DNA from: an uncultured bacterium | GTDB taxonomy: Bacteria > Krumholzibacteriota > Krumholzibacteriia > LZORAL124-64-63 | Length of the DNA stretch: 64,000 nt | Reading direction: 5' to 3' | NCBI GenBank assembly: GCA_963732385.1 | Contig: CAVSZB010000003.1 | Coordinates: 96,001-160,000 of the forward strand | Shown here: positions 1 to 64,000 of the stretch, piece after piece | Position numbering within the stretch: position 1 is the first letter of the stretch | Layout of the letters: every line of letters begins with the position of its first letter | The notes under the pieces: model-generated | What the model was told of the DNA's origin: nothing | Database searches by the model: none | Seen by the model: only the letters and a program-made list of their open reading frames with translations | Position numbers and translations under genes: made by a program

Positions 1-162
1 CCCCCCGCGCCGGGGCGCGAGTCTAGCGCAGGCCGCCGCCATGGACCAAGATCGTTCCTGCCCCCGCGCGACCATGGCGGCCCGCCCCGCGCTGTGGCAT
101 CTTGGGGGGCGTCCACGCCGACCGTCGTCTGGCCCGCGCCCCGATGTAGAAAGGACCGCCCC

Positions 163-1386
163 ATGTTCCGCTCACGCTTCGCCATCGTCCTGGCCGTGGT
201 GGCCGGACTCTGTTTCGCGTTCGCCATCGCCCCGCCGCCCGCCGCCCGCGCGGGTCTGCCCAAGCTGAAGGACAAGCTGAAGGAGGCGAAGGCGAAGGCG
301 GAATCGGCGGCGGAGGCCGCGGTCTCCGACAAGGACGCTCCCGCGCCGGCCGAGCCGGAACAGGCGGACGAAGCGGCCGGCCAGGCAGCCGGAACGACAG
401 CCCCCGCCGCTGGCGGCGCCGCCGGCGCCGACATGGCGCTCTATACTAAATACGACTTCGTGCCGGGCGACCGGACCATCTTCTACGACGACCTCGCCGG
501 CGACGAAATGGGCGAATTCCCGCACCGCTGGCGCCTCGACGACGGCGTGTTCGAGGTGGCGAAATTCGCCGGCGAAACGTGGATCCTGAACACGAACAAG
601 GGCTCGATCCGTCCCGACATCGCCGACGGCCTGCCGCCGCGCTACACGGTCGAGCTGGAGATCTGGGACGGCGGACCCGAAACGAAGGGGCACTGGCACT
701 TCATCCGGTGGGTCGACGCGGAGGGGCAGGACATCGGCGACTTCGCCGTGAAGGATCACCAGAACACCTATTTCAACCTGAACGGCGACCAGAAGGCGGA
801 CAAGGCGCTGCCTCAGCCGCTCGCCAAAGGCAAGCACACCATGCGCGTGATGGTGACCCCATCGACCATCAAGTGCTACGTCGACAACGAGCGCGTGGCG
901 AACATCCCGAAGGTGACCGGCTGGAACCCGGTCGGGCTGCGCGTGATGCTCGATCCCTGGAACGAAGGGGAGGCGCCGCTGATCATGCGCGGCTTCCGCC
1001 TCGCCGAGGGGGGCAAGACCCTGAAGGACCAGTTGGCCGAGACCGGCCGCATCGTCACCCACGGCATCCTGTTCGACTCCGGCTCCGCCGAGATCAGGGG
1101 CGAGTCGTACAAGACGCTCTCGCTGATCGCCGAGCTGCTGGCCGGCGACCCGGCGCTCCGCCTCTCGATCGAGGGACACACCGACAGCGACGGTGTTGAC
1201 GACGCCAACCTGACGCTCTCCCGGAAGCGCGCCGACGCCGTGAAGGCGTGGCTGGTCGCCCAGGGCACCGCGGCCGACCGCCTGCAGACACAGGGGTTCG
1301 GCGAGGCGAAGCCGATCGATGCCAGCGCCACGCCCGAGGGCAAGGCAAACAACCGCCGCGTGGAACTGGTACGACTGACAGCGTAG
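163..1386 (+). CDS. OmpA family protein (signal peptide, Ala/Pro linker, beta-sandwich region, C-terminal OmpA_C peptidoglycan-binding domain)
   Basis: AAGGA RBS at 151 before ATG 163; C-terminal motifs ILFDSGS, IEGHTD, NLTLSRKRA, NRRVE. Confidence 0.9.
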   Translation: MFRSRFAIVLAVVAGLCFAFAIAPPPAARAGLPKLKDKLKEAKAKAESAAEAAVSDKDAPAPAEPEQADEAAGQAAGTTAPAAGGAAGADMALYTKYDFVPGDRTIFYDDLAGDEMGEFPHRWRLDDGVFEVAKFAGETWILNTNKGSIRPDIADGLPPRYTVELEIWDGGPETKGHWHFIRWVDAEGQDIGDFAVKDHQNTYFNLNGDQKADKALPQPLAKGKHTMRVMVTPSTIKCYVDNERVANIPKVTGWNPVGLRVMLDPWNEGEAPLIMRGFRLAEGGKTLKDQLAETGRIVTHGILFDSGSAEIRGESYKTLSLIAELLAGDPALRLSIEGHTDSDGVDDANLTLSRKRADAVKAWLVAQGTAADRLQTQGFGEAKPIDASATPEGKANNRRVELVRLTA

Positions 1387-1421
1387 GGCCGGGCGGCGGG
1401 CCTCAGGGGGGGCTTCGCCGG

Positions 1422-1579
1422 AGTCCTTCCTTACAGAGACTGCTACGCGTGCAACAAGTGCGCGGGCGGAATCGATTCGGTGCGAGCCGTCGGCGCCCGA
1501 TCGCGCTCCCGGAAGGTCGATCCCGGCCTGCATATCCGTGAAATAGTTGCTTCAGTAGTAGTCTCTGTAAGGAAGGACT
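1422..1579. mobile_element. MITE-like non-coding element with 25-bp terminal inverted repeats
   Basis: 1422-1446 AGTCCTTCCTTACAGAGACTGCTAC vs reverse complement of 1555-1579 AGTCCTTCCTTACAGAGACTACTAC (1 mismatch); intergenic; no clear target-site duplication. Confidence 0.6.
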
Positions 1580-1652
1580 TCGTACCGCCCCGCAGGCCGC
1601 GCCCACCTGGCCCGCGGTTGCCGGAAGCCCTCACGCCTGCGATCTTGGGCCG

Positions 1653-2522
1653 ATGCGCGATAACTACCGCAAGGCGGTCCTCTGCCTGTTGCTGTCCGCC
1701 TTCGGCTTCGCGCTGATGTCGGCGGCCGTGAAGCTGGCCGGGCCGCTGCCGCTGGCGCAGAAGGTGTTCTTCCGCAACTTCGTCACCCTGCTGATCACGA
1801 CCGGCACGGCGCTGCGGCTGCGGGAGAATCCGCTGACCCGCGCGCGCCACCGCTGGCTGCTTCTGGCCCGCTCGACGGCCGGGCTGACCGGCGTCTTCCT
1901 CTACTTCTACGCGGTCGATCACCTGAGCCTGGCCGATGCCGCCATCCTCACCAAGCTGGCTCCGTTCTTCGTCATGCTGTTCGCCGCCTGGCTGCTGCGC
2001 GAGAAGCTGGCGCGGGGCGCCTGGCCGCTGCTGTGCGTGGCGCTGGCCGGGGCGGCGCTGGTCGTCAAGCCGCGCCTCGACATGGCGCTCTGGCCGGCGC
2101 TGGCGGGCGTGGGCTCGGCGGTGGTGTCGGGGCTCGCCTACACGCTCGTGCGCAAGCTGAAGAACCGCGAGCCGGCCCACCGGATCGTCTTCTGGTTCTC
2201 GCTCGTCTCGACAGCGGTGACTCTGCCGCTGATGCTCGCCGTGTACGTGGCGCCGACCGGACGGCAGTGGCTCTGCCTGCTCGGGACCGGCCTGTTCGCG
2301 GCCGTGGGGCAGTTCGCGCTGACGTGGGGCTACCAGCTGGGGATGGCGTCGCGGGTGGCGGTCTACGACTACTCGCTGATCCTCTGGTCGCTGCTGCTCG
2401 ACCTGGCGCTGTGGCGCGCGCGGCCCGACGCGGTGAGCCTCGTTGGCGGGACGCTGATCGTGGCGGCCGGCGTGGTCAATCACCGGCGCGCCATGCGCGA
2501 GAGCGCCGCGGGCGCCATCTGA
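1653..2522 (+). CDS. DMT/EamA family transporter
   Basis: About 10 hydrophobic segments in two repeats; FFRN and LLREK motifs typical of EamA. Confidence 0.9.
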   Translation: MRDNYRKAVLCLLLSAFGFALMSAAVKLAGPLPLAQKVFFRNFVTLLITTGTALRLRENPLTRARHRWLLLARSTAGLTGVFLYFYAVDHLSLADAAILTKLAPFFVMLFAAWLLREKLARGAWPLLCVALAGAALVVKPRLDMALWPALAGVGSAVVSGLAYTLVRKLKNREPAHRIVFWFSLVSTAVTLPLMLAVYVAPTGRQWLCLLGTGLFAAVGQFALTWGYQLGMASRVAVYDYSLILWSLLLDLALWRARPDAVSLVGGTLIVAAGVVNHRRAMRESAAGAI

Positions 2523-2575
2523 CGGCACCCCCGCCGAAAATTCATCATTAATTCCGAATTTGCCCCGGGCCGGTC

Positions 2576-4174
2576 CTAGAGGGCCGCGCCGTGGCGACGC
2601 AGCGTCTTGAGCTTGGCGTTGAGCCCCTGCGGGGTCATGCCGAGCCGGCGGGCGGCTTCGGCCTGCGACTTCGTGGCGCCGAGCAGCCGGGAGATGACGG
2701 TCGCCTCGACGGCGAACATCGCCTCGCCGTACGGCTTGCCGGAGGCGAGGAGGCGTTCCACGACGGCGCCGACCCAGTCGTCGCCGCCGGCCGGCGGCGG
2801 GGCGTCGGTGCCGAGCCCCTGCTCCTCGAGGGCGCGCGCCACGAGGGCGCGGTCGATCACGCGGGCGCCGTCGGGGCCGACCGGTGCGTCCACGAGGCAG
2901 CGGGTGAGGATCCCCTGCAGTTCGCGCACGTTGCCGGGCCACGGGTAGGCGCGCAGGGCGCGCCAGGCGCCGGGGTCGAGCGAGGCGTCGGCGCCGTAGC
3001 GCTCGCGCCAGCGGGTCAGCAGGGCGTCGCACAGCAGCGGCAGGTCCTCGAGCCGCTCGCGCAGCGGCGGCAGGCGCAGGGTGTACTGCGCGAGACGGAA
3101 GTACAGGTCGGGGCGGAAATCCTCCTGCCGGACGAGGCGGCGCAGATCGCGGGCGGAGGCCGCCACGATACGCACGTCCACCCGCTCCGGTTTGGTCGAT
3201 CCGGCGCGGTAGACCTCACCTGCCTGAAGGACCCGCCAGAGGCGCGCCTGCGTCTCGCGCGGGAGGGCATCGACCTCGTCCAGGAAGAGGGTGCCGCCGG
3301 CGGCGGTGCCGACGAGACCGGGGCTGTCGGTGGTGGCGCCGGAAAAGGCGCCGCGGACATGCCCGAACAGGTGCGAGTCGATCAGCGTGGGGGGGACGGC
3401 GCCGCACTTCACCGGGAGGAACGGACGGCCGCCGCGCGCGCTGAGCCGGTGGACCCAGGCGGCGAGCAGCTCCTTGCCGGTGCCGCTCTCGCCGACGATC
3501 AGCACGGGCGCCTCGGAGCGGGCCACGAGAGCGGCCCGGTCGTAGATTTCCCGGAAGGCCGGCAGGCGGCTGAGTTCGCGGCCGTCGGCGTCGCGCAGGG
3601 CGTCGTTGTCGACACCGCGCTCCTCGTCGAGGGGGGAGGGGGCGGACGCCGGGGCGGCGGCGGCCGGGTCGGCCGGCGCGGCGGCGGACCCGGAGGCAGC
3701 CGTCGCCCCAGCCTCGGCCCAGCGCAGACGGACCGCGCGGCGGGCCGGGTCGGGCTCGGCGGGGTCGGACCAGTTGGCGTGGATCTCGCCGGGGTGAGTG
3801 GTGCTGCCGATCCAGAGCAGCGCCACCGACATCGCTTTGGTGCCGGGGGTGAGGAGGTAACAGCGGCGGCCGTCGCGGAACGCTTCGTGCCGCGACGCCA
3901 CCTCGTCGAGCACCCGCGCGGTGCGCGAGTGGACATCGTCGAAATCGTCCGGCCGCGGCAGCTCCACCCCGACCATCTCCGCGCGGACCCGACGGCTCAG
4001 GGTGAGCCAGGCGGCGTACCCGGTGGCCGCGGCGCCGTGGTTGTGAAGGAGGAGCACGCGGTCGAACGTGGCCGAGCGCAGGAACTCCGCCACCGGCCCC
4101 TCGCCGGGGCCGGGATGCCCCTTGGAGGCGGCCAGATCTTCGTCGCCGAGCCATGTAATGAGCCAGGATGACAT
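2576..4174 (-). CDS. Sigma-54-dependent enhancer-binding protein with RtcR/CARF-like N-terminal sensor and C-terminal HTH
   Basis: GESGTGKE, GAFSGA, LFLDEV, YPWPGNVREL, Fis-type HTH; N-terminus WLITWLG..DL and LLTPGTKAM resemble the RtcR-type sensor. Confidence 0.85.
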   Translation of the reverse strand: MSSWLITWLGDEDLAASKGHPGPGEGPVAEFLRSATFDRVLLLHNHGAAATGYAAWLTLSRRVRAEMVGVELPRPDDFDDVHSRTARVLDEVASRHEAFRDGRRCYLLTPGTKAMSVALLWIGSTTHPGEIHANWSDPAEPDPARRAVRLRWAEAGATAASGSAAAPADPAAAAPASAPSPLDEERGVDNDALRDADGRELSRLPAFREIYDRAALVARSEAPVLIVGESGTGKELLAAWVHRLSARGGRPFLPVKCGAVPPTLIDSHLFGHVRGAFSGATTDSPGLVGTAAGGTLFLDEVDALPRETQARLWRVLQAGEVYRAGSTKPERVDVRIVAASARDLRRLVRQEDFRPDLYFRLAQYTLRLPPLRERLEDLPLLCDALLTRWRERYGADASLDPGAWRALRAYPWPGNVRELQGILTRCLVDAPVGPDGARVIDRALVARALEEQGLGTDAPPPAGGDDWVGAVVERLLASGKPYGEAMFAVEATVISRLLGATKSQAEAARRLGMTPQGLNAKLKTLRRHGAAL

Positions 4175-4329
4175 GGAGAAAACATAAACGATCAGAGGAT
4201 TATTATCAACAAAAAGAATATAAATTCTCGATTGAAGGCCATTTCAGTCAAACAATTCCGGAATACTCCCAGTCCGGGCGCGAAAGGGTCCCGACTGGCG
4301 GGCCGAGCCCTCGATGGGGGGGCGGCCGG

Positions 4330-4368
4330 CCTTCCTGACAGAGACTGCTACGTATGCAAAAAGTGCGC
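4330..4368 (+). repeat. Solo copy of the left end of the 1422-1579 element
   Basis: CCTTCCTGACAGAGACTGCTACGTATGCAAAAAGTGCGC matches 1425-1463 at 35/39 positions. Confidence 0.85.
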
Positions 4369-4446
4369 ATGCCGGTCTGGTCAGCCACGGGCCCGCTCCC
4401 CTTCCGGGCGGTTGCCGGACGTGGCCCCGCCTGTCATGATGGGCCC

Positions 4447-6798
4447 ATGCGTGAACACTATCGCCCAACGTTTTTCCGTCTGCCGCTGGTTGCCCTGACG
4501 GCGCTTGTCGCCGTCTCTGCGCCGGCCTGTCCCGCCGCCACCGTGCCGTCGGCGGACGACCCGCCGCCCGTCTCCCGGACCATCGATCAGGTTCCCGACG
4601 AGGCGCTCCGCCGCGGCGCCCCGGTCGTGCCGGAGCGCTCCGAGGACGAGCCCGACCCGCTGCCGCGCCGCCCCCGCATCGGTCTCGCCCTCGGCGGCGG
4701 CGGCGCCTGCGGCTTCGCCCATGTGGGGGTGCTGAGAGTCCTCGAGGAGTTGCGGATCCCGATCGACTTCGTGGCCGGCACGAGCATGGGAGCGGTGGTG
4801 GGCGGGCTCTACGCCGTCGGCCTGACCCCTGCCCAGATCGAGTCGGCTCTGGTGCCGCTCGACTGGAAAGACATCTTCTCCGACCGCCCCGATCGCGGCG
4901 ACCGCTCGCTGCGCGCCAAGCTTGACGACCGCGCCGAGCTGTTCGACCTCGAGCTCGGTTTCGCCGGCGGCGGCTTCGTTCTGCCCCGCGGCCTGGTCGC
5001 CGGCCAGAAGCTGGCGTTCGCCCTCCCGGTCCCCGAACTGCTGGTCCCTACGCCCGGCGGCTTCGACCACCTGCCGACCCCTTTCCGCGCCGTCGCCACC
5101 GACCTGCGCACCGGCGAAGCCGTCGCCATCTCCGGCGGCGACCTCATGCGCGCCATGCGCGCCAGCATGGCCGTGCCCGGCGTCTTCCCCCCGGTCGACC
5201 TCGATGGCCGCCTCCTGATGGATGGCGGTCTCTCGCTGACGCTCCCGGTCAACGTCGTCCGCGCCATGGGCGCCGACATCGTCATCGCCGTCGATGTGAT
5301 CCGCCCCCTCGACCGCGCCACCCCCGACGACTTCGAATCCCTTCCCGGCCTGGCCCGCCAGGTCGGCGCCCTGTTATCCCGCCGCACCACCCGCGACCAG
5401 CTCCCCCAGGCCCAGCTGGTGATCGCCCCCGACCTGGAGATGATGAGCAGTGGCTCCTTCGGCCGCGCCGCCTGGGCAGTGGAGCGCGGCGCCGACGCCA
5501 CCCACGATCTGGCCGCCAGACTGGCCCCCTGGTCCCTCCCCCCGGACGAGTTCGCGGTCCACGAAGCCGCCCGCGCCCGCCGTACCCGGAAACCGGTCCA
5601 GGTGGCGGCCATCGACATCGTGAACACGTCCCCCCTGGACGACTGGGTCATCGAAAGCCGTCTCGCCCTCGTCCCGACCAGAAGCCTCGACTGGCGCCGC
5701 CTCGACCGCGGCATCTCCAGAATCTGGGAGCTGGGCCGCTTCGAATCCGTCACCACAGACCTGCGTCCCCAGGGCGAAGCCTGGCGCCTGCGCATCCTCG
5801 CCAGGGAAAAATCCTACGCCCCGAACGTGCTGCACTTCGGCTTCGCGCTGGAAGACGACTTCGCCGGCGACGCCCGCTACGACCTGCGGGCCCGCTGGAC
5901 CCGCCACGCCATCAACCCGCTCAACGGCGAACTCCGCCTTGACGGCGCCATCGGATCGTCGCCAGGCATCGCCGCCGAGTGGTACCAGCCATTCGCCTAC
6001 GACCAGTCCTCTTTCATCTCCCTCCGCGGCGAGCTGGTCACCACCCGCCACACTCTGCATGACGAGGGCGCCCACCCCGCCGACTACCGCCTCCGCAGCG
6101 CCCAGGGCGCCGGCGACATAGGACATCAATTCGGCAATAGAGCCGAACTGCGCGCGGGGGCGGTTTATGGCACTGATCGGGCACGGCTGACGACGGGTGA
6201 TGCGGATATCGCGTCCCTGTCCGGTCGTCATGGCGGATGGACCGCCAGACTCATCTGGGACACGCTGGATGACCGCGGATTCCCGAAGAAGGGGGTCGCG
6301 CTGGACGCGAACTGGTATCGGGCCGAGCCGCAGCTCGCGGCGCCGTTCGTGTACGACCGGATGCAGGCGAATCTGCGCGGCTACGCCACGCTGGGGCAGA
6401 ACACGCTCTGGGCAGGGGTGGAGGGCGGGAGCGATCTGCGGACGGAGATGCCGGAATTCGATCGGTTCAGGCCGGGGGGGCTGTTCTCGTTCTCGGGGTA
6501 TCGCGAAGGGCGGCTGGCTGGACCGTCGTACGGCATAGCCCGCGCGGGATACTGGCGCGCGATCAATCCGCACGTGGGGAGCTTCAGGCCGCGGCACCAT
6601 CTCGGGTTCTGGATGGAGGCGGGGGATGCGTGGGCAGACCCGCGCGAGGCGCGACTGCGCGAACTCAGGTGGTCGGTGACGGTGGCGCTGGGGGCGAAGA
6701 CCCCGGTGGGGCCGGCCTATCTGGCATGGGCGAGGGCGGACGACGGGGGAGAGGCGTGGTACCTCACGATCGGGAAGAAGCCGATGGACTCGCGGTAG
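4447..6798 (+). CDS. Patatin-like phospholipase with POTRA-like and Omp85-type barrel regions (PlpD/type Vd-like)
   Basis: LALGGGGACG, GTSMG nucleophile, DGG motif, followed by a beta-strand-rich C-terminal half; start approximate (ORF open from 4354). Confidence 0.85.
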   Translation: MREHYRPTFFRLPLVALTALVAVSAPACPAATVPSADDPPPVSRTIDQVPDEALRRGAPVVPERSEDEPDPLPRRPRIGLALGGGGACGFAHVGVLRVLEELRIPIDFVAGTSMGAVVGGLYAVGLTPAQIESALVPLDWKDIFSDRPDRGDRSLRAKLDDRAELFDLELGFAGGGFVLPRGLVAGQKLAFALPVPELLVPTPGGFDHLPTPFRAVATDLRTGEAVAISGGDLMRAMRASMAVPGVFPPVDLDGRLLMDGGLSLTLPVNVVRAMGADIVIAVDVIRPLDRATPDDFESLPGLARQVGALLSRRTTRDQLPQAQLVIAPDLEMMSSGSFGRAAWAVERGADATHDLAARLAPWSLPPDEFAVHEAARARRTRKPVQVAAIDIVNTSPLDDWVIESRLALVPTRSLDWRRLDRGISRIWELGRFESVTTDLRPQGEAWRLRILAREKSYAPNVLHFGFALEDDFAGDARYDLRARWTRHAINPLNGELRLDGAIGSSPGIAAEWYQPFAYDQSSFISLRGELVTTRHTLHDEGAHPADYRLRSAQGAGDIGHQFGNRAELRAGAVYGTDRARLTTGDADIASLSGRHGGWTARLIWDTLDDRGFPKKGVALDANWYRAEPQLAAPFVYDRMQANLRGYATLGQNTLWAGVEGGSDLRTEMPEFDRFRPGGLFSFSGYREGRLAGPSYGIARAGYWRAINPHVGSFRPRHHLGFWMEAGDAWADPREARLRELRWSVTVALGAKTPVGPAYLAWARADDGGEAWYLTIGKKPMDSR

Positions 6799-6925
6799 CA
6801 GGTGCCGGCCTCCAATGACAGGCGGCGAGCGTACAGGCCGGCAGAGGCGGAAACGGATCCCTGTACGACCGCGTGTCTGTTCCATTTTCGACGAACGGTG
6901 ATTCTCCGAAGATGGGAGGAATGGG

Positions 6926-7447
6926 ATGAGAAGGGCAGCCTACGGTCTGGTATTGTTAATCGTGGCAGGTTGCGGTTCATCAGAATTCGTTCCAGGTGAC
7001 GTTAAAATTCCCACTGGATTCGAGACCGCAGATTTTCGGTTGCGTCCAATAACCGTCGCCGATGCAGAGAAGGACTATGAGGCGGTAATGGAGAGCATAG
7101 GCCTTATCCATACTGCCCTGCTAGGTGACCGCTGGCCGACCGATTCGTTCACCCTTGAGCAAAACAGGAAAGACCTGGCGAGGAAGGAACGTCGTTTTGA
7201 GCAGCGAAAGAGTTTTACATTCACGGTCGTGTCGCCGGATGAGGATCGCGTCCTTGGGTGTGTGTACATCAACAAGGGGAGGCGCGGACCGGATGCGGCG
7301 GTCTTTATGTGGGTTCGTCAGTCATCTTACGATGACGGACTCGACCCAGTACTTGAGTCCGCCGTTCGGGAATGGATGAAGCGCGAGTGGCCATTCGAAT
7401 GGGTTGTATACCCTGGCCGCAAAGCGCCTGAGGTATCCGCTGGGTAA
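6926..7447 (+). CDS. GNAT-like N-acetyltransferase-fold protein, probable lipoprotein (cassette)
   Basis: Lipobox-like LIVAGC; LRPITVADAEKDYEAVM and LGCVYI motifs. Confidence 0.7.
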   Translation: MRRAAYGLVLLIVAGCGSSEFVPGDVKIPTGFETADFRLRPITVADAEKDYEAVMESIGLIHTALLGDRWPTDSFTLEQNRKDLARKERRFEQRKSFTFTVVSPDEDRVLGCVYINKGRRGPDAAVFMWVRQSSYDDGLDPVLESAVREWMKREWPFEWVVYPGRKAPEVSAG

Positions 7448-7456
7448 CTACACGCC

Positions 7457-7533
7457 GCCTGACAAGATCCTGCACCAGACAAGGCCGCTTGTCGCGCGCT
7501 TGGCGATTTTGCGGATAAAACAACAGTTTAGAA
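7457..7533 (+). repeat. Degenerate attC-like site
   Basis: GCCTGAC...GACAAGGCCGCTTGTCGCGCGCTTGGC, similar to the internal sequence of the 8149 attC; ends GTTTAGA. Confidence 0.5.
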
Positions 7534-7547
7534 GTCCTGGAGAATAA

Positions 7548-8138
7548 ATGTCCCATAGCGCTTTTGAGGCTTGCCTCGAGTTCGTGCTTGAGCTGGAGAA
7601 TCTCAAGAAGGTCGAGCGGAAGACGCGGCCTATCGGGCAAGATCGGTACGAGAATTCAGCCGAACACAGTTGGCAGGTCGCGCTCTTGGCGCTGACGCTT
7701 CGAGACTATGCGAACGAGGCGGTAGATATTTCGAGAGTCGTCAGGATGCTCCTGCTTCACGACATAGCCGAAATCGACACGGGCGACACGATCGTCTACG
7801 CCCGACCTGACGCGAAGGGTCCAAATGACGAAGAGAGGGCGGCGTTCGAGCGCTTGACTGGTTCGTTGCCTCCGGGTGTTCGGGCTGAATACCGCGAGCT
7901 GTGTGAGGAATTCGCGGCCGGGGCGACGGCGGAAGCCAGGTACGCCAACGCCATGGACCGTGCAATGCCAGTCTTGCAGAATGTGACCAATGGTGGGCGC
8001 AGTTGGCAAGAGCACGGAATCAGGAAGTCTCAGGTCATCGCGAAGAACGCCGGGGTTGGCGCCGGCAGCGAGACCCTGTGGGCATGGTTAGAAGAACGCG
8101 TCCATGGCGTATATCCACAGGGAGAAGACGAACTGTAG
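7548..8138 (+). CDS. HD domain phosphohydrolase (HD_3/YfbR-like, cassette)
   Basis: ENSAEHSW, LLHDIAE, AMDR motifs. Confidence 0.9.
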   Translation: MSHSAFEACLEFVLELENLKKVERKTRPIGQDRYENSAEHSWQVALLALTLRDYANEAVDISRVVRMLLLHDIAEIDTGDTIVYARPDAKGPNDEERAAFERLTGSLPPGVRAEYRELCEEFAAGATAEARYANAMDRAMPVLQNVTNGGRSWQEHGIRKSQVIAKNAGVGAGSETLWAWLEERVHGVYPQGEDEL

Positions 8139-8148
8139 GGCTGGAGAC

Positions 8149-8246
8149 TTCTAACAATGGTTTCCTGCCGACAAAGCCGTCTGTCACGCGCTGTGCTGGC
8201 GAACGTCGCGCTCCAGCCGCCGTTGCATCTGAAACAGACGTTAGCC
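8149..8246 (+). repeat. attC site (integron cassette recombination site)
   Basis: R'' TTCTAAC at 8149, inner GTTTC.../...GAAAC boxes, R' GTTAGCC at 8240-8246; lies between co-oriented ORFs. Confidence 0.75.
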
Positions 8247-8276
8247 TTCGGCATGTTCGGAACCAAAGGACACAGC

Positions 8277-9035
8277 GTGAGCCCTGAGACGAGTGGCGGG
8301 AGAAGCAAGGTGCCGGAAGTCACGTTGCTATTCTGGATCATCAAGATCGCCGCCACGACTCTCGGAGAGACCGCCGGCGACGCGGTATTTATGTCAATGA
8401 ATCTTGGCTATCTCGTCGCCACGGGCATTTTCGCCGCTATCTTCATTGCCGCCGTTGGCATCCAGATCGCCGCGAAGCGCTTCAATCCATATGTCTACTG
8501 GATCACGATTATCGCCACCACCACCGTTGGTACTACCCTTGCCGATTTCGCGACCCGCTCCCTTGGGGTCGGCTACTCGGGTGGCAGCGCCCTCCTGCTG
8601 GCAGTCCTGCTGGCGTCGCTTGCGGTGTGGCATCGCACGATGGGCACGGTGTCGGTAGCATCGGTGAGCACGCCCCGAGCGGAGACTTTCTACTGGGCAA
8701 CGATCATGTTCTCGCAGACCCTCGGCACTGCGCTCGGGGATTGGACAGCAGATACGGCGGGTCTCGGCTATCTTGGGGCGGCGGCGGTCTTCGTTGTGCT
8801 TTTGATGTTGGTGGCGGCAGCGTACAGGCAGACCAACGCATCGCATGCATTGCTGTTCTGGTCCGCGTTTGTGCTGACAAGGCCGCTCGGTGCTGTGGTC
8901 GGAGACTATCTTGACAAGCCGTTAGCGTCTGGCGGGCTGGCCTTGAGCCGCTACTCGGCGTCGGCAGTGCTGATGGTATTCATCGCTATCTGCATAGTCT
9001 CATTCAAACATAAGGCCGCCAGCAAGAGTCATTGA
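8277..9035 (+). CDS. COG4705/DUF347 family membrane protein (cassette)
   Basis: SKVPEVTLLFWIIKIAATTLGET; repeated YW..I...TT/QT.GT...D units; AAAGGA before GTG 8277. Confidence 0.85.
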   Translation: MSPETSGGRSKVPEVTLLFWIIKIAATTLGETAGDAVFMSMNLGYLVATGIFAAIFIAAVGIQIAAKRFNPYVYWITIIATTTVGTTLADFATRSLGVGYSGGSALLLAVLLASLAVWHRTMGTVSVASVSTPRAETFYWATIMFSQTLGTALGDWTADTAGLGYLGAAAVFVVLLMLVAAAYRQTNASHALLFWSAFVLTRPLGAVVGDYLDKPLASGGLALSRYSASAVLMVFIAICIVSFKHKAASKSH

Positions 9036-9040
9036 CCGAT

Positions 9041-9098
9041 GGTCAACAACGGCATACAGCGGAAGGCACTGCGCGCCGCCGCTAATGCCTGGCGCGCG
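9041..9098 (+). repeat. Short degenerate attC-like site (R' box eroded)
   Basis: GGTCAACAACGGCATACAGCGG-AAGGCACTGCGCGCCG-CCGCTAATGCC hairpin of attC type; no GTT core at the right end. Confidence 0.6.
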
Positions 9099-9110
9099 AA
9101 GGACAAAACC

Positions 9111-9917
9111 ATGATTCTACCGATAGCTGCAATTCTGGCTGGGTTTGTGACGCTGTCCGCATTGGCGCGAGCTCAGCCAGTCACCGACACTACATGGGGA
9201 GCCGTTCAGGTTATCGAATTCGGAAAAGACGAATTGCCCGCAAATCTGTATAGCAGGTTCACCGGGAACGATAAGAATTCGATTCTGCAATATTGCCTCC
9301 CGGTGTCCTATTCAAAGGCGAAAGAGTATCCTCTTGTAGTATACGTGCCTGGCTACCATGGCCATCCGGGAGGCAATATCGGCAATGCGAAAGATATCGG
9401 CGGCGGTCATGATTGTGTTGTGGCAAGTCTGCCGTTGTTCAAGGCAGACATTGATCCTTCGGAAGTCGGGAAGGGGATAATCGTAGGTTTTTCCGACTAT
9501 CGGGTGTTGTCGGAGGCGTATGAAGTAATGCTACAGAGGCTTTTCGACGTCGTGCCGAATATTGATCGAGCAAAGAGCGCTATGGTGGGATTTTCCAACG
9601 GAGCAATCGCCATCGCCGTTTTGGTGTCATCACATGACGATTTCATTCTGGAGCGATTTGATAGCTTCTGCCTGGTCGATCACGGCATGTTTCACCTGAC
9701 CGACCTGCACAAGCTCCCTACGAAGAATCGGCGGTTTTTAATCGTCGTTGGAGACAAGGATGATTTCGGCCGAGACCTGAAGCTCCGAGGTGCCAGGCTG
9801 GTACAGGACTCAAGCCGGTTATTGGGCATTGATGTGGAGAGCCGTGTCCTGATAAATACTGGGCATGAATTGACGGACGCCTGCAAGAAGGACATTGGAG
9901 CCTGGATTTTCGAATAG
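9111..9917 (+). CDS. Secreted alpha/beta-hydrolase-like protein (cassette)
   Basis: Signal peptide; YPLVVYVPG, GFSNG nucleophile elbow, VGDKD, TGHE. Confidence 0.7.
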   Translation: MILPIAAILAGFVTLSALARAQPVTDTTWGAVQVIEFGKDELPANLYSRFTGNDKNSILQYCLPVSYSKAKEYPLVVYVPGYHGHPGGNIGNAKDIGGGHDCVVASLPLFKADIDPSEVGKGIIVGFSDYRVLSEAYEVMLQRLFDVVPNIDRAKSAMVGFSNGAIAIAVLVSSHDDFILERFDSFCLVDHGMFHLTDLHKLPTKNRRFLIVVGDKDDFGRDLKLRGARLVQDSSRLLGIDVESRVLINTGHELTDACKKDIGAWIFE

Positions 9918-9937
9918 GCTGAGTCTGCGGGGCAGCG

Positions 9938-10384
9938 ATGCGAATATGGTCTCTGCATCCGAAATATCTGGACTCACGGGGCCTGGTCGCGCTGTGGCGG
10001 GAGGGCCTGCTCGCGCAAGCCGTGTTGAAGGGAGAGACACGTGGGTACCGGCATCACCCCCAGTTAGAAAGGTTTCGCTGTCGCGCGTCTCCTGTGGGGG
10101 CCATTGCCGAGTACCTTCGGGGTGTTTATGCTGAATCCGAGGCTCGAGGCTTCCGATTCGATTGTAGCAAGATCGATCAGCGACGTGACCTGGGGACAGC
10201 GCGAGTAACTCGTGGTCAAATCAACTTCGAATGGTGCCATCTGGCGGCAAAGGTGAAGGGGCGTGACCCAGGGTGGGCCGCTCGTCATGGTTCCGTTGTG
10301 CGGCCGCTGCCTCACCCGATTTTTCGGATTGTACCGGGCGAGATCGAATCTTGGGAGCGGGTATCAGGCACCGCCAGGGGTTAG
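9938..10384 (+). CDS. Pyrimidine dimer DNA glycosylase/endonuclease V family protein
   Basis: MRIWSLHPKYLD..GLVALWREGLLAQ...GYRHHPQL signature. Confidence 0.85.
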   Translation: MRIWSLHPKYLDSRGLVALWREGLLAQAVLKGETRGYRHHPQLERFRCRASPVGAIAEYLRGVYAESEARGFRFDCSKIDQRRDLGTARVTRGQINFEWCHLAAKVKGRDPGWAARHGSVVRPLPHPIFRIVPGEIESWERVSGTARG

Positions 10385-10412
10385 TTGGCCGAGCGACCAA
10401 GGAAGAACGATC

Positions 10413-10508
10413 GCTCAACCAGAGCCCACACGGACAAAGCTTCTTTTCGCGACCAAGCCTTCACCGGGCGCGTGCCAATCGATTTTGCAGGTGAATCCGC
10501 CGCGAGCC
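10413..10508 (+). repeat. Degenerate attC-like site
   Basis: GCTCAACCAG...GACAAAGC...GCAGGTGAATCCGCCGCGAGCC; same layout as the neighbouring sites. Confidence 0.4.
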
Positions 10509-10558
10509 AGACAGGAAGCAGCCACATCACCGCGGAGACGCAAGAGGGAGACGAACTC

Positions 10559-10912
10559 ATGGACCAGGCAGAACAGGACCGTCGTGTTGACTACATAGAG
10601 TTTCCCGCCATAAACATTGAAGAGACCAAGAGTTTTTACTCAGAAGTCTTCGGTTGGGAGTTCACTGATTATGGTCCTGAGTACACGAGCTTCACCGACG
10701 GGCGATTAGCCGGCGGTTTTAGTGTGGCGCCAGAAGTGCGGGCAGGCGGACCATTGGTCGTGCTCTATTCCACGAACCTGGCAGAGATCGAGGCCCGAGT
10801 CAGTGAGAGCGGGGGGCGGATCGTCCGGGAGATATTCGAGTTTCCGGGTGGACGACGCTTTCACTTCAGCGATCCGAGCGGAAATGAGCTGGCGGTCTGG
10901 TCAGATCGATGA
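10559..10912 (+). CDS. VOC/glyoxalase family protein (cassette)
   Basis: VDYIEF, FYSEVFGW, FPGGRRFHFSDPSGNELAVWS. Confidence 0.9.
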   Translation: MDQAEQDRRVDYIEFPAINIEETKSFYSEVFGWEFTDYGPEYTSFTDGRLAGGFSVAPEVRAGGPLVVLYSTNLAEIEARVSESGGRIVREIFEFPGGRRFHFSDPSGNELAVWSDR

Positions 10913-11042
10913 TTCCTGGCCCGGATCGCCTCGGTGGCTCGCAGGGCGTGGCTGGCCGACCGGCGCCTTCAGCCTCTGCGCAGGTTCGCTAGAAAGACCA
11001 TGGTGTTGACATATCACCGAGTCGATCGGGTCAGGGGACGTG

Positions 11043-11306
11043 ATGAATACAGCAGTGTTCTGGATCGTGATTGTTGTTATTGGGGGAGCGTTAGTTTTTG
11101 CTGTTCATCGGCTTCTGGTTTGGATGGAGTTGAAAGGCTGGATTTACTATCGAAACTCAGGCAATCACAGCGGGGCTATGGGAACTGCATTTATGGCTTT
11201 GCATTCGATCCTGGATCCGGAAGCAGGGCGGGCGGCGGAATATAGGCTGCATGAGGAAGAGGAAGAAGCTGAGTCAGGCGAACCCCTGGTTCCTGGGAGC
11301 AAATGA
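11043..11306 (+). CDS. Small single-TM hypothetical protein
   Basis: N-terminal hydrophobic helix, WMELKGWIYYR motif, acidic tail. Confidence 0.7.
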   Translation: MNTAVFWIVIVVIGGALVFAVHRLLVWMELKGWIYYRNSGNHSGAMGTAFMALHSILDPEAGRAAEYRLHEEEEEAESGEPLVPGSK

Positions 11307-11312
11307 AGGATT

Positions 11313-11423
11313 TTCTAACCAGCGCAAGTACCTGACAAGGGCGCCTGTAGCGATGCTTGCAGAGCAAACGGCGCGCCTTGCAGGCTTCGGCGGCCGCCAT
11401 GGCGGGTGAAGCCAGCAGTAGAC
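11313..11423 (+). repeat. Degenerate attC-like site
   Basis: TTCTAACCAGCGCAAGTACCTGACAAGGGCGCCTGT...GCGGGTGAAGCCAGCAGTAGAC. Confidence 0.55.
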
Positions 11424-11437
11424 GCACAGAAGGCAGA

Positions 11438-11809
11438 ATGCACATGAGCGAAGATCCGGGCGGCAAGCTTCAGGGTACGCATTCGAGGCAAGGGCCCGGC
11501 AGTCCGCGCCGAAATTCGCCACAGGTGTGGTGGCGAATTGTCTTGGTGCTGGGAGCGGGCGTGACGCTGGCGTGGATTGACACGCGGCCTCAATGGGACG
11601 ACACGGGCATAATCGCATTCGGGGTTTTGCTCGTTGCGGCATTTGGTTCGCTTGCGGGTGTTACGCCGTGGTTGTCTGCCCTGCTCATTGCCGGTCCCAT
11701 TCTGGTTGCCGAACTATCGGGCGGCCCGGGTGTACTTCTTGCCATTCCATTTGCTTTGGCCGGCGCCCATGCCGGGGCGTTCGTGCGCCGCAAAATCGTG
11801 GGGCATTGA
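11438..11809 (+). CDS. Small hypothetical membrane protein
   Basis: Four hydrophobic segments, WIDTRPQWDDTGI motif; start approximate. Confidence 0.65.
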   Translation: MHMSEDPGGKLQGTHSRQGPGSPRRNSPQVWWRIVLVLGAGVTLAWIDTRPQWDDTGIIAFGVLLVAAFGSLAGVTPWLSALLIAGPILVAELSGGPGVLLAIPFALAGAHAGAFVRRKIVGH

Positions 11810-12046
11810 CCGCCATAGTTCCGATGGAGGCGGCCGCGTTCTCGGACGGCGCTCTCTCGCATAGGGTCGAGGAGCTGATTGCCGTACGGTATCCTCGCGT
11901 TTCGCCCCTGACGTGATGGAGCGGGTCTTCCCGGGAGAGATGAGCTTGTCAGGGCCAGCCCCAGGGCGACGTCGACCGGCTTCCGCTTTCCCCCCCCGTC
12001 CGTTGATTCAGCGGCTACCCAGGTCTGTGGCGTTGGGAAGACGGCC

Positions 12047-13159
12047 CTACTGACGAACCGCCGCCACCAGTTCCGCCGCCAGAACCCGCCCGTTCGTGGC
12101 GTGGTGGTCCAATACGCACCCCGCCACCGTCAGATCCAGCGACGGCACATGGAACGCGAACGTGTTCCAGAATCCCTGGTGGCCCCAGGCCATGCGACCG
12201 TCGAGTTCCACGCACATCAGCCCCAGCCGGTAGGGCGGCGTGCCTTCTCCGGTCATGGCGGAGAGAGTCGCTTCGTCGTGAAGCACGCGGCCCTTCAGCA
12301 GCAGGCGCATGAACTGGCCCAGGTCGCGCACGTCCGTGATCAGGCCGCCGCCGCCGTACAGGTCGAGCGTGGGATTCCAGTCGTAGGTATCGCGGTCTCC
12401 AAAATATTGGTGCGCGCGGGGAGCGGCCCCCGGCGGCGGGGTCTCGTTGATTTCCCACCAGGTGGAGTGCAGGCCGAGGCGGTCGTAGTCGACCAGTTCG
12501 TGCACGGCCTGGCCGAGGTTGCGGTCGGTGAGGTGTTCGATGATGCCGCCAAGGAGAACGTAGCCGGTGTCGGAGTATTTGTATCGCTCGCCCGGGGCGC
12601 CCACGGGATCGCGCCACTCGACGCAGCGGCGGACCTGCTCATCGCGGGTCCAGGTGTGCTGGGGGTCGGCGAGGATGGTGGCGGCGTAGCGGTCGTCGCC
12701 GGCGTGCTCGTCGAGACCCGATGTGTGGCTGAGGACGTGGCGGAGGGTGATGGCGTCGAGGTCGTAGCCGTCGTTGGTGAGGAGGGTGCGCTCCTCGTCC
12801 GTAAGGTGGCGGCCGAGGGGGTCGTCGAGGGAGAGGCGGCCCTGTTCGGCGAGGCGGAGGATGGCGGTGGCCACGTAGGTCTTCGTGTTGCTGGCGATGC
12901 GGAAGGTGTGGCGGGGCGTGAGTGGCTCGGCGGAATCGCGGGCGGAGTGCCCGGCGGCGCCGTACCAGTCCAGGCCGAGGCGCGGACAGATGACGCCGGC
13001 GCAGACGCCGGGGGCGGTCGGGTTGGCGGCCAGAAACGTCTCGATGACCTGCTGGAGGCGGGCGGTCAGGGCGGCGGGCGCCGCATCCACGGACGGCGTG
13101 GCGGCTGCGGCCGGGAGCGAGGCGAGCAGGACGGCGGCCAGGAGCAGACAGCGGATCAT
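12047..13159 (-). CDS. Serine hydrolase, beta-lactamase/D-Ala-D-Ala carboxypeptidase family
   Basis: Signal peptide MIRCLLLAAVLL; FRIASNTK (SxxK), LSHTSGL, YSD, GHQG. Confidence 0.9.
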   Translation of the reverse strand: MIRCLLLAAVLLASLPAAAATPSVDAAPAALTARLQQVIETFLAANPTAPGVCAGVICPRLGLDWYGAAGHSARDSAEPLTPRHTFRIASNTKTYVATAILRLAEQGRLSLDDPLGRHLTDEERTLLTNDGYDLDAITLRHVLSHTSGLDEHAGDDRYAATILADPQHTWTRDEQVRRCVEWRDPVGAPGERYKYSDTGYVLLGGIIEHLTDRNLGQAVHELVDYDRLGLHSTWWEINETPPPGAAPRAHQYFGDRDTYDWNPTLDLYGGGGLITDVRDLGQFMRLLLKGRVLHDEATLSAMTGEGTPPYRLGLMCVELDGRMAWGHQGFWNTFAFHVPSLDLTVAGCVLDHHATNGRVLAAELVAAVRQ

Positions 13160-13483
13160 CGGTTGCCTCCGGCGAAAGCGATTCAGCCCGACGGTCGGCG
13201 GGACGGAGGTCGCGCCTGCCTTGCGATGCGGGAAGCGGATCTTGCGGCTACTCCTCCGGCGCCGATCATGCCGCCATTGGCGCCTGCAGTTCAACTGCGC
13301 ATTCTCCACGCCTTCGCCGGCAGGGAGTGACGCACGCCGGAAACACCACAGAGCGTGAAGGCTGACGCCCGACTGTCCGATGCTGCGGTCACGCCGGCGA
13401 TCAAGCTCGTCATGAGCGTGCTCGTCGAATATCCTTGGCGTCTCGCCCGGCAGGGCGCCGGCGTTTGTCGAAAGGAACCTGTC

Positions 13484-14008
13484 GTGCCACGCAAGGCCCT
13501 CTGGATCGAACGACGCTTCATCTTCGACCTGCCGCTGTCCATGTTCCCCAACGTGCTCGAACGACTCCGCGGTACGCCGGCGCGGGTCGGGGAGCGGGTC
13601 GGCGGGCTGACTCCCGACGAGCTGCGGGCGCGGGTCGGGGAGACCTGGTCCATCCAGGAGACGGTCGGGCACCTGATCGAGGTCGAGGCGCTCTGGATCG
13701 GGCGGCTGGACGACTTCGCGCAGGGGCTCGAGCGGCTGCGCCCCGCGGACATGAGCAACCGGCGCACGATCGACGCCGATTACAATTCGCGCGAGGCGAC
13801 GGCCGTACTGGCCGGCTTTCGCGCGGTCAGGGGCGAGTTGGTCGGGAGGCTCGAGCAGCTTTCGGACGCAGCCATCGCCCGCACAGCGCTCCACCCCCGC
13901 CTGGGCCAGCCGATGCGGGTGCTCGACCTGATGGTCTTCGCGGCGGAGCACGACGATCACCATCTGGCGGGGATCACGGAGATCCTGGGGACGCTGCGCG
14001 GCGACTGA
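13484..14008 (+). CDS. DinB family protein
   Basis: WSIQETVGHL and AEHDDHHL His triad; AAAGGA before GTG 13484. Confidence 0.85.
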   Translation: MPRKALWIERRFIFDLPLSMFPNVLERLRGTPARVGERVGGLTPDELRARVGETWSIQETVGHLIEVEALWIGRLDDFAQGLERLRPADMSNRRTIDADYNSREATAVLAGFRAVRGELVGRLEQLSDAAIARTALHPRLGQPMRVLDLMVFAAEHDDHHLAGITEILGTLRGD

Positions 14009-14149
14009 GGGGGCGGCGGCGATGGCCGCGCTCCAGTGGACAGTTTGGCCGGACCTCGCCTGACCAGACGATCATCCTCGCCCATGTGAATCGGCGCCAT
14101 CCGCGCTTCCAGGCGGTGGATAGCGCCAGGTCGATGCAGGGGGAGGCCG

Positions 14150-16270
14150 ATGGCTACATCCACGGTGAAGCGGTTCCTGGCCCTGGCGAGACGCAGTGGT
14201 CGGACGGGCGCGCTGATTCTGTTGCTGCTGGCGTCGGCATCCGCGTTGCTGGCGCAGGGCGCGGGGGACGAGTGGGGACGCCGCTTCCAGAAGGCGATGG
14301 AGTTCTATCGCGCGGCCGACTACGCCCGCGCGGTGCCGGCAGTGAAGCGGGCCCTGACGCTCGCCGAGCAGACTGTCGGGCCCGATCACCCCGATGTCGC
14401 CACGAGCGTGAACGGCCTGGCGCTGATGCTGTTTGCCCAGGGGCATTATGCGCAGGCCACGCCGCTCTTCGAGCGAGCGCTGGCGATCCGGGAAAGGACG
14501 CTCGGCCCGGATCATCCCGCCGTGGCCGCGAGCCTGAACGACATGTCGCATCTGTACGAGGTCCTGGGGAGGTACGGGCGGGCCGACACGCTGTGCGCGC
14601 GCGGGCTGGCGATCCGGGAGACGGCGCTCGGCCCGGATCATCCCGACGTGGCCGCAAGCCTGGATCAACTGGCGGCGCTACGCACGATCCAGTGCCGGTT
14701 TGCGCAGGCCGAGTCGCTCGGCGCACGTGCGCTGGCGATCCGGGAGGCGGCGTTCGGTCCGGATCATCCCGATGTGGCCGCCAGCCTGCACGGTCTCGGG
14801 TCGCTGTGCCTCGCGCGCAAGCAGTACGTGCAGGCCAGGCCGCTTTTCGAGCGCGCCCTGACGATCCGGAAGCAGGCCTACGGACGGAGCCACCCCGAGG
14901 TGGCCGCGACCATGAACAGCCTCGCGACCCTGGACCTGGCCCTGGACCGGAGGGAGGAGGCCTACCAGGCGCACATGCGCGCGCGGGCGATGCGGGAGAC
15001 GCTGCTCGGTCCCGATCATCCTGACGTGGCCCAGAGTCTGGACAACCTCGCGGAAATGTACCACCTGCGGAGCGAGGAAAAGGCGGCCGAGCTGGCCGCC
15101 AAACGCGCGTTGGCGATCCGCGAGCGGGCGTTCGGGCCCGATCACCCCAGCGTGGCCGTGAGCTTGAACACCCTCGCGTGGCTGTACCAGGAGCGGGGCC
15201 GACCAGAGCAGGTCGAGATGCTCTACCGGCGTGCGCTCGCGATCCGGGAGCGGGCCTTCGGCCCCGATCATCCCGAGGTGGCGGCGGAGCTGTTCAGGCT
15301 CGGCATGCTTTGCGCCGGCGAAGGCCGACACGAGCAGGCGGAACAGCTCTATGCCCGCTCGCTGGCGATCCGCGCGAGAGTTATTGAGCCCGACCAGGAC
15401 GAGGTGGCCGTGAACCAGAACAATCTTGCGGTGGCGCGGGGCAATCTGGGGCGGTTCGCGCAGGCAGAGTCGCTCTTCACGCTCTCGCTGGCGCACGCGG
15501 AGCGAAGCCACGGCCCCGATGATTCACGCCTGGCCACCGAACTTTCCAACCTCGGATGGGTGTGCGGGAAGCAGGCCCGGTACGTCGAGGCCGAGGCATT
15601 CTACGCGCGCGCACTGGCGGGCCAGGAGAAGGCGCTCGGTCCGGATCATATCGAGGTGGCCCAGACCATGCACAGTCTCGCGGCGGTCTGCGAGGGCCTG
15701 AGTGAGCACGTGCGGGCCGAATCACTGTACAGGCAGTCGCTGTCCATCCGGGAGAAGGCCCTCGGCCGAAATCATCCCGGGGTGGCCAATGAACTTTACG
15801 ATCTCGCGAGGCTGTACCTGATGAGCGACCGGGCCGAAGAGGCCGAACCGCTGCTGAGGCGCTCGCTGCAGATCAGGGAAAGGAATCTCGGTCCCGACCA
15901 CGACGACGTGGCGTTGGTGCTGAACTCGCTCGCGACGTCGCTCCAGAAGCAGGGCCGGAACGAACAGGCGGTGCCGCTCTTCATGCGTGCGCAGGGGATC
16001 TGGGAGAAATCCCTCGGCGCGGACCACCCTAACGTGGCCTGGGCCCTCCACAACTTCGCGGAGTCGTATCGCCTCCAGGGTCAGTACGCGGCGGCCGAAT
16101 CGCTCTGCAATCGCGCGCTGGCGATCTGGGAGAAGGCGTACGGCCCTGACAACCAGCTGGTGGTCCTGCCGCTCGCCAAACTGGCCGCCATCTACCAGGT
16201 CACGGGACGCGAGGCGGCGGCAGACTCGCTGTTCCAGCGCGTGGCGGCGATCCGCGCCCTGAAGCCATGA
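14150..16270 (+). CDS. Secreted tetratricopeptide repeat protein (42-aa TPR repeats)
   Basis: Signal peptide followed by about 15 repeats of ALAIRE..LGPDHPDVA.SL..LA. Confidence 0.9.
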   Translation: MATSTVKRFLALARRSGRTGALILLLLASASALLAQGAGDEWGRRFQKAMEFYRAADYARAVPAVKRALTLAEQTVGPDHPDVATSVNGLALMLFAQGHYAQATPLFERALAIRERTLGPDHPAVAASLNDMSHLYEVLGRYGRADTLCARGLAIRETALGPDHPDVAASLDQLAALRTIQCRFAQAESLGARALAIREAAFGPDHPDVAASLHGLGSLCLARKQYVQARPLFERALTIRKQAYGRSHPEVAATMNSLATLDLALDRREEAYQAHMRARAMRETLLGPDHPDVAQSLDNLAEMYHLRSEEKAAELAAKRALAIRERAFGPDHPSVAVSLNTLAWLYQERGRPEQVEMLYRRALAIRERAFGPDHPEVAAELFRLGMLCAGEGRHEQAEQLYARSLAIRARVIEPDQDEVAVNQNNLAVARGNLGRFAQAESLFTLSLAHAERSHGPDDSRLATELSNLGWVCGKQARYVEAEAFYARALAGQEKALGPDHIEVAQTMHSLAAVCEGLSEHVRAESLYRQSLSIREKALGRNHPGVANELYDLARLYLMSDRAEEAEPLLRRSLQIRERNLGPDHDDVALVLNSLATSLQKQGRNEQAVPLFMRAQGIWEKSLGADHPNVAWALHNFAESYRLQGQYAAAESLCNRALAIWEKAYGPDNQLVVLPLAKLAAIYQVTGREAAADSLFQRVAAIRALKP

Positions 16271-16283
16271 GGCTGGGTTTGCG

Positions 16284-17480
16284 TCATTCCGATGACATGC
16301 CTCCTGGCGCCGGCGCGGATGGCTCTTCCGCAGACACCCGCTCCTCGCCCCGGCCGTTCAGCCAGCGGGCCAGCATCGCGTCCGTGAGGCGCCACGGTTC
16401 AGTGTCGTTTTCGCGCTCCGCCAGGTCGAGCTCCCTGAGGGCGCGGATCGACTTCTGGATGCCGCCGACCGAGCCGAGGCGGTGGCGCTGCAGGTAGCCG
16501 GCGGCCATGATCCGGGGCGACGGCTCGCGGGCGAGGGCGCGCAGGAGCAGGCGCTGCTGGAGCGTCAGGGCCGACACGACGGCCTCGTAGACCGGGGTCT
16601 CGGCCTGGAGCAGCTCGGCCAGGGCGGCGGCGATCGTCGGCTCGACGATTTCCAGTTTCTCGCGCTGCGCGATCTCCCAGGCGAAGTAGCCGAGGCGTTG
16701 CGCGTAGTACGGGTGGCCTGCGGCGAGGGAGGTCAGGCAGACGGCGGCGGCCTCGTTGCACGGGCGGCCGCCGGCTGCGAAGCGTTCCTGCACGTAGGCC
16801 CGGAGGTCAGCGGCCGGCAGCGGGGGGAGCGGGCGCAGGATGGCGCTCTGGAAGAACGGGCGCTGGCGGTCGCTGAAGAGGCCGAGCAGCAGATGGCGGC
16901 GGCTGCCGACGAAGGTCCACGCGGCGCCGGTGCGCGCGATGCCGCTGCGCAGCTCCGCCTCGACGGCGGGGGCCTCCTTCAGCATCACGATCTCCTGGAA
17001 TTCGTCGAGGGCGAGGTGGACCAGCTCTTCGGTGCCGGCGATGAACGAGACCAGGGCCTCCATCACTTCGTTCAGCAGGGCCAGGCCGGTGCGGCCGGCG
17101 GCGACCGGCTCGACGGTCAGGCTGGCGCCGCCCTGGGGATCGGGGCGCAGGACCGGTCGGAACGTGCGCAGGGTGGCGAGCGCCCTCTTCCAGAGCGGCT
17201 CGCGGCCGTGGACCTGCGCGAACACCGCGCGGGAGAGTCGGGCGGCGGCGTCCTCGGCGGAGGCGACGCCGAAGAGGTCGCAGAAGATGGTCACGGCTCC
17301 TTCGGCGGCCAGGTCGGACTGCACGCGTTTCACCAGGGAGGTCTTGCCGAAGCGGCGGGGGGAATACAGGACCACGCTCCCTTTGGCGCGGGCGTGGGCG
17401 GCAAGCTCCTGCAGTTCGGGAGCGCGGTCGCAGAGGGGGCCGTCGGGGGGGATCGGGATCAGATAGAAGGGATTGCTCAT
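16284..17480 (-). CDS. AAA+/STAND-like ATP-binding protein with probable C-terminal winged helix
   Basis: Walker A SPRRFGKTS, Walker B LALDEFQ, FVGS, GHPYY. Confidence 0.85.
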   Translation of the reverse strand: MSNPFYLIPIPPDGPLCDRAPELQELAAHARAKGSVVLYSPRRFGKTSLVKRVQSDLAAEGAVTIFCDLFGVASAEDAAARLSRAVFAQVHGREPLWKRALATLRTFRPVLRPDPQGGASLTVEPVAAGRTGLALLNEVMEALVSFIAGTEELVHLALDEFQEIVMLKEAPAVEAELRSGIARTGAAWTFVGSRRHLLLGLFSDRQRPFFQSAILRPLPPLPAADLRAYVQERFAAGGRPCNEAAAVCLTSLAAGHPYYAQRLGYFAWEIAQREKLEIVEPTIAAALAELLQAETPVYEAVVSALTLQQRLLLRALAREPSPRIMAAGYLQRHRLGSVGGIQKSIRALRELDLAERENDTEPWRLTDAMLARWLNGRGEERVSAEEPSAPAPGGMSSE

Positions 17481-17510
17481 GGCGGGCCCCCTTCTCGCGA
17501 GAGCGTTCGA

Positions 17511-17553
17511 TATTCCCAGAGAATTATTCTCATAGAATTATTCACAAAGAATA
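17511..17553. promoter_or_regulatory. Three tandem 14-bp palindromic units TATTC-N5-GAAT upstream of the ATPase gene
   Basis: TATTCccagaGAAT TATTCtcataGAAT TATTCacaaaGAATA. Confidence 0.7.
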
Positions 17554-17593
17554 GCAGGCTGTCAAGCCCAAAAAGATGCAACAGGGGCCCGGT

Positions 17594-20500
17594 TCAGCGC
17601 CCTCGTTTCCGCCGGGACGTGGCCAGCAGGCCGCGCGCGGTGTCGGCGAGGTCGTGGGTGTAGGGGTTGGCGTCGAGCCCCTTCACGGCCGATTCGAGGA
17701 TCGGGACCGCCTCATCGTAGCGGCCGAGATCGACCAGGCAGCGGCCCAGGTCGGAGCGGGCGCCCCAGCGCTGCCAGTCGTCGGGAGAGAGCACGCTGTC
17801 GCGGATGGCGACACATTCGCGCAGGGCCTCCGCCGCCCCCGCATGATCGCCCCGGTCGTGCAGCACGTCGCCCCTGGTGTGGAGCGAATAGGCGACTTCG
17901 GCGTGCGTGTCGCCGAACAGGCGGCGGCGCATGGCGAGGCCGGCGGCCAGCAGGGAATCGCTTGCGGCCTGTGCCCCCCTGGCCGCGACCGCCTTGCCCA
18001 GGGCGTTGAGGGTGGCGGCGATGTAGGGCTGGTCGCCCCCCTGCGCGCGCTCGTGCAGTTCGAGGGCCAGCCGGAAGGGCGGCTCGGCGGCCTTGTTGTC
18101 GCCCATGTCCTGCAGCTTGGCGCCCCAGTTGTAGTAGGCGATCACCGCGGCCTGATGGGTGTCGCCGTAGAGGCGGCGCGAGGAGCCGGCGATGAGGCCG
18201 AGCATGGCGGACGATTTCCGGTAGCGGCGTTGATCGTTGAAGAGATTGGCGAGCACCGTCATGGTGGAGATGGTGCGGGTGTGGTCGGGGCCAAGCCGGC
18301 GCCGGCTGGTGGCCAGGGTGTGGTCGAGGAGGGTCTCGGCCTCGGCGTAGCGCTTCAGGCCGACCAGGGCGGAGCCCAGGTTGATCAGCGAGAGCAGGGT
18401 TTCGGGGTTCTCGGGGCCGAAGATCCGGCTGTTCGTCTGCGCGAGCTCGCGGTGCGCCGCCTCGGCCTCTGCGAACCGGCCCAGGCGGGTGAAGAAGACC
18501 GCCTGGTTGTTCTTGAGTTTGATCGTCTCGGGGTGGTCGGGGCCGTAGATGCGGATCGCCGCTGCCACAGCTTCCTGGTGAAGGCGCACCGCCTCGTCGG
18601 CCCTCCCCGTCCGCTCCAGGATGTAGGCGAGGGTGCCCTTGGCGGCGATGGTCTGCGGATGGTCCTCGCCCAGCGTTGCCGTCCGGGTCGCCACGACCTC
18701 CCCGGCGAGCGCGGCCGCCTCGTCGAGGCGCCCCGCGCCGAAGTAGACGACGGCCAGGTTGGATTTCGCCGCCAGGAGCGCGTCCGGCTCCGCCCCGGGG
18801 CTGTGCTGGAGTCCGGCCAGGGCCGCCTCGCAGAACTCGAGCGCCTCCTTCTGGTTGCCGACGCGGTTGAGTAGGCCGCCCAGATCGACCATGGTCGCCA
18901 GGGCGACCTTATCGTCGGGGCCGAGCTCGCGCCGGGCGTCGTCGAGCACGGCGCGCAACTGCTTCTCCGCTTCGGCGTGTTGTCCGGCGCGTGCGCTCGT
19001 CTGGCCGATCAGCCGTCGCGTGGTCAGCGTGGCGGCGTTGCCCGGGCCGAACAGGGCGGTCTGCAGCGAGTCCGCGCGCTGGAGGTTCGTGGCGGCCTCG
19101 GGAAACTTGCCCAGGGCCGAGTAGGTGACTCCCAGGGTCCGGCGGATCGCCGCCTCCACCTCGGGCTGGTCGGTCAGTTCGGCGCGTGTCCGCTTCGCGG
19201 TGTTGGACAGGATCTCTTCGAGCAGCGCCGTGTCGCGACCGCGGGCGGAGGCGGGGGTGATCCCGCCGAGCATCGACTGCAGGAACTCGGTGGTCTTTTC
19301 GGCCTTGGCCGCCTGTACGGTCGTGCGATCCCGCTCGCGGGAGAGGCGTCCCGCCTGCACCGTCATCGTCACCGCCAGAGCCGCAAGCATCAGCACCAGC
19401 GCCCCGCTGGCGGCGAACGCGCCCCGGTTGCGCCGCACCAGCCTGCCGAGACGGTACGAGGTGCTGGGCGGGCCGGCGGTGACCGGCTCGCTGCGCAGGT
19501 GGCGCCGCAGGTCGGCCGCCAGCCCGTTCGCCGTTTCGTAGCGCCGGTCGCGGTCCTTCTCCAGCGCTTTCATCGTGATCCAGTCCAGGTCGCCGCGCAG
19601 TTCGCTCTGCAGGCGCTTCGGCGCGCTGCCGTGCTCTTCCGCCACGGCCGTGGCCCGGTCCCCGAGGCTGCCGAACCGCGTACTAGGCCGCGGCGGGTCC
19701 TGCTCCCGGATGATCCTGCGGATCGCTTCGTAGCCGGCCTTGCGCAGCTCCCCCGACTCGAACGGGAGCGTCCCGACGAGCAGCTCGTACAGCACCACGC
19801 CCAGGGCATAGACGTCGGTCCGCGTGTCGATGTCGTCGTCCGTCAGCGAGGCCTGTTCCGGGCTCATGTACTCCGGCGTGCCGATCAGCTGGCCCATCTG
19901 CGTGAACATCGTCAGCTCGGTCAGCCGCTGGGTGGTGGCCTTGGCCACGCCGAAGTCGATGATCTTCGGCGCCGGCCGTCCGTCCACCTCCGCGACGAGG
20001 ATGTTCGACGGCTTCAGATCGCGGTGGATGACCGCCTTCTGATGGGCGTGCTGAACGCCGGCGCAGACGCGCACGAACAGTTCGAGCCGCTCGCGCGTGT
20101 CCAGCCGCCGGCGGTTGCAGTAGTCGGTGATCGGTTCGCCCTCGACATACTCCATGACGAAGAACGGCCGGCCGCGCCCGGTGGCGCCGGCGTCGAATAC
20201 CCTGGCGATGCACGGGTGGTCCATCATGGCGAGCGCCTGCCGCTCGGCGTCGAAGCGCGCCACGACGGCGCGCGTGTCCATTCCCTGCTTGATCACCTTG
20301 AGGGCGACGCGGCGGCGGATCGGCTCGGTCTGCTCCGCCTCGAAAACCTCGCCCATGCCGCCTTCGCCGAGGCGGCGCACCAGACGGTAGGGGCCGATCA
20401 CGGTGCCGATGTTTTCGCCCGACGCGGTTGCGGCTGTGGGATCGGGCGGCAACGTGCGGTTGTCGTCCGGGCCGAAGGAAAGTGTGCGGTCGTCGGTCAT
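17594..20500 (-). CDS. Hanks-type Ser/Thr protein kinase with TM helix and C-terminal TPR repeats
   Basis: LGEGGMGEV, VALK, HRDLKPSN, DFG, GTPEYMSPEQ; TPRs with GPDHP motifs. Confidence 0.95.
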   Translation of the reverse strand: MTDDRTLSFGPDDNRTLPPDPTAATASGENIGTVIGPYRLVRRLGEGGMGEVFEAEQTEPIRRRVALKVIKQGMDTRAVVARFDAERQALAMMDHPCIARVFDAGATGRGRPFFVMEYVEGEPITDYCNRRRLDTRERLELFVRVCAGVQHAHQKAVIHRDLKPSNILVAEVDGRPAPKIIDFGVAKATTQRLTELTMFTQMGQLIGTPEYMSPEQASLTDDDIDTRTDVYALGVVLYELLVGTLPFESGELRKAGYEAIRRIIREQDPPRPSTRFGSLGDRATAVAEEHGSAPKRLQSELRGDLDWITMKALEKDRDRRYETANGLAADLRRHLRSEPVTAGPPSTSYRLGRLVRRNRGAFAASGALVLMLAALAVTMTVQAGRLSRERDRTTVQAAKAEKTTEFLQSMLGGITPASARGRDTALLEEILSNTAKRTRAELTDQPEVEAAIRRTLGVTYSALGKFPEAATNLQRADSLQTALFGPGNAATLTTRRLIGQTSARAGQHAEAEKQLRAVLDDARRELGPDDKVALATMVDLGGLLNRVGNQKEALEFCEAALAGLQHSPGAEPDALLAAKSNLAVVYFGAGRLDEAAALAGEVVATRTATLGEDHPQTIAAKGTLAYILERTGRADEAVRLHQEAVAAAIRIYGPDHPETIKLKNNQAVFFTRLGRFAEAEAAHRELAQTNSRIFGPENPETLLSLINLGSALVGLKRYAEAETLLDHTLATSRRRLGPDHTRTISTMTVLANLFNDQRRYRKSSAMLGLIAGSSRRLYGDTHQAAVIAYYNWGAKLQDMGDNKAAEPPFRLALELHERAQGGDQPYIAATLNALGKAVAARGAQAASDSLLAAGLAMRRRLFGDTHAEVAYSLHTRGDVLHDRGDHAGAAEALRECVAIRDSVLSPDDWQRWGARSDLGRCLVDLGRYDEAVPILESAVKGLDANPYTHDLADTARGLLATSRRKRGR

Positions 20501-20697
20501 GGATGGCTCCGATCGTCAGGGCGAAGGGGCGAGGCGGACAGGCGAGAACCAGACATAATCGCTCCTGTCTTATGATACTGAAGCGGCGGGATCGCGCACC
20601 TGGTCCGGCCGCTCTTCGCGACAGCGGTTGCCGCGCCGGCGGCAATACCCGATCATCGAGCCGGTTGGTTCGCTTTCCCCAGACCGGAGGCCTCAAA

Positions 20698-22317
20698 GTG
20701 AACGAATCCCCTCTTTTCGCCTTTCCCCGCGACGACGCGACGTTGGCGGCGCAGCGGCCTGCACCGGTCTTCCAGCGTTCCTGGCTGTTGTCCGGCGAAC
20801 TGCACCAGTGGCCGGGACCGGTGCACGAGGTGCTGTCGCCGATCTGTCTGCGGCAGCCGGACGGGACGCTGCGACAGGCGGAGATCGGACACTACCCCCT
20901 GCTCGGAGAGGCCGAGGCGCTGGCGGCGGTGAACGCGGCCGCGGCGGCTTACGACCAGGGACGGGGGGCGTGGCCCACCCTGCCGGTGGCGGCGCGGATC
21001 CGGGCGGTGGAGGACTTCGCGCTGCGGATGCGGGCGCAGCGGGAGGAGATGGTGCGGCTGCTGATGTGGGAGATCGGCAAGACGCGGGGGGACAGCGAGA
21101 AGGAGTTCGATCGCACTCTGCAGTACATCCGCGACACGATCGATGCCTTGAAGGATCTGGACCGCGTGTCGTCGCGATTCACGATCGCGGAGGGGATCCT
21201 CGCGCAGATCCGGCGGGCGCCGCTCGGGGTGACGCTCTGCATGGGGCCGTACAACTATCCGCTCAACGAGACTTTCACCACGCTCATCCCGGCCCTGCTC
21301 ATGGGGAACACAATCGTGTTCAAGCCGGCGAAGTTCGGGGTGCTGCTGCTGCGGCCGCTGCTGGAGGCGTTCCGCGATGCATTCCCGGCCGGCGTCGTCA
21401 ACACGGTCTACGGCGAGGGGCGCGTGATCATCGGTCCGATGCTGGCGTCGGGAAAGGTGGACTGTCTGGCGTTCATCGGGACGGCGCGCGTGGCTGACAC
21501 GCTGAAGAAGCAGCACCCGGCGCCGCACCGGCTGCGCTGCGTACTCGGGCTCGACGCCAAGAACCCGGCCATCATCCTGCCCGATGCCGATCTCGAGGCG
21601 GCGCTCAACGAATGCGTGCTCGGGGCGCTGTCGTTCAACGGGCAGCGCTGCACGGCGCTCAAGATCCTGTTCGTGCACGAGCAGGTGTACGAGGCTTTCC
21701 TGTCGGGCCTGGCGGCGCGCGTGGACGGGTTGCAGCGCGGTCTGCCATGGGAAGACGGCGTGCAGATCACGCCGCTGCCGGAGGCGGGCAAGAGCGCGTA
21801 TCTCGCCGGTCTCGTGGAGGATGCCGTGGCGCTGGGCGCGCGGGTGGTCAACCCGCTCGGGGCGCGGGCGGAGGGAACGTTCTTCACCCCGGCCGTCGTG
21901 GCTCCCGTGGACGCGCGCATGCGCCTGTGGCGCGAGGAGCAGTTCGGGCCGGTGGTGCCGGTGGCGCCGTTCCGGTCGGTGGACGAGCCGTTACGCTATA
22001 TCGTGGAGTCGAACTACGGGCAGCAGGTGAGCGTGTTCGGGCGTGACCCGGCGGCGATCGGGGCGCTGATCGATCCGCTGGTCAACCAGGTCAGCCGTGT
22101 CAACATCAACAGCCAGTGCCAGCGCGGACCGGATGTCTTCCCGTTCACGGGACGCAAGGACTCGGCCGAGGGGACGCTGTCGGTGTCGGATGCGCTGCGG
22201 GTCTTCTCGATCCGCGCTCTGGTGGCGGCGAAGGGGACCGACGGGAACAAGGCGCTCGTGACGGAGATCCTGCGTGAGCGGCGGTCGAACTGGCTGTCTA
22301 CGGATTTTCTGTTCTGA
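20698..22317 (+). CDS. gapN: Aldehyde dehydrogenase family, GapN-like non-phosphorylating GAP dehydrogenase
   Basis: PYNYPLNE, FKPAK, FNGQRCTA (catalytic Cys), EEQFGPV, FPFTGRKDS; GGAGG before GTG. Confidence 0.75.
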   Translation: MNESPLFAFPRDDATLAAQRPAPVFQRSWLLSGELHQWPGPVHEVLSPICLRQPDGTLRQAEIGHYPLLGEAEALAAVNAAAAAYDQGRGAWPTLPVAARIRAVEDFALRMRAQREEMVRLLMWEIGKTRGDSEKEFDRTLQYIRDTIDALKDLDRVSSRFTIAEGILAQIRRAPLGVTLCMGPYNYPLNETFTTLIPALLMGNTIVFKPAKFGVLLLRPLLEAFRDAFPAGVVNTVYGEGRVIIGPMLASGKVDCLAFIGTARVADTLKKQHPAPHRLRCVLGLDAKNPAIILPDADLEAALNECVLGALSFNGQRCTALKILFVHEQVYEAFLSGLAARVDGLQRGLPWEDGVQITPLPEAGKSAYLAGLVEDAVALGARVVNPLGARAEGTFFTPAVVAPVDARMRLWREEQFGPVVPVAPFRSVDEPLRYIVESNYGQQVSVFGRDPAAIGALIDPLVNQVSRVNINSQCQRGPDVFPFTGRKDSAEGTLSVSDALRVFSIRALVAAKGTDGNKALVTEILRERRSNWLSTDFLF

Positions 22318-22382
22318 GGGAGGTGCGCGGCGGGCCGCGCCACGGTGACGCCGCCCGCCGCCGAGAAAACGGAACGCGAATC

Positions 22383-22859
22383 CTACGCTTTGTCGCCCGT
22401 CTCCGAACCGCCCGGACCGTGCCTGTGCCCGTGCTGCCCGTGTCCGCAGCCGTGCGGACCACCGTGTGCGTGATCGACGCCGTGCTGGTGGCCGTGGCCC
22501 TGGCCGTGGTGGGCGCAGGCGCCGGCGGGATCGGCGCGGCGCAGCGACCCCTCAGCGAGAGCGGCCAGGGTCGCTTTCACATCGGAGCGGTCGCTGATCC
22601 AGACGTCGAGGCCCGATTCGCGCAGGCGGGTCAGGGCGCCCAGGCCGATGCCGCCGACGACCAGGGCGTCGAGCGGCTCGCCGCGCAGGGCGTCGAGCGG
22701 GCGGCACATGCCGTGGGCGTGGTGCTGGTTGCCGTTGGGGAGGGCGCGACAGGCGCTCGTCTCCGTATCGACGACCAGGAACAGCGGGGCCGAGCCGAAG
22801 TGGCCGCAGACAGGGCTGTCCAGGCCGCGGTCCTCGTTAACCGGGATGCAGACTTTCAT
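22383..22859 (-). CDS. NifB/NifX-family (FeMo-cofactor binding-like) protein with His-rich tail
   Basis: VCGHFGSAPLF, HAHGMC.P, GGIG.GA; C-terminal HG-rich tail. Confidence 0.85.
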   Translation of the reverse strand: MKVCIPVNEDRGLDSPVCGHFGSAPLFLVVDTETSACRALPNGNQHHAHGMCRPLDALRGEPLDALVVGGIGLGALTRLRESGLDVWISDRSDVKATLAALAEGSLRRADPAGACAHHGQGHGHQHGVDHAHGGPHGCGHGQHGHRHGPGGSETGDKA

Positions 22860-23212
22860 GCTTCCTTCCCTTCTCCGTTTCGCCAGCGGCAGCGGCCGTG
22901 GCCGCAGCCTCCGCTGCGGCTGTCGGGCCGGACCGGGCCACCTTCGATTCTCAGCGCTCGGCCATCGACGAGAGCGCTGGCGACTTTGCTCCGCGCCGAT
23001 TCCACGATCCGGCCGAACGTGGCGCGTGAGATTCCCATGCGCGTGGCCGCCTCCTCGTGATAGAGCCCCTCGCGGTCGGCGAGGCGGAGCGCCTCGAATT
23101 CGTCGAGCGTGACGACGACCTCGGCCAGTTCGCGCGTCGGGATGCCGGCCGGCTTGAACAGGGTCACGGCGGGATGACCGGCGACGCGACGGCAGCAGGG
23201 GGGCCTGGGCAT
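22856..23212 (-). CDS. DUF134 family DNA-binding protein
   Basis: MPRPPCCRRV, FKPAG, DEFEALRLAD, MGISRATFGRI; overlaps the next start (ATGA). Confidence 0.9.
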   Translation of the reverse strand: MPRPPCCRRVAGHPAVTLFKPAGIPTRELAEVVVTLDEFEALRLADREGLYHEEAATRMGISRATFGRIVESARSKVASALVDGRALRIEGGPVRPDSRSGGCGHGRCRWRNGEGKEA

Positions 23213-23236
23213 GGTGGCTACCTCCTCCGGAGATAA

Positions 23237-23250
23237 TAAGCATATGCTCA
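23237..23250. promoter_or_regulatory. Palindromic operator candidate upstream of the DUF134 gene
   Basis: TAAGCATATGCTCA with perfect core AGCATATGCT. Confidence 0.6.
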
Positions 23251-23547
23251 AAAGGTGTCAAGTGGGTGTTTGGGATGGCGCCCCTGGCGTCGGAAGCCGT
23301 CCGGGCAGGCGATATCGGGCGGCAAGGCCGGGCGGGAGCGCGTCCTATTTTCGTCAAGTGCGGCCCCGGGCCAGTCGATCACATCCCTTGGACGTTGCAG
23401 GACATTGGGTTCTGTGGCGTGAATGCCGGGCGTCGGTCAGTCTGCGCAGGAAGCGGCGTGATTGCCGTTGCCGGTCGACGGCGTTTGCTAGAAACTGTGC
23501 GCGGGCGCGCTCCGGCGGGTGTCAAAATGTGAAAGGCTTGCACAGTA

Positions 23548-25446
23548 ATGAGTTGTGCGAATCAAAACACGGGCGCAACGGGGGCGGCGCAGGCCGGGAC
23601 GCGCCGCGCCGGCGAAACGGTGGTGGCTACGGGCGGAGGGGCGGTTCCTCGCGAAGCGATTCAGGAGCAGTATACTTGGGATCTCTCGCCGGTTTTTAAC
23701 GACTGGGAGGCATGGGAGGCGGAGTTCGCGGCGATCGACGCGGCGCTGCCCCGTCTCGAGGCCCGCCGGGGCACGCTGGGGCGCTCTGCCCGGGACCTGC
23801 TGGCGGCACTCGAGGAGATCATGACGTGGCGGCGGCGACTCGGCGTGCTGCACGTCTACGCGTCGATGCGCAGCGACGAGGACACGCGCGTCGGCGAGCA
23901 CATCGCGCGCGACGGACGCTCCGACACGCTGGCGGTCTGCTTCGGCGAGGCGGTGGCCTGGTTCGAGCCGGAACTGCTGGTCATCCCGCCCGCGACCATC
24001 ACAGCTTTCCTCGAAAGCCTGCCGGAGTTGCGGCTGTACGGCCATTTCATCGACGACATCCAGCGCCTGAAGGAGCACACGCTCGATGCGGAGCGCGAGG
24101 AAATGCTTGCGGGCGCGGCGAACCTGGCGCGGGGCGCAGGCCAGGTGTTCAACGCGCTCAACAACGCCGACCTCGTGTTCGGCCCGGTGCGCGACGAGCA
24201 GGACCGCGAGGTCGAGCTGACCAAGGCGCGCTACGCGCGCTTCATCCGCTCCCCGGACCGGCGCGTGCGGCGTGTGGCGTACGAACAATTTCATGACGCC
24301 TACGGGGCGGTTATCAATACCCTCGCGGCCAATCTGGACGCGAACGTGCGCAACCACGTGTTCTTCGCGCGGGCCCGGAAGTTCTCCGGGACGCTCGAGG
24401 CTTCGCTGGGGCGCAACGCCATTCCGACGGAGGTCTTCCATTCGCTGGCGCGAACGGTAGACGACCACGTCGACACCGTCCACCGCTGGACGGCGCTCAA
24501 GCGGCGGGTGCTTGGCGTGGAGCGGCTGCACGACTACGATCTGTACGTGCCGCTCTTTCCGGAGGGGGAGTTCCGCTTCACGTACGACGAGGCGCAGGCG
24601 CTGCTTCTCGAGTCGCTGGCGCCGCTGGGGCCGGAGTATGTGGATGTGGTGCGGCGCGGTTTCGCCGAGCGCTGGATCGATGTCCATGAGAACGCCGGCA
24701 AGCGCAGCGGGGCCTACTCGAGCGGCGCTTACGGCACATCGCCCTACATCCTGCTCAACTGGTCCGACACGCCGCGCGACGTCTTCACGCTCGCCCACGA
24801 GATGGGCCACTCGCTGCATACGTGGCTCGCGACGAGGAACCAGCCGTACGTCTACGGGGACTACCCCATCTTCACGGCCGAGGTGGCCTCGACGCTGAAC
24901 GAAGCGCTGCTGCTGGATCACCTGCTCAAAGGCACGACTGACCGCGCCCGACGGTTGTTCCTGCTCGACCATTACATCTCGCAGATCAACGACACGGTCT
25001 TCCGGCAGACCATGTTCGCCGAGTTCGAGTACCGCATCCACCGTATGGGCGAAGAGGGCGAGACGCTCACGGCGGAGGTCCTCGACGCCCTGTATCTCGA
25101 GATGGTGGGGCGCTACTGGGGGCCGGACGTGGAGTTCGATCCGGCGCGCAGCGGACACACCTGGTGCCGCATCCCGCACTTCTATTACAATTTCTACGTC
25201 TACCAGTACGCCACCGCGTGCGCCGCCGCGACCACGCTCGCGCGCGGGATCCTGGCGGGCGAACCGGGCGCGCGGGACCGGTACCTCGGTTTCCTGCGCT
25301 CGGGCAGCAGTTGTTATCCGGTGGAAACGCTGCGGCGGGCGGGGGTCGATGTGACGACGCCCGCGCCGGTGGAGGGCGTGATCGCGCTGTTTGGCGAGCT
25401 GCTCGGGGAGATGGAGCGTTTGCTGGAGGGGAAGGAAGGGCGATGA
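23548..25446 (+). CDS. pepF: Oligoendopeptidase F (M3B)
   Basis: TWDLS, GKRSGAYS, TLAHEMGHSLH, AEVAST, RIPHFYYNFYVYQYA; start uncertain. Confidence 0.95.
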   Translation: MSCANQNTGATGAAQAGTRRAGETVVATGGGAVPREAIQEQYTWDLSPVFNDWEAWEAEFAAIDAALPRLEARRGTLGRSARDLLAALEEIMTWRRRLGVLHVYASMRSDEDTRVGEHIARDGRSDTLAVCFGEAVAWFEPELLVIPPATITAFLESLPELRLYGHFIDDIQRLKEHTLDAEREEMLAGAANLARGAGQVFNALNNADLVFGPVRDEQDREVELTKARYARFIRSPDRRVRRVAYEQFHDAYGAVINTLAANLDANVRNHVFFARARKFSGTLEASLGRNAIPTEVFHSLARTVDDHVDTVHRWTALKRRVLGVERLHDYDLYVPLFPEGEFRFTYDEAQALLLESLAPLGPEYVDVVRRGFAERWIDVHENAGKRSGAYSSGAYGTSPYILLNWSDTPRDVFTLAHEMGHSLHTWLATRNQPYVYGDYPIFTAEVASTLNEALLLDHLLKGTTDRARRLFLLDHYISQINDTVFRQTMFAEFEYRIHRMGEEGETLTAEVLDALYLEMVGRYWGPDVEFDPARSGHTWCRIPHFYYNFYVYQYATACAAATTLARGILAGEPGARDRYLGFLRSGSSCYPVETLRRAGVDVTTPAPVEGVIALFGELLGEMERLLEGKEGR

Positions 25447-26192
25447 CGGCGATGATAATGAAGCGCGGAGTTGGGAGCGGTTGGGTGGGAGTGACATTGG
25501 CGGTGTGGCTGGCGGTGCTGTTGGCGGCGGCCGGCTGCGGCCAGGAGCGGAAGGCGCAGGCGCCACCGGCCACGGCGCAGGCGCCACCGGCCACGGCGCA
25601 GGCGCCTGCGGCGACGGCCCGGACGCCCGCCAGCGAGGCGGCGGCGGAAAAGAAAGCGCCCGCCGGCGGCGAGGACGGACCGGTAGTAACGTCGAATAAC
25701 GATCTGAAGCCGGCCATCGGTGAGGTCCCCTTTACCTCGCGCGAGGCCGGATTCTCGGCCATTTTTCCGGCCGGCTGCCCGAAGATCAGTACGCGCAGCT
25801 ATCCCGGCGGAGCTGGCAATGCGCCGCCGGAGCTCGTGCAGTGTTATTGCGATCTGGCCGACCGCCCCAACGAAGGGGTGATGGTTGCGACCTATCTGGT
25901 CCTGCGCGACGAATGGGGCGGCCCTCCGAATCCGCGCAACGTGACGGCGCTCATCGAGGATCTGACGCGCAAGTTTCATCTGCGGGTCATGCAGCAGGGG
26001 CCGGTCAGACACCCCGACTACGATGGGGTGCGGGCCTTCTGCCGGGAGATCAATGGACAGGGCGAGATGTGGATCCAGGGCATGCTCGTCGGAGACCGGG
26101 TCTTTATCATGACGATGTGGAGTCGGGGCGCCGAAGGACTGACCGCGGCGCAGGCCACCAGGTTCTTCGAGAGTTTCCGGATCAAATCGTGA
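25443..26192 (+). CDS. Hypothetical lipoprotein
   Basis: Lipobox LAAAGC, Ala/Pro linker; ATGA overlap with the pepF stop. Confidence 0.75.
   Translation: MTAMIMKRGVGSGWVGVTLAVWLAVLLAAAGCGQERKAQAPPATAQAPPATAQAPAATARTPASEAAAEKKAPAGGEDGPVVTSNNDLKPAIGEVPFTSREAGFSAIFPAGCPKISTRSYPGGAGNAPPELVQCYCDLADRPNEGVMVATYLVLRDEWGGPPNPRNVTALIEDLTRKFHLRVMQQGPVRHPDYDGVRAFCREINGQGEMWIQGMLVGDRVFIMTMWSRGAEGLTAAQATRFFESFRIKS
25553..25606 (+). repeat. 21-bp in-frame tandem repeat (about 2.6 copies; AQAPPAT)
   Basis: GGCGCAGGCGCCACCGGCCAC x2 plus a partial copy. Confidence 0.9.
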
Positions 26193-26193
26193 G

Positions 26194-29100
26194 GTGGCCG
26201 TGAACGGCGAGCGTACCGTCCGCCTGCGTTCGCAACTGGCGGAGCGGATCCTGGTCCTTGACGGAGCCATGGGAACCGCCCTGCAGGCCGCCAACCTTGG
26301 TACCGACGACTTTGGTGGGCCCGACCTGGAGGGGTGCAACGAGCTGCTGGTCGCCACGCGGCCCGACGTCGTGCGAGGCGTCCACGCCGCCTACCTCGCG
26401 GCCGGCGCCGACATCCTCGAAACGAACACCTTCGGTGGCACGCCGCTCGTGCTGGCCGAGTACGGTCAGCAGGCGCGCGCGCGCGCGCTGAATTGCCTGG
26501 CGGCGCGGCTGGCGCGGGAGGTCGCGGCCGGCTTCGACGAGCCCGGGCGGACCCGCTTCGTGGCCGGCTCGATGGGGCCGACGACGAAGGCGATCTCGGT
26601 CACCGGCGGCGTCACCTTCCCCGATCTGAGGGCGCACTACCGCGAGCAGGCCCTTGGTCTGGTCGAGGGGGGGTGCGATTTCCTGCTCGTCGAAACCGCC
26701 CAGGACGCGCGTAACGTCAAGGCGGCGCTGCAGGGGATCGGCGATGCACTGCGGCAGCTCGGCGCGGAGCTCCCGGTCGCGATCTCGGGCACGATCGAGA
26801 CGATGGGCACGACGCTCGCGGGACAGACCGTGGAGGCGTTCGCGGCCTCCTTCCGCCACCTCGACCTGCTCTACCTCGGTCTGAACTGCGCCACCGGCCC
26901 CGCCTTCATGACCGACCACCTGCGGGCGATGTCGGCGCTCGCCCCCTGCCCGGTGGCCTGCGCGCCGAACGCCGGGCTGCCCGACGAAGACGGGCGGTAC
27001 GGCGAGACGCCGGCGATGCTGGCCGCGTCGCTGCGCCGGTTCGTGGACGCCGGCTGGGTGAACCTCGTCGGTGGTTGCTGCGGCACGACGGCACCGCACA
27101 TCCGGGCGTTGGCGGACATGGTCGCGGCGGCCGCGGCCGCCGGCGTCCGTCCGCGCGTACCGCCGCGCCTGACCGGCCGCACGATCGTGTCGGGCCTCGA
27201 GAGTCTCGAGCTGACGGACGAGAACCGCCCCGTACTCGTGGGCGAGCGGACCAACCTGATCGGCAGCCGCGTGTTCAAGCGGCTGGTGCGCGACGGCCGG
27301 TTCGAGGAGGCGAGCGAGATCGCGCGGCGCCAGGTGCGGGGCGGCGCGCAGGTGATCGACGTCTGTCTGGCCGATCCCGAGGGCGACGAGGCGTCCGCAA
27401 TGGAGGCGTTCCTCGACCGCGCCGTGCGCAAGGTGAAGGTCCCGTTCATGATCGATTCCACCTCCGCGGAGGTGTTCGAGCGGGCGCTCACCTGGATGCA
27501 GGGCAAGGCGATCCTCAACTCCATCAACCTCGAGGATGGCGAGAAGCGTTTCGCGCGCGTCGTGCCGCTGGCGCGAGCGTACGGCGCGGCGCTGGTGGTC
27601 GGCTGCATCGACGAGGACCCGGCGCAGGGGATGGCTTTGACGCGGGCGCGCAAGCTGGCAGTGGCGGAGCGGTCGTACGATCTGCTGGTCAACAAGTACG
27701 GCGTGGCGCCGGAGGACATCATCTTCGACCCGCTGGTCTTTCCGTGCGCCACGGGAGACGCAGCTTATCTCGGCTCGGCCCTCGAGACGGTCGAGGGGGT
27801 GCGCCTGATCAAACAGGCGCTGCCCGACTGCCGGACCATCCTGGGCATCAGCAACGTCAGCTTTGGTCTGCCGCCGTCGGCGCGCGAGGTTGTCAACTCG
27901 GTCTTTCTCCATCACGCCACGAAGGCGGGGCTCGACCTCGCGATCGTCAACACTGAGAAGCTCGAGCGCTACGCCTCACTGCCCGACGACGAACGGAGAC
28001 TGGCGGAGCGGGTCCTGTTCGAGACCGACGCTGCCGCGGTGGTCGCAATCACCGAGTTCTACCGCGCCCGCGCGAACGGAGTCGCGAGTGCGTCACGCGC
28101 GGAGCGCGGCGGCGGGGGCGGCCTGCCGACGCATGCGCCCGATGGTCACGCGTACAGTCTTGACGAACGGCTGGCGCGCTGCATCGTCGAAGGGACGCGT
28201 GAGGGGCTCGTGGCCGACCTCGAGCTGAAACTGAAAGAGGCGCGTCCGCTGGAGATCATCAACGGTCCGCTGATGGCCGGCATGGACGAGGTGGGGCGAC
28301 TTTTCAACGCCAACGAGCTGATCGTGGCGGAGGTGCTGCAGTCCGCCGAGGCGATGAAGGCGGCGGTGGATTGGCTGACGCCGTTCATGGCCAAGAGCGA
28401 GACTGCGAACAAGGGGACGGTCATCCTCGCGACCGTGAAGGGGGACGTCCACGACATCGGCAAAAACCTCGTGGACATCATCCTCACCAACAACGGCTAC
28501 CGCGTGGTGAACCTCGGCATCAAGGTGCCGCCGGGCGACCTGATCCGCGCCATCGACGAGCACCGCCCCGACCTCATCGGGCTGTCGGGGCTGCTGGTGA
28601 AGTCGGCGGCCCAGATGGTGGTGACCGCCGAGGAGCTGACGCTCGCCGGCAAGACGCCGCCGCTGCTGGTCGGCGGCGCGGCGCTCACGAAAAGTTTCGT
28701 CGCCCGGCGCATCGCGACGGCCTACGGCGGCGTCGTGGCGTACGCCGGCGACGCGATGCACGGGCTCGACCTCGCCGGGCGGCTGCTCGACCCGACGCGA
28801 CGCGAGGCATACGCGACGGAATGGGAGGCCTACCGGAGCGGGCTGGCGTCGCCTGCGTCGACGGCCGCGGGGGGCGCGACGGCCGGCGGTTCCGGCGCGC
28901 CGGGCGTGCGTCCGGTGGAGGTCGTGCCGACGCCGCGGAGCTGGGCGCGGCAGACCCTGGTGGGGCTTCCGCTTGACGATGTCTGGGCGTACGTCAATCC
29001 AGCCATGCTGTACAACCGCCACCTCGGGCTGCAGGGGCGCTTCGCGGACGCGGTGGCGCGGGGCGACGCGAAGGCGCTGGCGCTGCTGGCGGTCGTGGAC

Positions 29101-29760
29101 GAGCTGAAGGCGCTCGGGCGGGACGGGGCGTTGAGCGGGCGCGCAGTGTGGCAGGCGTTCGCCGCCGAGAGCGACGGGGACGCGATCAGGCTGTACGCGG
29201 GCGACACGGCGCCCGGGGGCGGCGAGCCGCTGGCCACGTTCACCTTCCCGCGCCAGCACGCCGGACGGCGCCTCTGTTTGGCCGACTTCGTGCGGCCGGC
29301 GACCGTGGCGGCGCGCGGCGGCCGCGATAATGTCGTGCTGTTCGCGGTCACGGCGGGACCGGACGTGCGCGGGTTGGCGGCCGACTTCAGGGCGCGCGGA
29401 GAGTATCTCAGGAGCCACGCGCTGGAGGCGCTGGCGCTCGAGACGGCCGAGGCGGCCGCCGAGTGGCTGCACGCGCGTCTGCGCGAGGAGTGGGGTTTCC
29501 CCGACGACGCATCGCTGACGATGATGGACCGCTTCCGCGCCAAGTACCACGGCAAACGCTACTCGTTCGGTTATCCGGCCTGCCCCGCGCTGGAAGATCA
29601 GCGGATCCTGTTCGACCTGCTGCGGCCCGAGGAGGTCGGCATCGCGCTGACCGACGGTTTCATGATGGATCCGGAGGCCTCGGTGTCGGCGATCGTATTC
29701 CACCACCCCGACGCGGTGTACTTCTCGGTGGGGGCGCAGGAAGAGGGGGGGGCGGAGTAG
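26194..29760 (+). CDS. metH: Cobalamin-dependent methionine synthase
   Basis: LDGAMGT, GLNC, GGCCGT, VGERTN, TVKGDVHDIGKN, RYSFGYPACP. Confidence 0.97.
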   Translation: MAVNGERTVRLRSQLAERILVLDGAMGTALQAANLGTDDFGGPDLEGCNELLVATRPDVVRGVHAAYLAAGADILETNTFGGTPLVLAEYGQQARARALNCLAARLAREVAAGFDEPGRTRFVAGSMGPTTKAISVTGGVTFPDLRAHYREQALGLVEGGCDFLLVETAQDARNVKAALQGIGDALRQLGAELPVAISGTIETMGTTLAGQTVEAFAASFRHLDLLYLGLNCATGPAFMTDHLRAMSALAPCPVACAPNAGLPDEDGRYGETPAMLAASLRRFVDAGWVNLVGGCCGTTAPHIRALADMVAAAAAAGVRPRVPPRLTGRTIVSGLESLELTDENRPVLVGERTNLIGSRVFKRLVRDGRFEEASEIARRQVRGGAQVIDVCLADPEGDEASAMEAFLDRAVRKVKVPFMIDSTSAEVFERALTWMQGKAILNSINLEDGEKRFARVVPLARAYGAALVVGCIDEDPAQGMALTRARKLAVAERSYDLLVNKYGVAPEDIIFDPLVFPCATGDAAYLGSALETVEGVRLIKQALPDCRTILGISNVSFGLPPSAREVVNSVFLHHATKAGLDLAIVNTEKLERYASLPDDERRLAERVLFETDAAAVVAITEFYRARANGVASASRAERGGGGGLPTHAPDGHAYSLDERLARCIVEGTREGLVADLELKLKEARPLEIINGPLMAGMDEVGRLFNANELIVAEVLQSAEAMKAAVDWLTPFMAKSETANKGTVILATVKGDVHDIGKNLVDIILTNNGYRVVNLGIKVPPGDLIRAIDEHRPDLIGLSGLLVKSAAQMVVTAEELTLAGKTPPLLVGGAALTKSFVARRIATAYGGVVAYAGDAMHGLDLAGRLLDPTRREAYATEWEAYRSGLASPASTAAGGATAGGSGAPGVRPVEVVPTPRSWARQTLVGLPLDDVWAYVNPAMLYNRHLGLQGRFADAVARGDAKALALLAVVDELKALGRDGALSGRAVWQAFAAESDGDAIRLYAGDTAPGGGEPLATFTFPRQHAGRRLCLADFVRPATVAARGGRDNVVLFAVTAGPDVRGLAADFRARGEYLRSHALEALALETAEAAAEWLHARLREEWGFPDDASLTMMDRFRAKYHGKRYSFGYPACPALEDQRILFDLLRPEEVGIALTDGFMMDPEASVSAIVFHHPDAVYFSVGAQEEGGAE

Positions 29761-29808
29761 GGGGGGAGGGGTTTGTGCGGGGGGTTGGCGGCGCGTACGT
29801 GCAGCGGT

Positions 29809-29830
29809 TGCTACGGATGCAAAAAGTGCA
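29809..29830 (+). repeat. Degenerate short copy of the dispersed repeat core
   Basis: TGCTACGGATGCAAAAAGTGC vs TGCTACGTATGCAAAAAGTGC at 4346-4366. Confidence 0.65.
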
Positions 29831-30100
29831 AGGAGGCGAGCCATCGGGCGCGCGACGATTTCTGCGAGATTGAGGCGGCGGTTCGCCAGACATCGTTCGG
29901 GAGGTGCCCCGTTTCCGCTGTCGGTTGGAGATGGGCGGCTTAGGAAGATGTATCCGGTGCCCTGCCTGTGATATGCTGCCTCCCGCATCTTGCCTGCACA
30001 ATCCACCTCGCCTGAGTGACCGCACGCTTTTCCGGCGTGTCGGGCGATGTGCGATGACTCCTCGCCAGATCCCTCATCCTTGCTCCGAAGGAGGGGCGAC

Positions 30101-30763
30101 ATGAGAGTCGTGACGATTTCCGTGATTACCGTTGGTCTTGTGCTCCAGGTCCTGACGCCGGCGTTCGCTTCCGAGAGCGCGCCCGCGGTCTCCGGCGAAG
30201 CGGCCTGGCAGAAGCTGATGGAGGGCAATCAGAGGTACGTGGCGGGGACGATGACGCAGGCCCACCAGGACGCGGGACGCCGGACGGAGGTGGCGAAGGG
30301 GCAGCATCCCCTGGCGGTCGTGGTGGGGTGCGCCGATTCGCGGGTGCCGCCGGAGCTGCTGTTCGATCAGGGGCTGGGCGACCTGTTCGTGGTGCGTCTG
30401 GCGGGCCACGTGATCGACGATGCCGCGCTCGGCAGCATCGAGTATGCGGTGGAGCACCTCGGTACGGGGTTGATCGTGGTTCTGGGGCACGAGCGGTGCG
30501 GCGCGGTGGGCGCGGCGGTGGCGGGGGGCGAGGCGCCGGGTCATCTGCCGGCGCTGATCCATGCCATCGCTCCGGCGGTGGCTGCGGCCCGTACCGCGCC
30601 GGGCGATCTGAACGAGAACGCCATGCGGATCCACGCGACGCTGGTGGCGCAGGGGCTGGCCGCGTCGGAGCCGATCCTCGCGGAGAAGGTCAAGGCGGGA
30701 CAGCTCAGGATCGTGGCGGCACGCTACGATCTGGATGACGGGAACGTCACGCTTCTGCCGTGA
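30101..30763 (+). CDS. Beta-class carbonic anhydrase with signal peptide
   Basis: GCADSRV, GSIEYAV, LGHERCGA zinc ligands. Confidence 0.95.
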   Translation: MRVVTISVITVGLVLQVLTPAFASESAPAVSGEAAWQKLMEGNQRYVAGTMTQAHQDAGRRTEVAKGQHPLAVVVGCADSRVPPELLFDQGLGDLFVVRLAGHVIDDAALGSIEYAVEHLGTGLIVVLGHERCGAVGAAVAGGEAPGHLPALIHAIAPAVAAARTAPGDLNENAMRIHATLVAQGLAASEPILAEKVKAGQLRIVAARYDLDDGNVTLLP

Positions 30764-31023
30764 GAGCGGAAATGCAGCGGGGACTTTCCGCGGTTGGCGC
30801 CGATGCTGGAGTACGAGGAGCTCGCGGGCGCGCGATCATCCGTGCGCGCGCGAGCGACCTCGTGGAGACGTTTCCATATCGGGTAGCATCCCTCCACGAA
30901 GCTCCCCTCACAACAGGACGTCAGCCCGCTCCGACTTGCGCCGGCGCAAGTCGCTTCTCGCCGAGACCGGTCGTGACGGTCCCGTCCGCCCAAAGGCGAC
31001 GGCCATTATCCCCATTAATACAA

Positions 31024-31044
31024 ATCAAGCACCACTTGCTTGAT
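31024..31044. promoter_or_regulatory. Perfect 8-bp inverted repeat in an AT-rich promoter region
   Basis: ATCAAGCA-CCACT-TGCTTGAT upstream of 31172. Confidence 0.5.
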
Positions 31045-31171
31045 GTTATGTTAGAATCATTTACTTGCCAGTCCGGTACATCCTGACCGGCGCTCCGGAT
31101 CACCGCTGCCGTCGGGCCGACTGGGAAATGGGGAAAAACAAGCGGAATGTCCCACTTCATCGGAGACTCAC

Positions 31172-31597
31172 ATGAGAAGCTCGCGAACGCTCCTGCTGAT
31201 CGCCGCCACTCTGCTCCTGGCCGGCGCAGCAGCCCAGGCGCGCGTCAGCCACAGCGACTCGGGGATCCTCTCCATCGACACCGTGACAGCCGTTGGCGAT
31301 GACGCAGCCGGCCCTCCGCAGGCCTCGATCCTCGCCACGATCTACCCGAACCCGTTCAACCCCCGCACGACGATCGCGTACGAACTGGCCGAGGCCGCCA
31401 CGGTCGAGCTGGCGATCTACGACCTGCGCGGAATGCTGGTGCGGGTGCTGGAAGCGGGCCCCCGGTCGGTCGGCCGCCACGAGGCAATCTGGGACGGCCA
31501 GGACAACGCGGGCCACGGGGCTCCGACCGGCACGTATTTCTGCCGGCTGAGCACGCCGCAGGGATCGCAAACCAGGAAGCTGACGCTGGCCCGCTGA
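31172..31597 (+). CDS. Minimal secreted protein: signal peptide, short strand, FlgD-Ig/T9SS-like C-terminal sorting domain
   Basis: YPNPFNPRTTIAY, IYDLRG..VR.L, WDGQD, GTYFCRL, KLTLAR. Confidence 0.85.
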   Translation: MRSSRTLLLIAATLLLAGAAAQARVSHSDSGILSIDTVTAVGDDAAGPPQASILATIYPNPFNPRTTIAYELAEAATVELAIYDLRGMLVRVLEAGPRSVGRHEAIWDGQDNAGHGAPTGTYFCRLSTPQGSQTRKLTLAR

Positions 31598-31634
31598 GGC
31601 CGCATCGCGACCGCTATAAAACGAAGGATGAGAC

Positions 31635-32876
31635 ATGAATACATCACGGATGCCCCGAGCCGGCGTGATCATGGCCGTGCTGTTGCTGGGCGCAACGATA
31701 GCCCGGGCCCAGGGCACGCAGTTGCTTGTTTCCAACGTTCAGGTGCAGCAGCGCCCGCTCACCGCCCTTTGGGACATCACCTACGATCTCGAGACCGTTG
31801 GCGACATCGCGGTGACGGTGAGCCTGTTCCTGTCGACAGACGAGGGCGCGACCTACCCGAATCTTTGCCGGACCGTGACCGGAAACGTCGGCGCCGGTGT
31901 CCTTCCGGGCATCTCCCTCCACATGGTATGGAACGCGGGCTCGGATTTTCCCGGCTTCAGCAGCACGACCTGCCGGCTGCGGGTGACCGCCGATGATGCC
32001 GCGAACATGAGTGATTTCGTTTACGTCACCCCCGGCACCTTTATCATGGGCAGCCCGACTTCTGAGTCGGGGCGATACACCGACGAGACTCAACATCAGG
32101 TGACCCTGACCCACGGCGTCTATGTGCAGGCCAACGAGGTGACGAACCAGCAGTACATGGAGCTGGCCCAGTGGGCGTACGATCATGGTTATGCGACGGC
32201 CACGAGCGCCAGTCTGGCCGACCATTTGGACGGCTCCACCCAGATCTTGAAGTATCTGGGCCTTGAAGACTACGAAATGACCTTCAGCGACGGCATCTTC
32301 AGTTGCGTCAACCCGACCCACCCGGTCAAGTGTTTGACCTGGTACGGTTCGGCGGCGTACTGCGACTGGCTGAGCCTGCAGCAGGGCTTGCCGCGGGCCT
32401 ACAGCCACAGCACCTGGCAGTGCAATAGTGGCAACCCCTATACGGCAACGGGCTACCGCCTGCCGACGGAAGCGGAGTGGGAGTACGCGTGTCGGGCGGG
32501 AACGCAGACCGTATTCAACACGGGGCCCTGCCTGGACGCTGCCACCGAGGCGAACTTCTACGGACCTTATGCCTACCCCGGGTGCCCGACCGGGCCGTGG
32601 GTCGGCTGGACGGTGCCCGGGGGAAACTACCCGGTAAACGGCTTCGGCCTGAACGACATGCACGGCAACGTGTGGGAATGGTGCAACGACTGGTACGGCA
32701 CGTATGTCGGAACTGTGACGAATCCGGTGGGCCCGGTGGCGGGCTCCTACCGGGTGCTCCGCGGGGGCAGCTGGAACGATGACCCGCAGGACTGCCGCTC
32801 AGCCTACCGGGCCTTCCTCTACCCGAGGCTCTCTGGCTTCAGCATGGGATTCCGTGCTGTGAGGTCGGCCAACTGA
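31635..32876 (+). CDS. Secreted FGE-sulfatase/SUMF1 (C-type-lectin fold) protein with N-terminal Ig-like domain
   Basis: GTFIMGS, EVTNQQY, YRLPTEAEWEYACR, GLNDMHGNVWEW, RVLRGGSW, GFR. Confidence 0.9.
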   Translation: MNTSRMPRAGVIMAVLLLGATIARAQGTQLLVSNVQVQQRPLTALWDITYDLETVGDIAVTVSLFLSTDEGATYPNLCRTVTGNVGAGVLPGISLHMVWNAGSDFPGFSSTTCRLRVTADDAANMSDFVYVTPGTFIMGSPTSESGRYTDETQHQVTLTHGVYVQANEVTNQQYMELAQWAYDHGYATATSASLADHLDGSTQILKYLGLEDYEMTFSDGIFSCVNPTHPVKCLTWYGSAAYCDWLSLQQGLPRAYSHSTWQCNSGNPYTATGYRLPTEAEWEYACRAGTQTVFNTGPCLDAATEANFYGPYAYPGCPTGPWVGWTVPGGNYPVNGFGLNDMHGNVWEWCNDWYGTYVGTVTNPVGPVAGSYRVLRGGSWNDDPQDCRSAYRAFLYPRLSGFSMGFRAVRSAN

Positions 32877-32905
32877 GTGCGCGTAGCGGCGTCTTCAACC
32901 CGGCG

Positions 32906-33859
32906 CTATGAAGCCTGCGTCGGCGCACCGGGGCCGGCAGGCTCGATGTGGACCATCACATCGGCGCCTGGCAGGAGCCGCTGCACGGCCAGTTCCGCAG
33001 CGTCGGCGATGGCGTGTCCGCTTTCGAGCGTCGTGTCGCGTGTCACGCGCAGGGTGACGTCGGCGAAGCTGTCGGGGCCGCTGCGACGCAGGCGGACCCG
33101 CACCACTTCGGTCACGCCCGGCAGACGCAGCGCGCGCTGCACTTCGTCGCGCGTTCCGCGCGGGATCTCGTCGAGCAGCTCCGCGATCGTGCGGCGTCCG
33201 AGCTGGATGCTCACCCACACGACGATCACGGCCACGCCGAGCGCCGCCACGGCATCCGCCCGCCGCAGCCAGACCAGCCCGGTCCGCTGAGACACGACGA
33301 CCAGCGCGAGTCCGACCAGCACCACCGACGACGACCAGATGTCGGTCGAGAAGTGCAGCGCGTCGGCCTCGAGGGCCTGGCTGTCGTACTTCTTCGCCAC
33401 GCGCGACAGGGCGCGTGACCGCGAGAAGTCGATCACGATCGAGATGATCATCACCGCGAAGGCCCAGATGGTCGCTTCCACCTCCACGTGCCGGTGGAAC
33501 AGCCGGTCGATCGCCTCCTTGACGATCCACACGCAGGTCGCCAGCAGGAGCAGCGTCTCGAACAGGGCCGACAGGTTCTCCACCTTGCCGTGTCCGTAGG
33601 TGTGCTCACGGTCGGCGGGGCGCGCCGAGACGCGCACGGCAAAGAAGGTGACCACGGCGGCCACGAGGTCGAGGGCGGAGTGTGCCGCCTCGGAAAGGAT
33701 GCCGAGACTGCCGGTCGCCAGGCCTACGACCAGCTTCATGCCGGTCAGTACGACCGCACCCGCCACCGAGGAGAGCGCCACGTTCCGCTTTTCATGGGCG
33801 GCCTGCGGGTCGGCAAGGTCGGCCGCTGCCGCGGAACGAGGGGGGTGCGCCGAATTCAT
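32906..33859 (-). CDS. Cation diffusion facilitator (FieF-like) transporter
   Basis: EAAHSALD, HTYGHGKVE, ADALHFSTD, VHIEP. Confidence 0.93.
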   Translation of the reverse strand: MNSAHPPRSAAAADLADPQAAHEKRNVALSSVAGAVVLTGMKLVVGLATGSLGILSEAAHSALDLVAAVVTFFAVRVSARPADREHTYGHGKVENLSALFETLLLLATCVWIVKEAIDRLFHRHVEVEATIWAFAVMIISIVIDFSRSRALSRVAKKYDSQALEADALHFSTDIWSSSVVLVGLALVVVSQRTGLVWLRRADAVAALGVAVIVVWVSIQLGRRTIAELLDEIPRGTRDEVQRALRLPGVTEVVRVRLRRSGPDSFADVTLRVTRDTTLESGHAIADAAELAVQRLLPGADVMVHIEPAGPGAPTQAS

Positions 33860-34007
33860 AGCGACAACCTCGGTGATCGGGATGGTTTGGCGAGACAGTG
33901 GGGGCGGCGAAGCCGTGGCGGCACGCCGGCCGCGTTCGGCCTCACACTACGCGACCCAATTTTGATCAATAACGGTCAGTTTCGCAAGCCAGTCCTGCGT
34001 GGGCGCG

Positions 34008-34571
34008 CTACAGGAAGGGGCTGTTGTCGTAACCCCACCTTGTCACACGCGCGGGGCTCCCCAGCACCAAGCAGCCGGCTGGCACATCCTGGGTAACCTC
34101 AGCGCCGGCGCTGATCGTCGCCCCGTCCCCTACGCACAGGGGACCGATGATCCGCGCGTGCGCGCCGATCCATACACGGTTACCGATTGCCGGCCCGTCC
34201 AGGGCCTCCGGCGCCGGTTCTAACCGGACCTCTTGTTGGATGGAGCAACTCTGGCCAAGTCGGCAGCCGCGCACGCGGATCCCGGCGAAGTGGCCGATAT
34301 AAAGGCCGGCGCCGATTTCTGCCTTCAGGTCGAGGTGGAGGTCGTAGGCCAGGCGCACATAGGCGGTCAGGATGAGACATGGCAGGGTCAATACCAGTGC
34401 CACTGGAAGCCAGGCCGAACGCAGGCCGCGGCGGGTGATCCAGCGCCCGAGCCGGTAGGCCAGCAGAGCCTGGAGACCGCAGCTCCGCCTTAACAGCCCC
34501 CACGCTCGCAGTCTGCACGGCCTGGGGCAGCGGTCGAAGCGCGCAAGGTCGGCGCGGAAGTCCTCGAACAT
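34008..34571 (-). CDS. Serine O-acetyltransferase-like hexapeptide-repeat acyltransferase
   Basis: IGAGLYIGH, IGNRVWIGAHA, GSPAR. Confidence 0.8.
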   Translation of the reverse strand: MFEDFRADLARFDRCPRPCRLRAWGLLRRSCGLQALLAYRLGRWITRRGLRSAWLPVALVLTLPCLILTAYVRLAYDLHLDLKAEIGAGLYIGHFAGIRVRGCRLGQSCSIQQEVRLEPAPEALDGPAIGNRVWIGAHARIIGPLCVGDGATISAGAEVTQDVPAGCLVLGSPARVTRWGYDNSPFL

Positions 34572-34579
34572 GGAAAACC

Positions 34580-35215
34580 TCAGCCTAGGTGTAGATCAGA
34601 CTCATCAGGCACGACATCCGGCTTGGCGGAGAAGCTGCGCCGCAGAGCAGAGTTGTCGAAGCCGCGGTGCACCACCCGTGCCGGGTTGCCCCCGACCACC
34701 ACGGACGCTGGCAGGTTCCGGGTCAGCACCGTCCTTGGCAGCACGGTAACGCCGTCGCCGATCGATACGCCGCCATAAATGACACAATGCGGGCCGACCC
34801 AGACGTTGCGCCCGATCGTCGGCCGATCGCCGTCCGCAAGGCTCATGCCGATCGTGACATGGTCATGGATCAGTGAGCCACGACCAACTGCCCGTGCCCC
34901 CATGACGATATGGCCCCGGTTCGCCAGGCAGACGCCCCCCTCGATGGACATGGACGGCATGAGGTCGCACTTGACAAGAACATGGGACAGGTAATGGGTC
35001 AAGTTGACCGCAGCGCGCAGTGGCAGGTCGCATAGCTGGCCCAAGGCACCGTGCCGCGAAGCAGGTTCGCAGCGATGGGCCAAGCGGTGCCAGAAGAGCA
35101 CCCAGAGCCCCGGCGAATCAAGCCACAGGAGCGCCAGCGAAAGGGGCGTCGGGCGCCGCCCCGGCCAGCGCAATTCGTGGTGGAATCTGGCGTCCAGCCG
35201 CATCTCATCGCGCAT
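34580..35215 (-). CDS. Second hexapeptide-repeat acyltransferase-like protein
   Basis: HDHVTIG, IGRNVWVGP, GGNPAR. Confidence 0.8.
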   Translation of the reverse strand: MRDEMRLDARFHHELRWPGRRPTPLSLALLWLDSPGLWVLFWHRLAHRCEPASRHGALGQLCDLPLRAAVNLTHYLSHVLVKCDLMPSMSIEGGVCLANRGHIVMGARAVGRGSLIHDHVTIGMSLADGDRPTIGRNVWVGPHCVIYGGVSIGDGVTVLPRTVLTRNLPASVVVGGNPARVVHRGFDNSALRRSFSAKPDVVPDESDLHLG

Positions 35216-35223
35216 GGTTGGCC

Positions 35224-36042
35224 TCAGCGCGCCGGCAAAGCAGCTAGGAATTTCACGAATCGCGTGGCGACCCGCTGTGCGCCGAGCGCGTTCAGGTGGC
35301 CGCCGTCGCTGGTCAGGGCCGGGTCGAGAGTCTCAACTGTCTGTCCCTGGAACCGCTCGGGCGCAGAAGTTTCGGACTCGCAGAGCGCGAGGTCGAACAG
35401 TCGCCCCTGCCGGCCATAGCGCTCGCGAAGGAGTTCGTTGAACTCGGTGCGACGGGCATTCGCGGCGAGGCCGTCGGACGCGCGTCCGAGCAGCTTCTTG
35501 ACCCGGGCCTTCAGACCCGACTGCACAGCGGTCAGCGGGGTCGTCACCGCCACGAAGGTGGTGCGGGGAAACTGCGCGCCGAGCCGGTCGAGCGTTTCGC
35601 CGTAATAGTCGGCCAGGCGCCGGATGTCCGTTTCGGAGGAGATGTCGATATAGCACAATTTCATCAGTGCGATGTCCGCGTGCTGGCCCATGGACTCCAT
35701 GACGGCCGCGAAGTCGTCGATCTTCGCCTGCGGGTCGCCGTTGCGGCCCACCTTGAAATGCACGATGCCGGCGGTGCCCGACGGCGCGCGCGTCTCCGTG
35801 ATGGCCAGCGGCACCTGCGCCTCGGCGGCGAGGGCCTGCAGGCCGGTGAGGATGTTCAGGCCCACGGACTGGCGCCCGAACACCACGCGCCTCGCGACCA
35901 GCGTGTCCCACTCCGCGGCGCTCACCTGCTCGGCGTTCGTCATCGCATCCTCCAAACGTTCCCTCTGCCCGCAGGCGAGCGCGGTGCACATCACCAGCAG
36001 GACGCCGGGCAGCATCCACGAACCGATCCGGTATTTTCTCAT
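35224..36042 (-). CDS. Lipoprotein, SGNH-hydrolase-like
   Basis: Lipobox ALAC; FGRQSVG.NI, MKLCYID, DGGHLN. Confidence 0.7.
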   Translation of the reverse strand: MRKYRIGSWMLPGVLLVMCTALACGQRERLEDAMTNAEQVSAAEWDTLVARRVVFGRQSVGLNILTGLQALAAEAQVPLAITETRAPSGTAGIVHFKVGRNGDPQAKIDDFAAVMESMGQHADIALMKLCYIDISSETDIRRLADYYGETLDRLGAQFPRTTFVAVTTPLTAVQSGLKARVKKLLGRASDGLAANARRTEFNELLRERYGRQGRLFDLALCESETSAPERFQGQTVETLDPALTSDGGHLNALGAQRVATRFVKFLAALPAR

Positions 36043-36314
36043 GTGGTCTTATCCTCTGGTCCCGGGTGGCTCCGCAATCCCTGGTCAGGGGGGACTGGCG
36101 TCCGTCACGACCAGGCAGGGCCTCTCTAATAGTCATGCATCCCGGCAGATTTCGCACGTCATACCGCCGCCCACGTCGGCGCTCCGCCCGAGCGAGCAAC
36201 GGGATCGAACCGGCGCCGGCGGTCGTTTGACAAGCCACCGGGCGGGGCCTACCATGGAGCCGGACGCCAACCCTTTGTCTTTGCGACGTTTGAACCCATG
36301 ATCGCGAGGTTTCC

Positions 36315-37544
36315 ATGCTGATCCGACCGCACGGCTGCGATGCTCTCAAGCCCCTGCTCCTGACCGGAGACGCCCTGCGCGCGGAGACCGACCACGCGCG
36401 GACCCTGCCGGCCTGGACCATGTCGAGCCGCGAAACCGGCGATCTGGTCATGCTCGGCATCGGCGGGTTCACGCCGCTCGGCGGGTTCATGGGGCGGGCT
36501 GACTGGGAGGGGGTCTGCCGGGCGATGACCCTGGCCGATGGCATCTTCTGGCCCATCCCGGTCACGCTGTCGGTGAGCGAGGAGTTCGCGGCGTCGGTGA
36601 AGGAGGGGCGCGACATCGCGCTGCTGTCGGCCGATACCGGCGAGATCATGGCGACCATGCGGGTGGAGGAGAAGTACGCGATCGACCGCGGTCTCGAGGC
36701 GCGCGAGGTGTTCCGCACCGAGGATCCGGCGCACCCTGGCGTCGGGATGCTGCTGGAGCAGCCGCCAGTGAACCTGGGCGGACCGGTGAAGGTGCTGAGC
36801 GAGAGCTACTACCCGACCGAGTTCGCGGGGGTCTACCAGCGGCCGGCCGAGAGCCGTGCGCTGTTCGCGCAGCGCGGCTGGACGACGATCGCGGCCCTGC
36901 AGCTGCGCAACCCGATGCATCGCAGCCACGAGTATCTGGCGAAGATCGCCGCCGAGGTGTGCGACGGTATCTACATCCACCAGCTCGTTGGCAAGCTGAA
37001 GCCGGGCGACATCCCGGCCGACGTGCGGGTGCGCTGCATCGACACCCTGGTGGAACATTACTTCGTGAAGGAGCGCGTCGTCTGCGGCGGCTATCCGCTC
37101 GACATGCGCTACGCCGGCCCGCGCGAGGGACTGCTGCACGGCCTGTTCCGCCAGAATTTCGGCTGTACGCACATGATCATCGGACGCGACCACGCCGGCG
37201 TGGGGGACTACTATGGCGCCTTCGACGCGCAGAAGATCTGGGACGAAATCCCGCCCGGCGCCCTCGAGATCCGCATGTTGCCGATCGACTGGACCTTCTG
37301 GTGTTTCAAATGCGGCGGCATGGCCTCGATGAAGACCTGCCCGCACGGCAAGGCGGACCGCCTCTTCCTGTCCGGCACCGCGCTGCGCAAGGGGCTGGCC
37401 GAAGGGGCCGGCATCCCGGCGGAGTTCAGCCGCCCCGAGGTGCTGGAGATCCTGCGCGCCTATTACGCGGAACTCGACGAGAAGCCGCAGATCGACCTGC
37501 ACCGGGCGGCGCGGGGCGAAGGGACGGCACCGGGCGGGAAGTAG
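36315..37544 (+). CDS. sat: Sulfate adenylyltransferase (ATP sulfurylase)
   Basis: [27 protein letters not shown], CxxC...CPH zinc site. Confidence 0.96.
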
Positions 37545-37670
37545 CGGCGGCGCTCCGCGCAGGAGAACCTGCAATCTTGCATCCATATGGCAAAATTGCA
37601 CGCTCGCCGGGAGACGGAGCCCAGGTCCGAGGCGGGGAATCCGCGTCGGGCGACCGCAGAGGGGGCGGAC

Positions 37671-39434
37671 GTGGCCACGAATGATGCCCGGCGATTCGCG
37701 TTCCCGCCCGCCCTCGCCGCTTTCCTTGCCGCCCTGCTCGGCCACCTGCCGGCGCTGCGCACGTTCTGGAGCCAGGACGACTGGGGGCTGCTGGCGCGCG
37801 CGAACGGGCTGACCCCCGAGCGGGCTTTGCCGGCGCGTCTCCTCAGCCAGGTCGTCTACTGGCGCGCGTTGCACCCCCTCTTCGGGCTCGACCCCCTGCC
37901 TTGGGCGCTCACCCGCCTGCTGCTGCACGGAGGCAGCGCGGCGCTGCTGGCGCGGATCGCGGCGCGGTGCGGGCTGGCGCCGGCCGGCGCGCTGGCGGCG
38001 GGACTCCTGTTCGCGGCGGCGCCGGTGGCGCTGGCGCCGGTCTGGTCGGCGAACGCGGTGCAGGATCTGCTCGCGCTGTTTCTCGCGCTTGCGGCCACCG
38101 ACCGCTGGCTCGCCGCGCTCGGCTGGACGCCGGGCGGCGAACGCGAGCCGGCGCCGGCGCGGGCGGTGCGCGATCTCCTCCTGGCCGGCCTGTTCGGCGC
38201 GCTCGCCATGCTCGCCAAGGAGAGCGCGTTCGGACTGCCGGTGCTCTGGGGCGCCCTGCTCGTGGCGCGGCGGGAGCGGGGCGGGGGGCGAGTCGCGGCG
38301 ACGAGGTGGGCGGTCATCGCCGCGCTTCTCGTGGTCGCGGCGGGCGAGGCGGCGCTCGTGCTGCGCCACTTCGACCGCTCCGCCGGCGCGGCCTACGCGC
38401 TCGGCGCGCCGCTCGACGCGCTGTTCAACCTGCTCATCTACGGGGTCTGGACGGTCTGGCCCTGGCCGATCTACCCGACCAGATTCCCGGTCACTTTCTA
38501 CGCCGCCGCGCTCGCGGTGTGGCTGGCGTGGACGGCGTGCGCAGCGTGGCGCTGGCGCCGCGGCGACCGGCTCTGCGCCGCGGGCGGCCTGGCCGCGCTG
38601 CTGGCGCTCGCGCCGTTGCTGCCGCTCGCGCATCACACCATTCCCTACCTCGTCTACCCGGCGACAGCCGGCTTCGCTTTGGCGCTCGCGTCGCTCGTGC
38701 CGCGCCGGATCACGCTGCGACCGGTCGTGACGGCGATCATCGGACTCGCCGCGACAGCCTGGGCGCTCGCGCTCTTCTCGGTCTGGCTGCGCGCGCCGGG
38801 GGCGGACGGCTGGCCTCGTGATCCTCTGGTCGCGCACACGGAGATCTCGCGCCGCGCCACGCGGCTGCTCACGGAGATGCCGCGGCCCCCCGCCGACGCC
38901 GGCGACGGGCCGGACCTCATCCTGCTGCAGGTGCCGCCGACGCCGGCGGTGGCCGACCAGGCCGACCGTCTCGACGAACACATGGTCTTGACCAGCCGCC
39001 TGCACACGGCGGTGGGCGGGGAATTCGGTCCGCGGCTGGTGCTGGGGCGCGCGGTGCGGGTGCGCTGGATGAATCGTCTCGACACGGCGCCGCCGGGCGC
39101 GTTCGTGATGGTGGAGGCCGGCCCGCGCCTGATCCCGTGGGGCCCGACCGGCCAGGCGCGGCTCCACCTGGCGCTGACTCTGGCCGCGCGCGGATGTTTC
39201 TTCCAGGCGGCGCGCACGCTCCTGTTCGCCGCGCGGCAGGGCGGCGCGCGGCTCGCGTTCATGTACGATCCCGATCAGCTGCTCGAACCCCCGTCCGTGC
39301 TTGGGGCGAGGGCCGAGGCGTTCGACCTGTACCTGGCGGGGCCGGCGGGCCACGGAGCCGGTCTCTCCGCCGAGGCGCGTCCCGCGCTGCGCGCGATATG
39401 GGCGGAGTTGATGGCGGTGGTGCGGGAGCCGTAG
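37671..39434 (+). CDS. Polytopic membrane protein, GT-C glycosyltransferase-like
   Basis: TM1 followed by FWSQDDW acidic motif, about 11 TMs, LAKES; start approximate. Confidence 0.6.
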   Translation: MATNDARRFAFPPALAAFLAALLGHLPALRTFWSQDDWGLLARANGLTPERALPARLLSQVVYWRALHPLFGLDPLPWALTRLLLHGGSAALLARIAARCGLAPAGALAAGLLFAAAPVALAPVWSANAVQDLLALFLALAATDRWLAALGWTPGGEREPAPARAVRDLLLAGLFGALAMLAKESAFGLPVLWGALLVARRERGGGRVAATRWAVIAALLVVAAGEAALVLRHFDRSAGAAYALGAPLDALFNLLIYGVWTVWPWPIYPTRFPVTFYAAALAVWLAWTACAAWRWRRGDRLCAAGGLAALLALAPLLPLAHHTIPYLVYPATAGFALALASLVPRRITLRPVVTAIIGLAATAWALALFSVWLRAPGADGWPRDPLVAHTEISRRATRLLTEMPRPPADAGDGPDLILLQVPPTPAVADQADRLDEHMVLTSRLHTAVGGEFGPRLVLGRAVRVRWMNRLDTAPPGAFVMVEAGPRLIPWGPTGQARLHLALTLAARGCFFQAARTLLFAARQGGARLAFMYDPDQLLEPPSVLGARAEAFDLYLAGPAGHGAGLSAEARPALRAIWAELMAVVREP

Positions 39435-39539
39435 ACGGCCGCCGCCTCGCGGTCGGGAAACCTCACGGTGCGCCGGGCGGCCTCTCGCTGCAGACCCCGT
39501 CGGCCGGAAGCCTCCGGACGCCGCCCGGGCGAGCCCGGC

Positions 39540-42500
39540 TCAGGACGTCGGTTTTGGCGCCGCCACCCCGGACCGCTCACGCCTCCCCGCGAAGGTCAGC
39601 CGGTCGAACAATACATATACGACCGGGATCAAATACAGGGTGAAGACCGTAGACGCCAGCACGCCGCCAATCTGCACCACGGCCATCGGCGTGCGGAACT
39701 CGGCGCCGGCGCCGCTCATCGCCTGGGGCACCATGCCGATGGCGATGGCCAGGTTGGCCATGAGGATCGGCCGAAGTTTGATGGGACAGGCGGCCAGCAA
39801 CGCATCGGTGATGCCGAGACCCTGAGCGCGCAGTTGCGCCGTGTGGTCGAGCATCAGGATCGCGTTGTTGACCACGATGCCTACCATCATCACCAGCGCC
39901 AGCAGCGACATGATGTTGATCGTCTGTCCGGTGAAAAAGAGCGCCAGCGCCATGCCGATCAGGCCCAGAGGCAGGGTCGCCATCACCGTGACCGGATGGA
40001 TGAAACTCTCGATCACGGCAGCCATGACAATGTAGAGGAGGATCACCGCCATGATCAGGGCGGCGAAGATCGAGGCGAAGGACTCGTCCTGCATCTCCGC
40101 CGTCCCGGCGTAACGCACCACCACATCGGCCGGGAGCCCCAGCTTCGCGAGACGCTGGTCGATCAACACGCGCTTCTGCGAGAGCGTGCCCTCGGCGATA
40201 TTCGCGGTGACATTCACTTTTCGCTGCTTGTCCGCGTGCAGGATGGTGGCGTCGCCCACGATCTCCCTCAGTTCGGCCACGTCCGCGAGTGGCACCGTGG
40301 TGCCGGAGGGAGTGGTTATGGGGAGGTCGTCCAGGTAGGCGGGATCGGTGCGGCTGGCCGGGTCATAGGCCACCACGACGTCGTACTCCTCGCCGTCCTG
40401 CCGGAAAACGCCCGCCTCCTGGCCCTCGTAGGCGGCGCGCAGGATGCCGCCCACGGTCGCTGCCGTGAGGCCCTGCTGCGCGAGTTGCAGCCGCCGCGGC
40501 ACGACGTTCAGCTCCGGCTTGCCCGGCTGATCGCTGGTCTGCACTTCGACGAGCCCGGGGATCTCTTGAAGGGCGGCGTAAACCTGCCTGGCGGCCGTCT
40601 TGAGCTGGATCGGATCGGTGGCGAGCACCTCGATCTCGAGGTCCGCTTCGCCCCTGCTGCCCTCGCCCACGGGCAGCACCGAGATGCGGGCGTCAGGGAT
40701 GCCGGCCAGGTCCGGACGCAATCCGTTCATGAACGGAACCAGGCCGAGGTCGCGTTCAGCCACCGGCAGCAGCCGGATCAGCACCACGGCGTCCTCGACG
40801 CCACGGTCCTCGCCGCCGACCTTCACCTGCACCCCTGCCACCTCGGCGCGCGCGCGTGCCAGGACAGCCACCCGCTGCGCAAGCTCGCCCGTGCGTTCGA
40901 GACTGGTGCCCTCGGGCAACTCGATGACCACCTGGCACAACCCCTGATCGGTGTTCGGGATGAACTCGCCGCCCACGAAGCGGAAAAGCGCCACGCTGAA
41001 CACCAGCACTGCCAGGGTGACCGCCAGGGGCACTGCCTTGCGGCGCAGGCTCCAGGCGAGGGTGGTGCGGTAACCGACCTCGAGGCGAGAGTAGGCGGTG
41101 TCCCAGGCGCGCGCGAGCCGGGCGCCGGAACCGCTGCCGTGGCCCACGCCGCGGCCGGGCTTCACCAGGCGCGCGGCCAGCATGGGCACCAGCGTTAAGC
41201 TGATGATCAGCGAGAAGATGGTCGCGAAGACGACGGTCAGACCGAACTGCAGGAACACGCGGCCTATGATGCCGCTCATGAAGGCCACCGGCGTGAACAC
41301 GACGATGTTGGTCAGCGTGGAGGCCAGCACGGCGATGGTCACCTCGGCGGTGCCCCGCTCCGCGGCGTCGAAGGGGTCGGCTCCCTCCTGCACCAACCGG
41401 CTGATGTTCTCGAGGACGACGATCGAGTTGGTCACCAGCGTGCCCACCGAGATGCCCAGCGCCATGAGCGACATCACGTTGAGTGAGAAGCCCGAGGCCT
41501 GCATCAGCATGAAGGTGGCAACCACGGAGATGGGCATCGCCAGCGCGGCGATGAGAGTCTGCCGCCAATCGTGCAGGAAGATGAACAGCAGCAGGCCCGC
41601 GAGCAGGATGCCCAAGCCCAGGTTGCTCAGTACGCTCTTCACCGAATCGCGCACGAATTGCGAGTTCTCCGAGACCTGCTCGATGCGGTAGTCGGACGGG
41701 AGTTCGGCCCGTATCTTCGCGAGGGCGGCGCGCACGCCGTCGACGACCTTCACCGTATTGCCATCCGTGCGCTTCTGCACGCCGATGCCGATCGCCGGCA
41801 CGCCCTCCCAGGTCGTCAACTCGCGCAGCTCCGCCGTGGCATCGCGGACGGTGGCCACCTCGGACAGCGGGATGGTCTGGCCGCCGGCCAGCGGCAGGCG
41901 AAACTCGGCCAGTTCGGCCGGATCGCGCACCTCGCCGCGCAGGCGCACGTTCACCTCGTCGGCGCCGCGAGTGATGTGGCCGGCCGGCACGTTAAGATTC
42001 GCCGCGGCCAGCAGCCTGACGACATCCAGCAGCGTGAGCCCGTACGCGCGCAGACGCTCGGGATCGACGTCCACGCGCACTTCGCGTTCGCGCGCGCCCG
42101 TCACCACCACCTCCGCCACGCCATCCACGCGACTCAGGCGCTCCTTGATGATCTGGTCGACGGTGCGGTAGACCTCGTCGAGCGGCCGGTCGGCGGAAAC
42201 CGCGAGATTGATGACCGGTTCGCCGCCGATCTCGTACTTGGCGATGATCGGGTCGTCCGCGTCCTCGGGCAGTTCGGAGCGGATCTGGTCGATCTTGTCC
42301 TTCACATCGATGGCGTCCTGGTCCTGGCTCGTTTCGAGCGCGAACTGGACCACCACCTGCGACACGCTCTCACGTGACGTGGACTCGAGTTTCTCGATGT
42401 TCGCGAGGGTCGCCACCTGGTCCTCGATGCGCTTGGTGACTTGCGTCTCGATTTCACCCGGCGCCGCCCCCGGATAGACCGTGGTGACGACGATCACGGG

Positions 42501-42635
42501 GAAGTCGATCCGCGGCATCAGTTCAAGGTTGAGCGACCGGTAGCCCGTGATGCCCAGGTAGAGCATGGCGATCACGAGCATGGTTGTCATAACGGGCCGG
42601 CGTACGAAGGCGCGCAGGAGATACATGTCAGTCAC
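39540..42635 (-). CDS. RND efflux permease (AcrB/HAE1-like)
   Basis: RRPV, YPGAAP.EIE, NVMSL, LTLVPML, LRPILM; 1031 aa. Confidence 0.95.
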   Translation of the reverse strand: MTDMYLLRAFVRRPVMTTMLVIAMLYLGITGYRSLNLELMPRIDFPVIVVTTVYPGAAPGEIETQVTKRIEDQVATLANIEKLESTSRESVSQVVVQFALETSQDQDAIDVKDKIDQIRSELPEDADDPIIAKYEIGGEPVINLAVSADRPLDEVYRTVDQIIKERLSRVDGVAEVVVTGAREREVRVDVDPERLRAYGLTLLDVVRLLAAANLNVPAGHITRGADEVNVRLRGEVRDPAELAEFRLPLAGGQTIPLSEVATVRDATAELRELTTWEGVPAIGIGVQKRTDGNTVKVVDGVRAALAKIRAELPSDYRIEQVSENSQFVRDSVKSVLSNLGLGILLAGLLLFIFLHDWRQTLIAALAMPISVVATFMLMQASGFSLNVMSLMALGISVGTLVTNSIVVLENISRLVQEGADPFDAAERGTAEVTIAVLASTLTNIVVFTPVAFMSGIIGRVFLQFGLTVVFATIFSLIISLTLVPMLAARLVKPGRGVGHGSGSGARLARAWDTAYSRLEVGYRTTLAWSLRRKAVPLAVTLAVLVFSVALFRFVGGEFIPNTDQGLCQVVIELPEGTSLERTGELAQRVAVLARARAEVAGVQVKVGGEDRGVEDAVVLIRLLPVAERDLGLVPFMNGLRPDLAGIPDARISVLPVGEGSRGEADLEIEVLATDPIQLKTAARQVYAALQEIPGLVEVQTSDQPGKPELNVVPRRLQLAQQGLTAATVGGILRAAYEGQEAGVFRQDGEEYDVVVAYDPASRTDPAYLDDLPITTPSGTTVPLADVAELREIVGDATILHADKQRKVNVTANIAEGTLSQKRVLIDQRLAKLGLPADVVVRYAGTAEMQDESFASIFAALIMAVILLYIVMAAVIESFIHPVTVMATLPLGLIGMALALFFTGQTINIMSLLALVMMVGIVVNNAILMLDHTAQLRAQGLGITDALLAACPIKLRPILMANLAIAIGMVPQAMSGAGAEFRTPMAVVQIGGVLASTVFTLYLIPVVYVLFDRLTFAGRRERSGVAAPKPTS

Positions 42636-43677
42636 CCACCGTCTTGACCCGGTCGCCGTCGGCGAGACGAGCCTGGCCGAAGCGCACGACCTGCTCGCCC
42701 GCCGCGAGTCCCGCCGTGATCTCCACGACGTCGGTCGAGGTCGCGCCCACCGTCACCGGCCGTTTGTGAGCCACGCCGTCCTGGCCTACGACGAACACCG
42801 CCGGGCCGTCCACCAGCGCCTTCGTGGACACGCGCACCACGTTCTCGCGCACATCGGTGCGGATGCGGATGGAGACCAGGAGGCCGGGCACCAGGCGCCC
42901 GTCCGGATTGGGGAACAGGGCCTCGCCGGCGCGCAGGTGCGTCTTGGAGTCGGCGCGCAGGTCGAGCCTGGCGACGGCGCCCTCGCGGACGGTGCCGTCA
43001 GGGTCGTCCCAGACGGCCCGTTGCCCGATCGCGATCGCGAGCGCCTGCCGGCTGCCTGCGGTGAAGCACACCTTCACGTCATCCGTGCGAGCGATCCAGA
43101 CCAGGGGCTTGCCGGCCTCGGCGGTGTCGCCGACGTTCACGACGATGCTCGCAATCACCCCGTCCGCGGACGCAACCAGCGAGGTGCTTCCCTCGACGTC
43201 CTGCAGGTCGGCGGCGGCCAGCCGCAGGCGGGTTTCGGCCTGGTCGAGCGCCTGGTCGCTGATCGCCCCCTCGGCGTTCAACCGGCGCAGGCGTTTCACG
43301 TCCTTGAGCGCGTTGTCGTAGGAGGCCTGGGCTCGCGCGTAGCTATGGACCATCGGCGTTGGGGCTTCGTGCGCCAGGCGCACGATCACATCGCCGGCCC
43401 GCACGACGTCGCCCTCGTGAACCGGGACGGCGGAGATGCGCAGGGCGTTGGTCGACGTCACGGCGAACTGCACGACGCCCTCGACCGTGCCGGCCAGCGA
43501 GATCCAGTTCTCGATGTCGCCGCGATCGGCCCTCACGATCTCCACCGGCTTGCCCTCGGCGGCCTGCACCGACTCGACGCTCGCCGACACCTCGGTCCGG
43601 CCGAGGATCCGGAAGCGGGCAACGAATGCCAGCACCACCACGACCAGCGTGACGATGACGATGATGCGAGACTTCAT
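42628..43677 (-). CDS. RND periplasmic adaptor (membrane fusion protein)
   Basis: N-terminal TM, VHEGDVVRAGD, helical hairpin, GLAAGEQVV. Confidence 0.93.
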   Translation of the reverse strand: MKSRIIVIVTLVVVVLAFVARFRILGRTEVSASVESVQAAEGKPVEIVRADRGDIENWISLAGTVEGVVQFAVTSTNALRISAVPVHEGDVVRAGDVIVRLAHEAPTPMVHSYARAQASYDNALKDVKRLRRLNAEGAISDQALDQAETRLRLAAADLQDVEGSTSLVASADGVIASIVVNVGDTAEAGKPLVWIARTDDVKVCFTAGSRQALAIAIGQRAVWDDPDGTVREGAVARLDLRADSKTHLRAGEALFPNPDGRLVPGLLVSIRIRTDVRENVVRVSTKALVDGPAVFVVGQDGVAHKRPVTVGATSTDVVEITAGLAAGEQVVRFGQARLADGDRVKTVGD

Positions 43678-44993
43678 GGTTTCGTTCCTCCGTTGCCGAC
43701 CGCGAGTTCGAGTACGGCGCGCGCGAGATTCGAAGCGTGAAGGGCGCCGGCGAGCTGCGCCCGCGCCGTGGACAGGGCCAGTTCGGCGTCGAGCCGCTCG
43801 ATCGGTGTGCCGACGCCGTTCTCCAGCCGCACCACCGCGAGGCGATAGGTCTCCTGCGCGAGGCGGACGGTTTCCTGCGTCCCGGCCAGGGCGAGCAGCG
43901 CGTTTTCGAGCGACAGGACCGCCTGCCGCACCGCCAGCTCGCGGTCGCGCAGCACCCGATCGCGTTCGAGTTGCGCGGTCCGCAACTCCGCTCGCGCGTT
44001 GCTGATGCCGGCCTTTGCGCGCAACCCGTCGAAGATGGGCATCTGAACGGCGAGGGCGACCTGGCTGCTGGTTGCAGGCTCATCGTTCCCAGGAAGCAGG
44101 GTGTCGTCCCACTGCCCTTGCACGGCGTAGTGTCCGGACAGCTGGACCACCGGGCCGCGGGCGGCTTCTTCCAGGCGGACCTGCTGCTCGCGGGCCGCCA
44201 CGGTCGCGGTGAGCGCCTTCAGCTCCGGGCTCGCCTCGCGCATCCGCGCCAAAAGGATGTCGGCCGGCTCGGGCGGTAGCGCGGGCGCGAGGGTGTCGGC
44301 CGGCGTCACGGAGGTCCCGCAGACGCGGTCCAGTTCGAGCCGGGCAAGATCGACCCGGTTGCGCGCCTGCACGACGCGCGGACGATGATTCGACAACTCG
44401 ACCTCGGCGCGCAGGCCATCGAAACGGCTGGTGGTGCCCTGCTCCAGGCCGAGGCGCGCCACCCGCGCCGCTTCCTCGGTCTCGGCGAGCGCCAGGTCCG
44501 CGTTGGCCAGATCGGCCTGCGCGAGCAGGGCCTTGAAGTAGGCGGCCGCGGTGGAGTAGCGCACGTAATCGCGCACCGCGCTTTCGCGGTAACGCGCGGC
44601 GTCGACGAAACCCCGCGCCGCCCCCACGGACGACGAGACCCGGCCGGCGGTCCACACGTTCACCCGGGCCGTGAGCGCGCCGGAAAGCTCGTAGTCCCCG
44701 CCCATTTCGAGCCTGGTCTGTCCACCGAAGCTCTCGGCGAGGTCTGACGGCAGGAACATGACCGGCAGCTTCAGATTCGTGGCGTACTCGGCGGCGAGAT
44801 CGAGGGTCGGCAGGCGGCCCGCCTGCGCCGCCATGACCCGCGCTTCGGCCGCAGCCACGGCGGCCGCGGCCTGCTGCAGCGTCTCGTCGCTTTCCAGTGC
44901 GAGCGACACAGCCTCGTCGAGGCGGACCAGGGTCTGACCCTGGGCCGCGCCGACACTGAACAGAAGGCAGACGATGGGCGCAAAACGTTTCAT
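43674..44993 (-). CDS. TolC family outer-membrane protein
   Basis: Signal peptide, LPTLDL, QMPIFDG, ENGVGT. Confidence 0.93.
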   Translation of the reverse strand: MKRFAPIVCLLFSVGAAQGQTLVRLDEAVSLALESDETLQQAAAAVAAAEARVMAAQAGRLPTLDLAAEYATNLKLPVMFLPSDLAESFGGQTRLEMGGDYELSGALTARVNVWTAGRVSSSVGAARGFVDAARYRESAVRDYVRYSTAAAYFKALLAQADLANADLALAETEEAARVARLGLEQGTTSRFDGLRAEVELSNHRPRVVQARNRVDLARLELDRVCGTSVTPADTLAPALPPEPADILLARMREASPELKALTATVAAREQQVRLEEAARGPVVQLSGHYAVQGQWDDTLLPGNDEPATSSQVALAVQMPIFDGLRAKAGISNARAELRTAQLERDRVLRDRELAVRQAVLSLENALLALAGTQETVRLAQETYRLAVVRLENGVGTPIERLDAELALSTARAQLAGALHASNLARAVLELAVGNGGTKP

Positions 44994-45595
44994 CGCGGCA
45001 CCTCGTTCTTGCGCGCGTGAGGCAGGACCATCAATTCCATGATGCGATCCGGGATCGCGGCGTAGGGATCGTCGGTCTCGGCGCTGGCGAGGTTCTCCAC
45101 CAGGGCCTCGCCGGCGCCCAGGATCATGGTCGCCAGCAGATAGGTGTCGAGCGGGCGCAGATCACCATTTTCGACCGCCCGGTCCAGATGTTGCCGCAAG
45201 CGGTCACGGACCAGATCGTGGATCGGCCGTTTGACGTTGAGCGCGCGACCGAGATGCTCGGCGATCTCGACCCGGATGATGTCCCGCTTGGTCGAGGCGA
45301 AGGCGAACGCCGACCTGAGGACCTTATGCAGTTCGTCAAGGGGCCGGCCTCCATCGTCGATTACGGCCTCGAAGATGGTTCGGAACTCTGCCATTCCCCG
45401 CTCCTGGAGTCCGCGGAAAAGGTCCTCCTTCGAGGGGAAGAAGGTGTAGAGCTTGCCGACGGAGAACTCGGCCTTCTCCGCGATCTGATGCATGCTCGTG
45501 CCGCGAAAGCCTTGCTGGACAAAGAGTTGTAGGGCTACAGCGAGGATTTCATCCTCATCTTCCTGCCGCCGGCGTTCTCTGCGTGTCTCGGACAT
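44990..45595 (-). CDS. TetR/AcrR family regulator
   Basis: GFRGTSMHQIAEKAEFSVGKLYTFFPSKEDL; GAGGAGG RBS. Confidence 0.93.
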   Translation of the reverse strand: MSETRRERRRQEDEDEILAVALQLFVQQGFRGTSMHQIAEKAEFSVGKLYTFFPSKEDLFRGLQERGMAEFRTIFEAVIDDGGRPLDELHKVLRSAFAFASTKRDIIRVEIAEHLGRALNVKRPIHDLVRDRLRQHLDRAVENGDLRPLDTYLLATMILGAGEALVENLASAETDDPYAAIPDRIMELMVLPHARKNEVPR

Positions 45596-45615
45596 GACGG
45601 GCCTCCTCAGGCCTG

Positions 45616-45651
45616 ATGAATATAAATTCATTGAACGAATATACGTTCAAT
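45616..45651. promoter_or_regulatory. Paired palindromes, probable TetR operator
   Basis: ATGAAT-ATAA-ATTCAT (45616-45631) overlapping ATTGAACG-AATATA-CGTTCAAT (45630-45651). Confidence 0.7.
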
Positions 45652-45761
45652 TAATGAAGCTCGCAAACAGAAACTTTGTGCCACCGGTGAGCAGGGTGGG
45701 TTGTCCGTCGTCAGTCGGGAGGAACGGGGCCCCCGCGGCTCGCGCCGCCGAGGCCACAGAT

Positions 45762-46994
45762 CTAGTCCGCGAAAAACAGATAGCAGACGAGGATCGACGC
45801 CACGACGCCCACCGCGTCGGCGGCGAGGCCGCAGCCGAGAGCGTGGCGGGTCTTCTTGACGCCGATCGAGCCGAAGTAGACGGCCAGCACGTAGAATGTC
45901 GTTTCGGTGCTGCCCTGGATGACGCAGGAGAGGCGGCCGGCGAACGAGTCGGGTCCGGCGGTCTTCATGGTCTCGATCATCAGGCCGCGCGCGCCGCTGC
46001 CGCTGAGCGGCTTGATGAGCGCGGTCGGCAGGCCGTCCACCCAGCGGGTGTCAAGACCGAGCGCGGAGACGCCGGAGCGGATCGCGGCGAGCAGACCCTC
46101 GAGCGCGCCGCTGGCGCGCAGCGCCCCCACCGCCACGAGGATCGCCACCAGGTACGGCACGATGCCGATCGCCACCTGGAAGCCCTCCTTCGCCCCCTCG
46201 ATGAAGGTCTCGTAGAGCGGGATCCGCCGGCGCGCGCCGGCGACGAGGAACGCCACGATCACCGACAGCAGCAGGCCGTTGGCCAGCAGCGCCGACTGCC
46301 TTCCTGCCGCCTCGCCGTCGAGCCGCGCGAAATACGCCACGAGCGCGGCGATCGCCACGGTCATCGCGCCGATGTAGCCGATCACGACGCGGTTCCACAG
46401 GTTCAGCCGCTGCACCGCCGCGGTTACCAGCAGTCCCGTCAACGTGCTGCAATACGTGGCGATCAGGATCGGGATGAAGACGTCGGTGGGGTCGGCCGCG
46501 CCGAGCTGCGCGCGGAAGGTGAAGATGGTCATCGGCAGGATGGTCACCGACGACGCATTGAGGACCATGAACATGATCTGGTCGTTGCTGGCGCGCTCCG
46601 CTTCGGGATTGAGCGTCTGCAGCTCGCGCATCGCCTTGAGTCCGAGCGGCGTGGCCGCGTTGTCGAGCCCGAGCATGTTGGCCGACATGTTCATCACGAT
46701 CGCGCCGCCGGCCGGGTGTCCCTCCGGGATGCCGGGCAGCAGACGTCGGAACAGCGGACGGAACGCCCGCGCGATCGCCTCGACCACGCCGCCCTTCTCG
46801 CCGATCCGCATCAGCCCGAGCCACAGGCTCATCACGCCGGTCAGCCCGAGCGCGATTTCGAAGCCGGTCTGCGCGGAATCGAACAGCGCGCCCACGACGT
46901 CCCGGAAGGCGTCGGGCCGTCCCAGGAACACGGCCTGCACCAGCGCCGCGCCGACAGCGATCAGGAAGAAGGCGCCCCAGATCCAGTTCAGCAT
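45762..46994 (-). CDS. SpmA/SpmB fusion (nucleoside-recognition Gate domain) membrane protein
   Basis: ANMLGLDNAATPLGLKAM, KPLSGSGA, GSTETTFYVLAVYFG. Confidence 0.9.
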   Translation of the reverse strand: MLNWIWGAFFLIAVGAALVQAVFLGRPDAFRDVVGALFDSAQTGFEIALGLTGVMSLWLGLMRIGEKGGVVEAIARAFRPLFRRLLPGIPEGHPAGGAIVMNMSANMLGLDNAATPLGLKAMRELQTLNPEAERASNDQIMFMVLNASSVTILPMTIFTFRAQLGAADPTDVFIPILIATYCSTLTGLLVTAAVQRLNLWNRVVIGYIGAMTVAIAALVAYFARLDGEAAGRQSALLANGLLLSVIVAFLVAGARRRIPLYETFIEGAKEGFQVAIGIVPYLVAILVAVGALRASGALEGLLAAIRSGVSALGLDTRWVDGLPTALIKPLSGSGARGLMIETMKTAGPDSFAGRLSCVIQGSTETTFYVLAVYFGSIGVKKTRHALGCGLAADAVGVVASILVCYLFFAD

Positions 46995-47280
46995 CGGGGG
47001 AGAATAGCGGCTAAAGGCCGCGGCGGGAAGCCCAAGGCGGCAGACAATCTTGCCGACCGGTTCCTGAACTGACTCGCCTGAGTCACTTGATGTATTGTGT
47101 GCAGCTGGCTGCACACGAAACATCACGCCGGCGGAAGGGCGGCGGCTCGTGACCGCCGATGGGCGGACAACGGTAAACCGGCCATCAGGCGGCCGCTGGC
47201 TTGCGTGCGCGCAGCCGCTGTGGGACCATGATCATCTGGCCCGGAAGGGTCCGGCCTCAACCGAAGACAGGATACTACGC

Positions 47281-48120
47281 GTGGAGCTTCTCTGGTCCGG
47301 CACCCTGTGCAAGATGCGGGTCGAGGCGACGGTGCCGGTCACCTACCGGCTGGCCGACGGGTTCCACGATCAGGACCGGCGCGCGGCCGACCTCGTGCTG
47401 AATCCGCTGATCGGACGCGCGGTGGCGCTGCGATTCACGGGGAAGATCGCCTGCGTGGCGTGCGGGCGCGAGGTGAAGAAGACCTTCGCACAGGGGTGGT
47501 GCTTTCCCTGTTCGCAATCTCTGGCCGCAGCCGATCTCTGCATCGTGAGGCCGGAGTTGTGCCACTTCGGCGATCCCGGTCATCCCTGCCGCGACGAATC
47601 GTTCGCCCACGCGCACTGCTTCCAGCCGCACGTCCTGTACGTTTCTCTGACCTCCGGCTTCAAGGTGGGGATCACCCGGAGCGCCAACATTCCGGCGCGC
47701 TGGATCGACCAGGGGGCGGTGGCGGCCATCCCGCTCGCGGTGCTGCCGAACCGGCGCGACGTGGGCCTGATCGAGGCGTCCCTGGCGCAGCGCTTTGCCG
47801 ACAGGACCCACTGGCTGCGCATGCTCCGGGAGGCGAGTCCGGCCGGAGATCTCGCGGCGTACGCGCGCGAGGTGCTGACTGCCCTCGCCGAGCTCGGCGC
47901 TCCCGGCATCCTGCCTCCCGACCAACGGGCGCCGCACGCCTTCGTCTACCCCGTGTCGCGGCATCCCGTCAAAGTGAAGAGCCTCAACCTCGACAAGGAG
48001 CCCGCGGCCGCCGGCGCGCTGCTCGGCATCAAGGGGCAGTACCTGATCCTCGACAGCTGCGTGATCAACCTGCGCAAGTACACGGGGTATCAGGTCGAAC
48101 TGCGGGGGGATCCGGCGTGA
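47281..48120 (+). CDS. DUF2797 family protein
   Basis: CxxC..KKTF.QG.CFPC, KVGITR, RWIDQGA, GIKGQYL. Confidence 0.85.
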   Translation: MELLWSGTLCKMRVEATVPVTYRLADGFHDQDRRAADLVLNPLIGRAVALRFTGKIACVACGREVKKTFAQGWCFPCSQSLAAADLCIVRPELCHFGDPGHPCRDESFAHAHCFQPHVLYVSLTSGFKVGITRSANIPARWIDQGAVAAIPLAVLPNRRDVGLIEASLAQRFADRTHWLRMLREASPAGDLAAYAREVLTALAELGAPGILPPDQRAPHAFVYPVSRHPVKVKSLNLDKEPAAAGALLGIKGQYLILDSCVINLRKYTGYQVELRGDPA

Positions 48121-48476
48121 CAGACGAAGAGCGCGACGAGGCTGACGAGGAACCCGCCTGGCAGACGCCAGCGGATCTTTCCATCGACGGCGTGCTTGAT
48201 CTGCATCAGTTCAGGCCGGAAGAAGCCTCAGACCTGGTGAAGGACTATCTTGACGCCTGTCTGGCGCGGCATGTTCTTGCCGTGAGGATCATCCATGGCA
48301 GGGGGATCGGGAACCTGCGCCGGATCGTGCACGCGGCGCTGCGGCGGCACCCGGCGGTGGTGGACTTCGGACTGGCCACCGACGGTTCAGGCTGGGGGGC
48401 GACTCTGGTCCGACTGACGGCGCCGGGCGCGGAAGGAACGGGGCATGGGCCGCAAGAACCACCCCGGGAAGGCTGA
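48117..48476 (+). CDS. Smr/MutS2-family small endonuclease domain protein
   Basis: LDLHQF, RIIHGRGIGNLR, GWGATLV. Confidence 0.88.
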   Translation: MTDEERDEADEEPAWQTPADLSIDGVLDLHQFRPEEASDLVKDYLDACLARHVLAVRIIHGRGIGNLRRIVHAALRRHPAVVDFGLATDGSGWGATLVRLTAPGAEGTGHGPQEPPREG

Positions 48477-48846
48477 CGACGACGCGCCCCGCCGCGGATT
48501 GCGTCGCAGCATTCGGCTCGACGCGCACGCGGCGGAGGGCGACGGCGCCCGTCCCAGGGAGCGCGCGTCCGACGCCCCGCCGACGATCCAGTTGCGCCGA
48601 CTCATCGCCGAAGTGGCGCTGGAGCGGCTCGCCACGATGTTGCAGGCGTATCGTCACCTGGGCCGGGTCGAAGTGCTCGTGGTGCACGGCCGGGGGCGCA
48701 ATTCGCCGGGCGGCCGGCCGGTGATCGGGCCGCTGGTGCGGCAGTGGTGTGCCGACCATCCCGCCATCGTGGCCGCGACGCGGGAGGCGCCGCCCGCGTG
48801 GGGCGGCGAGGGGGCGCTCGTGGTGACGCTGCGCCCCGAACGCTGA
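48445..48846 (+). CDS. Second Smr-domain protein
   Basis: VLVVHGRGRNS, WGGEGALVVTL; LDLH motif degenerate (IQLRR). Confidence 0.75.
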   Translation: MGRKNHPGKADDDAPRRGLRRSIRLDAHAAEGDGARPRERASDAPPTIQLRRLIAEVALERLATMLQAYRHLGRVEVLVVHGRGRNSPGGRPVIGPLVRQWCADHPAIVAATREAPPAWGGEGALVVTLRPER

Positions 48847-48856
48847 AGGAGGTTCC

Positions 48857-49618
48857 ATGACCGGGAATGCCGCTGCCGGAACCGATCGGCCGCTGGCCGG
48901 GCGGGTCGCGCTTGTCACGGGGGCCGCCCGCCGGGTGGGGCGCGTGCTGGCCATCGCTCTCGCGCGAGCCGGAGCCGATGTGGCGATCCACTTCCGCGGA
49001 CCGCAGACCGAGGCGCTCGCCGTTGCCAAAGAGGTCGGAATGCTGGGCGTGCGCGCGGCGATGCTGCGCGCCGAGCTCGGTGACGCCGAGAAGGTCGACC
49101 GTCTCATCGACGAGGCGGCGGCCGCGCTCGCGCCGGTGGACATCCTGGTGAACAACGCGTCGGTCTTCGCGAATATTCCGCTGGCCGCCACCGACGCGCG
49201 GATCTGGGACGAGAACGCGGCGATCAATCTGCGGGCGCCGTTTTTGCTGTCCCGGGCGTTTGCGCGCGCGCTGCCGGCCGAGCGCACCGGCGACATCATC
49301 AATCTCAACGACTGGCGCGCGCTGCGGCCCGGCGGCGACCACTTCGCCTACACCGTGAGCAAGGTCGGGCTGCATGGTCTGACCCGAAGCCTGGCCGTGG
49401 CGCTGGCGCCGCGGATCAAGGTGAACGAGATCGCGTTGGGAGCCGTGCTGCCACCGGAGCGGGAGTCGGAAGACTATGTGCATGCGCTCAAGCGGAAGAT
49501 CCCGCTCGACCGCTGGTCGACCCCGGAAGAGGTGGCCGACGCACTCATGTTCCTCGTGACCTGCCCCTCGATTACCGGGCAGACGATCCTGGTCGACGGC
49601 GGCCGGCATCTTGTCTAG
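48857..49618 (+). CDS. SDR oxidoreductase, FolM/pteridine reductase-like
   Basis: TGAARRVG, NNAS, YTVSK, VDGGRHL; directly upstream of folB. Confidence 0.85.
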   Translation: MTGNAAAGTDRPLAGRVALVTGAARRVGRVLAIALARAGADVAIHFRGPQTEALAVAKEVGMLGVRAAMLRAELGDAEKVDRLIDEAAAALAPVDILVNNASVFANIPLAATDARIWDENAAINLRAPFLLSRAFARALPAERTGDIINLNDWRALRPGGDHFAYTVSKVGLHGLTRSLAVALAPRIKVNEIALGAVLPPERESEDYVHALKRKIPLDRWSTPEEVADALMFLVTCPSITGQTILVDGGRHLV

Positions 49619-49627
49619 GCTGGGGCG

Positions 49628-49993
49628 ATGGACGCGGACAAGATCCTGATCCGGGACCTGCTGCTGCGCGGTATCGTCGGCGTCAAGCCTGACGAGCGCG
49701 CGAATCGCCAGGACATCCTCATCAACCTCGTGCTCACCGCCGATCTGCACCCCGCCGGCGCCAGCGACCGCATAGATGATGCCGTCAACTACCGCACGAT
49801 CACCAAGGAGGTCATCGCGCTGGTGGAGAGCGCGGAATTCGCGACCGTGGAGAAGCTCGCCACGGAAATCGCGCGCCTCATCGTGACCGGACACCCGGTC
49901 GCCGAAGCCGAGGTCACGGTCGAGAAGCCGGGGGCCCTGCGCTTCGCCCGCTCGGTCGGCGTCTGCGTGACCAGACGGCGGGACGACTTCTGA
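49628..49993 (+). CDS. folB: Dihydroneopterin aldolase
   Basis: GIVGV..DER..RQ, VNY, KPGALRFA.SVGV. Confidence 0.93.
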   Translation: MDADKILIRDLLLRGIVGVKPDERANRQDILINLVLTADLHPAGASDRIDDAVNYRTITKEVIALVESAEFATVEKLATEIARLIVTGHPVAEAEVTVEKPGALRFARSVGVCVTRRRDDF

Positions 49994-50526
49994 TGGCGCT
50001 GGTGGCGCTCTCGCTGGGATCGAACATCGAACCGGGACGCAATCTGCTGCTCGCGGTCGCCATGCTGCGGGGGGCGGGGCGGATCGTCGGCGTGTCGCGG
50101 GTTTTCGAGACCGATCCGGTGGACGTTCCGGGCGGGTCTCTGTTTCTCAACGCGGCGGTCCTGTTCGAGACCGCCCTCGATCCCTCCACGCTCAAGCGCG
50201 ACGTGATCGGCGGCATCGAGCGGGCGCTCGGCCGGGTGCGCGATCCGGAGGACCGGAACGCGCCGCGCACGATCGATATCGACATCTCTCTGTGGGATGA
50301 AGAGGCCGGGACGGAGGGCGCGCCGTCGCCGGATCCCGACATCGCCCGGCGGGCGCATGTGGCGGTGCCGCTGGCGGATCTCCTGCCGGAACGGATCGTG
50401 CCGGGGGACGGTCGCGCCCTCGGGGAGATCGCGGCGGCCCTCGTCGCACCGGGTGCGGCGGCCGATGCGTTGCCGAAGGTGCGGGTCGACCTGTCGCTGC
50501 GCGGCGCAGCCGGACTGGGCGCCTGA
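49993..50526 (+). CDS. folK: 6-hydroxymethyl-7,8-dihydropterin pyrophosphokinase
   Basis: LSLGSN, FLNAAV, PRTIDIDI. Confidence 0.93.
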   Translation: MALVALSLGSNIEPGRNLLLAVAMLRGAGRIVGVSRVFETDPVDVPGGSLFLNAAVLFETALDPSTLKRDVIGGIERALGRVRDPEDRNAPRTIDIDISLWDEEAGTEGAPSPDPDIARRAHVAVPLADLLPERIVPGDGRALGEIAAALVAPGAAADALPKVRVDLSLRGAAGLGA

Positions 50527-50536
50527 CGAGCCGCGG

Positions 50537-52084
50537 CTACGGGAAGTGGAGCGGCAGCGCCCACTGTTCCACCATCCGCCCATTCACCCAGATCGTGTAA
50601 TCGAACGGGTCGGGGTGTATTCCGCTGTCCATGATCAACTCGATCCGGCCGTGGCGGAAATCGCGCGCGTAGTTGTTTCCGCTGATCAGCGGCGGGCCGA
50701 GCGCCGGCCCGAGGCTGATGTCCACGTTCGTCCAGCCGTAGCCCCAGATGCCGCCCGGATTCCACGCCGAGTACGTGCCGGCCAGCAGCCCGATGGCGCG
50801 GAACAGGTTGCCGAGGATGAGCGGCTTCATCGTGCCAGTATAATAATCGTAATAGCTGTTCTGGGTCGTGCTGGCGAGGATGTTGTAGGGGCCTCCGTTG
50901 TCGCGCCGGGGCCAGTTTATCGTGCGGAAGACATTGTAGGGGAACGACGGGCTCAGGGCGTTGCGCACCGTTTCCGGGCGCGGGAAGAAGATCTCCGGGA
51001 ACATCTCGTAGAACATACCGTCGCCCAGGGCCGCGAAGGCGGAGTCGGCGTACGCCCGCTGTCCGTTGAAGATCTGGATGAAGTCGTCACCCAGCGAGTC
51101 GCGCACGGCGCTGATGAGCGAAGCTTCCCCCGCCTTGAAGGCCGCGATCTCGTCGGGGTCGGACGCCATGGCGATGCCGTCGCCATCGAAATCGGGCTCA
51201 CCGTCGACGATCGGATCGACCGCGGGCGCGATCCAGATCAGATTGTTGAAGTAGTCCCAGAAAATGCCGTCGAACTTGTTGTTCGAGTTGCGCTGGAACT
51301 CCACGATCGTGCGCACCATCGCCTCGCGGCAGGCCGGGTTGGTGATGTCGATCACCGGCTGCCCCGGCCAGTCCATCAGGGTGTCGCCGAGCGTGGTGGA
51401 AACCCAGAAGGGGCGCGTGCGGTCGAACCAGGCCTGGCAGAACGGCAGGTTCGCACCGGAATTCTCCCAGTTCAGCATCGAGGTCTTGCCCAGGACGTAG
51501 CCGATCACCCGGCAATCGGGATTGATGGCCTTGATCCGGTCGATGACGTGCAGCGACTCGTTCAGCGGGTTGCCCCACAGGTAATTCGGCGTCAGGACGA
51601 CCAGATCGGCGCGCGCGTACTTTTCGAACTGACCCGGCACGGTCCAGTCGATCGACATCCAGTCGTTGATCGCGTACAGGCGGGGAGAATGGGGCGCGAA
51701 GAGCGTGCCGAGATCACTGGCCACCACCCGGACCCGGTAGTCGTTCCCCTCCCGATCGGGGTTGTCGAAGCCGAAATTCCAGACGATGTGCCGGCCGGAC
51801 CCCGGAGCGATGCCCGGCCCGGCATCGCCCGTGTATTGCGAACAGGGCATGACCCAGTCGGCGCCGCCGTCGTCCGAGACGAGCAGGGTGACGGCGCAGG
51901 TGTCGCCGTCGGCGTCCGCCAGGTCGTAGGTGACGTCCACGAGCCGGCTGCCATCGGTCCGCTGGGCGAACCGCACGTTGCTGACGACAGGATCGGCCGC
52001 GCGCGCCGTCGGGGCGGACGCGGTGGCGAGGCCGAGCAGCGCGATGGCGAGTGTGCAGGCGCGGAGGCCGGGGGCGTGCGTCAA
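50537..52084 (-). CDS. Secreted putative glycoside hydrolase-like protein with N-terminal Ig-like domain
   Basis: TTG start overlapping the upstream TGA (TTGA); signal peptide; IKAINPD, IDITNP, FDGIFWD motifs; DFDGDG Ca-loop. Confidence 0.7.
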   Translation of the reverse strand: MTHAPGLRACTLAIALLGLATASAPTARAADPVVSNVRFAQRTDGSRLVDVTYDLADADGDTCAVTLLVSDDGGADWVMPCSQYTGDAGPGIAPGSGRHIVWNFGFDNPDREGNDYRVRVVASDLGTLFAPHSPRLYAINDWMSIDWTVPGQFEKYARADLVVLTPNYLWGNPLNESLHVIDRIKAINPDCRVIGYVLGKTSMLNWENSGANLPFCQAWFDRTRPFWVSTTLGDTLMDWPGQPVIDITNPACREAMVRTIVEFQRNSNNKFDGIFWDYFNNLIWIAPAVDPIVDGEPDFDGDGIAMASDPDEIAAFKAGEASLISAVRDSLGDDFIQIFNGQRAYADSAFAALGDGMFYEMFPEIFFPRPETVRNALSPSFPYNVFRTINWPRRDNGGPYNILASTTQNSYYDYYTGTMKPLILGNLFRAIGLLAGTYSAWNPGGIWGYGWTNVDISLGPALGPPLISGNNYARDFRHGRIELIMDSGIHPDPFDYTIWVNGRMVEQWALPLHFP

Positions 52085-52827
52085 GGCACCATCACCACCT
52101 TGGTCGTGAGTTCGGCCTGTCCGGAGGCGCCGCGCCAGGTCAGGCGCAGCAGGTACGTGCCGGCGGCGACACGCCGGCCGGTGTGGTCGGTGCCGTTCCA
52201 GATCGCCTCGTACTCGCCTGCCTCGCGCGGCCCCTCGGCCAGCGTGCGGATCATGCGGCCGCGGGCATCGTAAAGCACGAGCCGCACCTCTCCGGGCGCC
52301 GCCAGGGCCCACGCCAGGCGGGTGGCCGGATTGAAGGGGTTCGGGTGCGGGGGCCGCAGCACGACCGGGTTGCCCGCGAAGGTTGGGGTGACGCCGGTCG
52401 TGGAGGCGAGGATCGAGAACCGGGTGGTGGTGGCCGCGGTGCGGTTGCCGAAGGAGTCGGCCGCCGTGACCGTCAGGAAGCAGAGCGCCGAATTGAGCTC
52501 CGGAACCGGCCAGGCCCACTGCACCGGGCCGGACAGGGGAGGGGCGGCAAGACTGTCGAGCGCGGCGAGATCCATCATTACGCGCGCCAGGAGGGCCGCG
52601 GAACCGGAACCGGGGTGCAGTTCGCCGAACGTCCAGGCGAAAAGGGCCGTTTCGCCGCCGCGATAAGTCTGGCCGATCGGCAGGATCGGCAGGACGACCT
52701 CGGGGTTGCGGGCATCCAGGGGGCCGGGCGCGGCGTCTCCCCGCCCGACGCCGGCCTGAACGCAAGCCGGCAGCCCCGCGGCAAACATAAAAAGAATAAA
52801 CAAACTACATAAATACAAAAACCTCAC
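52081..52827 (-). CDS. Secreted Ig-like protein with FlgD-Ig/T9SS-like C-terminal sorting domain
   Basis: Signal peptide from GTG 52827 (approximate); LTVTAADSFGN, PNPFNP, WNGTD, GTYLLRL, KVVMVP. Confidence 0.8.
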   Translation of the reverse strand: MRFLYLCSLFILFMFAAGLPACVQAGVGRGDAAPGPLDARNPEVVLPILPIGQTYRGGETALFAWTFGELHPGSGSAALLARVMMDLAALDSLAAPPLSGPVQWAWPVPELNSALCFLTVTAADSFGNRTAATTTRFSILASTTGVTPTFAGNPVVLRPPHPNPFNPATRLAWALAAPGEVRLVLYDARGRMIRTLAEGPREAGEYEAIWNGTDHTGRRVAAGTYLLRLTWRGASGQAELTTKVVMVP

Positions 52828-52981
52828 CCTGCATGCACTTTCCCTCGACCAGCCCGAAAAGAGACTCTTCGGGTTCCAGGTCGAGATTGGCACTTCGGGC
52901 GAGGTTGTCGCATAATGATAACACAAGTGAGGATCGGCGGACAAGGGGGGTGCCCGGGGGCGCCCCGGAAGGACGATTAAC

Positions 52982-53395
52982 GTGGTTGGCCTGCGCAAGC
53001 GCCTGATCGTGGTGGGAGATCGCATCCTCGTGCGGCCCGAACGGGGGGAGGAGCGGACCAATACCGGACTTTACCTGCCTCAGACCGCCATCAGTTCGCG
53101 TCTGGCGCAGGGGGGATGGGTGGCGGCGGTCGGGCCGGGCCTGCCGATTCCTGAGCTTGCCGACCTGTACGACGAGTCGGCCTCGCCGCGCGAGTCGGTG
53201 GCGCGGTACGTCCCCCTGCAGGCACAGGAGGGGGATTACATGCTCTTTCTGCGCAAGGCAGCCGTGGAAATCACCTTCGACCAGCAGCAATATCTGATCG
53301 TGCCGAACTCGGCGGTTCTGGTCCTGATGCGCGAGGACTGGGACGGGGATCTGCACGGCTCCCTGCCGCGGAGCACCGACGAACCGCCGGAATGA
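52982..53395 (+). CDS. Orphan GroES-family co-chaperonin
   Basis: GDRILVRP, GLYLP, VAAVGPG; no groEL adjacent. Confidence 0.85.
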   Translation: MVGLRKRLIVVGDRILVRPERGEERTNTGLYLPQTAISSRLAQGGWVAAVGPGLPIPELADLYDESASPRESVARYVPLQAQEGDYMLFLRKAAVEITFDQQQYLIVPNSAVLVLMREDWDGDLHGSLPRSTDEPPE

Positions 53396-53518
53396 TGCCG
53401 CGCAACCCCTGCACGGGCTAAACCCCGCCCCGGTCCGACCGATCCTTTAAGGCAGAATTGCGCCGCTCGCCCGCTTTCGCCCGGCTGGCGCTACGCAGCG
53501 CAAAGAGGAGACGGCCCG

Positions 53519-53995
53519 TTGAAAACCCTAGTCGATGCCATCATGAATCGCCGCGTCACCCTCGGCAGGGTGGTGACTCTGCGTCTGGCCGCGCGCAACG
53601 ACATCCGTGTGGTGGAGCAGGTCGTGCGGGAAGTGATGCGTTTTCTGGACGACCAGGCCCGGCCGTCCGACGATTGGCAGCTCCGTTTCGCGCTCTGTCT
53701 GCGCGAGACGGTCTACAACGCCGTCATGCACGGCAACCAGAACCGACGCGATGCCGCCGTCGACATCGAGGCGCAGTGGCACCCCGATGAGCGGCGCGCC
53801 GTGCTGATCGTGCGGGACGGCGGTCGTGGCTTCGACTGGAAGGCCGCGCTGGAGAGCGAACGCACCCAGGGCGCGGACCGCGTGCGAGGCCGCGGCCTGG
53901 TGATCCTGGCCGAGATGACTGAACAGGTGGATGTGGATTCGGGCGAGGTCCGTTTCACGCTGAGCCTGCCGCCGCCGGCGGACGGCCCGGCCTGA
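53519..53995 (+). CDS. RsbW-like anti-sigma factor / HATPase_c kinase
   Basis: ETVYNAVMHGN, VRDGGRGFD, RGRGL. Confidence 0.85.
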   Translation: MKTLVDAIMNRRVTLGRVVTLRLAARNDIRVVEQVVREVMRFLDDQARPSDDWQLRFALCLRETVYNAVMHGNQNRRDAAVDIEAQWHPDERRAVLIVRDGGRGFDWKAALESERTQGADRVRGRGLVILAEMTEQVDVDSGEVRFTLSLPPPADGPA

Positions 53996-54026
53996 GCGCC
54001 GAGTCCGACAGGGGAAAGGAAACGCA

Positions 54027-54365
54027 ATGTTGCAGAGCGCGCGGAACGGGATCCTTACGCTGGCGCCGGAGCAGCCGTTGATCGCCATCAACGAAGGTGA
54101 ACTGGGCGCCGACATGGCCGAGGCGCTCGCCGTGCACGCGGGCCAGTTCTCCGATGTCTGCTTCGACCTGTCGCGCGTGATCGAGATCGATTCCAGGGGG
54201 GTTGGCCTGGTGGTCGATCTGCATCGGCGTTGCCGCCAGCAGGGGGCGCATCTGCGCGTGATCGGCGTGACCCCGCACATCCGCCGGGTGTTCGACCTGT
54301 TCCAGCTCGCGGCGCTGTTCCAGGTCGAGGAGCTCGTCGAGCCGGCGGGTCGCGGCGAGGCCTGA
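54027..54365 (+). CDS. STAS domain anti-sigma factor antagonist
   Basis: DLSRVIEIDSRGVG with phospho-acceptor Ser. Confidence 0.88.
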   Translation: MLQSARNGILTLAPEQPLIAINEGELGADMAEALAVHAGQFSDVCFDLSRVIEIDSRGVGLVVDLHRRCRQQGAHLRVIGVTPHIRRVFDLFQLAALFQVEELVEPAGRGEA

Positions 54366-54385
54366 GCGAAGCGCAGCCGCAAACG

Positions 54386-54416
54386 CGCGGGCCCGCCCAA
54401 CGCCGACGGGCCCGCG
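54386..54416. terminator. GC-rich hairpin between convergent genes
   Basis: CGCGGGCCCG-N11-CGGGCCCGCG; no clear U-tract. Confidence 0.4.
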
Positions 54417-54441
54417 ACGAGTCTCTCCCGGCGATCTCCCG

Positions 54442-57054
54442 CTACCGCGCGTAAAGCTCGTTCCACCACTCCGGCTCGTTTTTCAGCCACTTCGCGAACC
54501 AGGCGAGGATCGTGTCGTTCCAGAGGATGCGCTGATCGCGATTGATGATGTGATGGTTCTGCCCCTCGACCCGCACGTATTCCACTTCGCGGCCCAGCAG
54601 CTTCAGCGCGGTGTAGAGCTGATCGCTCTCGCCGGGGGGGACATTCGTGTCGGCGCTGCCGTGCAGAAGCAGCAGCGGGGTGTGGATTTTGTCGGCGCTG
54701 AAGAGCGCGCTCTGGTTCACGTACAGATCGCGATGGGACCAGGGAAAGGCATCGGCCAGCGCGCGGGCGCCGTAGTCGTAGCCCCAGTAGCCCTCGCCCC
54801 AGTAGCCGGCGATCGACGAAATTCCGGCATGGCTGATGCCGCAGGCGAACATGTCGGTGCGGGTGAGGAGGTACTCGGTGAGAAAGCCGCCGTACGAGGC
54901 GCCGATGCAGGCGAGCCTGTCCTTGTCGACGAACGGGTGCGCGGCAAGAAAGGCCTGTGTGCCGTCGATCACTTCCTGTGCCGTGCGGGCGCCCCAGTCG
55001 TTGACGTGACGCGCCGCGAATTCCTGCCCGTAGCCGGTGGCTCCGCTCGGTTGCGGCACGTAGACGAAGTAGCCCAGACCGGCCCAGACGTTCTTCGGGT
55101 AGCGCCCGGCGAAGTCGCGTCCCACCGGCGTGGTGCCGCCGTAATAGTAGACGATGCAGGGGTATTTCCGCGCCGGATCGAAGTCGAGCGGGTAGTAGAC
55201 GCGGCCGTCGAGCCGCTCGCCCGACGGCAGTTTCGCCGGCCAGTCCTCGACCCGTCCGAGGCGGACGTCCCGGTAGTATCCGGCCGCCGGCTCCACGATG
55301 ACGCGCGACAGTCCCCGCCTGAGGTCCACCAGCGAGAGGCGCTGCGGCTGTGTGGCGCCGCTGCCGAGCGCGAGGCCGAGCGGGGCATCGACGGCCAGAT
55401 CGAAGTTCTCCACTACGTCCATGTCCACGGCAAGCCGGGTCCACTTCCGTGAAGCAGGGTCGAGGGCCTGAAGATCCTGGCGCTGGCCCGCGACGACCAG
55501 TGCGTAGATGCGCCCGTCCTTGCGGTTCCACGTCATCCGGAGCAGGTCCGGAGCGAAGTCGCGGCTGACCGCCGTCGGCGTGCCGGTACGCAGGTCGTAG
55601 AGGTAGAGCTGACCGCCGTAATCGTTGGCCACGGTCCCCTCCGGCAGGTCCCGGCCCAGGCCGCCGAACGCCGAGGGCGAACCCTGCAGCGCGAGCGCCT
55701 GCCCGTCGGGTCCGTACTCGGCTGCTTCGATCCAGGGGTCGACAAGGATGATTCGCGCGGCCAGCGTGGTCAGGTTTAGCTCCCACAGTTCGCGGTGGGT
55801 GTAGGGGCGCACGGTGTAGTCGGGCCACTCGCGGAAGAACAGGAGCCGGCTGCCGTCCGGGGATATGCGCCAGTTGTCGGCGCTCCACTCGCCGGCGGTG
55901 AGACGGCGCGTGGCGCCGTCCGGCACGGAGACCTGCACGAGGCGCGTGCGGTCGCGCCATTCGGGCTGTCGGTCGGCCAGATTCGCGAAACGCTTCATCT
56001 GGCGCTTGTCGGGCTCGGCCTTGACCACGTGCTGGCAGACCAGGAACGTCCCGTCGGGACTCCAGGCGTACTCGGCGAGGTCTGCGGCATCGCGCAGCAG
56101 GGGCGAGGTTTCGCCGGTCGCGAGGTCGAGCAGCCAGATGGTGGTCCGGTCGTCGGAGCTGCTCGTGTAGGAGAGGCGCAGGCCGGTCGGCGCCCAGCGC
56201 ACGTTGTCCATGTCGAGGGCGCCGCGCCAGCTGCGTTCGAGGCGGCCGTCGGACGCGCGGCGCAGTTCGACCCAGGTCTCGCGCTGCCCGCCCGGCCCGA
56301 CTTCCGCGAGCGTGAGCGCGATGAGCCGGCCGTCCGGCGAGATGGCGGGGGTGGTGATCGCCGGAGCGTCGAGCACGTCGCGGACGGTCTGCGCGCGCAG
56401 CGGGGCGGTCGAGACGCGGAGCGCGTCGGCGGGGACGTCCGTGCCTGGCGCGAGCGACGCGGCGATGCCCCACGCCCCCTTCACCGCGGGATCGGCCACG
56501 GTGTGAAGCAGCAGCAGGTGCCTGCCGGGCGCCAGTTTGAGCGGGGCCGTTTGGCGCGTCTTCGTCGTGTCGCCGGGGGCGGGCGCGGGCGCGAGCGTGA
56601 GTGGTTCACCGTCGAGCCACGCGGCGATCGGGTGTGCGGTGACGAGCGTCAGGGTCGCGGCCAGCCAGCGCCCGCACTCGAGGCGGGTGGCGAGCCAGGC
56701 GACCGACGGCTGGTCGTTCGCCGGGCGCGCCAGGGCCGCTTCCGCGCCCGCGCTCGGCCGCCAGGCGTGGAGGCCCGCGCCGGGCAGCGTCACGGTGTCT
56801 GCGGCGTGCGGATCGAGGCGCCGGGGGTCGAGCGCGCCGGCGTCGGCCAGATCTCCCGCCGCGAACCCTCTCACCTTGTCGGCGTGGAACGCCGGCAACG
56901 GTGCCGGCGTCGGCCCGAGCAGCAGCCACGCCGTCAGCGGGAGGGGGGGCGGGGCCTGGGCGGTGTCGCTCCGGGCGGGCGCAGTCGCGGCGGCGGGCGA
57001 CGACAGGGCCAGAAAGGCAAGCAGGGCGAGGACAAAGGAGCGCTTGAGCGACAT
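54442..57054 (-). CDS. S9 family (prolyl oligopeptidase/acylaminoacyl) peptidase
   Basis: Signal peptide, SPDG propeller repeats, GASYGG, DTNV, NHH. Confidence 0.93.
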   Translation of the reverse strand: MSLKRSFVLALLAFLALSSPAAATAPARSDTAQAPPPLPLTAWLLLGPTPAPLPAFHADKVRGFAAGDLADAGALDPRRLDPHAADTVTLPGAGLHAWRPSAGAEAALARPANDQPSVAWLATRLECGRWLAATLTLVTAHPIAAWLDGEPLTLAPAPAPGDTTKTRQTAPLKLAPGRHLLLLHTVADPAVKGAWGIAASLAPGTDVPADALRVSTAPLRAQTVRDVLDAPAITTPAISPDGRLIALTLAEVGPGGQRETWVELRRASDGRLERSWRGALDMDNVRWAPTGLRLSYTSSSDDRTTIWLLDLATGETSPLLRDAADLAEYAWSPDGTFLVCQHVVKAEPDKRQMKRFANLADRQPEWRDRTRLVQVSVPDGATRRLTAGEWSADNWRISPDGSRLLFFREWPDYTVRPYTHRELWELNLTTLAARIILVDPWIEAAEYGPDGQALALQGSPSAFGGLGRDLPEGTVANDYGGQLYLYDLRTGTPTAVSRDFAPDLLRMTWNRKDGRIYALVVAGQRQDLQALDPASRKWTRLAVDMDVVENFDLAVDAPLGLALGSGATQPQRLSLVDLRRGLSRVIVEPAAGYYRDVRLGRVEDWPAKLPSGERLDGRVYYPLDFDPARKYPCIVYYYGGTTPVGRDFAGRYPKNVWAGLGYFVYVPQPSGATGYGQEFAARHVNDWGARTAQEVIDGTQAFLAAHPFVDKDRLACIGASYGGFLTEYLLTRTDMFACGISHAGISSIAGYWGEGYWGYDYGARALADAFPWSHRDLYVNQSALFSADKIHTPLLLLHGSADTNVPPGESDQLYTALKLLGREVEYVRVEGQNHHIINRDQRILWNDTILAWFAKWLKNEPEWWNELYAR

Positions 57055-57171
57055 GCTGAGCCTCCACGGAGACGGGGCCGGTTCAGACGGCCCGGAGAGT
57101 GTCGCCGTCCGGCGAAGAGGTTACGGCACGGGATCGGCTCCATCAACTGGGTTGACGCTCAACACGCGGCG

Positions 57172-57188
57172 TGGTCTGGTTCTTGCAT
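57172..57188 (+). promoter_or_regulatory. Candidate sigma-54 (-24/-12) promoter of the cytochrome operon
   Basis: TGG-tctggttc-TTGCAT with exact GG-N10-GC spacing, about 75 bp before ATG 57263. Confidence 0.5.
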
Positions 57189-57262
57189 AATCCCCATCTT
57201 TTAAGTTGGGATTCCCGGCCGCAACGGTTTACGGGGGAGGTCGTCGCCTTGGGTGGACACAT

Positions 57263-57973
57263 ATGACATCCCGGCGCGACATCGGTTTTCGTCTCATGGT
57301 GGCTGTGCTGTACGTCACGGCGGCCGCGGTCGTAATGACCGCACTGATCGACGGCTACTCCTATTACATCACGCCGCTGGCAGAGCGCCCGCATATGGAG
57401 GACTACCGCCTGCTGCGTCCCGGCGGGATGCGCGGGCACGGCTACGGCGTGGTCGGCTCGGCGCTGGTCCTGCTGCTGCTGCTCTACTCGGTGCGCAAGC
57501 GCTCGCGATGGTTGCAGAAGTACGGCACGCCCGCGCAGTGGCTGCAGGTGCACATCTGCTTCGGCATCGTGGGGCCGCTGCTGATCATCCTCCACACCTC
57601 ATTCAAGGTGCGGGGGCTGGTGGCCGTGAGTTTCTGGTCGATGATGGCTGTGGCGTTGAGCGGGGTCTTCGGGCGGTGGCTCTACCTGCAGATCCCGCGC
57701 AACCTCGCCGGACACGAACTCTCGCGCCAGGAGATCGCGGCGCTGGAGAAGGAGCTGTCGGAGCGCGTGGCGCAGGAATCACGACCGCGCCAACTGGTCC
57801 GTCTGGCCAGGCGACGGGCAGTCCTGGAGCGCAAGGTGCGGCGACTCGAAACGATCCGCGGCATTTTCCACTGGTGGCATGTCGTTCACAAGCCGTTCGC
57901 GGTCATCATGCTGGTCATCATGCTCGTGCATGTCGCCGTCGCCGCGAGTCTCGGCTACACGTGGGTGTTCTGA
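57263..57973 (+). CDS. Cytochrome b / ferric-reductase-like membrane protein
   Basis: About 5 TMs with His pairs WLQVH...IILH and WHVVH...MLVH. Confidence 0.75.
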   Translation: MTSRRDIGFRLMVAVLYVTAAAVVMTALIDGYSYYITPLAERPHMEDYRLLRPGGMRGHGYGVVGSALVLLLLLYSVRKRSRWLQKYGTPAQWLQVHICFGIVGPLLIILHTSFKVRGLVAVSFWSMMAVALSGVFGRWLYLQIPRNLAGHELSRQEIAALEKELSERVAQESRPRQLVRLARRRAVLERKVRRLETIRGIFHWWHVVHKPFAVIMLVIMLVHVAVAASLGYTWVF

Positions 57974-59730
57974 TGCTGCATACGACACTTCGCCTGCGCG
58001 CTCTTTGGCCGCGCGCCGCGGCGCTTCTTTTGGCGCTGTCGGCCGCCGCGCCGGCGTCCGCGCAGCTGAGTCCCGGACCGCTGCACGGGTCGCACCAGAA
58101 ACTCGAAGGGGTGGAGAACTGCACGCGCTGTCACGAAGTGGGGCGCAAGCTCTCCGCGGACAGGTGCCTCGCCTGCCACACCGCCCTCGCGGCGCGGGTC
58201 CGCGCGAAGCAGGGATTGCACGCGCAGCCGGGCCACGAGACCTGCGAGAAGTGTCACGTGGAGCACCAGGGCCGCGACTATCAGCTCATCTGGTGGGGCA
58301 GGGCCGGCCAGGCCGAGTTCGACCACGCACAGACCGGCTGGAAGCTGGAGGGTAAGCACGCGGGCCCGGCCTGCGGGCGGTGTCACAAGCCGGAAGCCGT
58401 CGCCGGCCGGGCGGCGCTCGTGGCCGGCGCCGCCAATCCCCAGCGCACGTTCCTGGGCCTGCGCACCGACTGTGCCGCCTGCCACCGCGATCCGCACTCC
58501 GGCCAGCTCGGGGCGGACTGCCGCTCGTGCCACGGCCTGGAGAGCTGGCGCGGGGCCACCGGTTTCGATCATGCCCGGACGCACTTCCCGCTGACCGGTC
58601 GCCACCGGGATGTCGTCTGCGCGAAGTGCCACCCGGCATTGCCGGCGGAGGCTGACGCCGTCGAGCCGGCAGCTGTGGCCGGCGTACCGGCGGGCGCGGG
58701 GCGACGGCAGTGGCGAGGCGTGGCTTTCGCGGGCTGCGACGACTGCCACCAGGATCCGCACGCCGGACGTCTCGGCGGCGCCTGCGCCTCCTGCCACACG
58801 ACCGAGAGCTGGCGCGCCGTGAGCCAGGCGCGGTTCGATCACGAGCGCACGCGCTATCCGCTGCGTGGGAAGCACATCGCGGTGCCGTGCAAAGGCTGCC
58901 ATCGTCCCGACCGCCCTGCCCGCGGACTGAAGTTCGCGGCCTGCACCGACTGTCACGCCGACCGGCACGCCGGGCAGTTCACGAAGCTCGAGGGGGGGGG
59001 CGACTGCGCCCGCTGCCACTCCGTCGAGGGGTACGCTCCGTCCAGCTACACGGTCGACCGTCACGCCGGCACGACCTATCCGCTCGCGGGGGCGCACCTG
59101 GCCGTGCCGTGCGTCGGCTGCCACGCCCGTCCGCGGGCCGGCGCGCCGGTCTCGGACATCCCGTTCCACTTCGTTTCCACCCGTTGCCAGGTCTGTCATC
59201 GCGATCCTCATCGCGACGAAGCCAGGCCGTGGGTCGACAAGGGCGGCTGCGAGTCGTGCCATCGTCTCGACGCGTGGTCGGCAGCTACCTACGACCACGC
59301 CACGACCAAATTCCCGCTCGCGGACAAGCACGCCACGGCGCGCTGCTCCGCCTGCCACAAGCCGCTGGCGCCCGCTGCGCCGCCCGGGGCCATCCACCTG
59401 CGTGGCGTGGACCGCGCCTGCGAGTCGTGCCATCGCGACCCGCACGCCGGACAGTTTTGCGCCGCGACCGGGGGCGTCACCGCCTGCGAACGCTGCCACG
59501 AAACGGCGAATTGGCGCGCCGGGCGCTTCGATCACAACCGCGAGGCGGCCTTCAGGATCGACGGTGCGCACGCCCGCACCCGTTGCGCGCAGTGCCATCT
59601 CCGCGAGGGGGAGGGCGAGGCGGCCTTCACCCGCTACAAGCCGCTCGGACGGGAATGCGCGACGTGCCATCGGTCGAATCCGGTCCGGCCGGAGGCCGCC
59701 GTCGTCCCGTCGCAGGAAGGAACCCCATGA
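57973..59730 (+). CDS. Multiheme cytochrome c, 20 CxxCH
   Basis: Signal peptide; 20 CxxCH counted; FDH..T.FPL.G.H repeats. Confidence 0.93.
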   Translation: MLHTTLRLRALWPRAAALLLALSAAAPASAQLSPGPLHGSHQKLEGVENCTRCHEVGRKLSADRCLACHTALAARVRAKQGLHAQPGHETCEKCHVEHQGRDYQLIWWGRAGQAEFDHAQTGWKLEGKHAGPACGRCHKPEAVAGRAALVAGAANPQRTFLGLRTDCAACHRDPHSGQLGADCRSCHGLESWRGATGFDHARTHFPLTGRHRDVVCAKCHPALPAEADAVEPAAVAGVPAGAGRRQWRGVAFAGCDDCHQDPHAGRLGGACASCHTTESWRAVSQARFDHERTRYPLRGKHIAVPCKGCHRPDRPARGLKFAACTDCHADRHAGQFTKLEGGGDCARCHSVEGYAPSSYTVDRHAGTTYPLAGAHLAVPCVGCHARPRAGAPVSDIPFHFVSTRCQVCHRDPHRDEARPWVDKGGCESCHRLDAWSAATYDHATTKFPLADKHATARCSACHKPLAPAAPPGAIHLRGVDRACESCHRDPHAGQFCAATGGVTACERCHETANWRAGRFDHNREAAFRIDGAHARTRCAQCHLREGEGEAAFTRYKPLGRECATCHRSNPVRPEAAVVPSQEGTP

Positions 59731-61208
59731 GACTCGCGAAGTGGGCCGTGGCGAGCGCGGCCGTTCTGCTGGCGATCGTGGCTTCTCCGGCCGGCGCGCA
59801 GACGCCGGCAGACAGTCCGCACGGCCCGCTGGCGCTCGACTGCGCGATCTGCCACAACACCGCGGACTGGAGCGTGGCGCCGCGGCCGCCCGCCTTCGAT
59901 CACGGCCGCTCCGGCTTCCCGCTCGCGGGGCGACATGCGGCCGTGAAATGCGGCGACTGCCACCGCGATCTCACCTTCGGGCATGTCGGCAGCGCCTGCG
60001 CCGACTGCCATGTCGACGCCCATCGTGGCCAGCTCGGCCCGAACTGCGAGCGATGCCACGCGCCGACCGGCTGGGAGAGCCGTGGCGTGCTGTTCGAGCA
60101 GCACGCCGAGCGCGGTTTCCCACTCGTCGGCGTGCACGCGGCCGCCGACTGCGAGGCGTGCCATGTCGACCAGCAGCGGCAGGACTTCGTGGGCAACCCG
60201 GTCACCTGCTACGGCTGCCATGCGAACGACTATGCCGCCACGCGCGAGCCCAGCCATCTGCTGACCGGCTTCAGCACGGACTGCTCCCAGTGCCACGTGC
60301 CGACCGCCTCCTGGCGGCCGGTGTTCGTGCAGCACACCCCGGCCTTCCCGTTGCGCAATGCCCACGCCCGTACCGGCTGCCTCTCCTGCCATGCGAGCGG
60401 TTACGCCGGCACCTCGCCCCTCTGCTACTCATGCCACGCGGACGACTACAACGGCACGCAGGAGCCGCCGCATGTCGCCTCCGGCCTGGCGACCGCCTGC
60501 GAGCAGTGTCACACCGACGCCGGCTGGGGCGGCGGCACCTTCGATCACGCCGTGAGCACCGGCTTCGCGCTGACCGGCGCGCATGTGAGCCTCGCCTGCA
60601 CCGCCTGCCACGTGAACGGACTATGGGCCGGCACGCCGCAGGACTGTTACAGCTGCCACGCCGCCGACTACAACGGCACCACCGATCCGCCGCACGCCGC
60701 CTCCGGCATGCCGACAACGTGCCAGCAGTGCCACAGCACGACCACCTGGGGCGACGGCACCTTCGATCACGCCGTGAGCACCGGCTTCGCGCTGACCGGT
60801 GCGCACGCGACCACGACCTGCACGACGTGCCATGTCGATGGGCAGTGGAGCGGCCTGCCGCAGGACTGCGACGGCTGCCACGCCGCGACCTACAATGCCA
60901 CCACCGATCCCGCGCACACCGCGGCGAATTTTCCGCGCACCTGCCAGACCTGCCATACGACGCTTGCCTGGCAGCCGTCGACATGGAACCACGAGACGCT
61001 GTTTCCGATCAACTCCGGGGCGCACCGAACGGTGTGGGCCTCCTGCGCGACCTGCCACGTGAATCCGGCCGACTACGGCGTGTTCGAGTGCATCGACTGC
61101 CACGAGCACAACCGGACCGACACGGACGGCCACCACGACGGCGTCAGGAACTACGAGTATCTCAGCACCGCCTGCTACAGCTGCCACCCGAACGGGAGGG
61201 CCGATTGA
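59727..61208 (+). CDS. Multiheme cytochrome c, 19 CxxCH
   Basis: AGGAAGGA RBS, signal peptide; 19 CxxCH counted. Confidence 0.93.
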   Translation: MRLAKWAVASAAVLLAIVASPAGAQTPADSPHGPLALDCAICHNTADWSVAPRPPAFDHGRSGFPLAGRHAAVKCGDCHRDLTFGHVGSACADCHVDAHRGQLGPNCERCHAPTGWESRGVLFEQHAERGFPLVGVHAAADCEACHVDQQRQDFVGNPVTCYGCHANDYAATREPSHLLTGFSTDCSQCHVPTASWRPVFVQHTPAFPLRNAHARTGCLSCHASGYAGTSPLCYSCHADDYNGTQEPPHVASGLATACEQCHTDAGWGGGTFDHAVSTGFALTGAHVSLACTACHVNGLWAGTPQDCYSCHAADYNGTTDPPHAASGMPTTCQQCHSTTTWGDGTFDHAVSTGFALTGAHATTTCTTCHVDGQWSGLPQDCDGCHAATYNATTDPAHTAANFPRTCQTCHTTLAWQPSTWNHETLFPINSGAHRTVWASCATCHVNPADYGVFECIDCHEHNRTDTDGHHDGVRNYEYLSTACYSCHPNGRAD

Positions 61209-62824
61209 TGCACCGCGCGCAACCAGCTGTCGCCCGCCTCTGGCTGGCCGCCGTGACCATGGCGCTCCTGCTGCCCGCGTCGGCCGCCGCGCGCGAATTC
61301 AAGGTGCGCTATCTTTCGGCCGACTTCGTCTATCTCGACGCCGGCACGGTCGATGGCCTTGCTCCTGGCGACACGCTGCTCGTGTCGCGCCGGGGCGAGG
61401 GCGTGGCCACCCTGGCCGTGGCGCATGCCGCCGAGCATTCGGCGTCGTGCCGCGTGCTCGCCGCGAACACGGCCGTGCAGCCCGGCGATGCCGTGAGGCC
61501 CCTCCGCGACGGGACCGTCACCGTTGCCGCGGCGGTCGCGCCGCCGCCGGCTCCCGCCCCGATCGCCGAGCCGGCGCCGGTCGACGAGCCGTCCGATCCA
61601 CCCTGGGCCCGGGCGAGCGGCTATGTCGCGCTGCAGTGGTACCGGTTCGCGGACCGCGGCGCCTCGGGGCTGGACTACGACCAGCCGACGCTGCGCATCA
61701 ACTTCCGCGCCCGCAAACTGTGGGGGAAGGATCTCACGTTCCAGATGCGCTGCCGCGCCCGGCACGACGGGCGTTCGCGTCGCTACAACGCGACGGTCCC
61801 CGCCGATGAGTGGAGCAATCGCGTCTACGCGCTGTCGCTCGCCTTTGACAATCCGGACGCCACGGTCAACTGGCAGGCGGGGCGGATTGTCTCGAACGCG
61901 CTCGCCGCGACCGGCCCGGTGGACGGCGCGCTGGTGGAAGCCCGCCTCTCCCCGACGCTGCGCGCCGGCGCCTTTGGCGGGTTCCTGCCCGACTGGAGCA
62001 GCACGGCGCCGCGCGGCTCGCTCCGGAAGTACGGCCTGTTCCTGAACGCCGCCGGCGGGGAATACGGCGCGTCGCGGTGGTCGGCGGCGCTGGCCGGCAC
62101 CGCCGAATACCACGGCTCCACGGTGAGCCGTCAGTATCTCTTCCTGCGGAACGACTGGCAGTCCGGACGCCGCTGGAGCCTGTTCCAGAGCTGGGAGATC
62201 GATCTCAACCACGGTTGGCGCCGGCCGCCCGGCACCGCCGCGGTGGAACTGTCGAACGTATACCTCTCGGCCGGCTACCGTCCGGGTGGGCGGACCGCGC
62301 TGTCGGTCAGCTACGACAATCGCCGCAGCTACCGCACCTGGGACAATCGCGCCCTGCCCGACAGCCTGTTCGACGCCGCCTTCCGCACCGGCCTGCGCGC
62401 GAATCTCCACGCCCGCCTGGGCGCCGGCTGGACCGGCTCTGCGGGCGGCGGCTGGCGCCACCGGCAGGGCGAGGCGGACGACACCTGGTCGTGGCACGGC
62501 AGCCTGACCCGCGACGATTTCCTGGGCGAGCGCGTGCGCCTGACCGCGCAGGCCGCCGGCTTCTCGGGGCCGTGGGCCGACGGATTCAATCCTTCGCTGC
62601 AGCTGCAGAAGGCATTCCTGGCCGGTCACCTGATCGGCCTGTCGGGCGGCGAATACCTCTACACGCCGACCGCTGGCGGCGATCGTCGCCAGAACCGCTG
62701 GGCGAGGATCGACGGAACCCGCTACCTGACGACGCGGTTCTTCCTGTCCGGCCAGTACGAACGCGACTGGGGCGATGACGTGGAGGGGGACCGGTTCCTG
62801 GCCGAAGCCGGTCTCAACTTCTAG
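61208..62824 (+). CDS. Outer-membrane beta-barrel (porin-like) with small N-terminal beta domain
   Basis: Signal peptide, amphipathic aromatic strands, C-terminal beta-signal EAGLNF. Confidence 0.75.
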   Translation: MHRAQPAVARLWLAAVTMALLLPASAAAREFKVRYLSADFVYLDAGTVDGLAPGDTLLVSRRGEGVATLAVAHAAEHSASCRVLAANTAVQPGDAVRPLRDGTVTVAAAVAPPPAPAPIAEPAPVDEPSDPPWARASGYVALQWYRFADRGASGLDYDQPTLRINFRARKLWGKDLTFQMRCRARHDGRSRRYNATVPADEWSNRVYALSLAFDNPDATVNWQAGRIVSNALAATGPVDGALVEARLSPTLRAGAFGGFLPDWSSTAPRGSLRKYGLFLNAAGGEYGASRWSAALAGTAEYHGSTVSRQYLFLRNDWQSGRRWSLFQSWEIDLNHGWRRPPGTAAVELSNVYLSAGYRPGGRTALSVSYDNRRSYRTWDNRALPDSLFDAAFRTGLRANLHARLGAGWTGSAGGGWRHRQGEADDTWSWHGSLTRDDFLGERVRLTAQAAGFSGPWADGFNPSLQLQKAFLAGHLIGLSGGEYLYTPTAGGDRRQNRWARIDGTRYLTTRFFLSGQYERDWGDDVEGDRFLAEAGLNF

Positions 62825-62843
62825 CGGACGGCGGGAGGACGGC

Positions 62844-64000
62844 GTGGAGAACCTGCTGATCTGGGGCGTCGTTGCGGTCCTCTGCGCGGTCATTCTCATT
62901 CCGTACGCGGTCGGCTTCCGACGGCGCAACCGGACCGACACGGCGCGCCGCGAGGAGGCGGTTCAGCTTGGCGCCGACCGCCCGGTCGCCCAGTACCCGC
63001 TCATCGACGAGGGGCAGTGCATCGGCTGCGGCGCCTGCGTGGCGGCCTGTCCCGAGGGGGATGTGCTCGGCATCGTCGATGGACGGGCCGTCATCGTGAA
63101 CGGCATGCGCTGTATCGGACACGCGCGCTGCGCCGATGCCTGCCCGGTCGGCGCGCTCCAGGTCGGTCTCGGCGATGTCGGCGAGCGCGAGGACATTCCG
63201 CGGCTGACCGCGGACTGTGAGACCACCGTGCCCGGCGTGTATATCGCCGGCGAGCTGAGCGGTTTCGCCCTCATCCGCAACGCCATCAGCCAGGGGGAGC
63301 GGGTCGTGATGACGGTGGCGCGGCGGCTGCGGGCGGCCGGTCCCGCCGCCGTCGAGCCCCCCGCCCCGGGAGGCGTCGCCGACGGTGCGCGTCTGCGCGA
63401 TCTTATCATCGTGGGGGCCGGACCGGCCGGGATGAGCGCCGCCCTGACGGCGCGACGCGAGGGGCTGTCGTACCTCGTTCTGGAGCAGGAGCAGGCCGGC
63501 GGCACGATTCTGCAGTATCCGCGCAAGAAAGTGGTCCTCACCCAGCCGGTAGAGATCCCGCTCTACGGCCGTCTCGACCGCGAGGAGTACACCAAGGAGG
63601 AGCTGCTCGGCATCTGGCAGGAGGCACGCGAGCAGTTCGAACTGCACGTGCGCACCGGCGAGAAGCTCGAGATGATCACGCACCGCCCCGACGGTCTGCT
63701 GGCCGTCCGCACCCAGACCGGCGAATGGCTCGCGCGCGCCGTCATCCTGGCGCTCGGACGCCGCGGTACGCCGCGCCGGCTCGGCGCGCCCGGGGAGGAG
63801 CTGGAAAAGGTCGCCTACAAGCTGCTCGATGCCGAATCGTACCACGGTGAGAATCTGCTCGTGATCGGTGGCGGCGACAGCGCCGTGGAGGCCGCGCTCG
63901 GGCTGGCGCGCCAGCCGGGCAACACCGTCACCCTGGCGTACCGCAAGGAGAAGCTGTTCCGCATCAAGAAGCGCAACGCGGAGCGCTTTGCCGCCGCGCT
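62844..64000 (+). CDS. Membrane-anchored 2x[4Fe-4S] FAD/NAD(P)H oxidoreductase (thioredoxin-reductase-like), truncated by the window end
   Basis: Own translation from GTG 62844 (GGGAGG RBS): TM, CIGCGACVAACP, CIGHARCADACP, GAGPAG, GGGDSA. Confidence 0.9.
   Translation, partial: MENLLIWGVVAVLCAVILIPYAVGFRRRNRTDTARREEAVQLGADRPVAQYPLIDEGQCIGCGACVAACPEGDVLGIVDGRAVIVNGMRCIGHARCADACPVGALQVGLGDVGEREDIPRLTADCETTVPGVYIAGELSGFALIRNAISQGERVVMTVARRLRAAGPAAVEPPAPGGVADGARLRDLIIVGAGPAGMSAALTARREGLSYLVLEQEQAGGTILQYPRKKVVLTQPVEIPLYGRLDREEYTKEELLGIWQEAREQFELHVRTGEKLEMITHRPDGLLAVRTQTGEWLARAVILALGRRGTPRRLGAPGEELEKVAYKLLDAESYHGENLLVIGGGDSAVEAALGLARQPGNTVTLAYRKEKLFRIKKRNAERFAAA

Follow-up and report, generated by a model that had tools for sequence, protein, structure and literature searches.

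The locus occupies the 3' end of the window (the whole 64,000-nucleotide stretch analysed), where five co-oriented genes, referred to here as g1 to g5, lie on the forward strand. The first gene (g1, 57263-57973) encodes an inner-membrane protein (IMP) of 236 aa with nine His and no CXXCH motif, predicted to hold two b haems. It is followed by two genes for c-type cytochromes: g2 (57973-59730; 585 aa, 20 CXXCH, Sec signal peptide) and g3 (59727-61208; 493 aa, 19 CXXCH, signal peptide). The g3 cytochrome is modular and contains a tandem repeat (60432-60922, forward strand) with a unit of 222 nt, i.e. 74 aa and three haems. A predicted outer-membrane barrel is encoded by g4 (61208-62824; 538 aa, signal peptide, C-terminus AGLNF), and g5 (62844-64000, continuing to 64283 beyond the end of the window) encodes a membrane-anchored flavoprotein in which two ferredoxin-type [Fe-S] clusters, FAD and NAD(P)H binding are assigned from Pfam matches and motifs.

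The g1/g2 and g3/g4 pairs each overlap by 1 nt (TGATG) and the g2/g3 pair by 4 nt (ATGA), exactly as reported in the initial annotation. The parts listed there were also recovered: a membrane protein with paired His, two secreted cytochromes with 20 and 19 haems, a barrel and a ferredoxin-flavoprotein anchored in the membrane. Together, g2 and g3 carry 39 CXXCH motifs in 1078 residues, a haem-motif density far above chance. The same gene order was found at 95-99% identity on contigs of four sediment-type metagenome runs, one contig covering 57200-61331 and another 59001-63045, and the five-gene operon is a real gene cluster. Sediment metagenomes are the source of the strain relatives of the window.

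This layout corresponds to that of PCC3, a porin-cytochrome cluster described from genomics and untested (He, Barco, Emerson, Roden 2017, PMC5566968), which has also been reported in a Gallionellaceae survey (PMC9900912) and in S. lithotrophicus ES-1 (Slit_0867-0870 and Slit_1446-1449, PMC8788666); a 2025 preprint calls PCC3 'functionally unverified'. The sections of PMC5566968 on the IMP give a signature for PCC3 and PCC4: a protein of approximately 300 aa with five helices, W-x3-H-x13-H in helices 3 and 5, and SGxxG in helix 4. In the AF2 model of g1 (pLDDT 89), five long membrane helices and a cytoplasmic helical hairpin were predicted, and all the motifs of the signature were present: W93-x3-H97-x13-H111 in helix 3, S133-G-x-x-G137 in helix 4 and W205-x3-H209-x13-H223 in helix 5. 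Across 46 sequences drawn from several phyla, these motifs showed no variation in their His, Ser and Gly, and at least 90% of the sequences kept W93. According to the positive-inside rule, applied to the sequence, the His pair of each helix places one His near each membrane face. At 236 aa, g1 falls short of the ~300 aa of the signature, its cytoplasmic loop having about 50 residues fewer than the loop of its relatives. The g1 family comprised 4506 representative clusters (E ≤0.001) among 1.84 billion representatives.

Family and fold searches with g1 gave matches below the accepted limits. The Ferric_reduct domain (PF01794) scored 14.9 bits (cut-off 28) with the His pattern itself present, and DUF4405 (PF14358) scored 19.6 bits (cut-off 26.7) over residues 203-225 only; a precomputed DUF4405 assignment was found in 3 of the 120 g1 relatives listed. 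No solved fold was found for g1 with Foldseek, and NOX, STEAP and MsrQ chains were absent among the Foldseek and VIA-align matches listed. The sole haem protein among the VIA-align rows was E. coli CybB (Z 8.1, tied with unrelated coiled coils). CybB is a quinone-linked di-haem protein, and this best haem-protein match would be in keeping with the published model, in which g1 would act as quinol oxidase or quinone reductase and couple the quinone pool to the wire, with the flavoprotein as an accessory. In their discussion of the IMP, He et al. (PMC5566968) propose the quinone link by analogy with cytochrome b subunits. Complex I and a haem-copper oxidase are both encoded in the window's genome; they imply a quinone pool, so a quinone route is available to this organism. 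Against the same model, no quinone-site motif was identified.

Homology to PCC3 was assessed against loci with the published layout from the proteobacterial class that includes Citrobacter (Citrobacter-class loci). Among 401 sampled Citrobacter-class genomes, 67 carried the IMP and 20 loci were fetched. All 20 had the published PCC3 layout, in the following order: the IMP, a cytochrome with 21 (14 loci), 24 (5 loci) or 18 haem motifs (1 locus), then a variable cytochrome and, last, a protein of 620-850 aa that ends in LGYR[AW]DF. The g2 signal peptide ends ASA/Q with no lipobox Cys, and its Pfam matches were Cytochrome_C7, Cytochrom_CIII and MtrC/MtrF domain II/IV. From residue 1 to approximately 571, g2 was 28-35% identical to the IMP-adjoining cytochrome of the 20 loci, and its count of 20 motifs was kept in 14 of the 17 full clusters of the window's phylum. 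By homology, position and motif number, g2 is the counterpart of the 'periplasmic' multihaem cytochrome of PCC3 (~21 haems).

The g3 signal peptide ends AGA/Q, and the Pfam matches of this protein were Cytochrome_C7 and Paired_CXXCH_1. All 19 CXXCH sites were invariant or nearly so across 11 aligned relatives, the relatives having 10 to 85 motifs, mostly 3n+1. The repeat was delimited by TRF (period 222, 2.2 copies, 81% matches), and contigs of two metagenome runs had an in-frame gap of exactly 222 nt from 60634 to 60857. On its repeat structure, g3 is identified as the counterpart of the repeat-built 'extracellular' cytochrome of PCC3, with a variable haem number.

The AF2 model of g4 (mean pLDDT 79, pTM 0.69) comprised a small beta domain (residues 31-98), a Pro-rich linker (101-129) and, from residue 135 to 537, a barrel of 22 strands, so that the barrel proposed by the initial annotation at 61208-62824 was upheld as a prediction. 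No Pfam or NCBIfam family was assigned to g4 (at E ≤0.1 only a chance capsid family in Pfam), and Foldseek returned generic large barrels only (ushers, OprD/Occ, AlgE). The protein was found in 83 of 208 genomes of the window's phylum. With tblastn, g4 matched none of the 20 Citrobacter-class loci; with hhalign, it was aligned to eight porins of these loci over 359 columns (probability 96.5%, E 7.7e-10).

Taken on motifs and homology, the operon is a member of the PCC3 family, a known architecture: g1, g2 and g5 are homologous to genes of the Citrobacter-class loci, the barrel is remotely so, and the four published parts stand in the same order (IMP, ~21-haem cytochrome, variable repeat cytochrome, porin). 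The initial annotation had presented an architecture unlike decaheme MtrA; it is the PCC3 type of 2017, including the W-x3-H-x13-H and SGxxG motifs given in the IMP sections of PMC5566968. The operon differs from described PCC3 in that the window's lineage lies outside Proteobacteria, g4 is shorter (538 aa and 22 predicted strands versus 620-850 aa) and the flavoprotein gene lies within the operon, whereas it is mostly divergent in the Citrobacter-class loci.

Other porin-cytochrome systems were more distant. MtrCAB, MtoAB and PioAB work on the principle proposed here, with a decahaem cytochrome enclosed in an outer-membrane barrel to pass electrons across the outer membrane, but the operon has 20 and 19 haems, belongs to none of these families and has an IMP partner that is not CymA/NapC. 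MtrB is a 26-strand porin, and the 22 strands predicted for g4 are fewer. There was no match between g4 and the Pfam MtrB_PioB family, and the cytochrome scores against DmsE/MtrA TIGR03508 were 28.6 and 46.7 bits (cut-off 192.2). The Pcc (OmbB-OmaB-OmcB) and Ext clusters of Geobacter also combine a porin with periplasmic and outer multihaem cytochromes. These outer cytochromes are lipoproteins and the clusters are quinol-fed by ImcH/CbcL; the operon, in contrast, has no lipobox and brings its own IMP and flavoprotein. The ExtKL NCBIfam score was 18.9 bits (cut-off 250).

The g5 reading frame opens at 62775. Translation is likely to start at the GTG at 62844 (479 aa), because homologues begin M-E-x-L-L-I-W; this GTG lies 19 nt past the g4 stop and is preceded by GGGAGGA (62833-62839). 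The N-terminus consists of a hydrophobic helix followed by RRRNR. Fer4 families and Pyr_redox_3/Pyr_redox_2 were matched in Pfam, and two cluster motifs, CxxCxxCxxxCP and CxxHxxCxxxCP, were conserved; in the second, the second Cys is replaced by a His present in 100% of 62 sequences. The GxGxxG and GGGDSA motifs were invariant. Residues ~170-435 matched the two-domain flavin/NAD(P)H fold (PDB 7a7b, 3ab1, 6gas, 3lzw; sequence-profile E 9e-49 to 1e-18), the nearest solved relatives being YpdA/Bdr, thioredoxin reductases and ferredoxin-NADP reductases of the thioredoxin-reductase type. This fold is common to g5 and the YpdA and thioredoxin reductase types. What sets g5 apart is its membrane anchor and its 2x[Fe-S] ferredoxin domain, which bears CxxHxxCxxxCP, and it scored below every NCBIfam cut-off (YpdA TIGR04018, 160 versus 339.9 bits; TIGR01292, 85.8 versus 343 bits). 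All conserved Cys of g5 lie within the ferredoxin domain; the redox-active CxxC is absent, and a role as disulfide reductase was therefore ruled out.

Linkage of the five genes was examined in 20 loci fetched from the window's phylum and in 80 loci of other phyla found through g1. Within the phylum, 17 of 20 loci had all five genes, in three orders: g1-g2-g3-g4-g5 (11 loci), g1-g5-g2-g3-g4 (4 loci) and g5-g1-g2-g3-g4 (2 loci); the remaining three had cytochrome and barrel only. Outside the phylum, all five were present in 52 of 80 loci, in lineages including Thermoanaerobaculia, Holophagales, Vicinamibacteria, Calditrichota, Zixibacteria, Ignavibacteria, Eisenbacteria, Latescibacterota and Electryonea. 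Among the 28 incomplete loci, 26 stop less than 6 kb past g1 and one stops right after the barrel; in one Calditrichota locus, the IMP occurs but the cassette does not. The co-occurrence expected from the initial annotation is thus seen in both samples. A g5 homologue (36-44% identity) was located within 10 kb in 18 of the 20 Citrobacter-class loci, in 15 of them on the opposite strand and within ~1.5 kb of the IMP start, and C-I-G-H-G-A-C-x3-C-P was kept in 17 of these 18 homologues. Two of the 18 look cut or broken (open frames of 294 and 273 codons). The cassette is also present in a cultured bacterium, Emticicia oligotrophica, whose plasmid pEMTOL02 carries ccsA and the IMP together with an NAD(P)-binding protein, a pair of cytochrome c3 family proteins and a hypothetical protein of 538 aa.

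These data bear on the quinone-coupled model from both sides. The two Citrobacter-class loci with no g5 within 10 kb are in its favour. Against it, g5 stays beside g1 through three gene orders and many phyla, and a ferredoxin domain, an anchor and a flavin/NAD(P)H domain are the expected form of an electron-input module for g1. We consider this model rather unlikely for the operon, and hold the same view of the accessory roles that it would leave to g5 (second input, repair or poising enzyme, or a merely co-regulated, unrelated protein). Quinone coupling and NAD(P)H feeding are not mutually exclusive.

The reading preferred here, with a probability of roughly 55%, is that the PCC3 operon encodes a haem wire across the whole envelope, fed with NAD(P)H through its own membrane-tethered Fe-S flavoprotein. 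NAD(P)H would reduce the FAD of g5 on the cytoplasmic side, and electrons would pass through its two Fe-S clusters to the inner b haem of g1 (H97/H209) and on to the outer b haem (H111/H223). They would then enter the 20-haem g2, bridging the periplasm, and the 19-haem g3, placed in or threaded through the 22-strand g4 barrel, and would leave to an extracellular acceptor, for example minerals of Fe(III) or Mn(IV), humics or perhaps O2. It is likely that 39 c-type haems form a chain reaching from the inner membrane to the cell surface; for cofactor binding and the acceptor, we infer the assignments given. The initial annotation suggested that the flavoprotein may feed the wire without quinol. 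The gene linkage behind that proposal proved strongly conserved across phyla, while NAD(P)H as donor, the direction of flow and the contacts between parts we likewise infer. No NapC/CymA-type gene was found in the operon, and weak Cytochrom_NNT matches were found elsewhere in the genome. Points against this reading are the low family scores of g1, the loci in which g5 or other parts are missing or broken, the quinone route available in this genome and a barrel smaller than MtrB.

Such a design would resemble a two-protein version of a NOX or ferric reductase with a cytochrome cable attached, and quinones would not be needed. The proposed likeness to NOX/FRE lies in the two b haems, predicted for g1, in the His pairs 13 residues apart on helix 3 and helix 5, and in the passage of electrons across the membrane from a flavin/NAD(P)H module in the cytoplasm. 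The differences are the five helices and sub-cut-off Ferric_reduct score of g1, a separate, thioredoxin-reductase-like dehydrogenase with two Fe-S clusters, and a cytochrome cable as acceptor. MsrQ-Fre is the two-component counterpart among ferric-reductase-domain systems. Because electron export discharges the membrane potential, the proposed route would dispose of electrons without energy conservation; a respiratory role is hard to explain for export from NAD(P)H to the outside.

To our knowledge, the well-studied extracellular electron transfer routes in Gram-negatives all start from the quinol pool. If true, feeding from NAD(P)H would represent another bioenergetic design, one that serves as electron overflow or as reductase and not as a respiratory chain. 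Where they describe the cluster, the published accounts (PMC5566968, PMC9900912, PMC8788666) list four genes and do not mention a flavoprotein, tie the IMP to quinones, and report no measurement of haem, flavin or Fe-S content, contacts or activity of PCC3 proteins; 'FAD', 'flavo' and 'ferredoxin' occur 0 times in the main text of PMC5566968. The flavoprotein, predicted to be the entry point for electrons from NAD(P)H, is omitted from these descriptions. We tentatively extend the NAD(P)H-fed reading to PCC3 as a whole, including the iron-oxidising Proteobacteria, at somewhat less than even odds: its members would be split NAD(P)H oxidoreductases bypassing the quinone pool, not quinone-linked iron oxidases, each with a NOX-like two-protein module (Fe-S flavoprotein and di-haem b protein) hard-wired to haem cable and porin. 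If so, PCC3 genes in metagenomes, now counted as possible iron-oxidation markers, would be read differently. The family concerned is large, extending from the Citrobacter-class genomes with the IMP to many uncultured sediment and soil phyla, and its cultured carriers make the reading directly testable.

The opposite direction, in which the wire would oxidise outside Fe(II), minerals or a cathode and carry electrons inward to NAD(P)+ via g5 as a direct route to reducing power, is very improbable. PCC3 first came to light in Fe(II) oxidisers, a role as iron oxidase has been considered for it, and the IMP of one PCC3 copy was up in iron-oxidising Sideroxydans CL21 cells (2025 preprint). However, in S. 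lithotrophicus ES-1 the two PCC3 clusters were expressed less on Fe(II) than on thiosulfate (PMC8788666), and most carriers found here belong to heterotroph-type lineages, e.g. Bacteroidota, Acidobacteriota and Calditrichota. Transfer from Fe(II) to NAD(P)+ would be steeply uphill, against the inside-negative membrane potential, and g1 gives no sign of a coupling device. Of the initial suggestion of a link to extracellular acceptors or donors, the acceptor half is retained; energetics make uptake from donors to NAD(P)+ unlikely.

In another alternative, judged unlikely, wire and NAD(P)H input are unchanged but serve a non-respiratory purpose, either extracellular Fe(III) reduction for iron uptake (like the FRE reductases of eukaryotes) or extracellular O2 reduction to superoxide (NOX-like). 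An outlay of 39 to >100 haems is heavy if the aim is to assimilate iron, neither iron-uptake genes nor a Fur-type site was found beside the operon, and the strain relatives are from sediment, as noted above. In its favour, the His residues follow the pattern of the ferric-reductase/NOX domain, as the IMP sections of PMC5566968 have it, and the export step would conserve no energy. Emticicia oligotrophica, which carries the cassette, is an aerobe from warm spring water, and the window's own genome encodes a haem-copper oxidase.

The operon lies in an assembly of 3.8 Mb (68% G+C, 9 contigs) and consists of five genes on the + strand: g1 (57263-57973, 236 aa, a membrane protein), g2 (57973-59730, 585 aa, 20 CXXCH), g3 (59727-61208, 493 aa, 19 CXXCH), g4 (61208-62824, 538 aa, a predicted outer-membrane barrel with a C-terminal Phe) and g5, encoding an Fe-S flavoprotein. 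The stop-to-start overlaps reported for g1-g4 in the initial annotation were found as described (1, 4 and 1 nt). The g5 frame is open from 62775 and ends at 64283, past the window edge; its start was set at GTG 62844 (479 aa), because homologues begin with M-E-x-L-L-I-W. This codon is preceded by GGGAGGA and lies 19 nt past the g4 stop. Sec-type signal peptides without a lipobox Cys were read from the sequences of g2, g3 and g4. The promoter scan of the operon gave no promoter-like sites, and terminator-like sites in the operon were no commoner than chance.

The gene 3' of g5 (64280-64942 and 64060-65598 in window numbering, on the contig past the window edge) has a 4-nt overlap with the g5 stop. 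Over 220 codons its sequence matches PMT_2 (ArnT-type glycosyltransferase), after which it apparently continues in another frame, possibly owing to a frameshift or an assembly error. Because this PMT_2-type gene (64280 onward) was absent from 98 related loci, it was placed outside the cassette. The upstream S9 peptidase, STAS/anti-sigma pair, Cpn10-like protein and GHL15-like glycosidase were judged unrelated to the operon. FlgD_ig / Por_Secre_tail (T9SS-type) C-terminal domains were seen on several secreted proteins around it (window 50537-53058 and 31172-31594; contig 67479-70565), which fits an FCB-group lineage.

The inner-membrane protein (IMP) encoded by g1 was modelled with AlphaFold2 (17 sequences, pLDDT 89) as five long membrane helices, the fourth and fifth joined by a charged helical hairpin. 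Helix 3 carries the motif W93-x3-H97-x13-H111, helix 4 S133-G-x-x-G137 and helix 5 W205-x3-H209-x13-H223. In an alignment of 46 sequences from several phyla, H97, H111, S133, G134, G137, W205, H206, H209 and H223 were invariant and W93 was kept in at least 90%. The N-terminus and the hairpin are probably cytoplasmic, according to the positive-inside rule (N-terminal MTSRR, RKRSR after helix 2, Arg-rich hairpin); H97 and H209 would lie close to the inner face and H111 and H223 close to the outer face, the predicted geometry of two stacked b haems. Pfam searches returned DUF4405 and Ferric_reduct alone, both sub-threshold, NCBIfam gave no match, and Foldseek with the g1 model retrieved nothing from the PDB at E ≤0.001. 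VIA-align against 48,161 chains gave mostly coiled-coil noise (Z 7-8.7); E. coli CybB (5oc0, di-haem b) was aligned with Z 8.1 (rmsd 3.5 over 134 residues), equal to unrelated matches, and no NOX, STEAP or MsrQ chain was among the matches listed. The ESM Atlas returned unnamed clusters alone (0.86-0.87). An assimilatory ferric-reductase or superoxide-forming role was considered unlikely.

In the g5 product, an N-terminal hydrophobic helix and the stretch RRRNR precede a 2x[Fe-S] ferredoxin domain, and a two-dinucleotide-binding flavoprotein domain comes next. CxxCxxCxxxCP and CxxHxxCxxxCP are both conserved, with the His present in 62/62 aligned sequences; clusters that are His-ligated or of the 3Fe type are known to have a His, or to lack a Cys, at this position. 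GxGxxG and GGGDSA were invariant (46 sequences), and no CxxC disulfide is present in g5. The closest solved relatives were YpdA/Bdr (E 9e-49), thioredoxin reductases and thioredoxin-reductase-type ferredoxin-NADP reductases, and every NCBIfam score was under the cut-off. At four loci from one family of the phylum (L047-L050), where the gene stands between g1 and g2, an additional Cys-rich CPRC...CPRC stretch, resembling a zinc ribbon, separates the anchor from the ferredoxin domain in the g5 homologues.

Both g2 and g3 were assigned to c7/c3-type polymers with Pfam. The g2 sequence had no match in the PDB, and the sole PDB match of the g3 profile was a weak one, to the 16-haem cytochrome 1z1n (E 1.5e-7). 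The start of mature g2, Q-L-S-P-G-P-L-S, is strongly conserved among relatives. In g3, a tandem repeat (60432-60922, + strand) has a unit of 222 nt, equal to 74 aa and three haems. The gene order is preserved on sediment metagenome contigs with 95-99% identity to the window; in two of the runs (95-97% identity), exactly one 222-nt unit is missing in frame from g3 (joint 60634 to 60857), so that close strains carry 19 or 16 haems in this gene. In the relatives fetched across phyla, g3-type genes contain 10 to 85 CXXCH, and the counts cluster on 13, 16, 19, 22, 25, 28, 31, 49, 52, 58 and 85, i.e. 3n+1 (exceptions: 20, 27 and 36). Modules of three haems are thus gained and lost in the g3 cable, which changes its length even among close strains. 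A contig from the metagenome run X1 has 12 extra bases at window position 58673, in the Pro/Ala/Gly-rich linker of g2, which would be in frame.

For g4, an AlphaFold2 model (16 sequences, pLDDT 79, pTM 0.69) predicted 22 strands (135-537), preceded by a small N-terminal beta domain (residues 31-98) and a Pro-rich linker that is disordered (101-129). Foldseek with this model retrieved generic large barrels alone, and MtrB was absent among the 50 matches listed. A related-locus search with the barrel alone returned two near-identical records and nothing else, and an alignment offered to this search contained no segment of sufficient conservation. The barrel profile matched 83/208 genomes of the phylum, including 52/125 of good quality, and 36/81 genera.

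Gene linkage in the phylum was assessed at 20 loci on long contigs, from 18 barrel-positive genomes, and beyond it by a g1-alignment scan (one genome per species; 462 related stretches, best 80 loci examined). The co-occurrence of the five genes in other genomes, on which the initial annotation had made its proposal of an electron conduit depend, was borne out at 17/20 phylum loci and at 52/80 loci outside (best 80 of 462). The gene order in the 17 full clusters was g1-g2-g3-g4-g5 (11 loci), g1-g5-g2-g3-g4 (four) or g5-g1-g2-g3-g4 (two), and g2 had exactly 20 CXXCH in 14 of them. The remaining phylum loci (L044, L046 and L051) pair a g3-like cytochrome (18-19 haems) with a g4-like barrel and lack the IMP, g2 and the flavoprotein; second copies in genomes with a full cluster account for two of these modules. 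The record titles of the best 80 loci (of 462 stretches) name Thermoanaerobaculia, Holophagales, Vicinamibacteria, Calditrichota (including Caldithrix abyssi), Zixibacteria, Ignavibacteria, Eisenbacteria, Latescibacterota and Electryonea. Among the 28 loci without the full set, 26 end less than 6 kb past g1 and another ends right past the barrel, behind an 85-haem gene; L078 (Calditrichota) has an IMP homologue (40% identity) and truly lacks g2-g5 in the 8.7 kb downstream. Other ORFs with 9 and 11 haems lie close by in L078. In the cultured Bacteroidota Emticicia oligotrophica DSM 17448, the cassette is carried on the 100-kb plasmid pEMTOL02 (L134, 78197-89995), where it immediately follows a fused ccsA gene (cytochrome c biogenesis). 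Genes for an ECF-type sigma factor, a Rieske protein and further barrels lie close to it.

The operon was compared with PCC3, a porin-cytochrome c cluster type predicted by genomics. The text of He et al. (2017; PMC5566968) describes PCC3 in Sideroxydans, Leptothrix and other Proteobacteria, with a porin, a repeat-built "extracellular" cytochrome (median 34 haems, up to 85), a "periplasmic" cytochrome (median 21 haems) and a conserved five-helix IMP of ~300 aa, in which helix 4 has SGxxG and helices 3 and 5 each have W-x3-H-x13-H. These authors saw the ferric-reductase/NOX likeness of the IMP, yet proposed exchange with the quinone pool. FAD, flavo- and ferredoxin do not occur in the main text of that paper, and its Supplementary Table 6 lists smaller cytochrome and IMP clusters that include an "other redox protein" (412-805 aa) given no name. 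In the accessible text of later papers (Hoover et al., 2023; Zhou et al., 2022, PMC8788666; Sideroxydans CL21 preprint, 2025), PCC3 comprises four genes and is "functionally unverified"; both PCC3 clusters of strain ES-1 are given there as down-regulated on Fe(II). The accessible supplement of Zhou et al. (2022) does not list the genes flanking Slit_0867-0870, and the accessible text of the Caldithrix abyssi genome paper (PMC5317091) does not mention the cluster. Literature searches found no flavoprotein-fed porin-cytochrome system, and no paper joining PCC3 with these phyla was among the matches listed.

From 401 sampled genomes of the class that holds Citrobacter, 67 had a g1-profile match, and 20 loci on long contigs were taken (one of the 67, G247, is flagged unpublished and was left out). 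At every one of the 20, the IMP has SGxxG and two W-x3-H-x13-H motifs, and the gene after it encodes a cytochrome with 28-35% identity to g2 along almost the full length (21 haems in 14 loci, 24 in five, 18 in one). The third gene encodes a variable cytochrome, mostly with 13 to 85 haems (one with 9, two cut by the contig end), and is followed by a protein of 620-850 aa ending in LGYR[AW]DF (nine loci read through). This arrangement corresponds to the published PCC3 layout. By tblastn, g4 was connected with the barrels of 0/20 loci; profile-profile comparison aligned g4 132-521 with the C-terminal part of these larger porins (probability 96.5%, E 7.7e-10, 359 columns). Given this homology and barrel match, the window operon appears to be a true, compact PCC3 member, as judged against the 20 loci of published layout, and joins an already known, predicted kind of cluster.

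A g5 homologue (36-44% identity) was found within 10 kb in 18/20 of these Citrobacter-class loci and in 2/20 there was none, so the flavoprotein is probably a general PCC3 partner and not a local addition. It lies mostly in divergent orientation there (opposite strand, within ~1.5 kb of the IMP start, in 15 loci), whereas in the window it is inside the operon. C-I-G-H-G-A-C-x3-C-P is kept in 17/18 of the homologues, and two look cut or broken. What goes beyond the PCC3 accounts in the accessible text of the papers cited above is this conserved flavoprotein partner, proteobacterial-type loci included, the invariance of CxxHxxCxxxCP in it, the remote homology between small and large barrels, and the strain-to-strain indel of a three-haem module in g3. 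An alternative in which the IMP is quinone-coupled and g5 is an accessory, in line with the exchange proposed for PCC3 and compatible with feeding by NAD(P)H, was regarded as doubtful.

The observations cover which genes are present, their motifs and predicted folds, their homology and their linkage; from these we infer an NAD(P)H-fed electron path as follows. The g5 protein would lie on the cytoplasmic face, because its anchor helix is followed by positive residues, it has no export signal and NAD(P)H is cytoplasmic only. There it would oxidise NAD(P)H and hand the electrons, through both of its clusters, to the inner g1 haem; electrons would cross the membrane via g1, g2 would bridge the periplasm, and g3, held by g4, would deliver them outside. 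Since electron export discharges the inside-negative potential, as in NOX, the module would shed reducing power without energy conservation. Inward electron uptake via the same wire was considered highly improbable: a path from outside to NAD(P)+ would be uphill in redox terms and would also oppose the membrane potential. The outward wire would be one of several routes, because complex I, one haem-copper oxidase and over 20 further multihaem ORFs are encoded in the same genome.

Second copies of g1, g4 and g5 were not found in this genome. Among its further ORFs with at least three CXXCH are one frame with 42 haems and a pair with 12+22, and multihaem ORFs were located at C7:21188-24544, C3:297392-300537, C7:1247407-1257586 and C9:2198-6547 (contig:coordinates).
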